A stretch of DNA of 63,326 bases, counting the filler, from an uncultured Methanosarcinales archaeon (GTDB lineage Archaea > Nanobdellota > Nanobdellia > Woesearchaeales > CALCXY01): the NCBI GenBank assembly GCA_964385185.1. It is 9 parts of 9 records of this genome, joined end to end, with 100 filler letters (N's around TTAATTAATTAA, not from the genome) between each part and the next. Parts side by side here need not be neighbours in the genome. Positions count along the whole stretch, not along the records: positions 8,435 to 16,664 come from CAYLOA010000039.1; 8 more parts are not named here. One strand, given 5' to 3'. Numbering within the stretch: the stretch's first letter is position 1; every line of letters starts with the position of its first letter. This document shows positions 1 to 63,326 of this stretch, in pieces. A program made the translations under genes and the position numbers. The notes below the pieces were generated by a model, which was not told the origin of the DNA, did not search any database, and was given only the letters and a program-made list of their open reading frames with translations.

Positions 1-1
1 A

Positions 2-157
2 ATGCCTGTTGGAGATTTACAGAGTATTAAAGCTGCTTCACTGGCAATAAGAAATGGGGATGCAATGGGAAATGTTGATTCCGCTTTTCTTGAAACGGTA
101 AATAAACGTTTGCCTGGAAAAACATCACTTATAGAAAAATTTAATATTCAGGAATAA
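2..157 (+). CDS. 3' end of a hypothetical protein (probably truncated by window start)
   Basis: Open frame ...GDLQSIKAASLAIRNGDAMGNVDSAFLETVNKRLPGKTSLIEKFNIQE ending TAA at 155-157, convergent with the next ORF. Confidence 0.45.
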   Translation: MPVGDLQSIKAASLAIRNGDAMGNVDSAFLETVNKRLPGKTSLIEKFNIQE

Positions 158-307
158 TCACTTAATAGTCTCGCCACATGTATTACAGACATGTGAGTTT
201 AGTTTCTCATCAAAGGTTGTAGAAATATCAAACTCTATTTTAGTTTGGCATGTATTGCACTTAGGTTCTATGTGCTCTACTGAGTTGAAGTAGTTTATTG
301 CTTCCAT
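158..307 (-). CDS. Small zinc-ribbon protein (49 aa, not in ORF track)
   Basis: Manual translation MEAINYFNSVEHIEPKCNTCQTKIEFDISTTFDEKLNSHVCNTCGETIK; two CxxC motifs. Confidence 0.7.
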   Translation of the reverse strand: MEAINYFNSVEHIEPKCNTCQTKIEFDISTTFDEKLNSHVCNTCGETIK

Positions 308-527
308 TTTCTAGTTGTCTTTAGTTCGTTGCCTATCTGAAAAAGTACTAAATATAGGACTAATAACCTATATTGGGGAATTGAGTATTTAAACATTTCT
401 ACATATTTTATATAAATTGGACTTTGATTATAAATATAAAACTTCAAAGTCCAAATAGATTGCATTGCAAAATTACTGATAAGTGCAATTATTTAATGCA
501 ATCTAAAAGCAATGTGGGATTCGTACT

Positions 528-1652
528 CTATATAGATAGCACTTCACCAGCCAGATAGATAGAACCACAGATTAGCAATAGATCATCCTTTTTGAGTTGT
601 GCTCTAGCTTTTTTGTAGGCATCTATTGGATCCTCTATGTAGTCTGCCTTTGGAAGATGTTCTAGGAGCAGTTCTGGATCGATGGCTCTTGGTGATTGTA
701 TTTTTGTTACAATTAATCTATCATGTTTTGGCAGTCTTTTGACCATCTTTTTGTAGTCTTTGTCTTCCATGCAGGAGAATATGATTGTTAGATTTTTGTA
801 TTTTATTGTATCTAGGTATTCTTTTAGAAATTCCATCGCTTCAGGATTATGGGCACTATCTAGGATGATGTTTTTCTCTAGGTATTGGAGTCTTGCTGGC
901 CAGATTGTTGTTTTTAATCCTTTTTTTATTGTTGTTGTGTCTATTTCTAGTTGTTTAGCAATTTCTAGGGCAATAGAAGCATTACTTTTTTGAAAATCTC
1001 CTTTGAGTGAAAGTGGAAAATTGGTTGGAGGACATAATGTGTAAGGTGCTTTGCATATTTTTGCAGTGTTCTTAATTATTTGATTATTTTCTCCTGTGTA
1101 GATAGGGATGTCTTTTTTTATGATACCTGCTTTCTCTTCAGAGATTGCTTCTATCGTTTTCCCTAACCATTTTGTATGTTCAAGACTAATATTTGTGATT
1201 GCTGTTGCTATTGGTTGTAGAATGTTTGTTGCATCACATCTTCCCCCTAAACCTACTTCGATAACTGCATAGTCTACCTTTTGGTCTTTGAAATAGAGGA
1301 ATGCGATAGCAGTCATGATTTCAAAGCCAGAGAGTTCAACGTTTAGATCTTTTATTTTTTGGATGTATTTGATTAAAGTTGTTTCTTCTATGTCTTTATT
1401 GTTTATTTTGTACCGTTCGTTTAGTTTTATTAAATGTGGTGAAGTGTAGAGTCCTACCTTTTTCTTTGATTCTACTAGGATATTATTTAAGAAAGCTGCT
1501 GTTGATCCCTTACCATTAGTTCCTGCAATATGGATAGTTTTGTACGTTAATTGAGGGTTTCCTAATTCTTTCATGGCTTTTTCTATTCTTTCTAAGGAGA
1601 GATCCCAACCAGTATTCTCTTTATCTATTACCCATTTGATGAGTTTATGCAT
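528..1652 (-). CDS. folC: Folylpolyglutamate synthase/dihydrofolate synthase
   Basis: IHIAGTNGKGST P-loop, YTSPHL, EVGLGGRCDATN, DSAHNP, GSIYLAG motifs. Confidence 0.95.
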   Translation of the reverse strand: MHKLIKWVIDKENTGWDLSLERIEKAMKELGNPQLTYKTIHIAGTNGKGSTAAFLNNILVESKKKVGLYTSPHLIKLNERYKINNKDIEETTLIKYIQKIKDLNVELSGFEIMTAIAFLYFKDQKVDYAVIEVGLGGRCDATNILQPIATAITNISLEHTKWLGKTIEAISEEKAGIIKKDIPIYTGENNQIIKNTAKICKAPYTLCPPTNFPLSLKGDFQKSNASIALEIAKQLEIDTTTIKKGLKTTIWPARLQYLEKNIILDSAHNPEAMEFLKEYLDTIKYKNLTIIFSCMEDKDYKKMVKRLPKHDRLIVTKIQSPRAIDPELLLEHLPKADYIEDPIDAYKKARAQLKKDDLLLICGSIYLAGEVLSI

Positions 1653-1735
1653 GATTTAAGGAGTATTTGTCCATTTATAATGCTTTTTGAAGCAATAGGG
1701 AAAAGATTATAAAGAACGAACTTCACTATGTGATT

Positions 1736-2656
1736 ATGAGAAATGTTATTATTATTGGATCTGGACCTGCAGGATGGACTGCAGCATTATATTTAGCAAG
1801 AGCTCAGATGAAGCCTTTAGTTATTGGTGGGGCAAAGCCTGGTGGACAGTTAATGCAAACTACAGAAGTCGAGAACTATCCTGGATTTGAGGATGGAATT
1901 ACGGGTCCTGAGCTTATTTCAGTTATGGAGAAGCAAGCTAAGAAGTTTGGCACTGAAGTGATTAATGATGATGTTAAGAGTATTAAGAAAACAGCCAAGG
2001 GTTTTGAGGTAAAGTATGCCGATAAAACTGAAGAGTGTTTGAGTATTATTATTTCAACAGGAAGTAGTTATAGACACTTAGGTGTTCCTGGAGAGGAAGA
2101 GTTATCTGCTAAAGGTGTGAGTTATTGCGCAGTGTGTGATGCTCCTTTTTTCAAAGGGAAAAACACTTTAGTTGTTGGTGGAGGAGATTCTGCTATGGAA
2201 GAAGCTTTAGCTTTAGAGAAGTTTGCTAAAGTGGTGTATATTAGTCATCGAAGAGATGAGTTTAGAGCTTCTAAGATTATGGCAGATCGAGTTTTGAAGA
2301 ATAAAAAGATAAAAGTCCTTTGGAATACTGAGTTAAAAGAAATATCTGGAGATAAGATGGTTAATGGCGTTACCATTGTTGATAATAAGACTAATAAAGA
2401 AACTAAGATGAAGATGGAAGGAGTCTTTGTTGCAATTGGAGCCGTTCCTAATACTAAATTCTTGAAAGGGTTATTAGAGTTAGATGATAAAGGGTATATT
2501 AAAACAGATCAGAATAGGAAAACAAATGTTCCTGGAATATTTGCAGCTGGTGATGTTCAAGATCATACCTATAGACAAGCAGTTACTTCTGCAGGAACAG
2601 GTTGTGAAGCTGGACTTGAAGCACAATGGTATGTCGAAGGACTGCTTAACAAGTAA
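1736..2656 (+). CDS. trxB: Thioredoxin-disulfide reductase
   Basis: GSGPAG, GVSYCAVCD redox CxxC, GGGDSA, GIFAAGDV. Confidence 0.96.
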   Translation: MRNVIIIGSGPAGWTAALYLARAQMKPLVIGGAKPGGQLMQTTEVENYPGFEDGITGPELISVMEKQAKKFGTEVINDDVKSIKKTAKGFEVKYADKTEECLSIIISTGSSYRHLGVPGEEELSAKGVSYCAVCDAPFFKGKNTLVVGGGDSAMEEALALEKFAKVVYISHRRDEFRASKIMADRVLKNKKIKVLWNTELKEISGDKMVNGVTIVDNKTNKETKMKMEGVFVAIGAVPNTKFLKGLLELDDKGYIKTDQNRKTNVPGIFAAGDVQDHTYRQAVTSAGTGCEAGLEAQWYVEGLLNK

Positions 2657-2737
2657 ATTAAATGTATTCTACCCTCTATTTATTATCATATAGAAGTTAA
2701 ATGCACCATAAGTTTATTAATGAGTTCGACATTAAGC

Positions 2738-2790
2738 TTCTATAGGAAAAAAAATGGGTGAGATTGTTCTAACCCTTATTTCCTATGGAA
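2738..2790 (+). promoter_or_regulatory. Leader stem-loop upstream of the NYN gene, burying the in-frame ATG at 2754
   Basis: TTCTATAGGAAA (2738-2749) pairs with TTTCCTATGGAA (2779-2790), one G-U; TATA-like TTTATTAA near 2713. Confidence 0.45.
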
Positions 2791-3335
2791 ATCCGTCGTA
2801 TAAAAAAAGGGGTGCAAAGATTCCAGTACTAAAAGCTCAAAGAGTAGGTGTATTTGTGGATGTACAAAACTTGTACTACTCTGCAAAGAATCTTTATAAT
2901 GCAAAAATAAACTTTCGTTCTTTATTACAGTCTGCAGTTGGTGGTCGAACTTTAATTCGTGCTATTTGTTATACTATTAAAGCAGATATGGAACATGAAT
3001 CAGATTTTTTTGAAGCGTTAGAGAAAATTGGTTTTGAAGTGAAGTCTAAAGATTTACAAATATTTGTCGGTGGAGCTAAAAAAGGAGATTGGGATGTTGG
3101 CATTGCTGTTGACATGATTGAATTAGCTCCTAAATTAGATGTTGAAATTCTTATTAGTGGAGATGGAGACTTTGTCCCATTATATCATCACTTGAGCCGT
3201 GCAGTAGGATGTAAGGTAGAAGTAATGTCTTTTGGAAAGAGTACATCATCAAAATTAAAAGAGGTGGCTGACACATTCACAGATTTGGATGTGGGAGCTT
3301 CTAAGTATTTGATAAAAAGAGGTGGAAAAATATGA
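2754..3335 (+). CDS. NYN-domain (LabA/DUF88, PIN-like) protein; true start may be ATT at 2820
   Basis: VFVDVQNLY, KKGDWDVGIAVD, LISGDGDFVP acidic motifs. Confidence 0.9.
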   Translation: MGEIVLTLISYGNPSYKKRGAKIPVLKAQRVGVFVDVQNLYYSAKNLYNAKINFRSLLQSAVGGRTLIRAICYTIKADMEHESDFFEALEKIGFEVKSKDLQIFVGGAKKGDWDVGIAVDMIELAPKLDVEILISGDGDFVPLYHHLSRAVGCKVEVMSFGKSTSSKLKEVADTFTDLDVGASKYLIKRGGKI

Positions 3336-3739
3336 AAAAAGTAGTAATAGGACTATTGGTAATCCTTGTTTTACTCGGTTGTCAACCGGTAGCAGAAACA
3401 GGAGATCATGCAGCTGATGACCATGATGATACCATGGAAGACACAGCTGATGCAGAAGACACAGCAGGTGGCGACGATGCTGCAGTAGGTGGAGCAGCTC
3501 CATCAGATGCAGATGTTCGAATGGGAGATACTAGTATCGACCCTACAACATTGACTGTTAGTGCAGGATCAAGTGTTACCTTTGTAAACACAGGATCTAA
3601 ATCTATGAAGTTGACAGGCGATATTCTAAGTGATTATTTAGAGCCTGCTGAACGACATGAGGAAACTTTCGAAGAAGCGGGAAGTTACCGAGTAATTGTT
3701 ATCCCAACTAAGAGAAGGGTAGACATTACTGTTGAGTAA
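3332..3739 (+). CDS. Lipoprotein with Asp/His-rich linker and cupredoxin-like C-terminal domain
   Basis: Signal peptide with lipobox LLGC; P-x-x-LTV-x-x-G-x-x-VTFVN...F-x-x-x-G-x-Y pattern of plastocyanin-like folds; Cu ligands absent. Confidence 0.65.
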   Translation: MKKVVIGLLVILVLLGCQPVAETGDHAADDHDDTMEDTADAEDTAGGDDAAVGGAAPSDADVRMGDTSIDPTTLTVSAGSSVTFVNTGSKSMKLTGDILSDYLEPAERHEETFEEAGSYRVIVIPTKRRVDITVE

Positions 3740-3788
3740 TTTTATTTTTTATTTTTTTTATTTTTTAATATAGAAAAGTGGTGGTTTT

Positions 3789-4577
3789 ATGGTATACAAA
3801 GTATCAAAAAAGGTGAAACTAGCGGATAAATTTCATATGGTTACAGTGCAATGTCCTGATATTGCTAAAAAAATAAAGGCAGGACAATTTATCATGTTAC
3901 AGACTGACGATCATGCAGAATGGCTTAAATTTGATTATCATGGAGGAACAAAGACCTACATTAATATTGTTTTTGAAGAATCTCCTGCCACTAAATCTTT
4001 AGTGGGACTTAAAAAAGGAAATACGATTGGTGAATTAGTGGGTCCCTTGGGCAATCCCACAGATCTCAAAGATTTTACTAATATCTGTTTAGTGGGACAA
4101 GGTGCAGGAATTGCCTCTGTATATGCAGTTGCATGTGCTGTGAAGAATAAAAATAACCGAATTATTGCTATCATTGGAACTCCTTCCAAAAAGAATTTGT
4201 TTTGGGAGGATCAAGTGAGTAAAATTGCAGATCATATTTTTGTTGCAACAGAAGATGGTACAAAAGGAAGAAAAGGGACGGTAGATTTGGCGTTGAAAGA
4301 TATTTTGAAGAAAAGATTGGATGTTATTTACTTAGCAGCTCCTAACGCTATTATGCAACACATTTCCAAGATGACTACTAACTTTGTGAAAACGATTGCT
4401 AGAGTGCAAGTAAAAGGGTTAGAAGGAGTAGGATTATCTGGATCAGATAGGGTATGCTTCGATAACCAAATTAAATTGTCCTGTATAGATGGTCCTGATT
4501 TTGACGCTCATAAAATCGATTGGGAATTTATGCATTATCAAAATGTTCCTCAAGATCTCGTTTACAAGGTGAGATAA
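3789..4577 (+). CDS. NfnA/SudB (PyrK-family) flavoprotein subunit, degenerate [2Fe-2S] motif
   Basis: AGQFIM, GPLGNP, TEDGTKGRKG, C-I-DGPDFDAHKIDW match the NfnA family; the DGxGxCGxC motif reads EGVGLSGSD. Confidence 0.85.
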   Translation: MVYKVSKKVKLADKFHMVTVQCPDIAKKIKAGQFIMLQTDDHAEWLKFDYHGGTKTYINIVFEESPATKSLVGLKKGNTIGELVGPLGNPTDLKDFTNICLVGQGAGIASVYAVACAVKNKNNRIIAIIGTPSKKNLFWEDQVSKIADHIFVATEDGTKGRKGTVDLALKDILKKRLDVIYLAAPNAIMQHISKMTTNFVKTIARVQVKGLEGVGLSGSDRVCFDNQIKLSCIDGPDFDAHKIDWEFMHYQNVPQDLVYKVR

Positions 4578-4825
4578 TGGATGATCTTAGTTTTTGTCCA
4601 TTTTGCGGAGACGCACAATTTAAGATAACACAATGTGATGAGGGCACTTTTTTTTGTAAAGGGTGCAATCATTTTTTTCAATTTTCACCCCACGATATTC
4701 AATGTCCTAAATGTGATTCAATAAAGATTCAGAGAAGTGATTTTCCCACTCCAGGTGGAGAGATTGTATTCCATTGCCAAGACTGTAAGAAATTACACCC
4801 CTCTTCGGCATTATTCAAATCATGA
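4577..4825 (+). CDS. Double zinc-ribbon/rubredoxin-like protein (82 aa)
   Basis: CPFC, CKGC, CPKC, CQDC; ATG overlaps the upstream TAA and the stop overlaps the next start. Confidence 0.8.
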   Translation: MDDLSFCPFCGDAQFKITQCDEGTFFCKGCNHFFQFSPHDIQCPKCDSIKIQRSDFPTPGGEIVFHCQDCKKLHPSSALFKS

Positions 4826-6042
4826 GTCAAGAACTAGCACGAACATTGATTAAGGATTTTAGGTATTTAGAAGAATGTCCTCATAGTGGTAATCTTCAAG
4901 ATATCTTGAAGTTACTTGCAGAAAATAAAGTCAAGCAAGCTTCTGAAGTTCTTTGGAAAGATAATCCTTTTCCTCATATTGCATTAAAGTTATGTGCCTG
5001 GGAGAAATATTTTTCTGCAAGTACTCAAGAAGATATGGAAAAAATATTTGAGTCTTTGCCTGCTCCTGCTCCTGAAAAACATAAAAAAACAGGGAAAAAA
5101 ATTGGTATTGTAGGGAGTGGAGTGTGTGGTATGGCTGCATCTCATTATCTTTCTGAAAAAGGGTATGATGTTACTGTCTATGAAGCTCTTCCCAAACCTG
5201 GTGGATTTTTACAATATGCTGTTCCTAATTTTGTTTTTCCTAAGGATATGTTACATGCAGAGATCGAAAAATTGGAGAAAATGGGTGTAACTTTTGAAAC
5301 GAATAAAATTGTAGGGCAATGTACGGATTTACAAGATTTACAAGAAAAATATGATTCATTATTATTGGCTGCAGGAGAGAGTCATCCTAATTTTATCAAA
5401 TTAGAAGGCCAGCATTTGCCGAATGTGTATTACGCTCATGAATATTTATGTAGGATTAATATGTTACAAGCAGATAAGTATCCTAAATTTAAGACTCCTA
5501 TTTTATCTGCTAAGAATGTCGTTGTTGTAGGTGGAGGAGATATGGCAGTCTATTGTGCTAGAATGGCAAAATCTATGGGGTCGGAAGTTACTCTTGCGTA
5601 TCGACGATCTGTTCATGAGATGAATGCACGGCAACATGAGATTCAAAATGCAAAAAATGAAGGTGTTAAATTCTTAGAGATGACACAACCAGTTAAAATT
5701 GAAGGTAATGGAACGGTTAATTGTGTTAAGATGGTGCAGATGATGTTAGAAGCTGAAGACGAATTAGGTCGTCGTGCTCCTATTCCTTTAGAGGATACTG
5801 AATATAGTATGCCTATTGACCAGGTTATTTTAGCAGTGGGTCAGGTTCAAAATCCTGTTTTGTTACGAAATACTTCTCTACGGACTGGATTTGGCAATAA
5901 AGTTATGGTAGACGATATGAATAGAACAAGTTGTCCTGGAATCTTTGCTGCAGGAGATTTAGTGCGACCTTCCAATGATATTAGAACTGCAATTGCCAGT
6001 GGGACTAAGGTTGCAGAACATATGAGTCAATTTCTTAAATGA
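4822..6042 (+). CDS. NfnB/SudA (GltD-family) FAD/NADPH oxidoreductase, degenerate N-terminal Fe-S domain
   Basis: KKIGIVGSGVCG, VTVYEALPKPGGFLQYAVP, VVVVGGGDMA, YRRS, GIFAAGD. Confidence 0.85.
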   Translation: MSQELARTLIKDFRYLEECPHSGNLQDILKLLAENKVKQASEVLWKDNPFPHIALKLCAWEKYFSASTQEDMEKIFESLPAPAPEKHKKTGKKIGIVGSGVCGMAASHYLSEKGYDVTVYEALPKPGGFLQYAVPNFVFPKDMLHAEIEKLEKMGVTFETNKIVGQCTDLQDLQEKYDSLLLAAGESHPNFIKLEGQHLPNVYYAHEYLCRINMLQADKYPKFKTPILSAKNVVVVGGGDMAVYCARMAKSMGSEVTLAYRRSVHEMNARQHEIQNAKNEGVKFLEMTQPVKIEGNGTVNCVKMVQMMLEAEDELGRRAPIPLEDTEYSMPIDQVILAVGQVQNPVLLRNTSLRTGFGNKVMVDDMNRTSCPGIFAAGDLVRPSNDIRTAIASGTKVAEHMSQFLK

Positions 6043-6386
6043 TTTCTAAAAAAGAGTTCTCTTGTGTTGATTGTGGAAAATGTTGTCAGATTATGACTAA
6101 AGTTGATTCTTCAGATATTGAAAAGATTGAGATGAGAGGTCATAGAGATTTTACTATGAAAAATCCTTTAAGGGGTGGAGATAGTGAGGTGTATTTGAAA
6201 CGTGTAAAGGATGATTGTATTTTTTTAGGGTGGAAAGGTGAGAAGAGTTATTGTACCATTCATCCGTATCGTCCTAAGACTTGTAGAGGATATCCTTTTT
6301 TTGATCATAATACATTAGATGTTAAAGATTGTTTACCTGAGAATGTGTTGGGGAGTAGTGTGTTTAAGGTCTTGCGTCAAGTTTAA
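6039..6386 (+). CDS. YkgJ/UPF0153 family cysteine-cluster (CxxCxxCC) protein
   Basis: CVDCGKCC ... CIFL ... CTIHPYRPKTCRGYPF. Confidence 0.9.
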   Translation: MISKKEFSCVDCGKCCQIMTKVDSSDIEKIEMRGHRDFTMKNPLRGGDSEVYLKRVKDDCIFLGWKGEKSYCTIHPYRPKTCRGYPFFDHNTLDVKDCLPENVLGSSVFKVLRQV

Positions 6387-6410
6387 ATACTGAAAGTTCT
6401 GAATTAGAGT

Positions 6411-7061
6411 ATGTACAAGAAACCATTAGTGCTTGTTAATTTTAAGACGTATAAGCAAGGTAGTGGGAAGAGTGCAGTTAAGATTGCAAAGCTTTGTTCT
6501 CAGGTTAACGGTAAGGTGCAGATGGCAGTAGCAGTTCAAGCTGTTGATATTGCTTCTGTTGTTAAGGCTGTAAAGATTCCTGTTTTTGCTCAGCATATTG
6601 ATACGATTGAGTATGGGGGTCATACAGGACATGTTTTAGGTGAGGCTGTGAAGGAAGCTGGAGCTACTGGTGTGTTGATTAATCATTCTGAGCATCGAGT
6701 TCCTGTTAATGTGATTAAGGCTACAATGGCTAAAGCTAAGAAATTGGGGTTGGTTACTATTATTTGTGCTAAGAATGATTCTGAAGGTCGAAAGTTGGCT
6801 CGGTTTAAGCCAGATTATGTAGCAGTAGAACCACCTTCTCTTATTGGAGATCCTAAAAAGAGTATTTGTACTGAAAATCCTTCATTAATTACTAATTCTG
6901 TTAAGAAGATTGGTAAGAATGTGTTAGTCGGTGCAGGAGTTAAAGATCAACATGATTTACGAGTGGCTTTGAAGTTAGGTGCTAAAGGGGTTTTGTTGGC
7001 TTCTCATATTATGAAAGCAAAGAATCCTTTGAAAGAATTGAAGAATTTAGTTAAGATTTAG
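6411..7061 (+). CDS. tpiA: Triosephosphate isomerase, archaeal short type
   Basis: VNFKTY, AQHID, LINHSEHR, AVEPPSLIG, VLVGAGV. Confidence 0.96.
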   Translation: MYKKPLVLVNFKTYKQGSGKSAVKIAKLCSQVNGKVQMAVAVQAVDIASVVKAVKIPVFAQHIDTIEYGGHTGHVLGEAVKEAGATGVLINHSEHRVPVNVIKATMAKAKKLGLVTIICAKNDSEGRKLARFKPDYVAVEPPSLIGDPKKSICTENPSLITNSVKKIGKNVLVGAGVKDQHDLRVALKLGAKGVLLASHIMKAKNPLKELKNLVKI

Positions 7062-7738
7062 ATTACTTCTACTAATAGTTTATGTATATCTCCACCACCG
7101 CTTTTTCCGTATAGGTCAAAAGCGCTAATTCCATTGGTAACATCAACATCGCAGATGTTATCATTTGATTGATAACTTTGACATTGGGAATCTGATAAAT
7201 CACATACACAGACATTGAAGATGTAGGTTCCTTTGACTGTAGTTGAATCTGGACAGGTGGAATCTGCAGAGTCACATAATGATCCTTTTACATCGATTGC
7301 AATAGGGATGGATTCTCTATCTTGGTTGTTAATGTTTTCTTCAGCTACATTGGTTGAAATCCATTCTTGATTGATATATGTGCGCATTTTTTCTAGTGCA
7401 TTACCGTCTGCTAATTTACTTCCTGCTCTGCTTATGGCTTCATCAAAGGTCATAAAGACATAGAAATTAGGTCCTGCATTAACATTTCTTATACCTATGC
7501 CAAATACTGCTAAATCTCCTCTTTTTACAGACTTTTTGAAGATGGGGATGGCTACTTTAGCTCCTGTATCTAGTAATCTTTCTATGGATGCCTCTGTTTC
7601 TGCGTCTACAGTGGCTTTTCTTTGCTCTGCAAGGTCGAAGAACTTGTAGGTGATCCCAATAGACCCTACAAAGATAACAATGGCTATGATAAGAATGACT
7701 ATAATATTAGCAGCCATTTCAAACCCTTTTTTATTCAT
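7058..7738 (-). CDS. Pilin-like/secreted protein with class III signal peptide
   Basis: MNKKG/FE followed by a long hydrophobic helix; Cys-rich C-terminal part. Confidence 0.65.
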   Translation of the reverse strand: MNKKGFEMAANIIVILIIAIVIFVGSIGITYKFFDLAEQRKATVDAETEASIERLLDTGAKVAIPIFKKSVKRGDLAVFGIGIRNVNAGPNFYVFMTFDEAISRAGSKLADGNALEKMRTYINQEWISTNVAEENINNQDRESIPIAIDVKGSLCDSADSTCPDSTTVKGTYIFNVCVCDLSDSQCQSYQSNDNICDVDVTNGISAFDLYGKSGGGDIHKLLVEVI

Positions 7739-7794
7739 AGTTAGTTTTTTAGGTTCATCCTTTATAGAGTTTTCTATGTAAAGGTGAGAACGTT

Positions 7795-7841
7795 GGAGGT
7801 ACTCACAGAGTACCCACTCTCGCAGTCTTACGACTGCGAGT
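7795..7841 (-). repeat. Structured intergenic element D (partial, two hairpins)
   Basis: Minus strand ACT-CGCAGTC-GTAA-GACTGCG-AG-AGT-G-GGTACTC-TGT-GAGTACC-TCC; 26 nt (7816-7841) identical to 13070-13095. Confidence 0.75.
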
Positions 7842-7962
7842 ATAGTGAATCAGTCATTATCTTATAATAAATTAGTTTAGAACTAAAAAAAGGAAAAGAA
7901 AAAAATTATTATAGAAAATTTCACATAAATTTTCTATTCCTCAAACTTGTTCTAAGTTTGAG

Positions 7963-8178
7963 TTATTTGCTCAATTCATACTCTTTAACGATAATAATCA
8001 TAAAGAGTACTAAAATTGCGCCTCCTGCAACAAGATACCAGACACCTGCTTCGACAGATTCGGTAGCCATCTTCAGTAAACCCCACGCCATGACTGCAAA
8101 GCCAAGCCAAAGGAATTTATCCAAGACTAGTTTTAGGATTTCGAATTCTTCTGTTTGTGTGAGTCGTTTTTTCATCAT
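7963..8178 (-). CDS. Small two-TM hypothetical protein
   Basis: 71 aa, two hydrophobic segments; GGTG SD-like motif upstream. Confidence 0.7.
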   Translation of the reverse strand: MMKKRLTQTEEFEILKLVLDKFLWLGFAVMAWGLLKMATESVEAGVWYLVAGGAILVLFMIIIVKEYELSK

Positions 8179-8334
8179 TTTACACCAGGTCTATAAAAAA
8201 CTCCTTAGAGTCGTGTAGTTGAACAGCTATATTTCCATTTATTTGCGGGCTTTCATCATTTTTAATTGTTTCTGGCCACGCAGTAACTTTGATACATCCT
8301 GTACCTGTAGTTGCATCATGTTTCCATACTAACA

Positions 8335-8434
8335 NNNNNNNNNNNNNNNNNNNNNNNNNNNNNNNNNNNNNNNNNNNNTTAATTAATTAANNNNNNNNNN
8401 NNNNNNNNNNNNNNNNNNNNNNNNNNNNNNNNNN
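8335..8434. other. Artificial contig linker
   Basis: N44-TTAATTAATTAA-N44, stops in all six frames. Confidence 0.98.
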
Positions 8435-8457
8435 TAGAAAGGTTCCTATAGTTTGTT

Positions 8458-9171
8458 TTAAATACCATCATTTCTCTTTGGATTCTTTTTGTTCGTATAT
8501 GTTTCTAATAACTTTTCATATGCTTCTGTAATGAGATCTACTGCTTCAGGTAACACATTCATATCGCTAATATATTGAAATAAACTATCTCTAGAAATGG
8601 GTTTATTTATATCTGGAGTAGCAGATCCAATATTTGTGTATCTTAATAATTTGTGGAATGTTTCAGATAAGTATTTCTTAGTAGCTTCTCCTTCATGGCC
8701 TTTTTTCAAAGGTTCTATATCTACGATGTGCCTAACTGGAGTTTTACTATTCTTGAATTGACCCAATTTTCCCCCTTCTTCTCTATTATTATCTGGGTAA
8801 TTTTCTTGGTGGGTGGCTAGTTTCTCAGGGGTGAGCTCTTGTTGTAAATCTACACTCATAAGTTCAACTTGATCATCAATTTCCTTAAGGACATTTGATT
8901 CGGTAACTCCAGGAAGGGCTGGAAATCTGTTAATAACGGAATTATAGGCTTCAGTTACAGACTCAATGACTTCAGGCATGGTATTATTATCAGCCAGGTA
9001 TTGTTCAAACTCCGCAGGTGGGATGGGTTTCCATTTCTTCACATCACTTGATTTTCTTTCTAACTTCAAACTAAGCATATTCCTAAATGCAGTTTTGATA
9101 TCTTCCAATCTAGTAGCGTCAAATGGTGTCTTCACCAACTTTGTAGGAAATAACGTTTCTATTTTTACCAT
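8458..9171 (-). CDS. Hypothetical protein, last gene of the RHH-membrane protein operon
   Basis: 237-aa ORF starting 1 nt after the upstream stop; possible internal repeat (KPI...F.QY..D.N..PE....ITEAY twice). Confidence 0.7.
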   Translation of the reverse strand: MVKIETLFPTKLVKTPFDATRLEDIKTAFRNMLSLKLERKSSDVKKWKPIPPAEFEQYLADNNTMPEVIESVTEAYNSVINRFPALPGVTESNVLKEIDDQVELMSVDLQQELTPEKLATHQENYPDNNREEGGKLGQFKNSKTPVRHIVDIEPLKKGHEGEATKKYLSETFHKLLRYTNIGSATPDINKPISRDSLFQYISDMNVLPEAVDLITEAYEKLLETYTNKKNPKRNDGI

Positions 9172-9172
9172 T

Positions 9173-10423
9173 TTATTTGATTATACCTCTCAGTTCAAGG
9201 TAATCTTCGTCTTCAGGATTTGGATCTTGTGGATGCGGTTGTCCATCCTTTTCATGCATGGAAACCTTTCTAATATGGGGCTCATAGCCCTCCATCTCTG
9301 GTTGTGATCTTGTTAATGTAATCCGTACTGTTTTGTCTTCTCCTGCGCTTAATACTTCTGTTCTGGAGGCTCTCCATTGAGATCTATCAGAAGGGTTGAA
9401 GATGTTGTTTAATCCTCGAAGGACTCTATCTTTTCCTTTACCCCAAATATTATTCTTGTGTCTTTCCCACCAACCGCCTTGCTCTTTAGTTTCTCTTACC
9501 GCCATTTGAGTTTCAGAGGCATCTACATCTATCTTTATTCTACCAGATCCTATGGACATGGGACCAACGACTCCATGTTGGTCAGTATATTCATCTGTAA
9601 AGTCTCCTTTTCTTGGTCCTACGATGCCGAACCATTTTGAGAATTTTTTGGCTGGACCTATCGTCACTCTTGCTTTCTCTATAGGGTGCTTATCAATATC
9701 CATTACATAGACAGTTACATTTCCTGGATTTTCATTATCGAGTTCAGTTCCATTTCTAATTCTTTCTCTTCTTGCATCTTCATCATTTCCATTATTGCCA
9801 TTGTTACCGTTATTTCCGCCATCACCACCATTGCCGCCGTTTCCGCCATTACCTCCTTTTCCACCACCGAATGCACTGACTAACATTCCAATTAATCCTA
9901 TGATTAAGAATACCCATCCCCACGCTAAAGCGTTTTGATCATCTGTGAATTGGCCCCAGAAGACTAATGCAAGACCTGCAGCAATAAATGCCATAGGCCA
10001 ATTATGTCCTCCGTTGGAGTCTCTCATACTATACCAGAAGAATGCGAATACTACGAATGCTAGTGCTACTCCACCAAAGAATCCGATAGGGCTTAGAATA
10101 CGTTCTAACGTATCTTGTAATCCCATTCGAGATAATGGCCAGATAATGGCACCTGTGGAAAGTACCGCTAAAGCAACAGCGATTGTTTTACCACTCTTGC
10201 CTCCTGCTATCGATGGTATTCTTGAGAGTCCTGCCATGAATACTCCGTAGAATAATACCATAAGGAAGATAGAAGTTACTGCGAATACGATTGCATCGCT
10301 TTGGAAGAAACTAAACACAATAGTTCCTGCTCTTTCTAAGATTTCATCAAAAGTTGCAGCGGCTACTGCTGGTATGACTAGGAGGAACAACGCTGCTAAA
10401 ATTATTATTTTGTTTAGCTTCAT
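9173..10423 (-). CDS. Multi-pass membrane protein with Gly/Asn linker and soluble C-terminal domain; paralog of 10710-12914
   Basis: Signal peptide plus about 5 TM helices sharing YGV..AGL..IPSI, FFGG.ALA, AL.FWG, WGW, AFGG with the upstream gene; GGNGGN repeats. Confidence 0.8.
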   Translation of the reverse strand: MKLNKIIILAALFLLVIPAVAAATFDEILERAGTIVFSFFQSDAIVFAVTSIFLMVLFYGVFMAGLSRIPSIAGGKSGKTIAVALAVLSTGAIIWPLSRMGLQDTLERILSPIGFFGGVALAFVVFAFFWYSMRDSNGGHNWPMAFIAAGLALVFWGQFTDDQNALAWGWVFLIIGLIGMLVSAFGGGKGGNGGNGGNGGDGGNNGNNGNNGNDEDARRERIRNGTELDNENPGNVTVYVMDIDKHPIEKARVTIGPAKKFSKWFGIVGPRKGDFTDEYTDQHGVVGPMSIGSGRIKIDVDASETQMAVRETKEQGGWWERHKNNIWGKGKDRVLRGLNNIFNPSDRSQWRASRTEVLSAGEDKTVRITLTRSQPEMEGYEPHIRKVSMHEKDGQPHPQDPNPEDEDYLELRGIIK

Positions 10424-10587
10424 TTCCTGAGAACCTCTTTGTTCTTTTCGATAAATTCCTTCATAAACTTTTCTACTTTCTTTGATCGTACTAATCCTTC
10501 TTCATCACATATACCTGAGAATTCTGCGTAGATTTCTTTATCTATTAAGAAGTTGTATCTCTCTTTATTCGACTTGGGTCGTGGCAT
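10420..10587 (-). CDS. Ribbon-helix-helix (CopG/Arc/MetJ-like) regulator, 55 aa, not in ORF track
   Basis: MPRPKSNKERYNFLIDKEIYAEFSGICDEEGLVRSKKVEKFMKEFIEKNKEVLRK; beta-strand, helix, G-x-x-x-S turn, helix; ATGA overlap with the next gene. Confidence 0.75.
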   Translation of the reverse strand: MPRPKSNKERYNFLIDKEIYAEFSGICDEEGLVRSKKVEKFMKEFIEKNKEVLRK

Positions 10588-10709
10588 TGTATATTTTTAC
10601 TTAATTTTAAGTATTTTTGTGTATTACTACATATTTATGTTTATTCATACACACACTATATAAATCTTTTCCTAAATCGTGTGTATTATTGATGTAGTTA
10701 TATATAAAT

Positions 10710-12914
10710 TTATTCATTTTTATTCACACTATCCAATAATATTTGCTCTGATGTCTTGTTAGGGATGTCGACTATATTCCGTCTTGCTCGGGGAGTAGGA
10801 GGGGTTGGTGGGCCCTCAGGTTGGGGTGTACTTGCCTTTAGGAGCACGGTGAGTAGTCCTACTTCTGTTTCTAGCCATCCTATTATCTCTTGTATTCCTT
10901 TGATTATTTCAACAGCTGCATCACTCCAGAATTGTCTTATTAACTCCTCATCTTGGCTCTCTATGCCTTGTAGTAATGTAGCTGCAACATCTGCAAGAGG
11001 AAGTTGTTGGCCACCATGTGTAATTGTAATGCCATCTTGTTTTTCTTGCTGTCCTGTTATTTGTTGGATGACTGTCTGGACGTCAGTATTTGGAGATTGC
11101 TTTTGGAGGATTGTTTGGAGCTCCTTGTTTACTCGAGGATTCATGGCGAGAGCTGTTAATAGTTTTTTCATATCTTCTTTTCTTTCTGTTATGTCTATGA
11201 TTAACCCTGTTGTTTCATCAATCTTACCCTGTTCAGCTTTAAGAATATCCAATATTTGTTTTTTACTCTCTACTAAATCAGGAAAGGATATTTGCTTTTT
11301 ATTGGGATCTGGAGTGGGTGTTTTTTTATTCCAACCCTCAATAATCATAGGGGGTTTGTGTATTAATTTCAAGAGTGTGTCTGCAGCCACCCATACATAT
11401 CCATTCTCTCCCCAGGTAGCTCCCCAACTGTTTCTCAGTTTAAAGGCTTTTACACCTACACCTTGAACAGGATAGTGGGAATGATATCCTACAATATTCA
11501 TTGCATGGCTTCCCCTAGAATGTGGTGTGGTGCTGCCAAAGAATGATTTATTAAATCCACCAATCCATTGTGATGGGACGGAGAGTGCTATAAGGATAGG
11601 ATTTTCTGCTAATAATTCGTGGACCCATTGATCAGGATCTGTTTGATCTAGTGAATAAAAGTTATCTGAAAGTTTGCCTAATGCGTCATTGATTGCATTT
11701 TGATCAGGAATCACACCCCATTTGGTTGAGGGAGCTCCTTCGAAAGGCCAGAGTTGTTCTTCACATACTCCTTTTTGTAGGAGGATAAAGGGAAGTGTTT
11801 CTAGGGGTGCACCCACATCTTGAGCTTGCCACCCATAAGGCTCTCTTGCAAAATAGTATAAGAATAAAGGGCTTAAGTAAGAGGGTTGTTTTCCTGCGCC
11901 TTCTTGTAATACATATTCAAAGATGGCAGATGATGCAAATGCTGTACATGCTGCGATAGAATCTTGACTTCTAATTCCGTTAAATTTAGGGGAGAGATCT
12001 ACTAATATTTCTTGTTCTATAGGAATAGGTGGCTTTTTTGGTTTCTGAGGTGGAGGAGGAGGAGCATTAGGATTGTCTCGTATTCCAAAATTGGAAATAT
12101 CTGGAGGAGTTGGAGGATCGGTAGGATGAGGAGGTGTTGTTGTTGGAGGTGGTTGTTGACCGGGAGGTCTTGGCCCTCCAGGATGTTGTTGTCCAGGAGG
12201 TTGCTGACCTGGTGGTTGTTGTCCAGGAGGTTGCTGACCTGGTGGTTGTTGTCCAGGAGGAGTTGGAGTGGATCCATTATTGCCTGGGGCACCGTTGTTC
12301 GGTGGATGATTGTTATTATGTGGTGGATTGTTATGTATTTCTTGGTAACCTTCTGGTTCATGGCTATCTCCACCGCCAAAAGCTCCAATTAAGAATAGGA
12401 TTAGTGCTAAGATTACTAACATCCAGCCCCAAGTAACAGCATCAGGAGAGTTGGTTAATAATCCCCAAAAAATTAAAGCAATACCTGTTGCAAAGAATGC
12501 AATTTTGTATTTAGCCGCACCTTCGTCTGCTCTGAATGAGAACCAAATAATTCCGAAAATAAATATAGCTAAGGCAATTCCTCCGAAGAAGGCGAAAGGT
12601 GCTAGGAGTTCTCCTAATGAGATTAAGTAACCTCTTCCTACCCCAATTATGCCAAATGCTGCGAGAAGTGCTAGAGCAATTCCGATAACTTTTCTTGTTC
12701 TTGTGTTGCTGTTAATTGAAGGTATTTTTTGTAATCCTGCATTTATTACACCATATAGAAGCATAAAGAAAAAGATAAATGCGATAAACCACATGGCCAT
12801 TTCATTTCTCATAAAATCGAATACGTTATTGGAGAATGTTTCTAGAGGGCCTGCTGATACTCCAGTAGCTAGTAAAAGTGTTGTAAATAGGTATAATACG
12901 CTTTTTTGTTTCAT
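10710..12914 (-). CDS. Membrane-anchored papain-family (C1A) cysteine protease
   Basis: N-terminal multi-TM module, Pro/Gln linker, QDSIAACTAFA (oxyanion Q and catalytic C), SHAMNIVGY (H), LRNSWGATWGENGY (N). Confidence 0.88.
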   Translation of the reverse strand: MKQKSVLYLFTTLLLATGVSAGPLETFSNNVFDFMRNEMAMWFIAFIFFFMLLYGVINAGLQKIPSINSNTRTRKVIGIALALLAAFGIIGVGRGYLISLGELLAPFAFFGGIALAIFIFGIIWFSFRADEGAAKYKIAFFATGIALIFWGLLTNSPDAVTWGWMLVILALILFLIGAFGGGDSHEPEGYQEIHNNPPHNNNHPPNNGAPGNNGSTPTPPGQQPPGQQPPGQQPPGQQPPGQQHPGGPRPPGQQPPPTTTPPHPTDPPTPPDISNFGIRDNPNAPPPPPQKPKKPPIPIEQEILVDLSPKFNGIRSQDSIAACTAFASSAIFEYVLQEGAGKQPSYLSPLFLYYFAREPYGWQAQDVGAPLETLPFILLQKGVCEEQLWPFEGAPSTKWGVIPDQNAINDALGKLSDNFYSLDQTDPDQWVHELLAENPILIALSVPSQWIGGFNKSFFGSTTPHSRGSHAMNIVGYHSHYPVQGVGVKAFKLRNSWGATWGENGYVWVAADTLLKLIHKPPMIIEGWNKKTPTPDPNKKQISFPDLVESKKQILDILKAEQGKIDETTGLIIDITERKEDMKKLLTALAMNPRVNKELQTILQKQSPNTDVQTVIQQITGQQEKQDGITITHGGQQLPLADVAATLLQGIESQDEELIRQFWSDAAVEIIKGIQEIIGWLETEVGLLTVLLKASTPQPEGPPTPPTPRARRNIVDIPNKTSEQILLDSVNKNE
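12186..12260 (-). repeat. Intragenic tandem repeat encoding (PPGQQ)5
   Basis: 30-nt unit TTGTTGTCCAGGAGGTTGCTGACCTGGTGG repeated 2.5 times. Confidence 0.9.
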
Positions 12915-13000
12915 TCGTAGCGTGTGTATTATTCAACATTTGTACTTACTCATATATAAGGTTTTTGGATAAATTTTTTGGATTACGTAAAAACAGTGGA

Positions 13001-13068
13001 GGCATGCCCAGTGGAGCTTTGCTCCACAGGGTCTCAAGTTGTTGCACAACATTGAGACACAGCATGCC
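13001..13068 (-). repeat. Structured intergenic element E (three-way junction)
   Basis: GGCATGC/GCATGCC closes hairpins GTGGAGC-TTT-GCTCCAC and GTCTCAA-GTTGT-TGC-ACAAC-A-TTGAGAC; strand assigned only by topology. Confidence 0.65.
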
Positions 13069-13069
13069 A

Positions 13070-13095
13070 ACTCTCGCAGTCTTACGACTGCGAGT
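13070..13095 (-). repeat. Palindromic repeat identical to 7816-7841
   Basis: ACTCTCGCAGTCTTACGACTGCGAGT, exact 26-nt match on another contig. Confidence 0.85.
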
Positions 13096-13130
13096 GGTAG
13101 GCTTCGCCTTCTGTACAGGGGTATTTTTAT

Positions 13131-13213
13131 CACTGGGCTTTGTCCTTGTGAATACCACGATGAGTGGTATTTACAGAAGGACAGGCTCACTGTGTGAGCC
13201 ACCAAGCCCAGTG
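13131..13213 (+). repeat. Structured intergenic element A (three-way junction)
   Basis: P1 CACTGGGCTT/AAGCCCAGTG; P2 GTCCTT-GTGAATACCAC...GTGGTATTTAC-AG-AAGGAC; P3 GGCTCAC-TGT-GTGAGCC. Confidence 0.8.
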
Positions 13214-13251
13214 GCTACAAGAAGATCATTTCAAATTACTTACAAAATTAT

Positions 13252-13620
13252 CTAAAACATAAAGGCGCCGATGATGAGAAGTATTCCAATAATGACAAAA
13301 ACTACGTTAATTATTGTGCCTTGGACCCATCCTACTAAAGGTGTTAGCATGTTTAATACTCTGAGAACACCTGCTCCGCCGAATACAATCCCTAGGCCCA
13401 TAGATGTCCATGCCATGGCAGGTGCTAGCGCAAACTGGAAGACTCCATCGATGAATAAATAGATTCCTGCAACTGCTAGAACAATTAAAAGAATTAATTC
13501 TGGAATTTCTGGTAAAGAGAAACCTAGAATGCCGAAAGAGTTGAGTAGAGGAATTCCTCCTAAAACAAGTAATATAATACCTGTAATGGTACTAATAATT
13601 GATTTAGGTCCTTCAAACAT
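13252..13620 (-). CDS. Four-TM hypothetical membrane protein
   Basis: Highly hydrophobic ORF; ATG at 13620 (MFEGPK) lies downstream of a TATA-like box. Confidence 0.75.
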   Translation of the reverse strand: MFEGPKSIISTITGIILLVLGGIPLLNSFGILGFSLPEIPELILLIVLAVAGIYLFIDGVFQFALAPAMAWTSMGLGIVFGGAGVLRVLNMLTPLVGWVQGTIINVVFVIIGILLIIGAFMF

Positions 13621-13748
13621 ATGTACTTTTAGGGAGGGAAGTATATAAAAGTTTTGGGTTGGCAAGCTTAGAATATGAATCCCCAAGTCACTCGTTATCA
13701 GATTGGTGGAAACAAATGTTTAAATACCAGTTATTTCAAAGAAGAGGT

Positions 13749-14234
13749 ATGTTTACACTAAAGGGAAGGATTAACAAAGTAGAACGACAGAGTTCTTGGT
13801 TAGGTCGAAAAGTATATCAATGGCGAATTGACATCCCGGGTGGTTTAACTAAAGGTAGGATCTGGGTCGATGATGTCATTAAACAGCAGATAGATGCAGA
13901 ACTCCAGGTCGAGAACATACTCAAGGGTAAAAATGCTCAATTGAGAGATGCTAAAGCTGAATTACGAGGACTGACTATAGAAGTAAAAAATGCCAAAAAA
14001 GAAAACATAGCAGGGTCTCAACAGACTATCCAAATGATAGAAACTAGGATTGTTAAAGTTCAAAAAATTATTGAGTTATTAAAATCTAATATTAAACAAA
14101 TTTTAAAGGAAAGAAGATCGGGAGAAAATTTACTTGGGGCAAATGTTAGTCTATATGTGGAGTCCACAAAGAATACTAAGATTGTAAAAGATACTAAATC
14201 TCAAAAGGGTAAACTTGCAAGAGAGGCAGCTTAA
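13749..14234 (+). CDS. Hypothetical coiled-coil protein
   Basis: ATG preceded by GAGGT; abuts the PAC2 gene. Confidence 0.6.
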   Translation: MFTLKGRINKVERQSSWLGRKVYQWRIDIPGGLTKGRIWVDDVIKQQIDAELQVENILKGKNAQLRDAKAELRGLTIEVKNAKKENIAGSQQTIQMIETRIVKVQKIIELLKSNIKQILKERRSGENLLGANVSLYVESTKNTKIVKDTKSQKGKLAREAA

Positions 14235-14942
14235 ATGCACATCGACCTTTTCAAAAAGCCAACCAATGTTACTATCATAGAAGGTTTTCCAGGGTTTGGA
14301 TTGATTGGAAGTATTGTGACTGATTTTCTTGTAGATCATTTAGAATGTGAATTAATTGGACGGTTTTTATTTGAAGATCAACAGTCTACCGTAATGATCC
14401 ATAAAGGAAAAGTTACTGAGCCTTTAGGAATATTTTATAATAAAAAGTTTAACTTAGTCATTATTCATTCTGTTGTAGCTGCTCAAGGGATTGAGTGGAG
14501 AGCTGCAGATGTGGTTTTAGATGTGGCCAAACAACTAAAGGCTAAAGAAATAATCTCTGTTGAAGGGGTGGGTAGTAGTATGCCATCTCAGACTACGAAT
14601 GTATTTTATTATACGAATAAAAAAGGTAAAATTAAGGTTTTAGAACAAATTGGATTAAAGCCTTTGAATGAAGGTATTATTATGGGAGTTACTTCAGCAA
14701 TGATGTTAAAGGTAAAATTACCCTTTACTTGTATTTTAGCTGAGACTCATTCTGCCTTGCCCGATTCTAAAGCTGCAGCAAAAATTATTGAATATTTGGA
14801 TAAAATGGTGGGATTGAAATTAGATCCTGCGCCTTTAGTTGAACAAGCTGAAAAGTTTGAGAGTAAATTAAAGGGAATGATGACAAAGAATCAAGAAGCT
14901 CAAGATTTACAAGAAAGAAAACAGATGAGTTATGTAGGATGA
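14235..14942 (+). CDS. PAC2-family proteasome assembly chaperone
   Basis: IIEGFPGFGLIGSI, GIIMGV, PDSKAAAKIIE; C-terminal SYVG. Confidence 0.88.
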   Translation: MHIDLFKKPTNVTIIEGFPGFGLIGSIVTDFLVDHLECELIGRFLFEDQQSTVMIHKGKVTEPLGIFYNKKFNLVIIHSVVAAQGIEWRAADVVLDVAKQLKAKEIISVEGVGSSMPSQTTNVFYYTNKKGKIKVLEQIGLKPLNEGIIMGVTSAMMLKVKLPFTCILAETHSALPDSKAAAKIIEYLDKMVGLKLDPAPLVEQAEKFESKLKGMMTKNQEAQDLQERKQMSYVG

Positions 14943-15304
14943 GAAAAATACTATTATTGGGATTAGTTGTTTTATTATTAGCTTGTACTCCTGTGGATGA
15001 TCATGATTCTGTAGATCATTCCCATGATGGAGATGATGATCATGATCTACCTCCTGCGCCAGACGTTCCTGGGAATGATGTGGGACTGACTCCTGCTGTG
15101 TGTAATGCAGCTGGGGGGAATTGGAATGAGTGTGGAAGTCCTTGTGCTGGGACTAATTCTGACTTTTGTATACAATCTTGCGAAGCCATGTGTGAGTGTG
15201 GTGGAATAGCTGGGTTTGGCTGTCCTGATGGTTATACTTGTCGTTTAAGTGGTACTATTGCTGATGAGATGGGTAAGTGTGTTGAAGAACATGGGCGAGA
15301 ATGA
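14939..15304 (+). CDS. Cys-rich lipoprotein with His/Asp-rich linker
   Basis: Lipobox LLAC, DDHDSVDHSHDGDDDHD, C-x3-GG-x-W motif, CGGIAGFGCPDGYTC. Confidence 0.7.
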   Translation: MRKILLLGLVVLLLACTPVDDHDSVDHSHDGDDDHDLPPAPDVPGNDVGLTPAVCNAAGGNWNECGSPCAGTNSDFCIQSCEAMCECGGIAGFGCPDGYTCRLSGTIADEMGKCVEEHGRE

Positions 15305-15570
15305 GTCAAAGAACTGAAGCTTTGATGAGGATTGTTGTTGCGATAGTATCTGGTATCCTTTTAGGTTTATGGAGAGGTTTGATTCAGATTCTAGGCGTGT
15401 ATCATTTTTTTCATGTGTTAATTTCTGGGAAAAGGATTAGAGGGTTGGCTGATTTTTCTGAAATTTGGAATACGCAGATTTATAGATTCTTGAAATATAT
15501 GACTTTTGTTTCTAATAAAAGACCTTTTCCTTTTGAAGGTTTAGGGGATAATGTTAGTGAGTTTGAGTGA
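15301..15570 (+). CDS. DUF4389-like small membrane protein
   Basis: Two TM segments, LISGKR..GL..F, Y.TFVSNKRPFPF signature. Confidence 0.7.
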   Translation: MSQRTEALMRIVVAIVSGILLGLWRGLIQILGVYHFFHVLISGKRIRGLADFSEIWNTQIYRFLKYMTFVSNKRPFPFEGLGDNVSEFE

Positions 15571-15575
15571 AATAG

Positions 15576-16208
15576 CTAAAATTTAAAAGCTTGCATGAGC
15601 AATTGGAGATCTTTTTCTTCTATTACAAACATCGTATCTGTCCAGGAACTCATGGTATCTACAATATTCACATCGTGTTCGTATAAGGCTGTACATAAGG
15701 TTGCCATTACCCCTTTAACATGCTCAATATCTTTATTTGTTTTGATGGTAACTAAAACCAAATCTTCAGTAGTTTTTATGATGTCATTTTTTAGGATTTT
15801 TTTGAGTTTACCCAGATGCTTATTGGATGCAATTATAGTTGTAGTTGTAGTTCCTTCGATAATGTAGATAATATCATTTTTACTCCTTATTTCTTGTTCT
15901 AGGGCAATTACTTTTTTTAATGCTGTTTTTTCAGCAGCGATAGTGCAGATTTTATTCTTAAACTCTAGTTCAGAATTTCTAATGAGCTCAAGAATTTTAG
16001 TTTCATGGACTGTATCTTGTTTTAATTTTTCTTTTAATCGTATGGTGGCCATTAAGATAGCTTCTTTGCTGGTTTTTTTCTGGATGTTTAGTTCTTTTGA
16101 TAGAAGACGTGCCAGGGAAGAATAATTTAGTATCCCTTTGACTAAGGCATCTTTAATACTTGGATGGCTCATAATATATTTTTCAGTTAGTTCTGCTGTT
16201 GTTGGCAT
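15576..16208 (-). CDS. ACT-domain regulatory protein (archaeal HTH+ACT type)
   Basis: N-terminal GILNYSSLARLL; C-terminal ACT GVMATLCTALYEHDVNIVDTMSSWTD. Confidence 0.8.
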   Translation of the reverse strand: MPTTAELTEKYIMSHPSIKDALVKGILNYSSLARLLSKELNIQKKTSKEAILMATIRLKEKLKQDTVHETKILELIRNSELEFKNKICTIAAEKTALKKVIALEQEIRSKNDIIYIIEGTTTTTIIASNKHLGKLKKILKNDIIKTTEDLVLVTIKTNKDIEHVKGVMATLCTALYEHDVNIVDTMSSWTDTMFVIEEKDLQLLMQAFKF

Positions 16209-16371
16209 ATAGGTATAAAAATAACAATATTATATAAATATTACTAATTTGTTGTATATATAACAATTTCTAACCTAAGTGTGTGATATTGCTCATCGAT
16301 TATAAAGGTTAGTTAGAGTATCTTCATATCATACTATGTTCACAATAAAGTGAACAAGTGGGGAAAATAAA

Positions 16372-16659
16372 ATGACTATAACAAAAACAATGCAAGGGGC
16401 GTGTAAAAATGTCCAAAATAAGGGACTGGCAACAATAGTTGCAACAACTATGGCTGTAGATGATGCTATGGCAGATTTTAGCTTTCCTATGCCTAAGAAC
16501 ATTCCTGAGTATCAGGATGCAGCTTGGCAGCTACAGCAAACAATTGATAATACGTATGTTGGCCAGATGATGGTGAGTGTATACGCAGCCTTGGCGATAG
16601 GTATTGCTGTAGTGACATATATGAATCAGCCATATAATGGACAAGAGGAGGGGAAATAA
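16372..16659 (+). CDS. Hypothetical membrane protein
   Basis: 95-aa ORF with SD-like GGGG and a C-terminal TM segment. Confidence 0.5.
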   Translation: MTITKTMQGACKNVQNKGLATIVATTMAVDDAMADFSFPMPKNIPEYQDAAWQLQQTIDNTYVGQMMVSVYAALAIGIAVVTYMNQPYNGQEEGK

Positions 16660-16664
16660 AATGG

Positions 16665-16764
16665 NNNNNNNNNNNNNNNNNNNNNNNNNNNNNNNNNNNN
16701 NNNNNNNNTTAATTAATTAANNNNNNNNNNNNNNNNNNNNNNNNNNNNNNNNNNNNNNNNNNNN
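16665..16764. other. Artificial contig linker
   Basis: N44-TTAATTAATTAA-N44. Confidence 0.98.
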
Positions 16765-17021
16765 GCAATGGTTCCTCCTGTGTGGAGGATGGTTATTGTT
16801 TTAAGTTTTTTATTGGTTGGTTGTTTTTTTGGTGATGGGGAGGGAGTTTCTTTATGTGGTTCTAAGACGGTTATCTTTTTTACTTTGTTTTTGTTAATTC
16901 CTATGTTATAACCTGAGGAGAGTTTTAGAAATACTGATTGTTGATCCTCAGAAGGCATTATTAATCCTTCATAGGTCTTTGTAGTAGTTTTTATTTTTAC
17001 TGTATCTCCGGGTTTTGCCAT
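16765..17021 (-). CDS. gatD: Glu-tRNA(Gln) amidotransferase subunit D, N-terminal part (cut by contig end)
   Basis: GD.V.I...YEG..MP...KL.SGYNIG N-domain followed by the asparaginase motif ILHTGGTI. Confidence 0.9.
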
Positions 17022-17060
17022 AGCGTATAGAGAAGGTGTATTTTATTTAAGGTTTATTGT

Positions 17061-19391
17061 TTAACCAAAGTAATTAGGACTTTCTTCTTTCATGAGCTTT
17101 GCTTGAGCACTTGAGAATTGGCCTTTTAATTGTTCATATGTCTCTTTGACTTCTTTTGTTATGCTTGGTCTTACTTTTTCCATTGCATCTTTGAAATTCT
17201 TTGAATTTACTTCTTTTACTTTGTCATCTTTTCGTAAAGCGAGCATTGCAGCTTCTCTGCAAAGTGCTTCTATGTCTGCACCAGCATATCCTTCTGATGT
17301 TTCAGCTAACTCATCGATATTGATATCCTTAGAAAGTGGCATTTTTGCCGTGTGAATTTTGAAAATTTGTTTTCTTGAAGCTTTATCAGGAGCTGGTGCC
17401 AAGATAATTCTGTCAAACCTTCCTGGCCTCATTAAAGCCGTGTCCAGAATATCTGGTCGGTTTGTTGCGCCAATGATAATAACTTCACCTAATTCTTGTA
17501 ATCCATCCATTTCTGTTAATAATTGGTTTACAACTCGTTCTGTTACTTGTGAATCTGATGATGCGCCTCTTCGAGGTGCAATTGCATCAATTTCATCGAA
17601 AAAGATTATTGTAGGAGATGTTTGTCTTGCTTTTTGGAAGATCTTTCTCACCGCTTTTTCTGATTCTCCTACCCATTTACTGAGTAGTTCTGCACCCTTT
17701 ACTGAGATGAAGTTTGCTTCTGATTCATTTGCAACTGCTTTAGCTAGTAATGTTTTACCTGTTCCTGGAGCTCCATAAATTAAAATACCTCTTGGTGGTC
17801 TGATTCCCATTCTCGTGAAATACTCAGGATTCTTTAGAGGCCATTCTACTGCTTCTCTAAGATCTTGTTTAATTTCTTCTAAACCACCGATTTTTTCCCA
17901 TTTTGTGTTGGGGATTTCGATTAACACTTCTCTTAAAGCTGAAGGACGGACTACTTTTAGTGCGTCTTTCATATCCTTTTGTGAAATGAATAATTTTTCT
18001 AAGAGTTCTTTAGGAATAGGTTCCGCTTCCTTTAATTTTAATTCTGGAAGAAGTCTTCGTAATACAATCATGGCGGCTTCTTTTGCTAGTGCTGATACGT
18101 CGGCACCGACAAAACCATGAGTTATTTGAGCAATTTCATTTAATTTTACAATTTGTTCTTTTTGTTCATTATCTTTTAGGTTTTCTTTTGTTTTCAGAGG
18201 CATGTTTCTTGTATGAATCTTTAAAATGTTTAATCGTCCTTCTTTACTTGGTACTCCGATTTCAATTTCACGGTCGAATCTTCCTGGACGTCTTAATGCA
18301 GGGTCTAAGGCGTTGGGAATATTTGAGGCGGCAATCACAACTACCTTTCCTCTTGCATTTAGGCCGTCCATTAATGCTAATAATTGTGCTACGACTCTTC
18401 TTTCTACTTCACCTTGGGATTCTTCACGTTTTGAGGCAATTGCATCAATTTCATCAATGAAGATAATAGCGGGTGAGTTCTTTTCTGCTTCTTCGAATCG
18501 TTTTCTTAAATTTTCTTCTGATTGTCCATAGTATTTTGACATAATCTCTGGACCGTTAATTAAGATGAAGTGTGAATTTGTTTCATTTGCAACTGCTTTA
18601 GCTAGTAATGTTTTACCCGTTCCTGGAGGGCCGTGAAGGAGGACTCCTTTCGGTGGTTCAATGCCTAATCGTTCAAAAATTTCAGGATGTTTTAGTGGAA
18701 GTTCTACCATCTCTCGTACTTTACTAATTTCATCGGTTAATCCTCCGACATCTTCGTAGGATACTTCTGGAACTGACTCTTCTTCTACTAATTCTACTGC
18801 TTCTGGATTGAAAATAACTTCTGTTGATTCAGTTATGACTACGGGTTGTTTTGGTTGTGAGTCTACTACTACGAATTTAAGTCCTGAGAAACCGAATCCC
18901 ATCAAGTTTTCGTCTAATACGTCAAAAATATCATCGAAGAAAGGTGAATGTGATAATGAGGTTCGTCTTTCTGATACTCCTCCTAGTGAGATAATGTCTC
19001 CTTTTACAACAGCTCTTCCTAATAATCCTTGTTTGAAAATGTTGGGTGATGCTTTTATGAATACTCCTTTTCTTGCTGGAGCAATGGTTACTTTTCTCGC
19101 TTCTTTTGCTTCAGCCATTCGTACGGTAATTAATTCACCGATACCTGATTTTGCGTTTCTTCTTTGGATACCATCCATACGGATGATGTTTAAACCAATG
19201 TCTCCAGGGTAAGCTCTGTCTGCGATTGCTACTGATTGTCTTTCTCCTTCTATTTCTATGATATCTCCTGGTTTTATTCCAATGGATTTCATGAATGTAG
19301 AATCAATTCTGACAATACCTTTATTTACGTCGTCTTGTATGGCTTCAGCTACTTTTAGTTTCACTTCTTTTGGTTTTTTTGCTTCTGCCAT
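17061..19391 (-). CDS. cdc48: CDC48/VCP-family AAA+ ATPase
   Basis: N-domain plus two AAA modules ([33 protein letters not shown]), C-terminal YFG HbYX motif. Confidence 0.96.
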
Positions 19392-19449
19392 TTTAAATTG
19401 GAGAATTCAAGTGTTTATAAAGATTTCACCTGTAGAGAAGGTATTTAGT

Positions 19450-19884
19450 TTATCCGATGTATTCTGCTTCCTTGCCTTGCTTTGGATTTATTCTTGGCAT
19501 AGGAATAGGTGGTGGTAAGTTTATTTCTTTAGTTAGAATTAATGATTGAATGTTACATTTAGTTAGAATGTGATTTAGAATAGGAGTCATAACGTCTGTT
19601 GGAAGTTGTTTTGATTTTTTCCATTCAGCTAAGATTTCTTTTGTCTTTTTTTCGTCTTCAATATTGACTAATTCTCCTATTAGGTTAACTTCTCCTATAG
19701 CAGGTGTGTATTTTGATGTGAAATTAAACTCCATTTTTACTGCAGCTTCTTTTCCTTTTCCTAAGGATAATTTAGTTTCTTTAACATCTTTAATAGAAAT
19801 ATTATTAGCTATGTTTACTTTGCCTTTTACAAAGTCCTTTCTCTCTACTGTCATTTTTGTGAATGAAAATCCTACAATTGCCAT
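19450..19884 (-). CDS. Conserved archaeal hypothetical protein
   Basis: MAIVGFSFTK...GELV...NLPPPIPMP, recalled as an archaeal family; C-terminal YIG. Confidence 0.7.
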   Translation of the reverse strand: MAIVGFSFTKMTVERKDFVKGKVNIANNISIKDVKETKLSLGKGKEAAVKMEFNFTSKYTPAIGEVNLIGELVNIEDEKKTKEILAEWKKSKQLPTDVMTPILNHILTKCNIQSLILTKEINLPPPIPMPRINPKQGKEAEYIG

Positions 19885-20044
19885 ATTTAATGGGGGGCAT
19901 AGGTAGTTTATAAAGTTATTGAAAATCCCTTGATGAGATTTTCAATCCCTCAAAGTCGCTTACATATTGCTGTATTTATGGAATGAATGGAAATTTGCGA
20001 CTTTGAGTTATTGGATTAATTTTATTATGATTTTTGTTACTTTT

Positions 20045-20135
20045 GCATTTCTGGACTGTGCCTTTATGTTTCAGGTTAATGGCCTGAAACATAGATAGGC
20101 AGGCTCACTGTGTGAGCCACAAGGTCCAGAGATGC
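20045..20135 (+). repeat. Structured intergenic element B (three-way junction)
   Basis: P1 GCATTTCTGGAC/GTCCAGAGATGC; P2 GCCT..TATGTTTCAGG/CCTGAAACATA..AGGC; P3 region (20100-20120) identical to 13182-13202. Confidence 0.8.
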
Positions 20136-20176
20136 TACTGCGTAAGATTTTTAAGCTGTCAATGATTTCTAAGATT

Positions 20177-20884
20177 ATGAAAACTGAATTACTCTATTTG
20201 AAGGATTCTTATATGAAGGAGTTTGAGGCTACTGTGGTTAGTTCTAATGGTAAATTTGTTGTATTAGATAAATCGGCTTTTTATTATACTTCTGGAGGGC
20301 AGCCTTGTGATTTTGGTACGATGACTTGTGATGGTGTGGATTATAAGGTTGTGTTTGGGGGTAAGTTTGATGGCGAGATTTCGTATGAAGTTGATAAAGA
20401 AGGTTTGAAAGAGGGAGATACTGTTAACTGTGTTATTGACTGGGAAAGAAGGTATAAGTTGATGAGGATGCATACTGCTGCCCATATTGTTGCTGGTGCT
20501 GTGCACAATACTACTGGAGCTTTAATTACTGGCGGTCAATTAGATGTTGAAAAGAGCAAGATGGATTTTTCTTTGGAAGATTTTGATAGGGATTTAATCG
20601 ATAAGTGTATGGTGTTAGCCAATGAGATTGTTGAAAAAGATTTAGTGATTGGAATTGATTTTAAAGATCGTGAAGAAGCTGATAAGATGCCACAGCTTTC
20701 AAAGTTGGCTAAAGGATTACCTGCTGAGATTAAGATTGTTAGGATATTGAGTGTTGGAGATTTCGATGTCCAAGCTGATGGTGGGACGCATGTTAAAAGC
20801 ACTAAAGAAGTGGGTAAGATTTCTTTAATTAAATGTGACAATAAGGGTAGTGGAAGAAGACGGATTTATTTTAGTGTTGAGTAG
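20177..20884 (+). CDS. alaXM: Alanyl-tRNA editing protein AlaX-M
   Basis: TELLYLKDSY, FYYTSGGQPCDFG, RMHTAAH, QADGGTHV. Confidence 0.9.
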   Translation: MKTELLYLKDSYMKEFEATVVSSNGKFVVLDKSAFYYTSGGQPCDFGTMTCDGVDYKVVFGGKFDGEISYEVDKEGLKEGDTVNCVIDWERRYKLMRMHTAAHIVAGAVHNTTGALITGGQLDVEKSKMDFSLEDFDRDLIDKCMVLANEIVEKDLVIGIDFKDREEADKMPQLSKLAKGLPAEIKIVRILSVGDFDVQADGGTHVKSTKEVGKISLIKCDNKGSGRRRIYFSVE

Positions 20885-20931
20885 TTCATTTTGTAGCTAA
20901 TTTTATATATGGATAAAGAATATAGATTACT

Positions 20932-21063
20932 ATGGTAGCACCTAATCAGATTGATGAAAAATTGTCAGAAGAAACTCAAAAAGATATAGCTGAAGCCAGA
21001 AAGGAATATTCAAAAGGGAATGTTTCTACCCTTGAGGAAGTTGAAAAAAAGGCTGGCTTGTAG
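20932..21063 (+). CDS. Small RelB-like antitoxin-type protein (43 aa, not in ORF track)
   Basis: MVAPNQIDEKLSEETQKDIAEARKEYSKGNVSTLEEVEKKAGL resembles C-terminal halves of archaeal antitoxins. Confidence 0.55.
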   Translation: MVAPNQIDEKLSEETQKDIAEARKEYSKGNVSTLEEVEKKAGL

Positions 21064-21153
21064 ATTTTGATTATTTTTAATTTTGATTAAACTCACATTA
21101 TGTAATAGGTAAAGTTTTTATATTTCAATTCTACAGGATAGTTGGTGATTATT

Positions 21154-21342
21154 ATGGAAACAAAACAATTATTACAGATAAACATGGCCGTATTCGGTAT
21201 TGTTGCTTTACTTCATTTTTGGAGAGCAATTAGTGGATTAGAGCTGAATATAGGTGCTTTTGCCTTACCTGTTTGGGCAAGTTATGTAGCTTTTGTCTTT
21301 GTTGGCTGGTTGGCTTATGTTAATAAAAAAGCAACTGCTTAG
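21154..21342 (+). CDS. Small two-TM protein
   Basis: VFGIVALLHFWR...PVWASY pattern; GGTG SD. Confidence 0.7.
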   Translation: METKQLLQINMAVFGIVALLHFWRAISGLELNIGAFALPVWASYVAFVFVGWLAYVNKKATA

Positions 21343-21447
21343 GCACAAAAATAGAAGCATTTAAAAGGGAATCATGGTTTCTATATGTATCGGAACATGT
21401 ATATTGTATGTCCGAAGATAGTAAACAACATGTAGGGGGTAAGCACA

Positions 21448-21654
21448 ATGAATGGTACAGTAAAATTTTTCGATTCAGAAAAACAATTTGGTTTTATTAC
21501 TGCTGAAGATGGAAAAGATGTTTTTGTTCACCAAACTGCTTTAGAAGAAGGCGTTACTTTGCAAGAAAATGACGCAGTTTCTTTTGATGTAGAAGATGGC
21601 GACAGAGGCCCAAAAGCAGTTAATGTAAAAAAAACTAGTCAAGCTGAAGAATAA
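21448..21654 (+). CDS. cspA: Cold-shock protein
   Basis: GTVKFF, RNP1 QFGFI, RNP2 VFVH, GPKAVNV. Confidence 0.93.
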
Positions 21655-21749
21655 GTTTCTTTAGATTAACAACAGTAAAATTTCTTCTTTTTTATGTTTA
21701 TTTTTTTCTCAATAGTAAGTATTAAATTGTAAATAGTTAATATTTGTGT

Positions 21750-22160
21750 ATGCGTATTAGAAAAGCTAGAGCTAAGGATATATCTCAGTGTGTTGCTTTG
21801 AGTAATATTACTGAGTTTAAGATGCCTTCAGGAGAGGTTCCTGATGCTAAGGGATTTCGTCAGAGTTTGGGTAATTTATTTTTAGTGGCTGAGATTGATT
21901 CTAAAGTTGTAGGGTTAATACTAGGATATTCTCTTACTAAAGATGTTGTGTATTTGGATTTACTCACTGTTCATGCAGATTTTCGGGGAGAGAAGATTGG
22001 ACAACATTTGATTAAGGCCTTTCGGGATCAATTGAAGAAACTGAAATATAAAGAGTATTTTTTAATTGCTCCTACTTTTAATAAGAAGACGCTTGAATTT
22101 TACATGAAAAATGGTTTGAAGAAAGGTAAAGAGTATACTTTATTTTCTGACAAGGTATAA
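21750..22160 (+). CDS. GNAT acetyltransferase
   Basis: LTVHADFRGEKIGQHL motif A; FYMKNGL. Confidence 0.85.
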   Translation: MRIRKARAKDISQCVALSNITEFKMPSGEVPDAKGFRQSLGNLFLVAEIDSKVVGLILGYSLTKDVVYLDLLTVHADFRGEKIGQHLIKAFRDQLKKLKYKEYFLIAPTFNKKTLEFYMKNGLKKGKEYTLFSDKV

Positions 22161-22207
22161 TTAAATTCAGAACATTTAAATCTCTTTTATCATTACTTAA
22201 TTTCTAG

Positions 22208-22483
22208 ATGAATACACAAAGCACTTTAGGGAGGCAAACGCTTGATGATTTTTTGCTTGGAATGACATTAGGTATGGTAATGGATACATTTATTCCGAAG
22301 GAAACTGACGGCACCTATCTCAATACTTTCACAGATGGAGTACAATTATCATTAATACTTCAATGGTTTCCATATTCTTCTCATGCTGAAAGAGCTGCCC
22401 GAAGTATATCTGTATGTACTGGAGCAATTGTTGGTCAAACTCTCTATCGAGTTGGGAAACTCTATGTGACTGGAATCATATAG
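22208..22483 (+). CDS. Hypothetical protein
   Basis: 91-aa ORF after a TATA-like box; no motif recognised. Confidence 0.5.
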   Translation: MNTQSTLGRQTLDDFLLGMTLGMVMDTFIPKETDGTYLNTFTDGVQLSLILQWFPYSSHAERAARSISVCTGAIVGQTLYRVGKLYVTGII

Positions 22484-22518
22484 TCAACTATAAATACTAG
22501 ATTTGTTTCTTTAGTGTT

Positions 22519-23286
22519 ATGTTTATTGATGCACATTGTCATTTAGATCATCCTTACTTTGAGGATAAGATAAAAGATGTAGTGTTACGTGCAGAGAAAG
22601 CTTCAGTGAGTAAGATTCTTACTAATGGTGTAGATCCTATGACCAATAGATTGGCTCTTGGTTATTCTGAACAGTTTAAACCCGTTGAATGTTGTCTAGG
22701 GATATTTCCCCCTGATAATATGAAGCTTGAGGCTGAGAGATTGGGTCGTCATTATGAAGACTTTTCTGTTGATGATGAGATTAAATGGATTTCTAAGCAG
22801 AAATTTGTGGCTGTTGGAGAGGTAGGGATGGACTTTAAGGGTGAACATGATGCAGGAATGCAGGAAGAAGTGTTTGTTAAGATGATTAAGATGGCTCAAA
22901 AGTTAGATAAGCCTGTTATTGTGCATAGTCGTAAGGCAGAGAAAGCATGTATTGAATTACTTGAGAAGTTGGAGTGTAAAAAGGTAGTTATGCATTGTTT
23001 TTCTGGGAAGAAGAATTTAGTTAAGCAGATTGCTGAGAATAAATGGATGATGACTGTTCCTACTTGTGTTGTTCGTTCTGAACAATTTCAATCATTAGTT
23101 CGTAATGTTGATATAAATCAATTATTATGTGAGACTGATGCTCCGTTTTTAACACCTTATCCTGGAAAGCAGAATGAGCCAGCTTTTGTTGTTGAAGCGT
23201 ATGAGAAGATTGCTGAGCTTAAGGGAATGGTTGTTGAAGAAGTTAAAAAGAATGTGTTTGTTAATTTTGGAAAGTTTTTTGGATAA
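22519..23286 (+). CDS. tatD: TatD-family nuclease
   Basis: IDAHCHLD, AVGEVGMD, VHSRKA, MHCFSG, ETDAPF. Confidence 0.93.
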   Translation: MFIDAHCHLDHPYFEDKIKDVVLRAEKASVSKILTNGVDPMTNRLALGYSEQFKPVECCLGIFPPDNMKLEAERLGRHYEDFSVDDEIKWISKQKFVAVGEVGMDFKGEHDAGMQEEVFVKMIKMAQKLDKPVIVHSRKAEKACIELLEKLECKKVVMHCFSGKKNLVKQIAENKWMMTVPTCVVRSEQFQSLVRNVDINQLLCETDAPFLTPYPGKQNEPAFVVEAYEKIAELKGMVVEEVKKNVFVNFGKFFG

Positions 23287-23297
23287 GATTTTGTGTA

Positions 23298-23337
23298 CCC
23301 TTTTTCTCCCCCTACATGGTAAGAGGGAGAAAAAGGG
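23298..23337. terminator. Hairpin directly downstream of tatD
   Basis: CCCTTTTTCTCCC...GGGAGAAAAAGGG 13-bp inverted repeat. Confidence 0.45.
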
Positions 23338-23416
23338 AAAGTGTTCTTTTGTTGAATGAAGTGAGGACCGCACTTAAGAAAAGTATTTATAGGGGCGAAT
23401 CTAGTAAAGAGGTAAT

Positions 23417-23797
23417 ATGAAGATAACCATCGACACTACAAAGGATTCTCATACAGAAATTAAGAAAGTTGTTAAGTTGCTGAATCATTTAGTTGGAGAG
23501 GAAGAGATTGTGAGTAATTCTGCTGATATGTTTTCTAGTGGTGAGGCAGCTGAAACTGTAGAGCCTCAGGAGAGTCCTGTTCATCCAGATGATGGGAGTA
23601 CAGATGATGGAGATCAAGGTGGATTGTTTAATATGTTTGGAGATTCTCCTGAAACTGTGAAGGCAGATGAAGAAGAACTTCCTGAGCTTAAAGATGACGA
23701 GCCTGCAGAGGAAACTCCAGAGATAGCTGAGGATGTAGATGAAGATAGTGAAACTCCAGAAGAGAAGGTAGATGTAGAGATAGTTCCTTATGATTAG
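23417..23797 (+). CDS. Hypothetical acidic protein
   Basis: GAGGT SD; ordered-looking N-terminus (MKITIDT) and acidic disordered tail. Confidence 0.75.
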   Translation: MKITIDTTKDSHTEIKKVVKLLNHLVGEEEIVSNSADMFSSGEAAETVEPQESPVHPDDGSTDDGDQGGLFNMFGDSPETVKADEEELPELKDDEPAEETPEIAEDVDEDSETPEEKVDVEIVPYD

Positions 23798-24435
23798 TTC
23801 TTGTGGCAGAGTAAGAAGCATGCGCAAACGAAATTTTTATTAGTTGGTTGATCGTCGAGATATGAGGCAGTAACCCTATTATTATTAGTATCGTTTAAAC
23901 AGTTGCAATAACTATATCGGTCATTAGTTCCTGCATTATGTTTAGCAACTCCCCAATTTACTAAAGTTGTTCCTGCTGAACAGTTCTTGGATTTTCTTGT
24001 AGATTGTCCTACACCAGTATATTTAACATCATGGGTGGCTACTATTTGTTCTCTGACAAACTGTGATGCTCCGATGTTATTTGCTTTTATATTTCCATCT
24101 ACATGGAGTTTAGCTGAGGGAATGGTACCAATGCCTACATCGCCCATAGCAGTAATTCTAACTTTTTCCATCATGTATTTGAAAGTTAAGTCATTATTAG
24201 ATTCTTCTTGGATATCCCAGGAGATATTGTTTTTTCCTGTGTCTGCTAGGCGAAGGATACCTAACTCAGCTGTTCCGGAAACAGATAGACTCGGAATTTG
24301 ACTGTTAAAATCAATCTGAGAAACATCATGACCATTAAGAGGGGTAAGAGCAAAAACAGTTAAGCTAATTGTAATTATTAGTAATATGGTTAGAAGTAGG
24401 TAAAATACCTTATTATTTAGCTGGATTGTGACCAT
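23794..24435 (-). CDS. Secreted/surface protein with fibre-like VGIGT repeat and Cys-rich C-terminus
   Basis: Signal peptide; RITAMGDVGIGTIPSAKLHVDGNI motif typical of trimeric fibre/adhesin proteins. Confidence 0.65.
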   Translation of the reverse strand: MVTIQLNNKVFYLLLTILLIITISLTVFALTPLNGHDVSQIDFNSQIPSLSVSGTAELGILRLADTGKNNISWDIQEESNNDLTFKYMMEKVRITAMGDVGIGTIPSAKLHVDGNIKANNIGASQFVREQIVATHDVKYTGVGQSTRKSKNCSAGTTLVNWGVAKHNAGTNDRYSYCNCLNDTNNNRVTASYLDDQPTNKNFVCACFLLCHKN

Positions 24436-24496
24436 ATGTCTATTTTGGTCATTATTATATATAAAGCTTTTTAAAGTCCCCAAGGATTGTAGTAGT

Positions 24497-24907
24497 ATGA
24501 AATATGAATACTTTGATCATACCGCTGATGCGCAGTTTCGAGCTTATGGTAAAGATCTAAAAGAAGCGTTTTGTCATGCAGCTGAAGCTATGTATGGAGT
24601 TATGGTTGATCCTTCAAGTATTGAGGAGAAAGTTAAAAGAGAGGTTGTTGCAAAAGGGGAAGATGATAAGAGTTTATTATATGATTTCTTGGAACAGTTA
24701 GTTGTGTTATTGAATGAGGGTTTTTTATTACATCATGTTAGTAAGTTGGAGATGAAAAACGGCAAGTCTTTAAAGGCTACCGTAGTTGGAGATATGATAG
24801 ATGAGAAATATGATGTTAATTCAGAGGTTAAGGCAATAACCTATCATGATATGGAAGTTAAGAAATTAAAGGGTAAGTGGATGATACAAGTTATTGTGGA
24901 TATATGA
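24497..24907 (+). CDS. Archease
   Basis: YEYFDHTAD, EVKAITYH, terminal VDI. Confidence 0.93.
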   Translation: MKYEYFDHTADAQFRAYGKDLKEAFCHAAEAMYGVMVDPSSIEEKVKREVVAKGEDDKSLLYDFLEQLVVLLNEGFLLHHVSKLEMKNGKSLKATVVGDMIDEKYDVNSEVKAITYHDMEVKKLKGKWMIQVIVDI

Positions 24908-24924
24908 AGTTTTTTAGTTTTTTT

Positions 24925-25024
24925 NNNNNNNNNNNNNNNNNNNNNNNNNNNNNNNNNNNNNNNNNNNNTTAATTAATTAANNNNNNNNNNNNNNNNNNNN
25001 NNNNNNNNNNNNNNNNNNNNNNNN
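24925..25024. other. Artificial contig linker
   Basis: N44-TTAATTAATTAA-N44. Confidence 0.98.
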
Positions 25025-25308
25025 AACTTCATCTGGGCAATTTCAAGAGCTATAGTTAAACTAATTCTCCAGTCTAAACTCCCATATTGTTTCTCTAATT
25101 CAAAAATCCGTTCCTTAACACCAGATCCTACAATCTGGGGTGCTACAATACTAATAAGACCTTCAACTCGTTGAGCCATACTAGTAACAAGAGGCATCTC
25201 TACAATTAACTCAGGATCGAATCCTTTTTTTCGAGCTTTCTCAGCTACCTCATAAAGCCTAGCTAACTCTTTATGTAAATTTTCTTCATAACTTTTTTTA
25301 GTCTCCAA
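25025..25308 (-). CDS. polC: DNA polymerase D large subunit DP2, N-terminal part (cut by contig end)
   Basis: YEVAEKARKKGFDP..VEMPL..SMAQRVEGL; directly follows DP1. Confidence 0.9.
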
Positions 25309-26839
25309 AACGTAACACCTTCACTTCTCTTGTTTTTAAATTGACGAGTGGTACTCTTGATGGCTCAGGATGGTGTCCCAACTTCTCTTGAAAAGTAGTA
25401 GTAGATTGCCAACAACTACCACAAATTAAAGTAATATTTCGATAATGACTCACACTTGTTTTATGAATATGTCCAGTAATAAAAAAATCTGGAATTTTAT
25501 CAATCACAAGATTGTCTTTCTCACTATCAGCTACATAGAGGGTAGAAGTATGGCTAGGACCAAGATGTCTTTTCTTAAGAAGAAATTTCATGATCAAATC
25601 TGCTCGATCATAACCCCCACTATTCCTAATACTATCTACATTGGCAACATAATAGTCAAAACTATATCCATGATACATTAATACATCAAAGCCGGGAAAT
25701 ATAGGAGTCTCCCCAATCCGAACATAGGAAGGATTACTCACCATAGTAACATTAGGTAAATCCCAAATAGATTTTGCATAATCTGGGGATAAAACAGGTT
25801 GGGGTTCAGATAATCTCATAGCATCGTGATTTCCTCCACAAATGATAAGAGGAATTCGTTCAGGGATTTGTTTTAAAAGTTCTGCACAGGCTTCATATTG
25901 TTTATAGATATCCTTAATTTCTAATTCTGTATCTTGATTTGGATAAATACCTACCCCATCAACTAAATCTCCTGCTATGAAAATATATTTAACCTTCGCA
26001 GCCAAATCTTTTTGTTTTTGACTACCTGATTCTTGATTAATCCACTTTAAGAATTTTTTAAAATCGTCTCCTAAAAAATAGGTTGAACCTACATGAATAT
26101 CAGACAGAAATATAACATATTCTTCCTCTGGCCCTTTTTTTAATCCACTATTAAGAGGAACATCTGGTTGAATTAATTCATTAGCAAATATCATTCCATC
26201 TTTATGACTGCCACAGACTCCCAATACTTCGTCAACCACTATCATCTTTCCTTCTTCAAATAAATCATTTTTACTTTTAGTAATAAGTACCTTAACCGTT
26301 CCGGTAGGATCTTCAATAGTCAAAATAAGATGTCCATTTTTAGTAGTTTCCACAGATTGAACAAGCCCAATCACACTAATAACTCCAGGATCACGTTTAT
26401 TAGCTAATTTGCTAATACTCATTAATTTAGTCATCTCCGGACGATGAGCTAACATACCCTCTAAAGCATTATACCGATGTAAAAAATAAGATATAAAATT
26501 CTGTACTGTGGGTTTTACCCCTTTATCTTGATACGAAAATAACACTTGAACAGGTTTAAATTGAGAGGTAATGTCCATTGTAGAAGTTCGCTTTCCTTTT
26601 TCTTTCTCTGCCAATTGACTCTCAAAATCTTTCCAATTAATATTTTCAGCTAAATCGTCCTTTGCCAAAGATACTTCATTATTAATAATCATTAAATTAT
26701 TTTTTTTACATAATTCTTCTAGAACTTCAAAATTCTCTCCCTTAATGGCTTCCAAAATATCAGGGGTAAGTAAAACACCTTGATCTAGAAAATGCTGTAC
26801 CATCTCCTTTTTTGTTAATGTTTCCATTGTTTCAACCAC
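25298..26839 (-). CDS. polB: DNA polymerase D small subunit DP1
   Basis: OB fold plus phosphoesterase motifs SDIHVGS, GDLVDG, GNHDA, YHG, GHIH. Confidence 0.95.
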   Translation of the reverse strand: MVETMETLTKKEMVQHFLDQGVLLTPDILEAIKGENFEVLEELCKKNNLMIINNEVSLAKDDLAENINWKDFESQLAEKEKGKRTSTMDITSQFKPVQVLFSYQDKGVKPTVQNFISYFLHRYNALEGMLAHRPEMTKLMSISKLANKRDPGVISVIGLVQSVETTKNGHLILTIEDPTGTVKVLITKSKNDLFEEGKMIVVDEVLGVCGSHKDGMIFANELIQPDVPLNSGLKKGPEEEYVIFLSDIHVGSTYFLGDDFKKFLKWINQESGSQKQKDLAAKVKYIFIAGDLVDGVGIYPNQDTELEIKDIYKQYEACAELLKQIPERIPLIICGGNHDAMRLSEPQPVLSPDYAKSIWDLPNVTMVSNPSYVRIGETPIFPGFDVLMYHGYSFDYYVANVDSIRNSGGYDRADLIMKFLLKKRHLGPSHTSTLYVADSEKDNLVIDKIPDFFITGHIHKTSVSHYRNITLICGSCWQSTTTFQEKLGHHPEPSRVPLVNLKTREVKVLRFGD

Positions 26840-26884
26840 ATATCTGTTACTATTGCTATATCAATCCATTCATAATATAATCAC

Positions 26885-28093
26885 TTAACTAAAAAATAAA
26901 GCATCTTTCAATAATCCTGTTAAATGTTCTACCATTTGTTCTGCAAGAGGTATAGTAATCTCTCTTGTCCTACCATATCTTCCTTTTGATATAACTCGGG
27001 CATTTATTATTCCCAACATATCCAATTCTCCTATGACATCAGAAACTCTTCGTTGAGTTAATGGTCGTAAACCAATTTTTGCACATAACTCAGAATACTC
27101 TGAATACACTTCCCCGGTAAAAATGATTTTCCGTTCAGAATCTGCTGTATGAAATATAGAATGTAATACAGCCTGTACTTGTTTGGGTTGTTTGGTAACA
27201 CTTTCAACAACTCTATCTTTTTCAATTTTAGCTTCTGCAACATCTAAATGAGATACACACACTTTGGGCTCGTTATTCCTTTCTGCCAACTCTCCTGCTA
27301 CTCGTAGTAAATCAATAGCACGACGTGCATCACCATGTTCCCGGGCTGCAAAGGCTGCACATTTTTCTACAACTCCTGGCTCAATTTTTCCTTTTCCAAA
27401 CCCTTGTGATGTTCTTTTCCTTAAAATATCTTGAATTTGCAAAGCATTGTAAGGGGCAAATAATAATTCCTCTTCAGATAAAGAACTTTTAACTCGTGGA
27501 TCAATATGGTCAGTAAAAACTAAATCATTACTAATTCCTACAACTGCAATCTGACTATTCTCCAACTCCGCATTGTGTCTTACTAAATTATAAAGTAATT
27601 CATCTCCTGCTTTTTGCACAAGATGATCGATCTCATCTAAAACTAAAATCATATTGGTTTTTGCTTCCTCAAGAGCTGCCAAAAAAATTTTATACACCTC
27701 ATCTGTAGGAAGTCCTGTAGCTGGAATCTCTTTACCTAATTCACGAGAAAGATGTGCAATCAATCGATACTCAGTATCAGTAATTTTTTTTAATTTACAA
27801 TTAACATAACACACATTCAAAGCAACTTCTTGATTTTTGGCAACCTGGACCAAATTTTGAGTCACATGTTTAATACTCACAGTCTTACCTGTACCTGTTT
27901 TACCATAAATAAAAAGATTTGAAGGACGATCTCCTCTCAATACAGGAGCTAGAACTTGTGCAATTTGATTAATTTCTTCATCTCTATGTTCCAACATATC
28001 AGGAATATAATTTGATTGTAATGCTTTCTTAGAAGCAAATAAAGACTCTTTTTTAACATAATCAGTAAAGAACTGATTCAACCCCTTTTCCAT
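26885..28093 (-). CDS. cdc6: Orc1/Cdc6 replication initiator
   Basis: YGKTGTGKT, LDEID, HGDARRAIDLLR, winged-helix SKGRYGRT. Confidence 0.96.
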   Translation of the reverse strand: MEKGLNQFFTDYVKKESLFASKKALQSNYIPDMLEHRDEEINQIAQVLAPVLRGDRPSNLFIYGKTGTGKTVSIKHVTQNLVQVAKNQEVALNVCYVNCKLKKITDTEYRLIAHLSRELGKEIPATGLPTDEVYKIFLAALEEAKTNMILVLDEIDHLVQKAGDELLYNLVRHNAELENSQIAVVGISNDLVFTDHIDPRVKSSLSEEELLFAPYNALQIQDILRKRTSQGFGKGKIEPGVVEKCAAFAAREHGDARRAIDLLRVAGELAERNNEPKVCVSHLDVAEAKIEKDRVVESVTKQPKQVQAVLHSIFHTADSERKIIFTGEVYSEYSELCAKIGLRPLTQRRVSDVIGELDMLGIINARVISKGRYGRTREITIPLAEQMVEHLTGLLKDALFFS

Positions 28094-28099
28094 ATCTTC

Positions 28100-28345
28100 T
28101 CCATAGGAAATACAGGTATTTAAACATTATCAATCTCCAATATATGACACCCCATCATTTCTCATGGAAACTATCCTTATATAATTATATTGATATAATC
28201 TTTATTATTATATTACTATATAGAAAATAATAAAAACAAGTAATAAATTTAAAAAATTAATTTCAAAAAATAAAATCACAAAAACACAATAAAAAAACAA
28301 ACCAACACAACAACCAAATCCCAATCTCCATACGAAACCAAGGGG
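28100..28345. other. Candidate replication origin (oriC): ORB elements flanking an AT-rich unwinding region
   Basis: TCCATAGGAAATACAGG (+,28100-28116), TCCATGAGAAATGATGGGGTGTC (-,28146-28168), TCCATACGAAACCAAGGGG (+,28327-28345) resemble the ORB consensus TCCA-N3-GAAA-N3-4-GGGG; very AT-rich 28175-28275; next to cdc6-polD. Confidence 0.8.
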
Positions 28346-28533
28346 ACACCCACACAAATCTCTTCTTAACCTTCATTTCCTTTACAAAATTTCCCAAAAC
28401 TTCAAACATACCAATACAACAAAAAATACCTATCCAAAACTAAAATAGATACCAGAATATCTATGTTTTTGTTACTATACAATAACAAAAAAAGGCAAAC
28501 ACTTATAAAGCATGTTCCCTTCCCAAATATAAG

Positions 28534-29325
28534 ATGATTGTACAACAAGATTTTTTGAACAAACTAAGAGATTTTGGATTAAATTCCTATGAATCAAAAC
28601 TTTGGGCTGCTCTATTAAGTAGAGGAATCTCAACAGCAGGAGAATTATCAGATATAGCTAATGTTCCAAGATCAAGAACATATGACGTTCTAGAATCATT
28701 AGAGAAGAAAGGATTTATTATCATGAAATTGGGAAAACCAATTAAATATATTGCAGTACCTCCATCTGAAGTATTAGAGAGAGTAAAAAAGAAAGTAGAA
28801 GAAGATGCTCAAACAAAAGCAGACATGTTAGATAACATAAAAAATGACGATATTCTAAAAGAATTAAATATATTACATAAAAACGGAATAGACCTTGTAG
28901 AACCAACTGAATTATCAGGTTTTATCAAAGGTGCAGATAACCTCTACAACCATTTTGAATTTATTATCAAGAATGCAGTTGAGTCAATCGATATTATGAC
29001 AACATCACCTGGATTAATTAAGAAAGCAGACAAATTACAATCATTATTAAAATCAGCTTCCGATAAAGGAGTAAAAATTCGAATAATTTCACCAACTAAA
29101 AAAACAGATCCAATCCTAAAATCCTTTGCAGATTCTGCAGAAGTTAAAACTACTGAAGATGTTACAGGAAGAATTTTTCTCGTCGACAAAAAACATGTTA
29201 CATTCATGTTATTAAACAACGAAGAAATTCATGATAGCTATGATACAGCTATCTGGGTAAACACAGAATTTTTTTCAACTACAATGACATCATTGTTTGA
29301 AAAAACTTGGAAATCAGCTAAATAA
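28534..29325 (+). CDS. TrmB-family transcriptional regulator/chromatin protein
   Basis: FGLNSYESK, VPRSRTYDVLESLEKKGF, GKPIKY winged helix. Confidence 0.9.
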   Translation: MIVQQDFLNKLRDFGLNSYESKLWAALLSRGISTAGELSDIANVPRSRTYDVLESLEKKGFIIMKLGKPIKYIAVPPSEVLERVKKKVEEDAQTKADMLDNIKNDDILKELNILHKNGIDLVEPTELSGFIKGADNLYNHFEFIIKNAVESIDIMTTSPGLIKKADKLQSLLKSASDKGVKIRIISPTKKTDPILKSFADSAEVKTTEDVTGRIFLVDKKHVTFMLLNNEEIHDSYDTAIWVNTEFFSTTMTSLFEKTWKSAK

Positions 29326-29435
29326 ATTCAAATTCTTTTGCTAAATTTCATATTTACACATAAATATTTTCTTTAGAAACATTTATATACTACCATAACC
29401 AAAATAGATACATTCCAACATATATATTATGAGAG

Positions 29436-29675
29436 GTGGAGTACATGGTTTTAGATGTAACACAAGTCACATTAGCGGTAATCATTGGTGTTCTAGCTGC
29501 AATAGTATATAGTCTCCGAGTTTTAGTGCTTATGGAGAGACGTGTTGCACGAATCGAATTACATATTGAAAAATTAGCAGAGAAAATGGTTCGTGAAGAA
29601 ATGAAGATCGAACGAAAATTAAGTTCAAGAAAACCTGCTAAAAAATCCAAAAAGAAGTCTAAAAAGAGAAAATAA
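29436..29675 (+). CDS. Small single-TM protein with basic tail
   Basis: IIGVLAAIVYSLRVLVLMERR; Lys-rich C-terminus; start may be ATG at 29445. Confidence 0.7.
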   Translation: MEYMVLDVTQVTLAVIIGVLAAIVYSLRVLVLMERRVARIELHIEKLAEKMVREEMKIERKLSSRKPAKKSKKKSKKRK

Positions 29676-30350
29676 TTATTTCTTTTTCTTTGCTTTAACT
29701 TTCTTAACTGTTTTAACTTTCTTCTTAACACTTTTTGATTTCTTAGGTTTAGAAGATTTTTTCTTCTTAGTAGGAGATTTCTTCTTAACTATAACTTCTA
29801 CTTCTTCATCACTTTCTTCTAACTCTTTGTCAGCCAATTCTTTATCTGCAAGTGCTTTTGCAGCTTCTAATTCATCAATTTCACTTTGAATCTTCCCAAT
29901 TACTTCAGTATTTTCATCTAAAGATAATAATTGACTACACTCTACACATTTGAATTCAAAATTAGTAGCCTGCTCAAAATCTAATCTCATACATCGTTCT
30001 GGACAAATAAAGAATTGACCAGATTGCTCTCTCTTAAGCCGCTCTCTAAGATTTTCTAACCTCTTCTTCCGTAGAGTACCAAATAAGTGTCCAACAGTTT
30101 TAGGGTTAAATGTCCAGTAATAGATATACCATCCTTTTTTCTTGTCTTTTTTACGAATAAAACTAACCAAATTATTATGATATAATCTATACAACATATT
30201 TCGAGTAAAATTAACCTCTTCCTTTAAACTTTCAGCAATTTTAAACTCAGAAATGTTCTTCTTATCTTTGAGATACTTAACTAGAGGAAGTGTATCCTCT
30301 CCTGCCACTTCTGTGACTACACCTTCAATTATCTTGCTTGATATTCTCAT
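29676..30350 (-). CDS. tfe: Transcription initiation factor E alpha
   Basis: RNMLYRL, KKKGWYIYYW, CPERC...FEFKCVEC zinc ribbon. Confidence 0.9.
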   Translation of the reverse strand: MRISSKIIEGVVTEVAGEDTLPLVKYLKDKKNISEFKIAESLKEEVNFTRNMLYRLYHNNLVSFIRKKDKKKGWYIYYWTFNPKTVGHLFGTLRKKRLENLRERLKREQSGQFFICPERCMRLDFEQATNFEFKCVECSQLLSLDENTEVIGKIQSEIDELEAAKALADKELADKELEESDEEVEVIVKKKSPTKKKKSSKPKKSKSVKKKVKTVKKVKAKKKK

Positions 30351-30569
30351 TCTACCCCACTAGTATCTACATTGAGTAGTAATGTTTATAAAACTTTGCA
30401 TTCCACTCCAAGGCTATATAGACCATATTTAGCGAAAAGAAGATATTATTAGCCTTTAAATTACTAAATACTATATATATAGGTAATAAAACCAATATTA
30501 AAGCAATATAAACCCTTTATAGACAAAAAGAAGGAATTATCTAAGTTTGTTTACTACTATTCAATGAAC

Positions 30570-30962
30570 CTAGAAGAAAACACTAAATTCATCAAGAGTA
30601 TATCCTTTTTTGCCCATATCTTTCACATTTGCAGCATAATGGTGCTCAGTTTTCTCCAAACTTTCTACATTCAATACAATCCACCCTACTCGATTAAATT
30701 TAATCGCAACATAGGGCTTTCCCCCAAACAACACACTAAAGTGTAATAAATCTTTAATCTCTTCTGGGGTAAAGTATTGCTGTTTTTCTTTAGTTACCTT
30801 CACCTCAATTAATGCTTTATGACCCTCTGAGCCAATAATAAGGTCTGGAGCTGGATATTTCATACTCCCACTTCCAGCTACCCTAATACAAGGAATCTCT
30901 TTGCTCCAGAAATAATGAACCAACTCCCTCTCAGCATTAATCCCTTTACTCTTCAAACTCAT
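30570..30962 (-). CDS. hjc: Holliday junction resolvase Hjc
   Basis: KGINAERELV, RVAGSG, PDLI, IEVK; start placed at MSLKSKG. Confidence 0.92.
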   Translation of the reverse strand: MSLKSKGINAERELVHYFWSKEIPCIRVAGSGSMKYPAPDLIIGSEGHKALIEVKVTKEKQQYFTPEEIKDLLHFSVLFGGKPYVAIKFNRVGWIVLNVESLEKTEHHYAANVKDMGKKGYTLDEFSVFF

Positions 30963-31016
30963 AATCATCCATAGACTTCTCCAATTATAAAGATTGTGGA
31001 GAGTAAGGTGTAATAA

Positions 31017-31103
31017 GTTGTTGGCTTGAGTCCTTGCATCTCGGCTAATGGTTCCGAGATGCAGAAGGGCTGGTGCTCTGTGAGCACCTCCAAAGCCAGC
31101 AGC
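31017..31103 (+). repeat. Structured intergenic element C (three-way junction)
   Basis: P1 GTTGTTGGCTT/AAGCCAGCAGC; P2 GTCCTT-GCATCTCGG...CCGAGATGC-AG-AAGGGC; P3 GGTGCTC-TGT-GAGCACC. Confidence 0.8.
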
Positions 31104-31173
31104 ACCAGATAAGATCAATACACAAAAATTCTTAACCAATACCTTTAAATAAATTAATTCCAAAAATATTCCT

Positions 31174-31386
31174 ATGTCAGAAAGAATAGTTCCTCTAGCA
31201 GCAATGGAAAAAATTATCAAAAATGCAGGAGCTGAAAGAGTATCAGACCCTTCTAAAGTTGCATTAAAAGAAGTGGTAGAACTATTCGCAGAGAAAATAG
31301 CTTCTCAAGCAGTTAAACTTTCACATCATGCAGGTAGAAAAACGGTCAAAGCAGACGATATTAAATTAGCAGCACGTTCAGAATAA
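31174..31386 (+). CDS. Archaeal histone (HMfA/B-like)
   Basis: PLAAMEKIIKNAGAERVS...HAGRKTVKADDIKLA. Confidence 0.95.
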   Translation: MSERIVPLAAMEKIIKNAGAERVSDPSKVALKEVVELFAEKIASQAVKLSHHAGRKTVKADDIKLAARSE

Positions 31387-31389
31387 TTT

Positions 31390-32107
31390 CTAAATTTCAA
31401 CATGTAACAAATCTTCACCAGCTTTACTCTTACTAAAAGTCTTCTTAGCCTCCCCTTCAAGAACTTTAGCATCTTTATACCGAGCACTAAAATGAGTTAA
31501 AAATAATCTTCCTGCTTTTCCTTTCTTAGCAACAGTAGCTGCTTGCTCAGCAGTCATATGCCTATACTTTTTAGCCTTCACTTCAAGATCAGATAAATAG
31601 GTAGCTTCACACACAACCACATCAGCATCCTTTGCCAACTTTACCATCTCATCACAATACATAGAGTCCATAATAATAGTAATCGTCTTTCCTTCTTCAA
31701 TTTCCCCAATATCTTTAGGCTTAATGGTCTTCCCATCAATTTTAACTGTCTTTCCAGCAACTAACTTCCCAATATGAGGTCCAGGTTTTAACGTCATCTT
31801 CTTCATTTTAGCTTTCGATACACGTAATCGATCAGGTGCCGAAATACGATATCCTTGAGTAGGTTTGGTATGTCTTAAACTTCGAGTTTCAATGACCAAT
31901 TCATCACTTCGAAATACAAAACCACTAGTAACTTCTTTAATGGTTAATGTATATCCAATCCGAATGTTAAATAATTTCAAAAGATCAGCAATAAATTTCT
32001 TAATTCCAGGTGGACCATACACAAGTAACTCTTCATTATAATCCTCTGCATCCAGACTCTGCAATAATCCCCCTAATCCTAAAACATGGTCTCCATCTAA
32101 ATGACTA
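31390..32107 (-). CDS. rnz: Ribonuclease Z, C-terminal part (cut by contig end)
   Basis: H-x-D-G-D-H-x-LGL at the contig edge, PGP flexible arm, EATY, RHMT, LTHFSARY. Confidence 0.92.
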
Positions 32108-32207
32108 NNNNNNNNNNNNNNNNNNNNNNNNNNNNNNNNNNNNNNNNNNNNTTAATTAATTAANNNNNNNNNNNNNNNNNNNNNNNNNNNNNNNNNNNNN
32201 NNNNNNN
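32108..32207. other. Artificial contig linker
   Basis: N44-TTAATTAATTAA-N44. Confidence 0.98.
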
Positions 32208-32496
32208 CTTCTACTATATATATTTCAGAAACATATCCTACCTTCTTTAAGAATGGCTCTCTTTCATTAATTTCAACCTGTAAATAACCAAGACAGTTAT
32301 TATTCTCAAAAGCTAAAAAAATTCTTTTAGAATCATCCTTGATAAATTTAATTGTCCGTTGGAGATGCTTCTCTGACTTAAACCAGCTTTCATCTATTGT
32401 GTCAATAGGGTCAATTTTATCCCATTTCCTGAAAAGAGAAAGCTCAAAATCCATAATAATCTTGGCATCTTTCTCTTTAGCAATTTTTATTTCCAT
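32208..32496 (-). CDS. GNAT acetyltransferase, N-terminal part (cut by contig end)
   Basis: MEIKIA..KD, IFLAFENNNCLGY, GYVSEIYIV. Confidence 0.7.
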
Positions 32497-32562
32497 ACAT
32501 ATACTAAATACTTTATCATATATAAATCCCAACCATTTTTACAGGAAGTAGTAGATGATACC

Positions 32563-32889
32563 TTGCTGAACTTCTCTGTGTTTGTGGGTCGTGAGATTGA
32601 ACAGGAAGAAGCATTTCCAGTCATTGATTTGGGAGATGAAGCTGTTATCTTAATGATTGACCAGGAATTTACCATCAAAGTAGATAATAAACAACATGAA
32701 GTTCATGAGTTTGTTTCTAGCATACCTACCAAGATGAAACAATTTATGGAAGAAAGAGATGAATTGTTAGCGGGTGAAGACTTGGAGTTGAATAAACTCT
32801 ATGGCAAAGATGCTAAGATTTATGGAAAAGATGGACATTCTATAATAGAATTAAATAAAGAGGGAGAAAAGTTTTTGTTTGTGAGATAA
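32563..32889 (+). CDS. Hypothetical protein, possibly a 5'-truncated fragment
   Basis: Coding-like acidic frame with no convincing start or SD. Confidence 0.4.
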   Translation: MLNFSVFVGREIEQEEAFPVIDLGDEAVILMIDQEFTIKVDNKQHEVHEFVSSIPTKMKQFMEERDELLAGEDLELNKLYGKDAKIYGKDGHSIIELNKEGEKFLFVR

Positions 32890-33081
32890 TCCCCAATTTC
32901 CGGAAATCTTTCTGTTCCCACCGGAAATCTTCCAGCCCTTTATAAAGGAATTATATAAATTTCCGAAATTTTATAAAATTTAAAGAAATCTTTATAAAGG
33001 AATCCTGATTTTATCACTTTATAATAGTAAAATACTTAAAGGTGCAAAAAAAGATGAAACTAGAGGTGATGAGGTCAATGA

Positions 33082-34023
33082 ATGACAATCAACCTAGAAT
33101 CAAGGATGCACAGCATAGATACTGCCTCAAAAGCAGTATTTGGCTTAGAACTACCTCTAAATAATACAACTGTTTGGTTACAAGACAGATTAAGTTTTCG
33201 AAGGGAAAGACAGACAGCTATGTTAAATTGTGTTAATACTTTAAGATTTGCATCCAATCACCACATAACGAAATTTCTAGATGGTATCATGGAAATTACA
33301 GGAGAACATCATGTTTCTTGGAAAGAAAATCAACTGTGGCATGAAATTAACATTGCCGATAGAAGATATCTATGTTTGTCAGGAAAACACATAGAGGAAT
33401 ATGAAGTACTTGCCCATGAATTAGGTCATGCAATACATGAACAAGAAAGAACAATAGGAAATGTAGAAAGCGAGCATAGAATGAATATGGCAAAGCATAT
33501 GGCTAAAACAAATGAGCTTTTTACTGATTTAAGAGATAACCTCATAGAGCAAGAGAAAATCTCTACCGCTGTTAGAATTCATAGTTCTTTGGGTGGTAAC
33601 GTTCCTTTTTATGAATCATTACGTACTCGTATGCAGGCAAAGCCATCTTACTCTGAGAGATTCAAGGAAAAATTAGGAATATTTCCAGCTGTCCAACAAA
33701 AAGCAGTTACAGAAAGGCTAAGGAGAGAAAAAGTAGCTCAAACTCTCACTGCCTTAATCGAGCTAGCACCAGAAGTGGATGCCTCATTCCAGCAATATCT
33801 TGCATCAAAGTCAACGACACTGCTGCAAAGAGAAGGGTGGGCAACGTATTTTTCCATGAAAGTCCTAGATCATATTTATAGAGACAATCCAAAAGCATTA
33901 GAAGTTGTTGATCAAATGAAGAGTAGTCTCACAGCCAAAGATGATGAATACGGTCAAGGTTATAGAATGATGACAGCTCAGCCAAGCATACAAGCGGCAA
34001 AAGCAATGGTGAATATCAAATGA
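33082..34023 (+). CDS. Putative zinc metallopeptidase (HExxH...E)
   Basis: VLAHELGHAIHE plus distal REGWATY gluzincin-like third ligand; GAGGTGA SD. Confidence 0.7.
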   Translation: MTINLESRMHSIDTASKAVFGLELPLNNTTVWLQDRLSFRRERQTAMLNCVNTLRFASNHHITKFLDGIMEITGEHHVSWKENQLWHEINIADRRYLCLSGKHIEEYEVLAHELGHAIHEQERTIGNVESEHRMNMAKHMAKTNELFTDLRDNLIEQEKISTAVRIHSSLGGNVPFYESLRTRMQAKPSYSERFKEKLGIFPAVQQKAVTERLRREKVAQTLTALIELAPEVDASFQQYLASKSTTLLQREGWATYFSMKVLDHIYRDNPKALEVVDQMKSSLTAKDDEYGQGYRMMTAQPSIQAAKAMVNIK

Positions 34024-34181
34024 ACAGACCAACTGGAACAATAGCCATCTGTAAGAAAAAACTATCTGTATTGAAAGGAATGTGTATAGTAAAAGGATAT
34101 CCAACTGTACGAGAATACATTGAATTAAAAATTGATGACGATCTAAGATCCTTTAAAAAACAGATGCGAATGCTGAAATGA
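34020..34181 (+). CDS. Small hypothetical, possibly RHH-like protein (53 aa, not in ORF track)
   Basis: ATGA overlap with the peptidase stop; MNRPTGTIAICKKKLSVLKGMCIVKGYPTVREYIELKIDDDLRSFKKQMRMLK. Confidence 0.5.
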   Translation: MNRPTGTIAICKKKLSVLKGMCIVKGYPTVREYIELKIDDDLRSFKKQMRMLK

Positions 34182-34349
34182 TGAAATGCTGACTTGCTGA
34201 CTTCAGCAAATCCTAAAACAGACATACTTATATTCTTCTCCAGCATACCTTGGTTATGAACGCCAATGAGCAAAGAATTATCCAAAATTGGGATAAGATA
34301 AACCCAGATAGACAAAAACTTTTGCGATTGGTAGGAATTTCTCCTGAAC

Positions 34350-34487
34350 ATGGGAAAAAGGAAAATATCTTTGAGGATTGAATATCCACTGTATTGGCAG
34401 CTAAAGGAAGAGTCAGATCGTACTGGACGAACCTTATCTGAAGTAGCTGAGTTTAGAATTAAAAATTCTCAGGTCTGTCCTGAGTAG
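34350..34487 (+). CDS. Ribbon-helix-helix protein (45 aa, not in ORF track)
   Basis: MGKRKISLRIEYPLYWQLKEESDRTGRTLSEVAEFRIKNSQVCPE fits the CopG/Arc pattern. Confidence 0.7.
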   Translation: MGKRKISLRIEYPLYWQLKEESDRTGRTLSEVAEFRIKNSQVCPE

Positions 34488-34590
34488 ATCTCTCTGCATA
34501 GTAAAGTTAATATAGTTGTACTTCCAAGAATTGCTAGGATCATACCAACAATCAAAATTCTGTATCCGTAGGGGTACAAAAGGTATTGTC

Positions 34591-34604
34591 TCCCGGCGGG
34601 GGCA
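34591..34604 (+). mobile_element. tRNA 3'-end remnant, candidate att site
   Basis: TCCCGGCGGGGGCA reads as T-stem 3' strand plus acceptor 3' strand plus discriminator A (tRNA-Glu-like); no tRNA body upstream. Confidence 0.5.
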
Positions 34605-34644
34605 TTCTATCTCTTATAGTATATTATTCCAACTCAAACTCATA

Positions 34645-35979
34645 TCAAAACTCATCTCTTAAGATAGACTCTTTTTGTTCCCAAAAAGGTTGAACATGAC
34701 AAGGTCTATTAGACATCAAATAGCCATGTGCAACTTTATGTAATGTGTAAAAACGAGCAGTACTTCCTACAACTCCAATGATCCCTTCTGGTTGAGAAGA
34801 AGTATCAGATGATTCCCTAAATTTTGTGTAACTTAAATGAATAGGAATATCAAAAACTTTCATATTAATATCCTGTCCGGGAGTAAGTGTCTTAATGACA
34901 ATACCAACTGTGTCCTCTTGGACCCCTTGAGCCTTCACAGTCCACAAACCAGGATATTCTAGATGTTGATATGCTAAATTAGTTTTAGAATCCTTTGGAC
35001 GAACCACAAAATTAGACCCTTTTAATTCTGTCATGAGGGGTTGTTTATAATATTGAGATCCTACAGGGACTCTAACATGATTCAAAGTGCCATTATTTTC
35101 ATTTATTACTAAATCACCTTGTTTGTTAGCTTTACCTACCAAATTGCCTGAAATAATTAAAACATGTTTTTTATCGAAAGCAAAAGGTTCTCTTGCCCAG
35201 TAATTTGCAACATAATCTAATGCAAATTCAATATAATTTCCCAAATTGAAAGAGGCCCTATTCATTTCAAAATCCTCAATACATCTTTCAAATAAATCTG
35301 CATCAGCTTCTTTTTTTCGTTTTTGAGCCGTAGAAAAGGTATCCAGTCTATTTCCCATCAAATCAAAGTAATGTGTGAAAGGTCTACCAAATCTATCCCT
35401 CCAAAATTGAATGATAATATTTTCATTTGCATGGTCTCTTCCAAATCCTATTGATTTATTCTGAAATCGCAAAATACCATTTTTGTGGATTTTCTTTAAA
35501 GCAATTCCATCAACATAATTTGACCAAGAAGAAACAAAATTTTTAGCTTCAAAAAAAGTTCCCTTGGGGGTATGTGTATGAGGTAAAGCAGACCCATCAA
35601 TACGGTATTCGATATTAATACGATTGCCATCTACAAGTGTATAATTAATTTGTGCCTGTGGGTCTCGAACTTGAGATCTAGGCATTGAAACAATATGTAT
35701 TTTCTGTCCAAGATCATTAAGATGAAAGTTAAATGCAGGATATGTTGACTCAGTTACAGGCTTACCTTCAACAGTGAGACTACGTTCCCCAAATAGAGGA
35801 AGAATTAATTTTGACTCCCCTTTTTGCAATTTTCCTATCAAATGCTCAATCCCTCCAATCACTGCAGATCTAAGCTGGGGTTGAAGAGACATACGGGTTG
35901 TAATTTTATGTGCTAAAGACTCTCTAATCTCTGCATCTTGTAATTCCTTAATTCTCTCATCAAAATTGTATGTATTCAT
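34645..35979 (-). CDS. Hypothetical protein
   Basis: 444-aa ORF; no motif recognised. Confidence 0.7.
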   Translation of the reverse strand: MNTYNFDERIKELQDAEIRESLAHKITTRMSLQPQLRSAVIGGIEHLIGKLQKGESKLILPLFGERSLTVEGKPVTESTYPAFNFHLNDLGQKIHIVSMPRSQVRDPQAQINYTLVDGNRINIEYRIDGSALPHTHTPKGTFFEAKNFVSSWSNYVDGIALKKIHKNGILRFQNKSIGFGRDHANENIIIQFWRDRFGRPFTHYFDLMGNRLDTFSTAQKRKKEADADLFERCIEDFEMNRASFNLGNYIEFALDYVANYWAREPFAFDKKHVLIISGNLVGKANKQGDLVINENNGTLNHVRVPVGSQYYKQPLMTELKGSNFVVRPKDSKTNLAYQHLEYPGLWTVKAQGVQEDTVGIVIKTLTPGQDINMKVFDIPIHLSYTKFRESSDTSSQPEGIIGVVGSTARFYTLHKVAHGYLMSNRPCHVQPFWEQKESILRDEF

Positions 35980-36106
35980 CGCCTTGAAAAAGCAACTCCG
36001 CTATATAAATGTAGGCTCAGTCAAAACATCCCTCTTACGAAATCTGTATTCCTCCATATAAATCCTTATAAACAATTTCTCATTACTCTTAACTGGGGGT
36101 AACTGG

Positions 36107-36610
36107 ATGAATAAATTAATACTAGCAGTCATAATTTTCTTTTTAGGATGGATAGGTTCTTCAGTAGCAGCTTCAATAACCATCCCTCCTTTAAACTCAG
36201 GGACTGAACAACCATTCTTAGAAAACATCCTCTCTTTCGCACCAGAAAGACCTTCTCCCTCTAATTGGATTAAAGAATCACAAATTCATGTCACAAAAAA
36301 CAAGGTGACATTAGATTTAAGAGATGCAGAATGGGCCACATTTACAGATACAAACTCCATGGATCCCATCATTGACCAAGGAGCCAATGCAATAGAGATT
36401 GTCCCAGATAATCCCTCCCAACTCAAAGAAGGAGATATCATTTCATACAAATCAAAGTATGCAGAAGGAACCATCATCCATAGAATTGTAGAAATTAATA
36501 ATGACAATGAATGGTATGCAAGAGTTAAAGGTGACAATCTAGACTTTCAAGACCCTGGAAAAGTAAGATTTGACCAAATTCAAAGAGTCGTGGTAGGGAT
36601 ACTATACTGA
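36107..36610 (+). CDS. Signal peptidase I-like (S26, Ser-His type) protein
   Basis: TNSMDP (Ser), GDIISY, IIHRIV (His), KGDN. Confidence 0.8.
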   Translation: MNKLILAVIIFFLGWIGSSVAASITIPPLNSGTEQPFLENILSFAPERPSPSNWIKESQIHVTKNKVTLDLRDAEWATFTDTNSMDPIIDQGANAIEIVPDNPSQLKEGDIISYKSKYAEGTIIHRIVEINNDNEWYARVKGDNLDFQDPGKVRFDQIQRVVVGILY

Positions 36611-36786
36611 TGTCTAAAGATATTGAGCAAGCTATAATTGATGAAGAAACTACTCCAGATACTATTGAAGAACCTGCCTCAGAAGCAATCATAATCGATG
36701 AAGAGCATCAATATGAAGATCCCATCTCAAAAGAATACAAGAGAGATATGCAAAACTGGCTAGGAGTCCAAAAACGAGAAGATTAA
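36610..36786 (+). CDS. Small acidic hypothetical protein (58 aa, not in ORF track)
   Basis: TGATG overlap with the upstream stop; MSKDIEQAIIDEETTPDTIEEPASEAIIIDEE... Confidence 0.5.
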   Translation: MSKDIEQAIIDEETTPDTIEEPASEAIIIDEEHQYEDPISKEYKRDMQNWLGVQKRED

Positions 36787-36812
36787 TAAATTAAAGAGAA
36801 TTTCTAAAAAAG

Positions 36813-37148
36813 ATGATAGAACGATTAAGAGAAGCATACAAAACGGGAATGGATAAAGTTAATGATAAATCTTTAGAGTTATTTGTTAAGGGTTCTTCAT
36901 TGGGTATTGCACCCATTGAAATTGAAATGGAGTATTCTCCTGAGCAATCTTATTTAGATACTCCCCTTGACACTTCAAACCTAAGTGGGCCTATTATTTT
37001 TGGAACATTAGCAACATTATTACTTCCATTATGTTATATTTCACATAGAATATATAGAGAAACAAACAATAAAGACTTCAAATATACAAGGAACGGAATT
37101 GGCCTTACTTCTCTAGCTACAATGGGTCTTGCCATCTATCTTTCATAA
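36813..37148 (+). CDS. Hypothetical membrane protein
   Basis: 111 aa, two C-terminal hydrophobic segments. Confidence 0.55.
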   Translation: MIERLREAYKTGMDKVNDKSLELFVKGSSLGIAPIEIEMEYSPEQSYLDTPLDTSNLSGPIIFGTLATLLLPLCYISHRIYRETNNKDFKYTRNGIGLTSLATMGLAIYLS

Positions 37149-37188
37149 ATAAGCAACCTTTTTAAGCCTCAACACATTTCTAACTTTT

Positions 37189-37647
37189 ATGAAAATCGGT
37201 ATAGCAGACACCATGTTTGCACAATTTGATATGGGAGAATTAGCAGTGAAAACAATCAGTCTTAACGCTCCTGAATTACACATTGAAAGATACACCGTTC
37301 CAGGAGTTAAAGACTTGGCAGTAGCTTCTAAAAAACTTATAGAAGAACTCAATTGCGACATAATAATAGCTTGTGGTATGGTGGGAAAACAACCCCTAGA
37401 TGAACAATGTGCTCATGAAGCTAACCTAGGACTCATCCAAGCTGAATTATTAACCAACAAACACATCATAAAAGTATTTGTCCATCAACAAGAGACAGAC
37501 AACCCAGAAAAATTAGTTGAAATTTTCAAAGATAGAACTTCTAAACATACCTTAAATGCTATTGAATTACTAAAAGGGCCAACTACACTTCAACCTAAAG
37601 CAGGTCAAGGTAAACGCCAAGGCGGAGAAGACGCAGGACCACTATGA
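37189..37647 (+). CDS. ribC: Riboflavin synthase, archaeal (lumazine-synthase-like) type
   Basis: KIGIADTMFA, RYTVPGVKDL, AHEA..GLI..L.TNKHII.VFVH, GQGKRQG. Confidence 0.92.
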   Translation: MKIGIADTMFAQFDMGELAVKTISLNAPELHIERYTVPGVKDLAVASKKLIEELNCDIIIACGMVGKQPLDEQCAHEANLGLIQAELLTNKHIIKVFVHQQETDNPEKLVEIFKDRTSKHTLNAIELLKGPTTLQPKAGQGKRQGGEDAGPL

Positions 37648-38054
37648 ACATAGCAATACTCACAGCAGAATTCAATAAAGACTTAACAAAACATATGAAA
37701 GAGGTAGCTCAAGCTGAATTGAAAACTCTAAATGCAAACACAACTCAAATTGCCTACGTCCCAGGTGTCTTAGATATGCCATTAATTGCAAAAAAACTTC
37801 TACAAAAAAAAGATATCGATGGAATTATCGTTTTAGGTATTGTCATAAAAGGAGATTCTGACCATGACCAAGTTGTAGCTAATCATTGTATTTCAAAACT
37901 AAAAGATATTGAATTACAATTAGAAAAACCCATTGGCTTTGGCATTATAGGTCCTGGAATAACTTTGGAAAAAGCTCGAGAACGAGTTGAATCCTATGCA
38001 AAACATGCTGCACAAACAGTTGTTAAGCAAATTAACACACTACAAGAAATATGA
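37644..38054 (+). CDS. ribH: 6,7-dimethyl-8-ribityllumazine synthase
   Basis: AEFN, VPGVLDMPL, LGIVIKGDSDHD, KPIGFGIIGPG. Confidence 0.93.
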   Translation: MNIAILTAEFNKDLTKHMKEVAQAELKTLNANTTQIAYVPGVLDMPLIAKKLLQKKDIDGIIVLGIVIKGDSDHDQVVANHCISKLKDIELQLEKPIGFGIIGPGITLEKARERVESYAKHAAQTVVKQINTLQEI

Positions 38055-39100
38055 ACACAATCTACATGCAACAAGCCTTAGATCTTGCAGCTAAAGCCAA
38101 TCCATTCCCTAATCCTAAAGTAGGCTGTGTAATTGTTAAAGACAATAAAATCATTGGCCAATGCTATCATAAAAAAGCAGGTTCTGATCATGCAGAAATT
38201 GCAGCAATTAAAGATGCAATAAGTAAGGGTAACAAAGTAGAAAACGCAACACTCTATGTCACACTAGAGCCTTGCAACAATCATGGAAAAACTCCTCCTT
38301 GTGTGGACAGATTAATCAAAGAAAAAGTAAAGAAAGTTATTATTGCAACAGTAGATCCTAATCCTAAAACTCATGGTCAAAGTATACAAAAACTAAAAGA
38401 TGCAAACATTGAAGTAAGAATAGGATTGTTAGAAGAAGAATCTGACAAACTCATCCTTCCTTTTTTTGTAGAAATAAAACAAAGACCTTTCATCTTGCTA
38501 AAGGTAGCAATGACAGCTGATGGCTTTATTGCCAAAAACGACAATAAAGCATTAAAGATCACAGGAAAAGAAAGTCAACATTGGAATCATTGCAAAAGAA
38601 GAGAGGTAGATGCAATATTGTTAGGGAAAACATCAGCAATAGTAGATAATCCTCAACTTTCTTCAAGACTTGAAGACACTACCTATCCCATTAGAATATT
38701 ACTAGACACAAAAGGAACATTGCCAATCACATTGAAATGCCTCTCACTTCCAGGAAAAACTATCATCTTAACTGTAAATAAGAACTACAAAAATAATAAA
38801 GCAGATATTATCATTTGCAAAACTAAAAATAATAAAATTGATATTAATGACGCTCTTAAAAAACTTAAACAACAAAACATAAAGTCAATCATGGTTGAAG
38901 GCGGTTCTGAAGTGATTAAATCCTTCATAGATAATACATTAGTAGATCAATTTGCATTATTCATCGGACCGAATACAATCGGCCAAGGAATACCCTTCTA
39001 CAAAGGAATCACACCAAATAACATGATAGAGAAACTCAACCTAAGAGTTCTACATAGTTGTGATAAAGGAGAAGATAGGCTCATTCTAGCCAAACCATAA
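38051..39100 (+). CDS. ribD: Bifunctional pyrimidine deaminase/reductase, bacterial type
   Basis: PNPKVGCVIV, HAE, TLEPC.NHGKTPPC, DNPQL, MVEGG. Confidence 0.95.
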   Translation: MNTIYMQQALDLAAKANPFPNPKVGCVIVKDNKIIGQCYHKKAGSDHAEIAAIKDAISKGNKVENATLYVTLEPCNNHGKTPPCVDRLIKEKVKKVIIATVDPNPKTHGQSIQKLKDANIEVRIGLLEEESDKLILPFFVEIKQRPFILLKVAMTADGFIAKNDNKALKITGKESQHWNHCKRREVDAILLGKTSAIVDNPQLSSRLEDTTYPIRILLDTKGTLPITLKCLSLPGKTIILTVNKNYKNNKADIIICKTKNNKIDINDALKKLKQQNIKSIMVEGGSEVIKSFIDNTLVDQFALFIGPNTIGQGIPFYKGITPNNMIEKLNLRVLHSCDKGEDRLILAKP

Positions 39101-39137
39101 CTTTATAAAGAGGTCCTGACCCCTTATATACATATCA

Positions 39138-39237
39138 NNNNNNNNNNNNNNNNNNNNNNNNNNNNNNNNNNNNNNNNNNNNTTAATTAATTAANNNNNNN
39201 NNNNNNNNNNNNNNNNNNNNNNNNNNNNNNNNNNNNN
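39138..39237. other. Artificial contig linker
   Basis: N44-TTAATTAATTAA-N44. Confidence 0.98.
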
Positions 39238-40180
39238 GATTCCATCTTATGATGGAAAAAAATTGGATGATGATGGTAAACTTCCCCCAGGGGTTACTTT
39301 GATAAAGGTTGGTACATTAGGAGAAAAAGATGGAAAAATAAACCTAGAGACTGACTGTTTTGGAGCTGATTGTGATGAAAAAGGAGTCCCTACAAAAATA
39401 GCTAAATCCGATGCTCGAAAAGATGCTGTGGGTAGAGCTTTTGCATTCATCGACTTTGCGTTAACTAAGTTTGACTTTGGAGGAATCTCAAACTTAATCT
39501 ATGGAAAGGATGCTGTAGCTAAATTCAGACAAAAAATAGATTTGGCATTCTGTGAGAAGTTAGGTGGAGTGTTTGGTGGTGTTGATTGTTGGAGTAGTAA
39601 GTTATGTTCAAGTAAGGTGGAAAGAGTGCAACAAGGGACTTTGATTATGGAGACAGCAGGAGGGTTACAACAACCGGTTGCACACGTTGAAGGAGAGAGA
39701 CAGACGGTAACATTTACAAATGCATCAGGACCTCAAAGAGAGATAACCTATAAACTTACTTTTGTAGTTGATAATCCTAGTTATTGGAAATATGGATTTA
39801 ATAATAAAGGGGAAGATTTAAGGTATCAGGTAACTCTTGTGGGTCCTTCTTCAAATACACCATTATTACAAAAGAATAATCCTATTCGAGATGTAGAACC
39901 AGGAAATAAGAAGGGTAGATTTGGAGATGATCCTTTTGTTCAGAAATCTAAAAATGAATATACGGGTATTTGTATCACTTTCACTACACAACTTCCTTTA
40001 GGTATTGGTAGTAGTAAGATTGAGGCCAACCAAGTATGTAATGCAATTAATGAGATAACTCCTCAAAATGTATTTTTACCTGAAAGATTTACAGACGAAA
40101 CTGATCCAAATTTTGTTCCACCTCCTGGATTTACGGGGACACCAGGAAGTACTGGTTTAACGGGGTTTAATACCATATGA
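39238..40180 (+). CDS. C-terminal part of a large hypothetical (likely surface) protein
   Basis: Frame open from the contig edge; stop overlaps the next ATG. Confidence 0.7.
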
Positions 40181-42213
40181 AAAAAGGACAATTAACGATA
40201 TTTATGTTGATGGGGCTCGTTGTTTTAATAGGTGCCCTTGTTTTTATCTACATTGAGGAAGAGGTAGTTACCAAAGAAGTTGAGCAAGAGGTAGATCCCG
40301 AAGTAGTCCCAATTCAACGATGGGTGAATGATTGTATTATTGAAGAATCTTCAACAGCGATTAGAAAAATAGCTCAAACCGGTGGATATTTATCCATTCC
40401 AGAGGAAATACGGGCAAGACCTGGATCATATTTAGCGTTAGACCCTAATGCTGTTACTAAAATTCCGTATTGGGATTACAAAGGAGAGAATAGAATACCT
40501 CCAGTAGAATATTTAGAGGTACAGATTGAAGCTCACTTATTAGAGACTATTCCTGCCTGTGTAGGAGATTTTGAGAATTTTAATGTATTATATGATATTG
40601 AAGCAGGAGAGATGGAAGTAGACGCTATAGTTGCTGAGGAAGAAGTTACAGTCAGTGTTACCTATCCTCTTAAGGTATTTATCAAAGCAGGTAGAAAATC
40701 CACCTCTATGGAAAAATTTGGAGCAAAAATTCAAGCTGCACTCGGAAAAACACATAAGCTTGCTATAGAGTTGATGGAAACTGAGTCACAGCAGATGTAT
40801 ATGGAGAATATTACTCTGGATTTAATGGCGCTTCATCCTGATGTTCCCTTTACAGGATTGGATTTTAGTTGTTCACCTCAACAATGGGTTGTTGATGATG
40901 TTAAAGAGGACGTTCAAGAAATGCTTGCATATAACTTCTTCAGAATTCGTGTTGATAATACTAATTACCCTCCTTTTGAAGAGAATACAAGATTCTATGA
41001 GAGATTACGGACTAGAGTAGGTATCCTTAGAGAAGAGTTAGAGAATATTGAATACTTTGGAGATACTCCCCGAGATACTTTTGCTGATGCTAAAGCGAAA
41101 GCAGGAATATCCGACGATCTTCCTGAAGATGTCTATGATTATTTTCATTTATTTATTCCTTTAGAAGAAGGAGATGATGAATTACAGGTGGCATTCCAAT
41201 ATAATCCTGTCTGGGGGATGCGATTTAGGGCAGAACCTTCCAAAGGAGGAGTTTTACGATCCAACATGGCAAAAGGAGAACGAAACTTCTTGAGCTTCTT
41301 ATGTGTCAATCAATTTCATTTTGTCTATGATGTAGAGTATCCTATTTTGGCAAGTGTGCGAGATGAGGATAGTTTTGGAGGAGAAGGGTTAACGTTTAAT
41401 ATGGCATTCTTAGTTCAATTAGACGATAGTACTCCGGTTAGACAGCCGTTAGGAACTCAGGTAATTCAGGTAGGAGATGATCCGAGTGAATTCTGTGAGG
41501 ATACATCAGGAGAGTTTGTTACTATCCGAGCTAAAGGTATTGGTGATTTTGGAGGGGATGAGGATATTAAAGATGCAACTATTGCCTATAAATGTCATAA
41601 GATATTTTGTGAATTAGGGACTACAGAATTTGTCCAACCCCACTATGAGTTAAGTCTTAATCTACCTCAAGGGTGTTCTAATCCTTATTTGTATGCTACT
41701 AAAGATGGATATCTCGATGGTAAAATTCAGTATACAGGTGGAGGGTTTGCAAATGTACCTATTACAAAGTTAAAAGAAATACCTATAAGCGTGGTAAAAC
41801 ACGAATATTTGTCTAAATCAGACAGATTAGGGGAAGCAACTGTGTTAGAAGACGATGAAAAGGTGGTTATTAGTATAAGTCTTAAAGGTGGCGGCCATGA
41901 TCAATTTGTTACACTTCCCTCTTTGCAAGAGAAATTAGAGTTAGTTGAGGCTGGTGGAGAGTATGATGTGATGATAATGTTAATCCAAGAAGGAAAGAAT
42001 TTCGGTTTAGGGTCAACCGATGACAGGATTTTAGGAGGATATCAGAATCAGAAAATGACGATTAGTTCACAAGCACTTGAAGGTGCAGATGCTTTGGTTT
42101 TCCATGTATTTGATTATAGTCCTACGCCGATTAAGATGCGGGATGCAGCTCCAATGTTTGAATATATGTTAGAGGGAGATTATTTGGAGGCGCTACGGCC
42201 AGAATTTAGATGA
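40177..42213 (+). CDS. Large protein with class III (pilin-like) signal peptide
   Basis: MKKG/QLTIFMLMGLVVLIG; WVNDCI...IAQTGGY pattern; acidic, Cys-containing extracellular region. Confidence 0.75.
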   Translation: MKKGQLTIFMLMGLVVLIGALVFIYIEEEVVTKEVEQEVDPEVVPIQRWVNDCIIEESSTAIRKIAQTGGYLSIPEEIRARPGSYLALDPNAVTKIPYWDYKGENRIPPVEYLEVQIEAHLLETIPACVGDFENFNVLYDIEAGEMEVDAIVAEEEVTVSVTYPLKVFIKAGRKSTSMEKFGAKIQAALGKTHKLAIELMETESQQMYMENITLDLMALHPDVPFTGLDFSCSPQQWVVDDVKEDVQEMLAYNFFRIRVDNTNYPPFEENTRFYERLRTRVGILREELENIEYFGDTPRDTFADAKAKAGISDDLPEDVYDYFHLFIPLEEGDDELQVAFQYNPVWGMRFRAEPSKGGVLRSNMAKGERNFLSFLCVNQFHFVYDVEYPILASVRDEDSFGGEGLTFNMAFLVQLDDSTPVRQPLGTQVIQVGDDPSEFCEDTSGEFVTIRAKGIGDFGGDEDIKDATIAYKCHKIFCELGTTEFVQPHYELSLNLPQGCSNPYLYATKDGYLDGKIQYTGGGFANVPITKLKEIPISVVKHEYLSKSDRLGEATVLEDDEKVVISISLKGGGHDQFVTLPSLQEKLELVEAGGEYDVMIMLIQEGKNFGLGSTDDRILGGYQNQKMTISSQALEGADALVFHVFDYSPTPIKMRDAAPMFEYMLEGDYLEALRPEFR

Positions 42214-45200
42214 AAAAAGGGATAGCATTATGGATGGCGATGTTGATTGTCCTAGTTCCCTTTGTTTCTGCAGTGAATATTCAGACAGCAACGGTGGGAG
42301 ATATCACTCATGAATCAGCTACCATTAATGTGGAGACAGATGTAGATACTGATGTCACTATTAACTTTTTTGATAAAGATGATCCTATATTGGAATCTCA
42401 GCAAAGTTTAGTTACAGGATTAAGTCATAGTGTGACTCTTGTTGAATTAGATGCCGATAGGGTATATGATTTTGAAGTTGTTGCTACAGATGGTACAGAT
42501 ACAGTTACATCATCAAATAATGAGTTTTCTACCCTAGTTGCTCCTGATGTGGTTGATCCTATTATTTCAAATGTTAAGTTAGAATTACCTACTGATATTT
42601 CAGCAAGGATTACCTTTTCAACTGATGAAGGGGCTAGAGCCTCTTTGTTTATTGGAACTGAAGAGTTGGAAGAGGAAATACATCGAGCGGATTTTAAGAC
42701 AGGACATACTTTTTTACAAGATGTAGAGAAAGATAGACAATATTTCTTTATTGTCCAGGCTTGTGATCTTGCTCGGAATTGTGTAAACAGTACTCGGAGT
42801 CGGTTTGTAGGTGGGCAAGATGTGGTTGCTCCTGAAATTGAGACAAATATTCCTAGTAATCATAATTCTAATAAATTGGATATTTCAGGGACAACTGAAG
42901 GGCTTTCTCGAGTGGATATTGGAGTTAATGGAGTATTGAGTAGATCTGATGATGTTGCGATTGATGGAAAATTCCTCTTTAAGGGAGTTACTTTGAAGAA
43001 TGGCAATAATAGTGTAAGTGTAACGGTTACCGATCAGACTGGAAATATTGTGACTGAACAATTTAGTGTCTTTGTGGATAAAAACTTTCCTCAATTGGTT
43101 ATTCCACCTATTCCTGAATTTGCTAATCAACGTCGTGTTTCTATTAATGGAAGTGTCAATAAACTTGTCACGTTGACTATTACTGTTTCTACTACTGACG
43201 ATATTATTGCTCCAAGTGTTGTACGAAATTTAAGACTCAAGGATGATGGGGATGGCACTAATAGTTTAAGTTTGCTTTGGGATGAATCTCCTGAAGAGGA
43301 TTTCTTTGAATACGGTGTGTTTAGAGATGATGTGTTGTTGACTACGACAACAGATACAGCTTTTGTTGATGCAGGATTGGATAGTGGAAGAGAGTACAGT
43401 TATCAAGTGGCAGCTGCTGATGAAGGGTGTAATATTGGAGGAAAATCCACACCTTTACAGGTAAGTACTATTGCTGGAGGGGAAGTTTTAGACAGACCTG
43501 TTGAGGCAGGTAATTTTAGTTGTGATACGTTTACTTTTCAAAAATCTTTTACTTTGAAGGGGACATTCTTGGAGGAAGTTCCTCTTAGTGAAGGTATTAA
43601 TACCCTTACAATCTCAGCAGAAGATGCAGGAGGCAATGTTGTGGATGAAACTTTTACCATTTTGTTTGATCAACAACCTCCGAGAATTTTGGAGACGAAT
43701 TTGGCAAGATTGACTCCTTCATATTTACGAGATGTTACGGTGAGTGGAAAGGTTAGTGAACCGGCTAAAATCTTAGTTATTGTGAATGGTGACCGAGAAT
43801 TTGTTACTAATACTGAAGGTGCTGAGCATTTCTTTTCGTTGGATATTGAACTGGAGAAATTGATATTAAATAGACGATCAGGTGAATTTGATAATGAAGG
43901 GAATCCCGATCCTCAAGATTTTAGTGATGGTGGGAAAGATAGTAGGACTGGAGCAGATCAAACTGGATTACGAATAGCTTCTGGAGACAGTTTTGATAAT
44001 GAGATTGAAATATTTGCTATCGATAGGGCTGGATTGAATCAGTCTGTGAGTGATTCCATTGAATTTACAAGTTGTGGAGTGGGTGGACAGTATAATGTAG
44101 CCATTTCAAGGGCACAACCTTCTATTTTGAATCCAAGATTGTTATTAGAAGGATTTGGACAGATTGGGATTTCCGTTAATTTAACTTATAGAGGTAATTT
44201 TGGTAATGCTACTATTAGAAAAGATCCTCACGTTCGTGTGCAACCTTTGAATGCTGAAGATACTGAATCGTTTGATTTGGAGTTTATTGGTGGAAGACCT
44301 ACATCTCAATGGAGCCAGGACAAAAGTCAAGGGTTTATTACTATCCCTATTAATCCTATGGATTTATCAGAGGGGCAAGATTTAACAACGTTTGAAAAAG
44401 AGGAATTAATTTCAGAGTTTAATCTTGATGAGTGTTTAATCGGTGGATTAGGATGTATACGTGTTCCGGTGCAATTAGAATTTGATTTTGAATTAGTAAC
44501 ACCTGAAGGGTTTTTGACTTCTCAGTTTGATGAAACATTAGAAGATAAAAGAGTTGAGAGATTTCAACAAAGACAGTGTTTTGATGTGTTTGTCCCTATA
44601 GATCGTCGAATTAATCCTGGATTGTTACCTGATAGCTTTTTGGAAGCTATGGTGGATATGTTACAAAATTTGATTGACTTTATTGATAATATCTTGGAGC
44701 CTTTAGAAACAATGCAAGAGATTGTATTTTATACCTGTGCAGCTTCTATAGGATTACAGTTGTTTATGGATGCTATTGAAGAATGGAATTGTGGATTCGG
44801 AGCTACTTTGAAGTCCGTATTTGGTGGTAGTTTTGAGGTTGATGTTGCTAGTACTGGACTTTGCGAAGAAGTGTATGAGAATGATAATAAAAAGAAGAGT
44901 GTATGTATGAGTTGTCAGAAGGCCAAACAACGGTCAAAGAATTTTTTAATAACTCGTAATTGGGTTTGTGATCGGATCTTTTGTCCTTCTGCTTTAACAT
45001 TTCAAAGACATGTTACCAATGCTAATTCTGGAGCTGGTAATGAACCTAAATTGACTTTGTTTAAATCTATTGGGAGTAGTTCAACTAGTTTTAAAGGAAC
45101 TCAAGCAGCAGGTATTCAGATTGATACAAAGAGTGATTGTACTAAGGCTGAAGCGTATTGGAAAGGAAATGGTAAGACAGATATTAAGACATTCTGGAAT

Positions 45201-45545
45201 GAATATGGTAAAGATAGAGGGTTCTTAGGGGTTGATATTCCACTCTTTGGTGGAGGGGCTAGTCCTGTTACTAGTGCTGATCCTAATGCTGATATTGATT
45301 GTAGTAAATTACATCCTTCAGATCCACGATGTTGTGTGAATGAGTATCGTGAGACATGGGAGAGTAGTTGTTTAGTTATGGATGAATTTAAGGAAAGTGC
45401 TTGTTTGGCTGCTCAGGATGCTAATGCTTTGGATGAAGCTGATGGTGTTGGGTTGAGTTGTGGCAGATTGTTTAATTCAGTTGCAGGATTTTGTGAACCT
45501 GATGGTAAACCTGTTGCTGATTTGGTTAATACTGGATTATCTTAT
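42210..45545 (+). CDS. Giant secreted protein with Fn3/Ig-like repeats and Cys-rich distal region (cut by contig end)
   Basis: Signal peptide; HSVTL..L....YDFEV, G.N...V..TD..GN, L.SG..YSYQV.A.D motifs; many Cys in the last third. Confidence 0.8.
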
Positions 45546-45645
45546 NNNNNNNNNNNNNNNNNNNNNNNNNNNNNNNNNNNNNNNNNNNNTTAATTAATTA
45601 ANNNNNNNNNNNNNNNNNNNNNNNNNNNNNNNNNNNNNNNNNNNN
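45546..45645. other. Artificial contig linker
   Basis: N44-TTAATTAATTAA-N44. Confidence 0.98.
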
Positions 45646-46259
45646 CTAATGATGACTGGGATGTTCTTGAGGGAGAAAAAAGTGGCCATCCCCAATACAC
45701 TCTCCTGAGAAGAAGCACTCTCGAATATAAGTGAATGAAAATCAGCACCCCATCCACCCCATCTTCCTCGAATAACTTTCCCTTGATCCAATTCAGGTGG
45801 AGTACTTCCAGGAACACTCAATAAAACCACCTCTTTCCCCAAATCTTCAAAAAGACTCCAAGCTGCAGGTAATTTTCGAGCACTTGAACTAAACCCAGCA
45901 GCACTTGGTTTAGCAAGAGGAAATCCTTCAATATGTATTGGGCCATCAGCCACACCATGTTTCTCAGGATATGCTCCTGTCAAAAGAGTTGCAAAATTTG
46001 TGGGAGTATGTGTAGGAAAAGTAGGAATACTATAACCATAACTACCTCGATCCATCAATTTCTTAATATTGGGCAATTTTCCTTCCTCTGCCCAAGTAAA
46101 CACATCAAAAACATCAGGATCTGCCCGCATACCATCGGAAATAAACCAATGAAGCTTTGTAGCCACATCAACATCTTGAATATCCTCTCCTGTATCACTA
46201 TTACATCCCATAATAACTAGAAAAATACACAAAATTAGGAAAAATAATGAAATTCTCAT
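45646..46259 (-). CDS. Alkaline phosphatase/nucleotide pyrophosphatase superfamily lipoprotein, N-terminal part
   Basis: Lipobox IMGC; ISDGMR, LPNIKKL, PTHTPTNFATLLTGAYPEKHG. Confidence 0.85.
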
Positions 46260-46353
46260 ACATAAAGTCAATAATTGAAGATATATTAACATTTAGATTC
46301 TATAATCTAGAGTTGCCACAACATTTTTAAATAAAATTCCATTCTGACAAGTT

Positions 46354-48567
46354 ATGGTTGAATTAATCATTACAGAAAAGCCACAAGCAAGTTTCAAAAT
46401 AGCTTCAGCATTAGCAGATGGAAAGCCGATAAAAAAGAACAATTCTGGTGTGCCGTACTACGAAATCACGAATGGAAATACAGATATTATTGTTGGAAGT
46501 GCAGTTGGACATTTATACGGATTAGCCCAAAAAAAAGAAGAGGGCAAGAAAAAAGGAGGTTGGACATTCCCTGTCTTTGACATTGAATGGACACCTACCT
46601 ATGAAACAAACAAAGGGGCAGCTTTCTCCAGAAAATACGTAACCACATTAAAAAAATTAGCCAAAATGTGTGATTCATTCACCGTAGCATGCGATTATGA
46701 TATCGAAGGAGAAGTCATCGGCCTCAATGTAGTAAGATTCATCTGTAAAAAAGAAGATGCCAACAGAATGAAATTCTCCACCTTAACAAAGGATGAACTC
46801 AGAAATGCATATCAAAAGAAATCTCAAAGTCTAGACTGGCCTCAAGCGAAAGCAGGAGAGACAAGACATATCTTAGACTGGTATTATGGAATCAACATCT
46901 CTAGAGCATTAACATCGGCATACAAATCAACAGGAAAATTCAAAATTCTTTCATCAGGACGAGTCCAAGCCCCAGCTCTAAAAATTGTTGTCGACCGAGA
47001 AAAAGAAATTAAAGCGTTCAAACCCGTCCCATATTGGGAAATCAACTTAGTAGGAAATTTAAAAACCGATGCTATAGAAGCTTGGCATAAAAACGGAAAG
47101 TTCTGGGAAGAAGAGAAAGCAAAAGCAGTAATGGCCAATGTGAAAGGACAAAAAAAAGGAACCATCACTGATATTCAAAATAAACAGTTTAAACAAGCAC
47201 CTCCTGTCCCTTTCGACCTTACCTCTTTACAAATTGAAGCCTACCGAGCAGTTAGGATATCACCTAAAGAAACTCTCTCAATAGCTCAGGAATTATACAC
47301 ATCAGGAGTAATATCCTATCCAAGAACCTCATCACAAAAGCTACCCACAACCATTGGCTACAAAAAAATCCTCACAAATCTAAGCAAACAGCTCCAATAT
47401 GAATCGCTATCGCAAAAACTTCTAAAAACAGCATTAAAACCAAATGAAGGTAAAAAATCAGATCCTGCCCATCCTGCAATCTATCCTACGGGAGAGACCC
47501 CTAAGGAATTACATCCCAGAGTATTCAAAATCTACGATATCATTGTAAGAAGATTCATGGCAGTATTTGGAGAGCCAGCTACAAGAGAAACCATGGAAAT
47601 AGATATTGATGTCAACAAAGAACCCTTCAAAACAAAAGGCACAAGAACGGTTGAACCTGGATGGCATATCTACTACGAACCGTATCTCAAATTAGAGGAA
47701 CAAAGACTCCCAGCAGCAAATAAAAGTGATATAGTTGATATTAACAAAATTACCAATCATAGTAAAGAAACAACACCCCCAAAACGATTTACTCCTGCTT
47801 CCATCATAAAGGCTCTAGAAAAAAAAGGATTAGGGACAAAAGCAACAAGAGCTCAAATTGTAGACACCTTAATCCAAAGAAGCTATGCAGAAGGAACATC
47901 TTCTCTTCAAGCAACTGAATTAGGAATAAACACTGCAGAAGCATTAGAGAGTTTTATCCCCAAAATTGTCGATGAAGAATTAACAAGACATTTCGAAGAA
48001 GAGATGGATGAAATTAGAGCCAATAAAAAGAAAGAAGCAGAAGTTTTAGATGAAGCAAAAAATGTTATTATCAAAGTGATTGAAGATTTCAAAAAAGATG
48101 AAAAAGGATTAGGAGAAAAATTAGCTTCAGCACATGGTGATGCAATGAAAAAAGCATCCCATGTAGGTAAATGCACCACCTGTAACAAAGGAAATCTCGT
48201 AATAAAAAAAGGAAAGTTTGGATTATTCATAGCCTGTTCGACACATCCAGACTGTAAAACAACAATCTCTCTACCTGCAGGAGCTGGATTCAAGGTATCA
48301 GACAAAGTATGTGAACAATGTAACAATCCTATGATCACTCTTCTCAAGAAACGTGCTAAACCACAAGAAGTATGTGTAAATAAAGAATGTAAATCCAAAG
48401 CAGTCTCTGATGAAGATAAAATTAAAGAAAAACCCTGTCCAAAATGTAAAGATGGAACATTAGTGTTAAGAAAATCCATGTATGGACAATTTTTAGGGTG
48501 TAATAAATTCCCTAAATGTAGAACTATTGAAAAATTACCTAAGGAAGAAGATAAAGATACAAAATAA
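46354..48567 (+). CDS. topA: DNA topoisomerase I (type IA)
   Basis: ITEKP, ACDYDIEGE TOPRIM, SSGRVQ, ISYPRT active Tyr, C-terminal zinc ribbons. Confidence 0.96.
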   Translation: MVELIITEKPQASFKIASALADGKPIKKNNSGVPYYEITNGNTDIIVGSAVGHLYGLAQKKEEGKKKGGWTFPVFDIEWTPTYETNKGAAFSRKYVTTLKKLAKMCDSFTVACDYDIEGEVIGLNVVRFICKKEDANRMKFSTLTKDELRNAYQKKSQSLDWPQAKAGETRHILDWYYGINISRALTSAYKSTGKFKILSSGRVQAPALKIVVDREKEIKAFKPVPYWEINLVGNLKTDAIEAWHKNGKFWEEEKAKAVMANVKGQKKGTITDIQNKQFKQAPPVPFDLTSLQIEAYRAVRISPKETLSIAQELYTSGVISYPRTSSQKLPTTIGYKKILTNLSKQLQYESLSQKLLKTALKPNEGKKSDPAHPAIYPTGETPKELHPRVFKIYDIIVRRFMAVFGEPATRETMEIDIDVNKEPFKTKGTRTVEPGWHIYYEPYLKLEEQRLPAANKSDIVDINKITNHSKETTPPKRFTPASIIKALEKKGLGTKATRAQIVDTLIQRSYAEGTSSLQATELGINTAEALESFIPKIVDEELTRHFEEEMDEIRANKKKEAEVLDEAKNVIIKVIEDFKKDEKGLGEKLASAHGDAMKKASHVGKCTTCNKGNLVIKKGKFGLFIACSTHPDCKTTISLPAGAGFKVSDKVCEQCNNPMITLLKKRAKPQEVCVNKECKSKAVSDEDKIKEKPCPKCKDGTLVLRKSMYGQFLGCNKFPKCRTIEKLPKEEDKDTK

Positions 48568-48632
48568 TGCTTAAATTCTAGAAGAAGTTTCTCTAAATAA
48601 ATTGCCATTAAATTCTTTTATAATTCCTATAT

Positions 48633-48797
48633 GTAGTGCCTAAAAATTAGCCTATAAAAAGAATCTCCAAAAATTCCTTGAAAAACCATTGTAGTGCCTA
48701 ACTTTACAAATAAAAATTATTTTATAGTGTAGTGCCTAACTATTAAACAAAATAAACCTAAAAATAACAAAACATTTATAAAGAAAGTAGTGCCTAA
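48633..48797 (+). repeat. Four direct repeats GTAGTGCCTAA (putative operator array)
   Basis: Copies at 48633, 48691, 48729, 48787 (spacing 58/38/58); the last lies just 3' of a TTTATAAA box. Confidence 0.85.
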
Positions 48798-48838
48798 AAC
48801 AATAATTCATTCCTAGACGTAGGAACGAAAGATGTAAA

Positions 48839-49024
48839 GTGGCTTTTATACGAACTAAAACAATAAAAGGTAAGAAATACTATTATCTTGTAGAGAATAA
48901 AAGAGTCGGCAAGAAAGTAGTACAACGAGTTCTCAGATATTTAGGTTCGGCAGAAAGCCTCTTGATCAAGACTTCTAAAAACAAGCCAAAAATGGAGGTA
49001 CGAAAACTAAATCATGGTAGATAG
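48839..49024 (+). CDS. Small basic three-stranded beta-sheet DNA-binding-like protein
   Basis: FIRTKTIKGKKYYYLVENKRVGKKVVQRVLRYLG resembles N-terminal domains of IS1634-type transposases and archaeal viral integrases; GTG start. Confidence 0.7.
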   Translation: MAFIRTKTIKGKKYYYLVENKRVGKKVVQRVLRYLGSAESLLIKTSKNKPKMEVRKLNHGR

Positions 49025-51831
49025 CAAACCAAAAAGCAAAGAAGGTAGACAGTTGGATAGAGCCACCTATCTAAGAGAAGCCATCTTTATACTCATTGCT
49101 GCGATTGTTATCTACAAACTAGTTCTAGCCATAGCAAATGGCAGTTTATCAATTACCAACCTTCCATTAAAACATATAGCTTCTGCAATCACAGTAGGGA
49201 TTTGCACCACCATCCTCTACAGATACTTTACGCCAAGAGATGTAGAGGGATGTGCTAAACTCATTATGAGGGTAAAACATTTACTCAAAAAAGGAAGAAT
49301 AAAACAAGCAGAGTGGACATACAAACGATTAACTAGAGGATACAAAAGACTAGCCAACTCTAAAGCAGGAAAGAACCTCTACAAAGAATTACATAAACTC
49401 TATCATGAAATTGTCAAAACAGTTAACACCCAAGCATTACAAAAAGCCACCTTAAGAGCACATAAAGTAGAGTCTTCATTAGCTAAAGGAAGATTCCTCT
49501 TTGCAGCTGGATATTATGAAGAACTAAGAATGTGTACTCTAAATCATGATAAATTCATCACAGCAGAAACAAAACGGCTCATATATACTCTAGCGGAAAC
49601 TACATACGCAATATATGAAAAAGCCATGATAACAAATATCAAAAAAGACAAAAAAGAAGGAACTCATAATCTTCGACTAAAACTTGAAATAATTACTGAA
49701 AAAATAACTGCATTCTCTTTACCAAATTGGATACCAAAAGAAATTCCTAAGATAACAATCCCTAAGTTTACTATTCCTAAAGTAACAATACCAAAAGTAA
49801 CAGTTCCTAAAATAAAAATACCTACAATATCGATTCCAAAAATATCAATACCAACAGCCAAACCTCAATACGTTACAGCTATATCTATTTTGCTCATGCT
49901 CATAGTAGGGGGGATTGTCCTCAACCCTCAAGAAGCAATTACAGGTTATACGGTATTCGAAGAAAACACAAAACTCCTTGCAGTCAACGCAAGTTTCAGT
50001 TATTCTGATGAATTGATTATAGAAGAATTAGCCAACCTCACAGCTATCTCATTAACAGGATCAGTAATCGGAGAAGGATCAGCCACAATCTATCTAGAAC
50101 ATAATAATACAAGAATGATTATCGTAGAAATAGATGGAGAATCATCACCTGAATTAGAAGTTCCGTCTGTACCAGGACCACCAGTAGTCAAATTAAATGC
50201 ATCTCAACAAAAAAACAGAATCACCACATTCCTTACCTACAAAGAAGATACACCCTATGACATAGACAATGATGGAATTGCATCCCATAATGATATTATC
50301 GACCTCACGGTTGAATCCTCAGAGTTTAACTGGGATGTTGACCCTGAAAATATCTGTACCATCTGGGAAGTATTCAACGAGCAATCAGGAGATTCTACTT
50401 CATTCTGTACAGGATCTGCAAGCTGTTGTTCACTAAGAGAGCTAGCACCTTCCGATGAACAATGGAATGCACCACTCTATCTCTACAAAGGATTGTACGA
50501 TTCAGCAGAAAATAATACCATTGTTGCACAAGTACTCTACGCAAACGTCTCCCTTGAGCCAGGTGCTCCTAAAGTAGATATCATAACCTCAACAGGTACC
50601 AAACTACATACTCAGTTTACCACAAAAACGACAACCTTCACCGATGTATGTGAAGAAACCTGTCTCTTAGACACGATAAGGGATGACATGAAACTCATCA
50701 TCGAATTAGATGATGCTTCCCTCACCCTTGACACCCTAGAATTCACAACTAGAAAACCAAAAAATATCATTACTCAACCACCGATTTTCAAAAATGAAAT
50801 CCCTACGATTAAACTATTCCCGGGAGAAAATATTTCTTTAGACTTAACCCAATTCGTCCAAGATGGTGACACCGAAAATCTTACCTATGCGTATCAACCT
50901 ATGGAACACACGGTAATCACATTCCAAAACAATACAGCATATATTGCCTCTATAGATAACTACACAGGTCTTGAATTTACTTTCTTTGGAGCAAATGATT
51001 CAGAATCAACAGCAACTTCAAATCTCATTACCGTTCAAATTCAAGATCCAGTAAATATCATAGAGTCCACCGTCCAAATATCTGGTGTAACACTAAACCA
51101 ACCTGTAAGATGGGAAAAAAGCGTCCTCTTAGATAGATTGGAAGATAATGTAAGTATTCCAATAGATAATGAAGCTTCTAACATCACAATCATATCGATT
51201 GAGGACAATTCAGGATTCATCATCCCCAAATCAAGTATCAAAGTGGAATACAAGGAAGAGACTCACACGTTGAATGAATTTGAAACCATAAAACAGGTAG
51301 AAGTAGTCGATAAAGAGATTGATGTATTAATCAAGAAAAAACAAAAAATTGTTGCTGACAATACAGCATTGAGGAACACCAACAAAGAAATAATCCAATT
51401 AGTAGAAAAAAGAGATGGGATTACAGGTGCTGTGAGTGTAGACACAGGAAGTAAGGGATATGTTACAAGATTCTTTGAATGGTTTTTAACCCAGTTAGAT
51501 GCAGATGTAACAGGAGCTGTTATAGCTCTCTCTGAAGAAAGTATTTCCAATCCAAACGCAACCATTATCGTTGAAGATTTAGTAGATGAACTAATCATTG
51601 AATATGTTACACCTGGACCATCTGCCATCGAAACAGAGACGGAATCAGGAAAAACAGTCATCATTACATCAGATATTCATTACACGAACATCACAGCATA
51701 CACCACTGTTCCTGAAATACAATCAGGAAAAGTCTCACTCTACCATATTGTAAATGATACGAGAATTCCAACAGATATTATCAGTTACCAAGATACAAAC
51801 AACAACTCTCTTGTCGACACAATATATTGGA
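49014..51831 (+). CDS. Giant membrane-anchored surface protein (cut by contig end)
   Basis: Two N-terminal TMs, basic helical region, (IPKxT)n linker, TM, then acidic beta-rich region with ITG/VTG motifs; GGAGGT SD. Confidence 0.8.
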
Positions 51832-51931
51832 NNNNNNNNNNNNNNNNNNNNNNNNNNNNNNNNNNNNNNNNNNNNTTAATTAATTAANNNNNNNNNNNNN
51901 NNNNNNNNNNNNNNNNNNNNNNNNNNNNNNN
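51832..51931. other. Artificial contig linker
   Basis: N44-TTAATTAATTAA-N44. Confidence 0.98.
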
Positions 51932-52005
51932 AATTCTTTAATATTATATGGAAGAGTGCTTCTAAGCTATAAATCTTTAAATATGATTCTTGTGTTGTTA
52001 TATTT

Positions 52006-53523
52006 ATGATTAAAGGTCAGATTGTTTCTGGAGGTTATGGTAAGGTTAAGGCTCGTGAGAAGGCTGGAAGTAAGCTTGAGATTGGTGAGATTCTAATTGT
52101 TGAGGGAAAAGGAGAAGATATATTGATGCAAGTAACTGATCTTGAGTTTGGTTCGCAGTTATCCGAGCAGAATTTGGAGCTTTATTCTGGAATGTGGATG
52201 GAACAAGATACTGATGCTGAGCTTTTTGATAAAGAGTTACGGACGTATACTCTTGCCACCTTAAAGAGTTTAGTTTCCATTTCTGATGGGAAGGCTGTTT
52301 CCTGTAAATGTATGCCAGGATTGTTTGATTCAATGAGGGAAGTTGTGAAAGAAGATTTATCTTTTGTTTCTGTTCCTAAGAATCCACTGTTTGTGGGTAA
52401 TTTGCGATCGGGTAGTAAGACGCTCGATGTTCCCCTATTCTTAGATGGAAAGGAAGTGTTTAGTCACCATATTTTAATTGCAGCGGCTACCGGTCGTGGA
52501 AAGAGTAATTTGATGAGTACTATGCTTTGGGATGTTAATTCTAAGGATTATTGTGGGATGTTGGTTCTCGATCCTCACGATGAGTATTTTGGTCGGAATG
52601 GTTTTGGATTGAAAGATCATCCGAAAGGTGTTGTATATTACACTCCTAAAGATGTTCCTCCTGGTGGAAGGACATTAAAAGTTAATTTGAAGAAGTTAAC
52701 ACCTATGCATTTTAATGGTGTGGTTGATTGGTCAGATCCTCAACAACAGGCGTTGTTCTCATGTTGGAAAAAATACAAACAAGATTGGATAAAGGCTTTA
52801 GTTATGGAGGAAGAAGTTCCTGAGCTTGATCGATTCTCTGAAGGTACTTTGAATGTTGTTAGGCGACGATTATTGCAATTGTTAGATTTAGAAGTTAAAG
52901 ATGGAGAGTTGTTTTGTAGTGGTGTGTTTGATTTGGTAAGTGGTGAGGCATTTATTGGAGAAGTGTGTAAAGAATTGGAAGAAGGTAAGACTGTTATTGT
53001 GGATACTTCTCATTTTGATGGTGCTGTAGAAATTCTTATTGGTAGTTTAATTGCTACAGAAGTTTTACGAAAGTATCGAGCGTATAATAGTGGTGGAGAG
53101 TTAGGGAGTAAACCTGTTATTTCGATTGTGTTGGAGGAAGCTCCTCGAGTTTTGGGGAAGGAGGTGTTAGAGAAAGGTAGTAATATCTTTAAGACAATTG
53201 CTCGTGAGGGTCGTAAGTTTAAGGTTGGATTGACAGCGATTACTCAATTGCCTTCGCTTATTCCAAGGGATATTTTGGCTAATATGAATACTAAAGTAAT
53301 TTTAGGTGTTGAGATGAAACCAGAGAGACAGGCTCTTATTGAATCGTCTGCACAAGATTTATCAGATGATGATCGAAATATTTCTAGTTTAGATAAGGGT
53401 GAGGCTATAATAAGTAGTCAGTTTGTTCCTTTTGCTATGCCTATTAAGGTTCCTCTCTTTTCTGACTATGTTAAAACGAATGAGAAACAAGTTAAGATGG
53501 ATTTTAGTGGTGTAGTGAATTAA
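52006..53523 (+). CDS. herA: HerA-family DNA translocase/ATPase
   Basis: HAS-barrel-like N-terminus, [41 protein letters not shown]. Confidence 0.88.
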
Positions 53524-54160
53524 CCATTGTGAGTTGATTACATACTGCTATACCTGCACCGTGTGATGGTACTTCTATTTGATTTCTTTGCACAGGGGTG
53601 AAGTATGGTTTCATGAGGTCACAATATTCATCTAGTGAAGAAAAATATAAAGTGGTTTGAGAGTTTTCAGGAGTTCTTATCTTTTCTTTTCCCCATAGTT
53701 TTGTTTGATCACTAAATGATGCGGAAAGATATGCAGAATTTGGGTGTAATCTTTCTGAGACTAATTTTACGTATTGTTTTCTATCTTCTTGGTCTGTTAA
53801 TTCATGAAGAAATCTCCAGTCCATGGCAAAATCAAAGTCTGAAGGTAACTGGTTTAGGTCTCTCCAATCCATTTGGATGAAATCGATTGAGACATTTGCT
53901 TCGAAAGCATTTTGTCTGGCTTGTTTAATTGCTTCTTCTGAGATATCAATTGCTGTATGGTCAAAACCTCTTTTTGCTAGGTAGATATCATGATATCCTT
54001 GGCCACAGCCTATGTTAAGTGATTTTCCGATATAGATAGGAGTTATTCCCCCTGGAGTACGTCGTGTTAAGAATTTTATTTCCTCTGGAATCTCTGGATT
54101 CGTCCAAGGTGTCTTTCCTTGACTATATAGTTTTTCGAATATTTCTGGTGTATCTGTCAT
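53504..54160 (-). CDS. Class I SAM-dependent methyltransferase
   Basis: [28 protein letters not shown]; start placed at MTDTPE. Confidence 0.85.
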
Positions 54161-54283
54161 ACTAAATGGGATGTTTGGCTGGTTTTTAAAAGTATACTTT
54201 TTGTAGATTAGGTTGGAAACTATATAATTTATAGAAGATGTCAAGAGAGGGTTTATTATTGTATATGTCTTATCTATGTTGAT

Positions 54284-54673
54284 ATGATATACGATGTAGA
54301 TGGTGGAATGACGTTGCAAGAGGCTGTTGAAAATTATTGTAGTCTCAGGGCTGAAAAGTTTGGGGCTCCACTTGATGGCCACCTGGAATATGAAATCTAT
54401 ATGGCTGAACTTTCTGTTGAAGAAGGGCTTCAAGGAAAAAATATTGCTGCTACTAAGATAAATTTGTGGGTTAGTAAATATAATCCCCCTTACAATGGCA
54501 ATCGAGCCTACAAATTTGGAAAAAATGAAGTTCCCTCAATAAAAGAGGAATTGGGTAAGATTTTGCGATATGCTAATCCTCCTGCTATTGTTCATGATAA
54601 ACCTAGAAAGGGTGCACCTAAACGACTTATTATAACTAGAGATGGAAAGGGAAAGAAGAGGGTTTTTATCTAA
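54284..54673 (+). CDS. Hypothetical protein
   Basis: 129-aa ORF; no motif recognised. Confidence 0.55.
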   Translation: MIYDVDGGMTLQEAVENYCSLRAEKFGAPLDGHLEYEIYMAELSVEEGLQGKNIAATKINLWVSKYNPPYNGNRAYKFGKNEVPSIKEELGKILRYANPPAIVHDKPRKGAPKRLIITRDGKGKKRVFI

Positions 54674-55017
54674 TCCTTAGCTTTGTTCCACAATAGCTCA
54701 AAGTATTTCTTATATCCTTGGACAACTGTTGGATCTTTGATTAGTAAACCATATGGATTTTCTGTGAAGAGGTTGATTGCAACGTAGTCTCCTATAATTA
54801 CTGTTTCTTGTAGTTGTTCGAACTCTTGGGAGAGGAATTTTATTTTTGTGATCTTTTTTTTATTTAATTGTTCACCGAATGATCTTATTGAGTTATCAAA
54901 TATTTGTCTGCTAGGAATTTTCTTTGCAATTCTTTTAGTGTGGAGGTTTTTCCACCATGTATCAGTCATGATTTTATAGGTGACACGTTTTCCTCCACCA
55001 AATGTATTGTATTCTTT
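54670..55017 (-). CDS. C-terminal part of a TrmB-like regulator (5' part lost in the gap)
   Basis: WWKNLHTKRIAKKI, IIGDYVAI, PYGLLIKD..V..GYKKYFELLW. Confidence 0.65.
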   Translation of the reverse strand, partial: KEYNTFGGGKRVTYKIMTDTWWKNLHTKRIAKKIPSRQIFDNSIRSFGEQLNKKKITKIKFLSQEFEQLQETVIIGDYVAINLFTENPYGLLIKDPTVVQGYKKYFELLWNKAKD

Positions 55018-55117
55018 NNNNNNNNNNNNNNNNNNNNNNNNNNNNNNNNNNNNNNNNNNNNNNNNNNNNNNNNNNNNNNNNNNNNNNNNNNNNNNNNNNN
55101 NNNNNNNNNNNNNNNNN
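55018..55117. other. Scaffold gap
   Basis: 100 N without the TTAATTAATTAA core. Confidence 0.95.
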
Positions 55118-55215
55118 TTGGGTATTTAAACGTTCTTATTGTAGTCTCAATTGGGAGGATAAATGTTAATATATGCTGTTTGTTATCACTATGTTATAAC
55201 AATAGGAGGGATACA

Positions 55216-56004
55216 ATGGAAATACACATTATAAGACACGGACCAAAAGAGATAGTTGAAGCTCATACCACAGGTAGAGAAGCTAGTCTTGATGACTCTT
55301 TGAGGTATGTGATTCACGATTATGCGAAGAAATTATCAGAAAATCTTACAGAGGATATAGAAGTTGACAGTCTAGCCCTTTCTCGAAATTATAAGACTGC
55401 AGAAATTATTGCAGATGAATTAAGGGATAATGGGGTGAAGGTTAATGGTCCAACAATTGATGATAGATTAGGAGCATTTGTTGGAAAAGATGGAGAGACA
55501 AATCTATTGTCACCTGATCTTCCCAGAATTTGGGGAGATGCAGAAAAGAACTATCAACATGTAGAAGGTGTAGCAAAAGAAGATAGAGGAATGTATGCCT
55601 GGGCAGAGTATGGTTTGGATAGGGCAGAGGGTGGAATTTCCCTTAGAGAATTAGCATGTAGGATGGGACAATATGTTCTTGAGACTATTGAGAAAGATCT
55701 TGATACTGTAGTTGCGATATCAAATTCAGGATTTATTGAACCATTTATGTATGTGACCTTGGATATGATTGAGCAATTGGACAAAACAGCTGTTGAGTAT
55801 TTTTTTGAAACTGATGGTGCAGTAAGACCATTAGAAGGGATTACCATAACATCCTATGATGGAGAAACAGTTGAAATGACATTACCTAATGGAGAAACAA
55901 TACAATTTTCAAAAGATGTCCTTAGAGAACAGGTAGAAAGTCTTGAAGAAAGTGAAGAAATGTTTGATCAAACAGGGGAGGGAGTAGAATGCAGTGGAGA
56001 TTAA
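55216..56004 (+). CDS. Histidine phosphatase (phosphoglycerate mutase-like) superfamily protein
   Basis: IHIIRHG, R-x-x-x-TA, IDDRL, VAISN; GGAGG SD before ATG 55216. Confidence 0.75.
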   Translation: MEIHIIRHGPKEIVEAHTTGREASLDDSLRYVIHDYAKKLSENLTEDIEVDSLALSRNYKTAEIIADELRDNGVKVNGPTIDDRLGAFVGKDGETNLLSPDLPRIWGDAEKNYQHVEGVAKEDRGMYAWAEYGLDRAEGGISLRELACRMGQYVLETIEKDLDTVVAISNSGFIEPFMYVTLDMIEQLDKTAVEYFFETDGAVRPLEGITITSYDGETVEMTLPNGETIQFSKDVLREQVESLEESEEMFDQTGEGVECSGD

Positions 56005-57419
56005 TGTATGAGGGTCCAAGATTGAGTCATCTCTTAGCTAAACATATCTTCTTAGATCCCTATCTATCTAAGAAATTGGGAAAACTTATGGGATTTCAAG
56101 ATAAAAATTATCTTTGGTATAGTGATTCCTCTGAAAACCTGCATGGAGGTTACTATAAAGAGGAAGAAATGCTAACAGCCAAAAAATTTGGACAGAAATA
56201 TTTTAAGGATACTTCCAAATTCAAAAAATGGATTCGTGATCAGGATAATCTACATAAAAAAACTAAATTGCTTATGGAAACGTATGCATTAGAGAAAAAT
56301 ATAGATGCTCTTGAAAAAAAGGAATTAATTAAGTTAATTTCAGAAATCACTAACATTAGATCTGCATTATTTGTTTTTGTTTTATCTTGTCAACCTCAAT
56401 GCACAGATGGACTTTCGGATGATCTAGTTAGATTGGCAAAAAATAACAAAGATTTATTTATAAAACTCTCAGCACCGGAGAAAAAATCCTTTTTTACTAA
56501 TGAACAATTAGATTGGTTGGATATATTAATTCATGCAAGAGAACAAGAGATTGAGAATCATTATAATAAATACTCCCTGATTCCTGCAAGTGACAGAACA
56601 GAGCCCTGGACTTTAGATCATTTTAAGCAATTGTATGAAGATGATATGCAAAGTGGAGAAAATTTTTTGCAAAAGAAAAAAAATTTAGAAAGTAAATATA
56701 CAATCGATAAGGAGTTGATTGTTGCTAAACACAATGTTCCTAAGGAAGCTCGAGAGATTGGATCACTTGTTGCAGAGATTGGCCATTATCGATTCTTGAC
56801 TTCCTTTTATGGAAGATGGTTAGGTTACTATTTAGTCCTAATTTGTCGAAGATTCGCTCCTGAGTTGGATTTAACGTTTGAAGAGCTCTCAAGTTGCAAC
56901 GAAAAAGAACTGATTACTTATTTAGAGACAGGAAAAGGTGTATCAAAAAGAGAATTAACTAATCGGGCACTTGCTCAGACTATTGTCATGGAGAATGGAG
57001 AGGTTAAAATTTTCTTTGGTAGGCAAGCGATTAAACAGAGACAAAATAAATTAGCTGAGATTGATTACTCTAAATTGAAGACTATAAAAGGTGAAATTGC
57101 GAATCTGGGTAAGGTACAGGGAAAAGCCTATGTTTTTTATTGGAATGATGATATTAGTAAAAAAATTCAAGACATGCCTAAGGATTCTATCTTAGTGGCT
57201 CCTCAGACACACCCCATCTATATGCCTGCAATTAGTAGAGCAAAAGCACTTGTTACCGATGAAGGTGGAGTTACTGGTCATGCAGCTATTGTTAGTAGGG
57301 AATTGGATAAACCATGTGTCATTGGATTACATATCATTACCAAAGTAGTTAAAACGGGAGATATTATTGAAGTTGATGCAGATAATGGAATGGTGAAAAT
57401 AATTAAGCGTAAATCATAG
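55989..57419 (+). CDS. Protein with C-terminal PEP-utilising enzyme mobile (phospho-His swivel) domain
   Basis: ILVAPQTHP, VTDEGGVTGHAAIVSRELDKPCVIG, TGDIIEVDADNG; helical N-terminal region, no ATP-grasp seen. Confidence 0.85.
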   Translation: MQWRLMYEGPRLSHLLAKHIFLDPYLSKKLGKLMGFQDKNYLWYSDSSENLHGGYYKEEEMLTAKKFGQKYFKDTSKFKKWIRDQDNLHKKTKLLMETYALEKNIDALEKKELIKLISEITNIRSALFVFVLSCQPQCTDGLSDDLVRLAKNNKDLFIKLSAPEKKSFFTNEQLDWLDILIHAREQEIENHYNKYSLIPASDRTEPWTLDHFKQLYEDDMQSGENFLQKKKNLESKYTIDKELIVAKHNVPKEAREIGSLVAEIGHYRFLTSFYGRWLGYYLVLICRRFAPELDLTFEELSSCNEKELITYLETGKGVSKRELTNRALAQTIVMENGEVKIFFGRQAIKQRQNKLAEIDYSKLKTIKGEIANLGKVQGKAYVFYWNDDISKKIQDMPKDSILVAPQTHPIYMPAISRAKALVTDEGGVTGHAAIVSRELDKPCVIGLHIITKVVKTGDIIEVDADNGMVKIIKRKS

Positions 57420-57468
57420 GGCGTGGATAATATAAAACATTAAAAAGTTTGATATGTTTCTATTTTCT

Positions 57469-57630
57469 ATGAAATTCGCTCACATGGCAGACTGTCATAT
57501 TGGAGGATGGAGAGAGCCTAAGTTACGTGCTCTTGGTTACAGTGCTTTTGAGCAGGCGATAGATAGGTGTATTTCTGAAAAAGTGGATTTTGTCATTATA
57601 GCAGGAGATTTGTTCAATACTGCTCTATGA
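57469..57630 (+). pseudogene. mre11: Mre11/SbcD nuclease N-terminus truncated after 53 codons (real break or assembly chimera)
   Basis: MKFAHMADCHIGGWR...VDFVIIAGDLFNTAL then TGA; downstream sequence is unrelated. Confidence 0.75.
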
Positions 57631-57779
57631 ATGTGTGGCCTTTTGTTAAAGCCTATAACTTTGCTGACTCTCTAAAGTCTATAGCCATTAATTTTTTCGG
57701 ACTGAAATACGAACAATGCTATGGATCTGAGAAACAAAAGAATACTTCCGCATCTGACCTGTCCTTGGACGGAATCAAA

Positions 57780-57879
57780 NNNNNNNNNNNNNNNNNNNNN
57801 NNNNNNNNNNNNNNNNNNNNNNNTTAATTAATTAANNNNNNNNNNNNNNNNNNNNNNNNNNNNNNNNNNNNNNNNNNNN
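57780..57879. other. Artificial contig linker
   Basis: N44-TTAATTAATTAA-N44. Confidence 0.98.
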
Positions 57880-58293
57880 ATTGTAGAAATCATCTTTTAC
57901 TTCTTGCCATTTCTTTCCTGGTAGTTCTCGAAGTTCTTTTTTGGCTGCATTCCAATTCCTATCGAATTTTTCTGCTCTTTCTCGTGCATAGACTCTTTTC
58001 AAATGTCGTAGATGGGAATCTCTTTCTTCTACCCTCTCAGCGTATGCTTTTTTTTTGGCGTCTTCTTTAGCTTGGTAGTCTGAAAGCATGGAACAACCTC
58101 CAATCACCATGCTAATTCCTACAGCCCATACTATGCCTTCGGTGACTCTTGATCGGTCATTTGCTTTTCCTGTATGGATATCGGGAAGTGGATAGCTAGG
58201 AGGAACATAGCTAGAGGTGTACGTCGATTTTGAAGAATCTGGATATTCCTTTCTCAAATCATCCACAATTTTGTGTAGTTTTGGTTTGTCCAT
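57880..58293 (-). CDS. Single-TM hypothetical protein (cut by contig end)
   Basis: GIVWAVGISMVIGGC TM then a charged helix; starts 1 nt after the vWA stop. Confidence 0.65.
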
Positions 58294-58294
58294 T

Positions 58295-59143
58295 TTAACG
58301 TCCTGGAGGTAAGGCCAAATATTTTTGCACTTTTTGTAGTTGTGCTACTCTTTGGCTATTCCCTGTTGCTATTTGTCGATCTATTTGAATTGTAAGATAA
58401 TTCATACCTGCCCCCTTTTTCCCAGATTCTTTTACTGTGGCTACGAGTAAATCTGGAAGAATATCATTTAGTGCATTCATGTCGCTTAACGGGAAGAATC
58501 GGTCATAATTGGATCCTGGTTGTAAAAGTTCTTTTTGCAAAGAAATCTTTCTTTCATCGCGACTGCATCCTATAAAATAAAATGCCTCAACATTTTTTCT
58601 TAAATAAGCTAATTCTTTTTTATAATCTGCTCTTGGACTCCCCTCTTTAGTATCTTGTCCATGTGCTATTTCATCAGATATTAGAACCATTACATATTTT
58701 TTATCAGGTTCAATATAATTTTCATTAAGATTTTGCCAGAGTAGTTCTAAGGAAACTTGACCTGCTCCTCCACCTCCTGTATTTTTAATATTATCAATAG
58801 ATTCTCTTAACTTAGCTCTATCTTTTGTGAAATCATTAATTTGAACGATATTGGGGGCATCACAATATTCGCCTACTCCTGCTAACATAATATTTACTCC
58901 TTCATTTTCCACTAAATTATCCACAATAGTCCCTAGATTATCTCTTACTGTTTGAATACAAGAATTCATGCTTCCTGTGGTATCAAATGCTAAGATAGCA
59001 TAGGTCTCTTTTGGATTATCAGCTTCAAATCTGGATTTTTCTGTTTTTCTAACAGTATGTAATGCTTTTTTCAAAAAGGGATTTTCTTCCGATCTTCTTG
59101 CTATTTCAATTAAATTTTGATGTATAGTTAAATCATTTCCCAT
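58295..59143 (-). CDS. von Willebrand factor A domain protein
   Basis: MIDAS-like FDTTGSM, GEYCD, GGGG loop, VLISDEIAHG. Confidence 0.85.
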   Translation of the reverse strand: MGNDLTIHQNLIEIARRSEENPFLKKALHTVRKTEKSRFEADNPKETYAILAFDTTGSMNSCIQTVRDNLGTIVDNLVENEGVNIMLAGVGEYCDAPNIVQINDFTKDRAKLRESIDNIKNTGGGGAGQVSLELLWQNLNENYIEPDKKYVMVLISDEIAHGQDTKEGSPRADYKKELAYLRKNVEAFYFIGCSRDERKISLQKELLQPGSNYDRFFPLSDMNALNDILPDLLVATVKESGKKGAGMNYLTIQIDRQIATGNSQRVAQLQKVQKYLALPPGR

Positions 59144-59145
59144 TT

Positions 59146-60042
59146 TTAGTCCCTCCAGACATTGATTACACTTTGGTAACTATCTAACAAATTTTGAACT
59201 AAGTAATTTGATGAGGAAGGAACCTTAGAAGAATTGCTAAACAGTCTTTTAGCTTCTTTCATATGATTTTCCAAACATGAATTAGAAGATCTTGTGATCA
59301 TTCTCTCAGCTAGATTCGCTATATCATTAGCTGAGCCATTCAATGAATTTCTTTTTATGGCAGATCTTATTGCTGCTACTCTAGACTGCATTGTAGAATC
59401 AACGTTTAGATTAGGAGTACATGCGGCATAGTATGCTGAAAGAAAATCAAATATTTTTTTTTCAAATTCTTCATATCCTTTGGATTTTACCCCGTCTAGT
59501 GTCATTGATAGTTGCAATCGTTCGACCTCCCTTTTATAGGCCTCCTTTTCTGATTGAACTGTATCTAGTAAGGATTTGTCGATTAAACTGTTTTTTAAGG
59601 CATTCATATCCTGTGCATATCTACGATGTAAATTTTGATAATCTCTTCTTCCCCTCTGAATAGTTTCATCGCAAACTTCATTATATTCTGTCAGTACATC
59701 AATTGCCTCTTGCATTTGATCCATGGTTCTTAAAACTCCACTATATTGAGATTCTAACCTTTGAAATTCAGGAGAATTTCTTGGAGAGTATCCGTTTTGT
59801 GCCGCTATTTCTAATTTAGAGTCCGAATAACCCATTAGTAGTTTGAATCCCTCATTAAATTCTGAAAAACTTCCGCTTGATGCAGTAATCAAATTATCGG
59901 ATTTGTCTCCATGAAAACAGCTTAAATAAAGAGATCTTTTTTTCTTTATGAAATCTTTTAGTTTTCTTTTACTGATTAATTCAACCATCAATGCTGCTGG
60001 AATTCCTGACAAAATTTGTTGTGCAGTTTCTTCGGGAGTCAT
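59146..60042 (-). CDS. Hypothetical protein with J-domain-like N-terminus (HGD) and coiled coil
   Basis: KKRSLYLSCFHGDKSD...FSEFNEGFKLL resembles J-domain helices II-III. Confidence 0.6.
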   Translation of the reverse strand: MTPEETAQQILSGIPAALMVELISKRKLKDFIKKKRSLYLSCFHGDKSDNLITASSGSFSEFNEGFKLLMGYSDSKLEIAAQNGYSPRNSPEFQRLESQYSGVLRTMDQMQEAIDVLTEYNEVCDETIQRGRRDYQNLHRRYAQDMNALKNSLIDKSLLDTVQSEKEAYKREVERLQLSMTLDGVKSKGYEEFEKKIFDFLSAYYAACTPNLNVDSTMQSRVAAIRSAIKRNSLNGSANDIANLAERMITRSSNSCLENHMKEAKRLFSNSSKVPSSSNYLVQNLLDSYQSVINVWRD

Positions 60043-60043
60043 T

Positions 60044-60472
60044 TCAATTCAAAAACTCCTCTCTTTGTATTTCTTCAGTAATGTCGATGATTTTAGATTC
60101 TGTTATGGATTGTAGATGGAGTTTTGCTTTGAAGTTATACCAGGTATTCATTTCTTTGAAAATAGTGTCTACAATGATGTTGTAGCCATTATTTGATTTG
60201 TAGATTGAATTTACATTGGGGTGTTTAGCTAAAAATTGAATGACGGTGTCTGGTTCAAGGGCGGAGAGGAGTATTTTCTTCCTGATGTTGTATCCTAGCT
60301 TTGGAAAGTCTAGGATTGTTGTGAACTTTTTTATTGTTGTCCTGTTGTGCTTTTTTAATTTTTCAAATACGGTTGAAATTGGGGTGTCCGTTGCTTTTGC
60401 AATGTCAGCCATGGATTTTCTTGCGTCTTGTCTTAGATGGGTTAATATTTGTAGTTCTCTTTGATCAAGCAT
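60044..60472 (-). CDS. Lrp/AsnC-family regulator
   Basis: LDQRELQILTHLRQDARKSMADIAK..PISTV, LDFPKLGY. Confidence 0.9.
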   Translation of the reverse strand: MLDQRELQILTHLRQDARKSMADIAKATDTPISTVFEKLKKHNRTTIKKFTTILDFPKLGYNIRKKILLSALEPDTVIQFLAKHPNVNSIYKSNNGYNIIVDTIFKEMNTWYNFKAKLHLQSITESKIIDITEEIQREEFLN

Positions 60473-60809
60473 GTTTTAACCTCCTATTTGCTAAGAATGC
60501 CAGCACAATGTAACCCAAAACTATGGCTAGGTCAACAATATAGATAATTTGATAATTCAAAGGGAAATAGGGAAATACTTTTGCTGTTAATACTTTAAAG
60601 AGTAGTGCACTGAACCCATAGTAAATACAAAGGTAGTAGCCATACTTGCTTTCTTTTGCAAGGTAGTACATTGTTACTCCAAGAAAGAGAGCAGTCCTGA
60701 AGATTCTGGAACTGTCTAGGGTGTTGAGAAGGTGTCCTCTTGATAAGCTAGCTAAAGATAATAATATAGTTCCGATTATCAATAGTGTGTTCATAATTTT
60801 AGTTTTCAT
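60465..60809 (-). CDS. Four-TM hypothetical membrane protein
   Basis: Hydrophobic ORF overlapping both neighbours. Confidence 0.7.
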   Translation of the reverse strand: MKTKIMNTLLIIGTILLSLASLSRGHLLNTLDSSRIFRTALFLGVTMYYLAKESKYGYYLCIYYGFSALLFKVLTAKVFPYFPLNYQIIYIVDLAIVLGYIVLAFLANRRLKHA

Positions 60810-61981
60810 AATTTCATCTCCAATCCAATAGTAAAGTTGTGACTGTTGGATTCCCCTTTTACTGTATTTTCTAAAACGTCATTCTTGTTATATTCATACT
60901 TAGCAGAGATTCCTAGTCTCTTTGTGAGTGGTTTAAAGAGTTCTAGGCCTGCTGAGTAGCCTTTGGGTTGTAGTTTACTTCTTGAGAGGTTGGTGTAAGC
61001 AAATGGTGAGGCTTGTACCCCTAGAATTGGTTTATTTACTAGTTTAATTCCTGCTCTGACTCTGTCTAGTTTAGATTCTCCAATGTAGGTATCATCAATA
61101 CCTAAAGAAATCTCCCAAAGGTTTTCATTTTCTATGTACGTGGTGGTATTAAAAAAAGATCCTTTGGGAGTAAGGTAAAGATTAACTAAGGGAGGAGTAA
61201 TTTCTGTGTCTTTTATTTTTAGTTTGGTTGTTTTTCTGGTTCTTTCTCCTTTGAATAGGTAATTGGTGTTTGCTAATATTGAATCCCAGAATTTTGTTGA
61301 AATACCCAGGGCAAGTCCTGATTGAATAAGAAAATCTTTTCTTTGGATTGCAATTCCATCCTCATTCAATTCTTGAATGTAAGAAACTGGATCCCAGAAT
61401 TTATCTAGAGGTTTGCTAAAAGCCCAAATCCCATATAGGAGGTTTTCTGAATTAGTTAGTATATATCCCAGACCTTCATCAAATGTTTGAGTGTCTATGG
61501 TTTTCGAATGGAGAAATTGAGAATTAAGTTGTTCTTGGTTCATTCCCGAAACAGTCCCTGCATTGTCTGCTTTTTTTGTTATTGGTTGTGTATATGTGGC
61601 ATCAAAATTAGGATACCCCTTACTCCAATCACGTAGGTCAAGTTTGAATTTGTACCCTTTTTGAGTTCTTCCCACTCTTGCATGTCCAAATTCATGCGAA
61701 TAAAATCTTGATGCTGCATTTGTATATCCTAAGGTGCAAAATTGTGCTAATCTACCTAAGAAGTGTTTGTCTGTTTTATTGGCAAGTAGATCGCCCACCT
61801 TACCCAAACTTTGATTTACTGAATGCCAGACTTTTGTATTTGATTCAGCATTATCCATAGGATTGTTTGAGTCTACTTGGATGGTTCTTTGAGGTTGTGG
61901 TGGATCAGCTTTTACTGGTAAGTATAATGATGATGCTAATGCCAATGTTGTTAATGTTTTTTTTAAGTTCATAGTTATCAC
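60806..61981 (-). CDS. Secreted protein with HExxH motif and beta-strand-rich C-terminus
   Basis: Signal peptide, FYSHEFGHA, alternating hydrophobic strands to the C-terminus. Confidence 0.7.
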   Translation of the reverse strand: MITMNLKKTLTTLALASSLYLPVKADPPQPQRTIQVDSNNPMDNAESNTKVWHSVNQSLGKVGDLLANKTDKHFLGRLAQFCTLGYTNAASRFYSHEFGHARVGRTQKGYKFKLDLRDWSKGYPNFDATYTQPITKKADNAGTVSGMNQEQLNSQFLHSKTIDTQTFDEGLGYILTNSENLLYGIWAFSKPLDKFWDPVSYIQELNEDGIAIQRKDFLIQSGLALGISTKFWDSILANTNYLFKGERTRKTTKLKIKDTEITPPLVNLYLTPKGSFFNTTTYIENENLWEISLGIDDTYIGESKLDRVRAGIKLVNKPILGVQASPFAYTNLSRSKLQPKGYSAGLELFKPLTKRLGISAKYEYNKNDVLENTVKGESNSHNFTIGLEMKL

Positions 61982-62152
61982 TAGGTTGTTTTTTATGAAT
62001 ATTCACCAGTTTTTTTGAATAATATCCGATGTTTCAAAGATATTTGTGTTATAGTAGAGAAGTGGAATGTTTGATATAAATATTTTTAATGTTAAATATA
62101 TATGTATATGTATATTCGATAGATTTTTATATGGTGGTAGATTACTCTTTTT

Positions 62153-63091
62153 ATGAGAAGAAAGGTAACATTACATGGACCAGCAACATTATCTGTTTCG
62201 TTGCCTTTGAAATGGGCTCGATTAAATAATATTAAGAAAGGTGATGAGGTGGATGTTGATGAACAGAAGAGTAGTTTAATTATTAGTAAGAATGCTGTTG
62301 AAGGAGAGAGAAAAGAAATTAGTGTTGATATTCCAGATTTAGAAGGTCGTTTGGTTATGTTTTTAGTTCGGGATTTGTATATATCTGGTTATACTACCAT
62401 TACTCTTCGATTTAATAATACTCATACCTTCCATGATAGAGTCAAAAAAGAAGTTACTGTTCAATCTTTAATAAGTAGAGAAGTTCGTAGGTTGATGGGA
62501 CTAGAAGTTGTGAGTATTAGTGAAAATTCTTGCACTATGAAGTCTATGGTTAAAGAGTCTTCTGAGCAGTTTGATCAGAGTATACGACGATCATTTTTAT
62601 TGCTAAAGGATATGTTTTCAGTATTGCAGAAAGCTGTTGAAGAGGGATCTGATTCATTGACGGAGGTTGCAAATGATACTCACGATCAGATTACTACATT
62701 TATTTCTTATAATTTGAGGACGCTTGGAAAAATTGGGTATAAGGATTCTAGTACAACGATGAAGTTGTATAATTACTTGTTTAAATTGGATGATATATTG
62801 GATATTGCTAAATATATGTATAGAGAAATATCTGAGTATGTTCCTTTGAAAAGAATGAAGGATATTACTCATCAGTTTCAGAAACATTTTGATTTATCAT
62901 ATCATTTGTATTATGAGTATGGATTGGATAAAGAACAAGAAATTAGAGAATTGAAGATTAAGATGGAAAAAGAAGTTTTAAAATTGTATAAGAATGCTAC
63001 TGAACAAGAGAGGAGATATTTACACTTTGTTGAATCAATAGTTGAGGAGACTTTTAAGTTGAATAGGATTACAATGAGTTTGGTTTATTAG
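62153..63091 (+). CDS. AbrB-PhoU family regulator
   Basis: RKVTLHGPATLSVSLPLKW...KKGDEV AbrB domain; LYISGY; RRLMGLEVV; PhoU-like helical repeats. Confidence 0.88.
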   Translation: MRRKVTLHGPATLSVSLPLKWARLNNIKKGDEVDVDEQKSSLIISKNAVEGERKEISVDIPDLEGRLVMFLVRDLYISGYTTITLRFNNTHTFHDRVKKEVTVQSLISREVRRLMGLEVVSISENSCTMKSMVKESSEQFDQSIRRSFLLLKDMFSVLQKAVEEGSDSLTEVANDTHDQITTFISYNLRTLGKIGYKDSSTTMKLYNYLFKLDDILDIAKYMYREISEYVPLKRMKDITHQFQKHFDLSYHLYYEYGLDKEQEIRELKIKMEKEVLKLYKNATEQERRYLHFVESIVEETFKLNRITMSLVY

Positions 63092-63324
63092 AGTTTAGCG
63101 AATGCTTTTTTCATTTGAGTTACTGATTTATATCTGTCTTTGGCGTGGTATTGTAATGATTTTCTTAGGAAAGGTCTGTACCTTCTTGGAATCTCTTGTA
63201 GTTTTTGGTTTAATGCAGAGGTGTATTGATCCTTTGGAAGTTCGTTTATCTCCCCTAGTGCATTTTCATCATGATTTAATGTAAATAGAAATGTTGCTCC
63301 AAGGCAAAATACATCATATCTGGT
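63088..63324 (-). CDS. C-terminal lobe of a Ser/Thr protein kinase (cut by window end; not in ORF track)
   Basis: TRYDVFCLGATF (subdomain IX) ... FLRKSLQYHAKDRYKSVTQMKKA (subdomain XI Arg). Confidence 0.7.
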   Translation of the reverse strand, partial: TRYDVFCLGATFLFTLNHDENALGEINELPKDQYTSALNQKLQEIPRRYRPFLRKSLQYHAKDRYKSVTQMKKAFAKL

Positions 63325-63326
63325 AT

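Follow-up and report, generated by a model that had tools for sequence, protein, structure and literature searches.

A lineage-specific family of intergenic hairpin repeats in a small archaeon, probably dispersed and recombined as folded single-stranded DNA

The intergenic hairpin repeats described here form a lineage-specific family in a small marine archaeon. Folded single-stranded DNA is probably the form in which they spread and recombine, much as bacterial REP/BIME elements do, and their common hairpin, P3, is the presumed site at which a nuclease or transposase binds and cuts (we put the probability of this reading at about 0.6). The family dispersed after its host split from another genome of the same genus (G001), and its sites are retained while the modules occupying them turn over. 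Insertion takes place at the hairpin loop, the geometry of doublets is fixed, and orientation is locked to one strand of the chromosome. The window, i.e., the whole stretch of 63,326 nucleotides (filler included) from which the analysis started, consists of the joined contigs C38–C46 of the host genome (G000; 1.297 Mb, 85 contigs, 35% GC, completeness 100).

Classes of hairpin repeats and their copies in the window

Pattern and profile searches of the whole host genome gave a total of 66 copies at 50 intergenic sites (34 singles and 16 doublets); four of these copies were entered manually, their P3 being deviant or split. The copies fall into three classes (class I, n = 15; class II, n = 25; class III, n = 26) that have in common the hairpin P3, G-N4-C-TGT-G-N4-CC. 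Class I is a three-way junction of helices P1, P2, and P3. In class II, a 9–10 bp stem with a GTAA/GAAA or a longer TAATG loop is followed by AGT-N and then by P3, while class III is a single long stem with P3 at its tip and a bulge on the 3′ arm. Two more modules were distinguished. Class IV, a double hairpin of 50–51 bp, sits at the P3 loop of three copies in the host genome (13007–13057 in the window, and on C3 and C8) and in locus L019 of a sister species. Class V is a two-hairpin module without the TGT hairpin; it has six copies in the genome, two within the window and the others on C14, C27, C37, and C58. The class V interior is variable, up to ~170 bp, and TAA or TAG usually precedes the module.

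When perfectly paired, GC-rich hairpins with stems of 7 bp or more were counted across the genome by triloop, TGT was found 20 times and ACA, the same loop read on the other strand, 15 times; each of the remaining 62 triloops occurred at most twice. This excess indicates that the hairpin family is not due to chance. A TTC loop is seen in two copies only (C11 9195 and C27 14323). Both are doublet members oriented against polarity, so that their C/A-rich strand reads C-GAA-G, a triloop that is extra stable in DNA. Some copies are adjoined by GCGAAGC mini-hairpins, whose stability is specific to DNA and which can be likened to the single-strand initiation signals of phages and plasmids.

The original prediction was built on four copies lying on four different contigs (C38–C41), and the sequences and coordinates given for A (13131–13213, plus strand), B (20045–20135, plus strand), C (31017–31103, plus strand), and D (7795–7841, minus strand) match its description. 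The P1/P2/P3 junction was borne out for A, B, and C, all of class I, with folding z values of −6 to −9 as RNA and −5.6 to −9.8 as DNA. As the fold of the whole family it did not hold, since it belongs to only one of the three classes and the common unit is the TGT hairpin. Copy D, previously taken for a partial version of the same element, turned out to be a complete class II element with a GTAA tetraloop on P2, an AGT linker, and the P3 core TACT/AGTA. Three nearby elements had been missed, one of class II and two of class V. The class II copy (13001–13107, minus strand) lies directly upstream of A and is the with-polarity partner of that copy, which itself (P1, P2 with an AG bulge, and P3 with the TGT loop) is the against-polarity member of this back-to-back doublet. 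The partner has a GCGAAGC mini-hairpin at 13099–13107 and a P2 with a GTAA loop at 13073–13094, and its P3 arms are split by the class IV module, which here is 51 bp long (13007–13057, minus strand). Copy B, the sole apparent exception to the strand rule described below, has a class V module (19918–20007, minus strand) as its back-to-back partner. The second class V module of the window (7911–7962, minus strand) directly follows the stop codon of a 70-aa gene and is co-oriented with D. Copy C is a lone element between hjc and the histone promoter; its site is empty in G001. Of the neighboring genes named earlier, those for the protease, the alaX-type protein, Hjc, and the histone were recognized by Pfam, but the "pilin-like" protein was assigned to no family. 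A tRNA scan of the window found none.

Distribution, module turnover, and strand orientation

Separate covariance models for classes I and II, each run against 150 genomes (largely the same set), found matches only in the host genome. A scan for the P3 pattern revealed no second family among 401 genomes, the three single matches in 400 of them not being members; three hits from a GTDB scan all lacked a paired P3, and four viral scans yielded no family member. Comparison of orthologous loci for presence or absence had been proposed earlier. Six orthologous sites inspected in G001 (77% complete) contain no element, and alignments of these empty sites are too diverged to call a target duplication. 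A metagenome scan gave 35 loci: 19 from the same species, 4 from a sister species with 74–88% identity in most proteins, and 12 unrelated. All four sister loci map to sites that are occupied in the host genome, where only 50 of 656 gaps of at least 40 bp are occupied; these loci were found through the class II pattern and are silent on sites absent from the sister. Their content differs in every case. The sister has a single class II copy where the host has a III/III doublet, class II where the host has class I, II−/III+ where the host has III−/II+, and a III(+IV)/II doublet where the host has a single class II copy with another P3 core. Occupation of the same sites in two species would also fit selection for a function and to that extent counts against the mobile-DNA reading.

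Class II copies at unrelated loci have homologous 5′ flanks (of 378 pairs, 19 agree at 12 or more of 19 positions; expected, 0.85), and two II–III doublets, whose P3 cores differ, are alike at 17/19 spacer positions as far as the class III arm. Within the tetraloop subclass of class II, 16 of 17 P2 stems are identical, as against seven different P3 cores; hence P3 changes much faster than the rest of the element. Around class IV inserts the P3 arms are unmatched in three of four cases, and in two such cases in the host genome each arm equals the core of another copy, as expected for crossovers at the P3 loop. On C39, contigs from four sequencing runs contained no joint that removes the A doublet. 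No clean excision was among the joints listed for 20 kb of C10 (contigs drop rare variants); two joints in this stretch skip ~2 kb including neighboring genes. The lack of an excision joint in these contigs counts against the mobile-DNA reading.

Further length differences were noted. In sister locus L045 (~335–430), a hairpin insert of ~95 bp, absent from the host genome, copies the 3′ end of the tRNA gene beside the doublet. Two ABC ATPase genes for branched-chain amino acids are ~1 kb apart in G001 (L139 808–1852), and in the host the corresponding gap holds only a III/III doublet (C5 24048–24180). Within the species, L013 is missing a 4.8-kb segment that lies between two 327-bp repeats on C21, and L034 has ~400 extra bases at the C8–C30 junction.

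We propose that P3, on folded single-stranded DNA, would be both recognized and cut by the moving enzyme, and that strand transfer at P3 would swap bodies and arms. The 4-bp core of P3 might then be re-paired by hairpin-templated correction after each exchange, and old copies would act as preferred landing places for new ones.

The orientation of copies is strikingly regular. In 33 of 34 singles, the TGT strand lies on the C/A-rich strand (p = 4e-9), whichever of three skews defines it (GC, AT, or third-codon keto), and single-copy orientation agrees with the local majority gene strand in only 12/34. Both singles of the sister species obey the rule as well. The one exception, B, forms a back-to-back pair with a module of class V; all six class V modules, this one included, read on the strand that obeys the rule (the C58 module being placed by contig linkage). 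Doublets are without exception (16/16) minus-then-plus and back to back, with one member along and one against polarity; their number rises to 17 of the 50 sites if B and its class V partner are included.

Of the two strands, the G/T-rich one is more exposed in single-stranded form; it carries the L2 gene and 55% of the coding sequence. Host contigs of at least 5 kb showed no skew switch, nor was there one across 15 end-overlap contig links or at cdc6 (26885–28534 in the window, with its upstream gap); four contigs have near-zero skew. In the complete genome of a relative, G017, third-codon keto skew has one sign in 33 of 40 windows and reaches at most +0.06 in the rest; it is strongest near cdc6 and fades opposite it (L119–L138, L185–L204). 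These observations suggest that replication in this order is largely unidirectional or strand-asynchronous. The strand lock could be set at replication by either of two routes: a copy whose folding strand falls on the more exposed G/T-rich strand would be deleted except within doublets, or single copies may be writable only into the C/A-rich strand. Class III remnants were found upstream of 3 of 33 singles, about the number expected by chance. The absence of an excess gives no support to a lock arising by loss of the wrongly oriented doublet arm, a process that we compared with REPIN decay as outlined in PMC3116915 and with the orientation of attC sites (PMC5371416).

A near-perfect strand lock is also what domesticated replication signals would be expected to show. 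Under this possible, though improbable, explanation the elements would be hairpins tied to one strand, spaced at roughly one site per 26 kb and serving priming or protein loading on a chromosome copied largely one way, and their bodies would be interchangeable because only P3 and a neighboring stem matter. It agrees with the retention of sites with changed content in the sister species, with the lack of a skew switch in the host and the one-signed skew of G017 with cdc6 inside the skewed zone, and with the GCGAAGC mini-hairpins beside some copies. Against it, the elements were not found in G001 or in a further 149–400 genomes of this order, copies persist with P3 split by an insert, and spacing is uneven: the 113-kb contig C1 has two copies, the 37-kb contig C10 has six, and several contigs of 20–34 kb have none.

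A combination of the two ideas was considered too, which we hold tentatively and think unlikely to be right in full. In such a self-targeting hairpin system, interchangeable modules would home to, and recombine at, the TGT-loop hairpin by means of a single-strand DNA enzyme belonging to none of the families Y1, Ssn, DUF559, and RT, with orientation set by replication in mainly one direction, and retained sites may be second-strand priming signals.

Covariation and position relative to promoters

Conservation of pairing is strong. Of 62 genomic matches to G-N4-CTGTG-N4-CC, 57 are perfectly paired, compared with 0/9 for the reversed control. In the 15 class I copies, 94.9% of cells pair and 22 of 33 pairs change on both sides; none of 500 shuffles, a control that leaves the relatedness of the copies in place, reached the observed value, and no slid structure came close. 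The P3 core has 15 perfectly paired forms, 12 of them linked through single compensated steps, and four forms are common to more than one class. The original prediction of a dispersed, covarying family is thus upheld, for a family far larger than noted.

The earlier claim that wobble pairs read G-U on the TGT strand was correct in direction; the bias is genuine but modest. In class I, the TGT strand has 19 G.T versus 6 A.C wobbles (p = 0.015), or 10 versus 2 (p = 0.039) after manual removal of the columns at helix ends and of two P1 rows that are misregistered or decayed. For interior wobbles of all classes the counts are 26 versus 11 (p = 0.02), and 13 versus 5 (p = 0.10) in unique contexts. 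An automatic strand-neutral count, in which extension overran helix ends, was flat at 33 versus 29 and counts against the mobile-DNA reading. The bias does not discriminate between RNA and DNA. Of the two strands, the TGT strand folds more stably in 46 of 62 copies as RNA and in 47 of 62 as DNA.

Covariation, the G.U bias, the preferred RNA fold of the TGT strand, and the GNRA-type loops of class II are all features expected of structured small or self-cleaving RNAs that fold on this strand. Several results make RNA genes an unlikely reading, and the original suggestion of a structured ncRNA is accordingly disfavored. A TATA-like motif precedes just 8 of 63 copies, compared with 449 of 786 gene starts (genes were called with our own gene caller, and TATA-like motifs were matched to a general consensus). 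Only ~10–30 bp separate the 5′ ends of doublet members, too little room for two promoters, and 23 of the 50 sites lie between divergent genes. In 35 of 43 cases, a copy is separated from its co-oriented gene by the TATA of that neighbor, in line with the earlier argument against a riboswitch. The copies are thus neither leaders nor genes with promoters of their own. Their orientation tracks DNA strand asymmetry, DNA folding has the same strand preference as RNA folding, and the class I junction has linkers of 0–4 nt and no conserved catalytic core. As predicted, no named family was recognized: Rfam returned no hit at gathering threshold in the window, and a search of 10 loci at E values up to 1, curated ribozymes included, gave nothing credible, its three hits being far below gathering. 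Compensated changes could also arise in DNA, through template-switch correction of quasi-palindromes. The hairpin-templated re-pairing of the core that we propose would explain the covariation without RNA.

All 66 copies are intergenic and none lies inside a credible gene. The sites comprise 23 divergent, 25 tandem, and 2 convergent gene pairs, with no significant enrichment of divergent gaps or any other arrangement class relative to the gaps available (p = 0.16). A downstream gene is co-oriented with 28 of 34 singles, compared with 384 of 629 (61%) in the background (p = 0.013). This preference is not predicted for a purely selfish element and so counts against the mobile-DNA reading. Together with the position of the neighbor's TATA, it would suit elements sited immediately before promoters that act as transcriptional insulators or terminators or, as cruciforms, bind a regulator. 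We regard such a role as decidedly unlikely: the flanking genes are unrelated housekeeping genes with no common function, arrangement classes are not enriched, there is no U-tract, the six singles that face an opposite-strand gene still follow the strand rule, and the orthologous promoters of G001 work without the elements.

Candidate enzymes and related repeat systems

The gene that would move a REP-like element was sought directly. Searches of the host genome for Y1_Tnp (PF01797), GIY-YIG (PF01541), RVT_1 (PF00078), DUF559 (PF04480), and TnpB (PF07282) were blank, so that the HUH/Y1 (RAYT/TnpA) gene flanked by copies that had been envisaged was not recovered. Motif patterns for HUH, RT, and GIY-YIG gave single unrelated matches or none in this genome, and no IS200/IS605-type element flanked by P3 was present in the collections scanned. 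Pfam analysis of 36 flanking proteins, picked from a much longer list of neighbors, detected no transposase; it did detect an integrase beside tRNA-Glu and, adjoining a class II copy, a PD-(D/E)XK/Cas4-like nuclease. The blank enzyme searches count against the mobile-DNA reading; the moving enzyme may have been lost, be missing from the assembly, be virus-borne, or be of an unrecognized fold.

Several genes close to copies are recorded here. The candidate nuclease gene, encoding a stand-alone PD-(D/E)XK Cas4-like protein (L030 6094–6924, minus strand, equivalent to C24 4065–4898), ends 81 bp from a class II loop. A hypothetical protein of 160 aa (L029 5273–5752, minus strand, equivalent to C34 3476–3958) is bracketed by copies; it has no Pfam or NCBIfam hit, and its Atlas clusters are made up of Woesearchaeota/Nanobdellota hypotheticals, which point to a Woesearchaeota-type DPANN host. 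An intact IS1182-family element with an apparent 4-bp duplication lies beside or within the class V hairpin of C58 (L157, ~145–1995); it has no blastn match to any class I–III copy. Two intact XerA-like genes, the integrase next to tRNA-Glu, which is divergent, and fragments of integrases close to tRNA genes occur at loci L158, L159, and L082.

Resident tyrosine recombinases invite comparison with integrons. Folding on one strand, extrahelical bases, a variable tip, the III/III doublet where G001 has ~1 kb more between two ABC-transporter genes, and the two intact Xer-type genes would fit attC-like sites of a cassette system, but this is very improbable, as archaeal XerA is the best-scoring identity of both Xer proteins, which fall below the integron-integrase cut-off with a split match, the neighbors are housekeeping genes in synteny with G001 rather than cassettes, and the doublets are inverted, not direct, repeats. 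In the account of sedentary chromosomal integrons in PMC5371416, attC sites resemble our elements in that their folding strand keeps a fixed orientation with respect to replication; they differ in belonging to cassettes and an integron integrase, both lacking here, and in being arrayed rather than dispersed.

The family has most in common with REP, BIME, and REPIN elements as these are described in PMC3333891, PMC3116915, PMC3733652, and PMC6006769. Both are intergenic imperfect palindromes with a bulge, lineage-restricted and folding on one strand, that come in several related types, form inverted doublets with a 10–30 bp spacer, and vary as mosaics. Of the two alternatives offered originally, the REP/REPIN-like mobile repeat that folds as a single strand is the one we favor. 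There are clear differences from the REP elements of those accounts. The host is an archaeon rather than a bacterium. No 5′ GTAG or CGTC tag is found at the P3 foot on the TGT strand (0/62), and class III has CTAC 5′ and GTAG 3′ of P3. No Y1 (TnpA-REP/RAYT) gene is present in the 85 contigs; Y1 enzymes in Archaea belong, according to the part of PMC6006769 that treats them, to the IS200 subclass only. The bodies are larger and branched, and singles outnumber doublets and are strand-locked, a prevalence that counts, like the missing tag, against the REP/BIME-like reading. Finally, REP elements are mostly downstream of genes, whereas these copies are upstream of promoters, with only 2/50 sites between convergent genes. 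Since the tag and the RAYT are both missing, we do not file the repeats as a REP family despite their REP/BIME-like working.

Among archaeal repeats, the closest precedent for nested insertion is provided by the PATEs and SMR-A repeats of Haloquadratum walsbyi. These, too, are palindromic repeats without a transposase, and a second small repeat can be inserted inside the palindrome, like class IV in P3 (PMC3119063). On the description given there, PATEs are derived from IS605-type ends, whereas G000 has no TnpA or TnpB; our elements, of 45–90 bp, in back-to-back doublets and strand-locked, are set apart from them by description rather than by sequence. The NTS/SRM hairpins of the Ssn GIY-YIG nucleases (PMC11893778) are likewise short repeated hairpins that could be recognized on single-stranded DNA. 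Unlike in that system, there is no GIY-YIG gene in the host and hence no small GIY-YIG gene flanked by hairpins; the word "archaea" does not appear in the main text of that paper. REP-like palindromes have been predicted in archaea, with DPANN unmentioned in the sections of PMC12306157 concerned, and rolling-circle-type skew is reported for some bacterial genomes in PMC7111523. Literature searches turned up no account of a repeat family of this kind in this archaeal group.

We conclude that the family likely represents mobile single-stranded DNA of REP/BIME type rather than RNA genes. It serves as a caution that textbook-looking covariation with a one-strand G.U bias need not mean RNA. REP/BIME-like mosaic repeats are hereby extended to a small DPANN-type archaeon without the known enzyme, and P3 offers a defined 17-bp substrate with which a new single-strand DNA nuclease or transposase may be sought. 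The near-perfect strand lock ties survival or insertion of the repeats to replication and makes them a marker for the mode in which the chromosome is copied.
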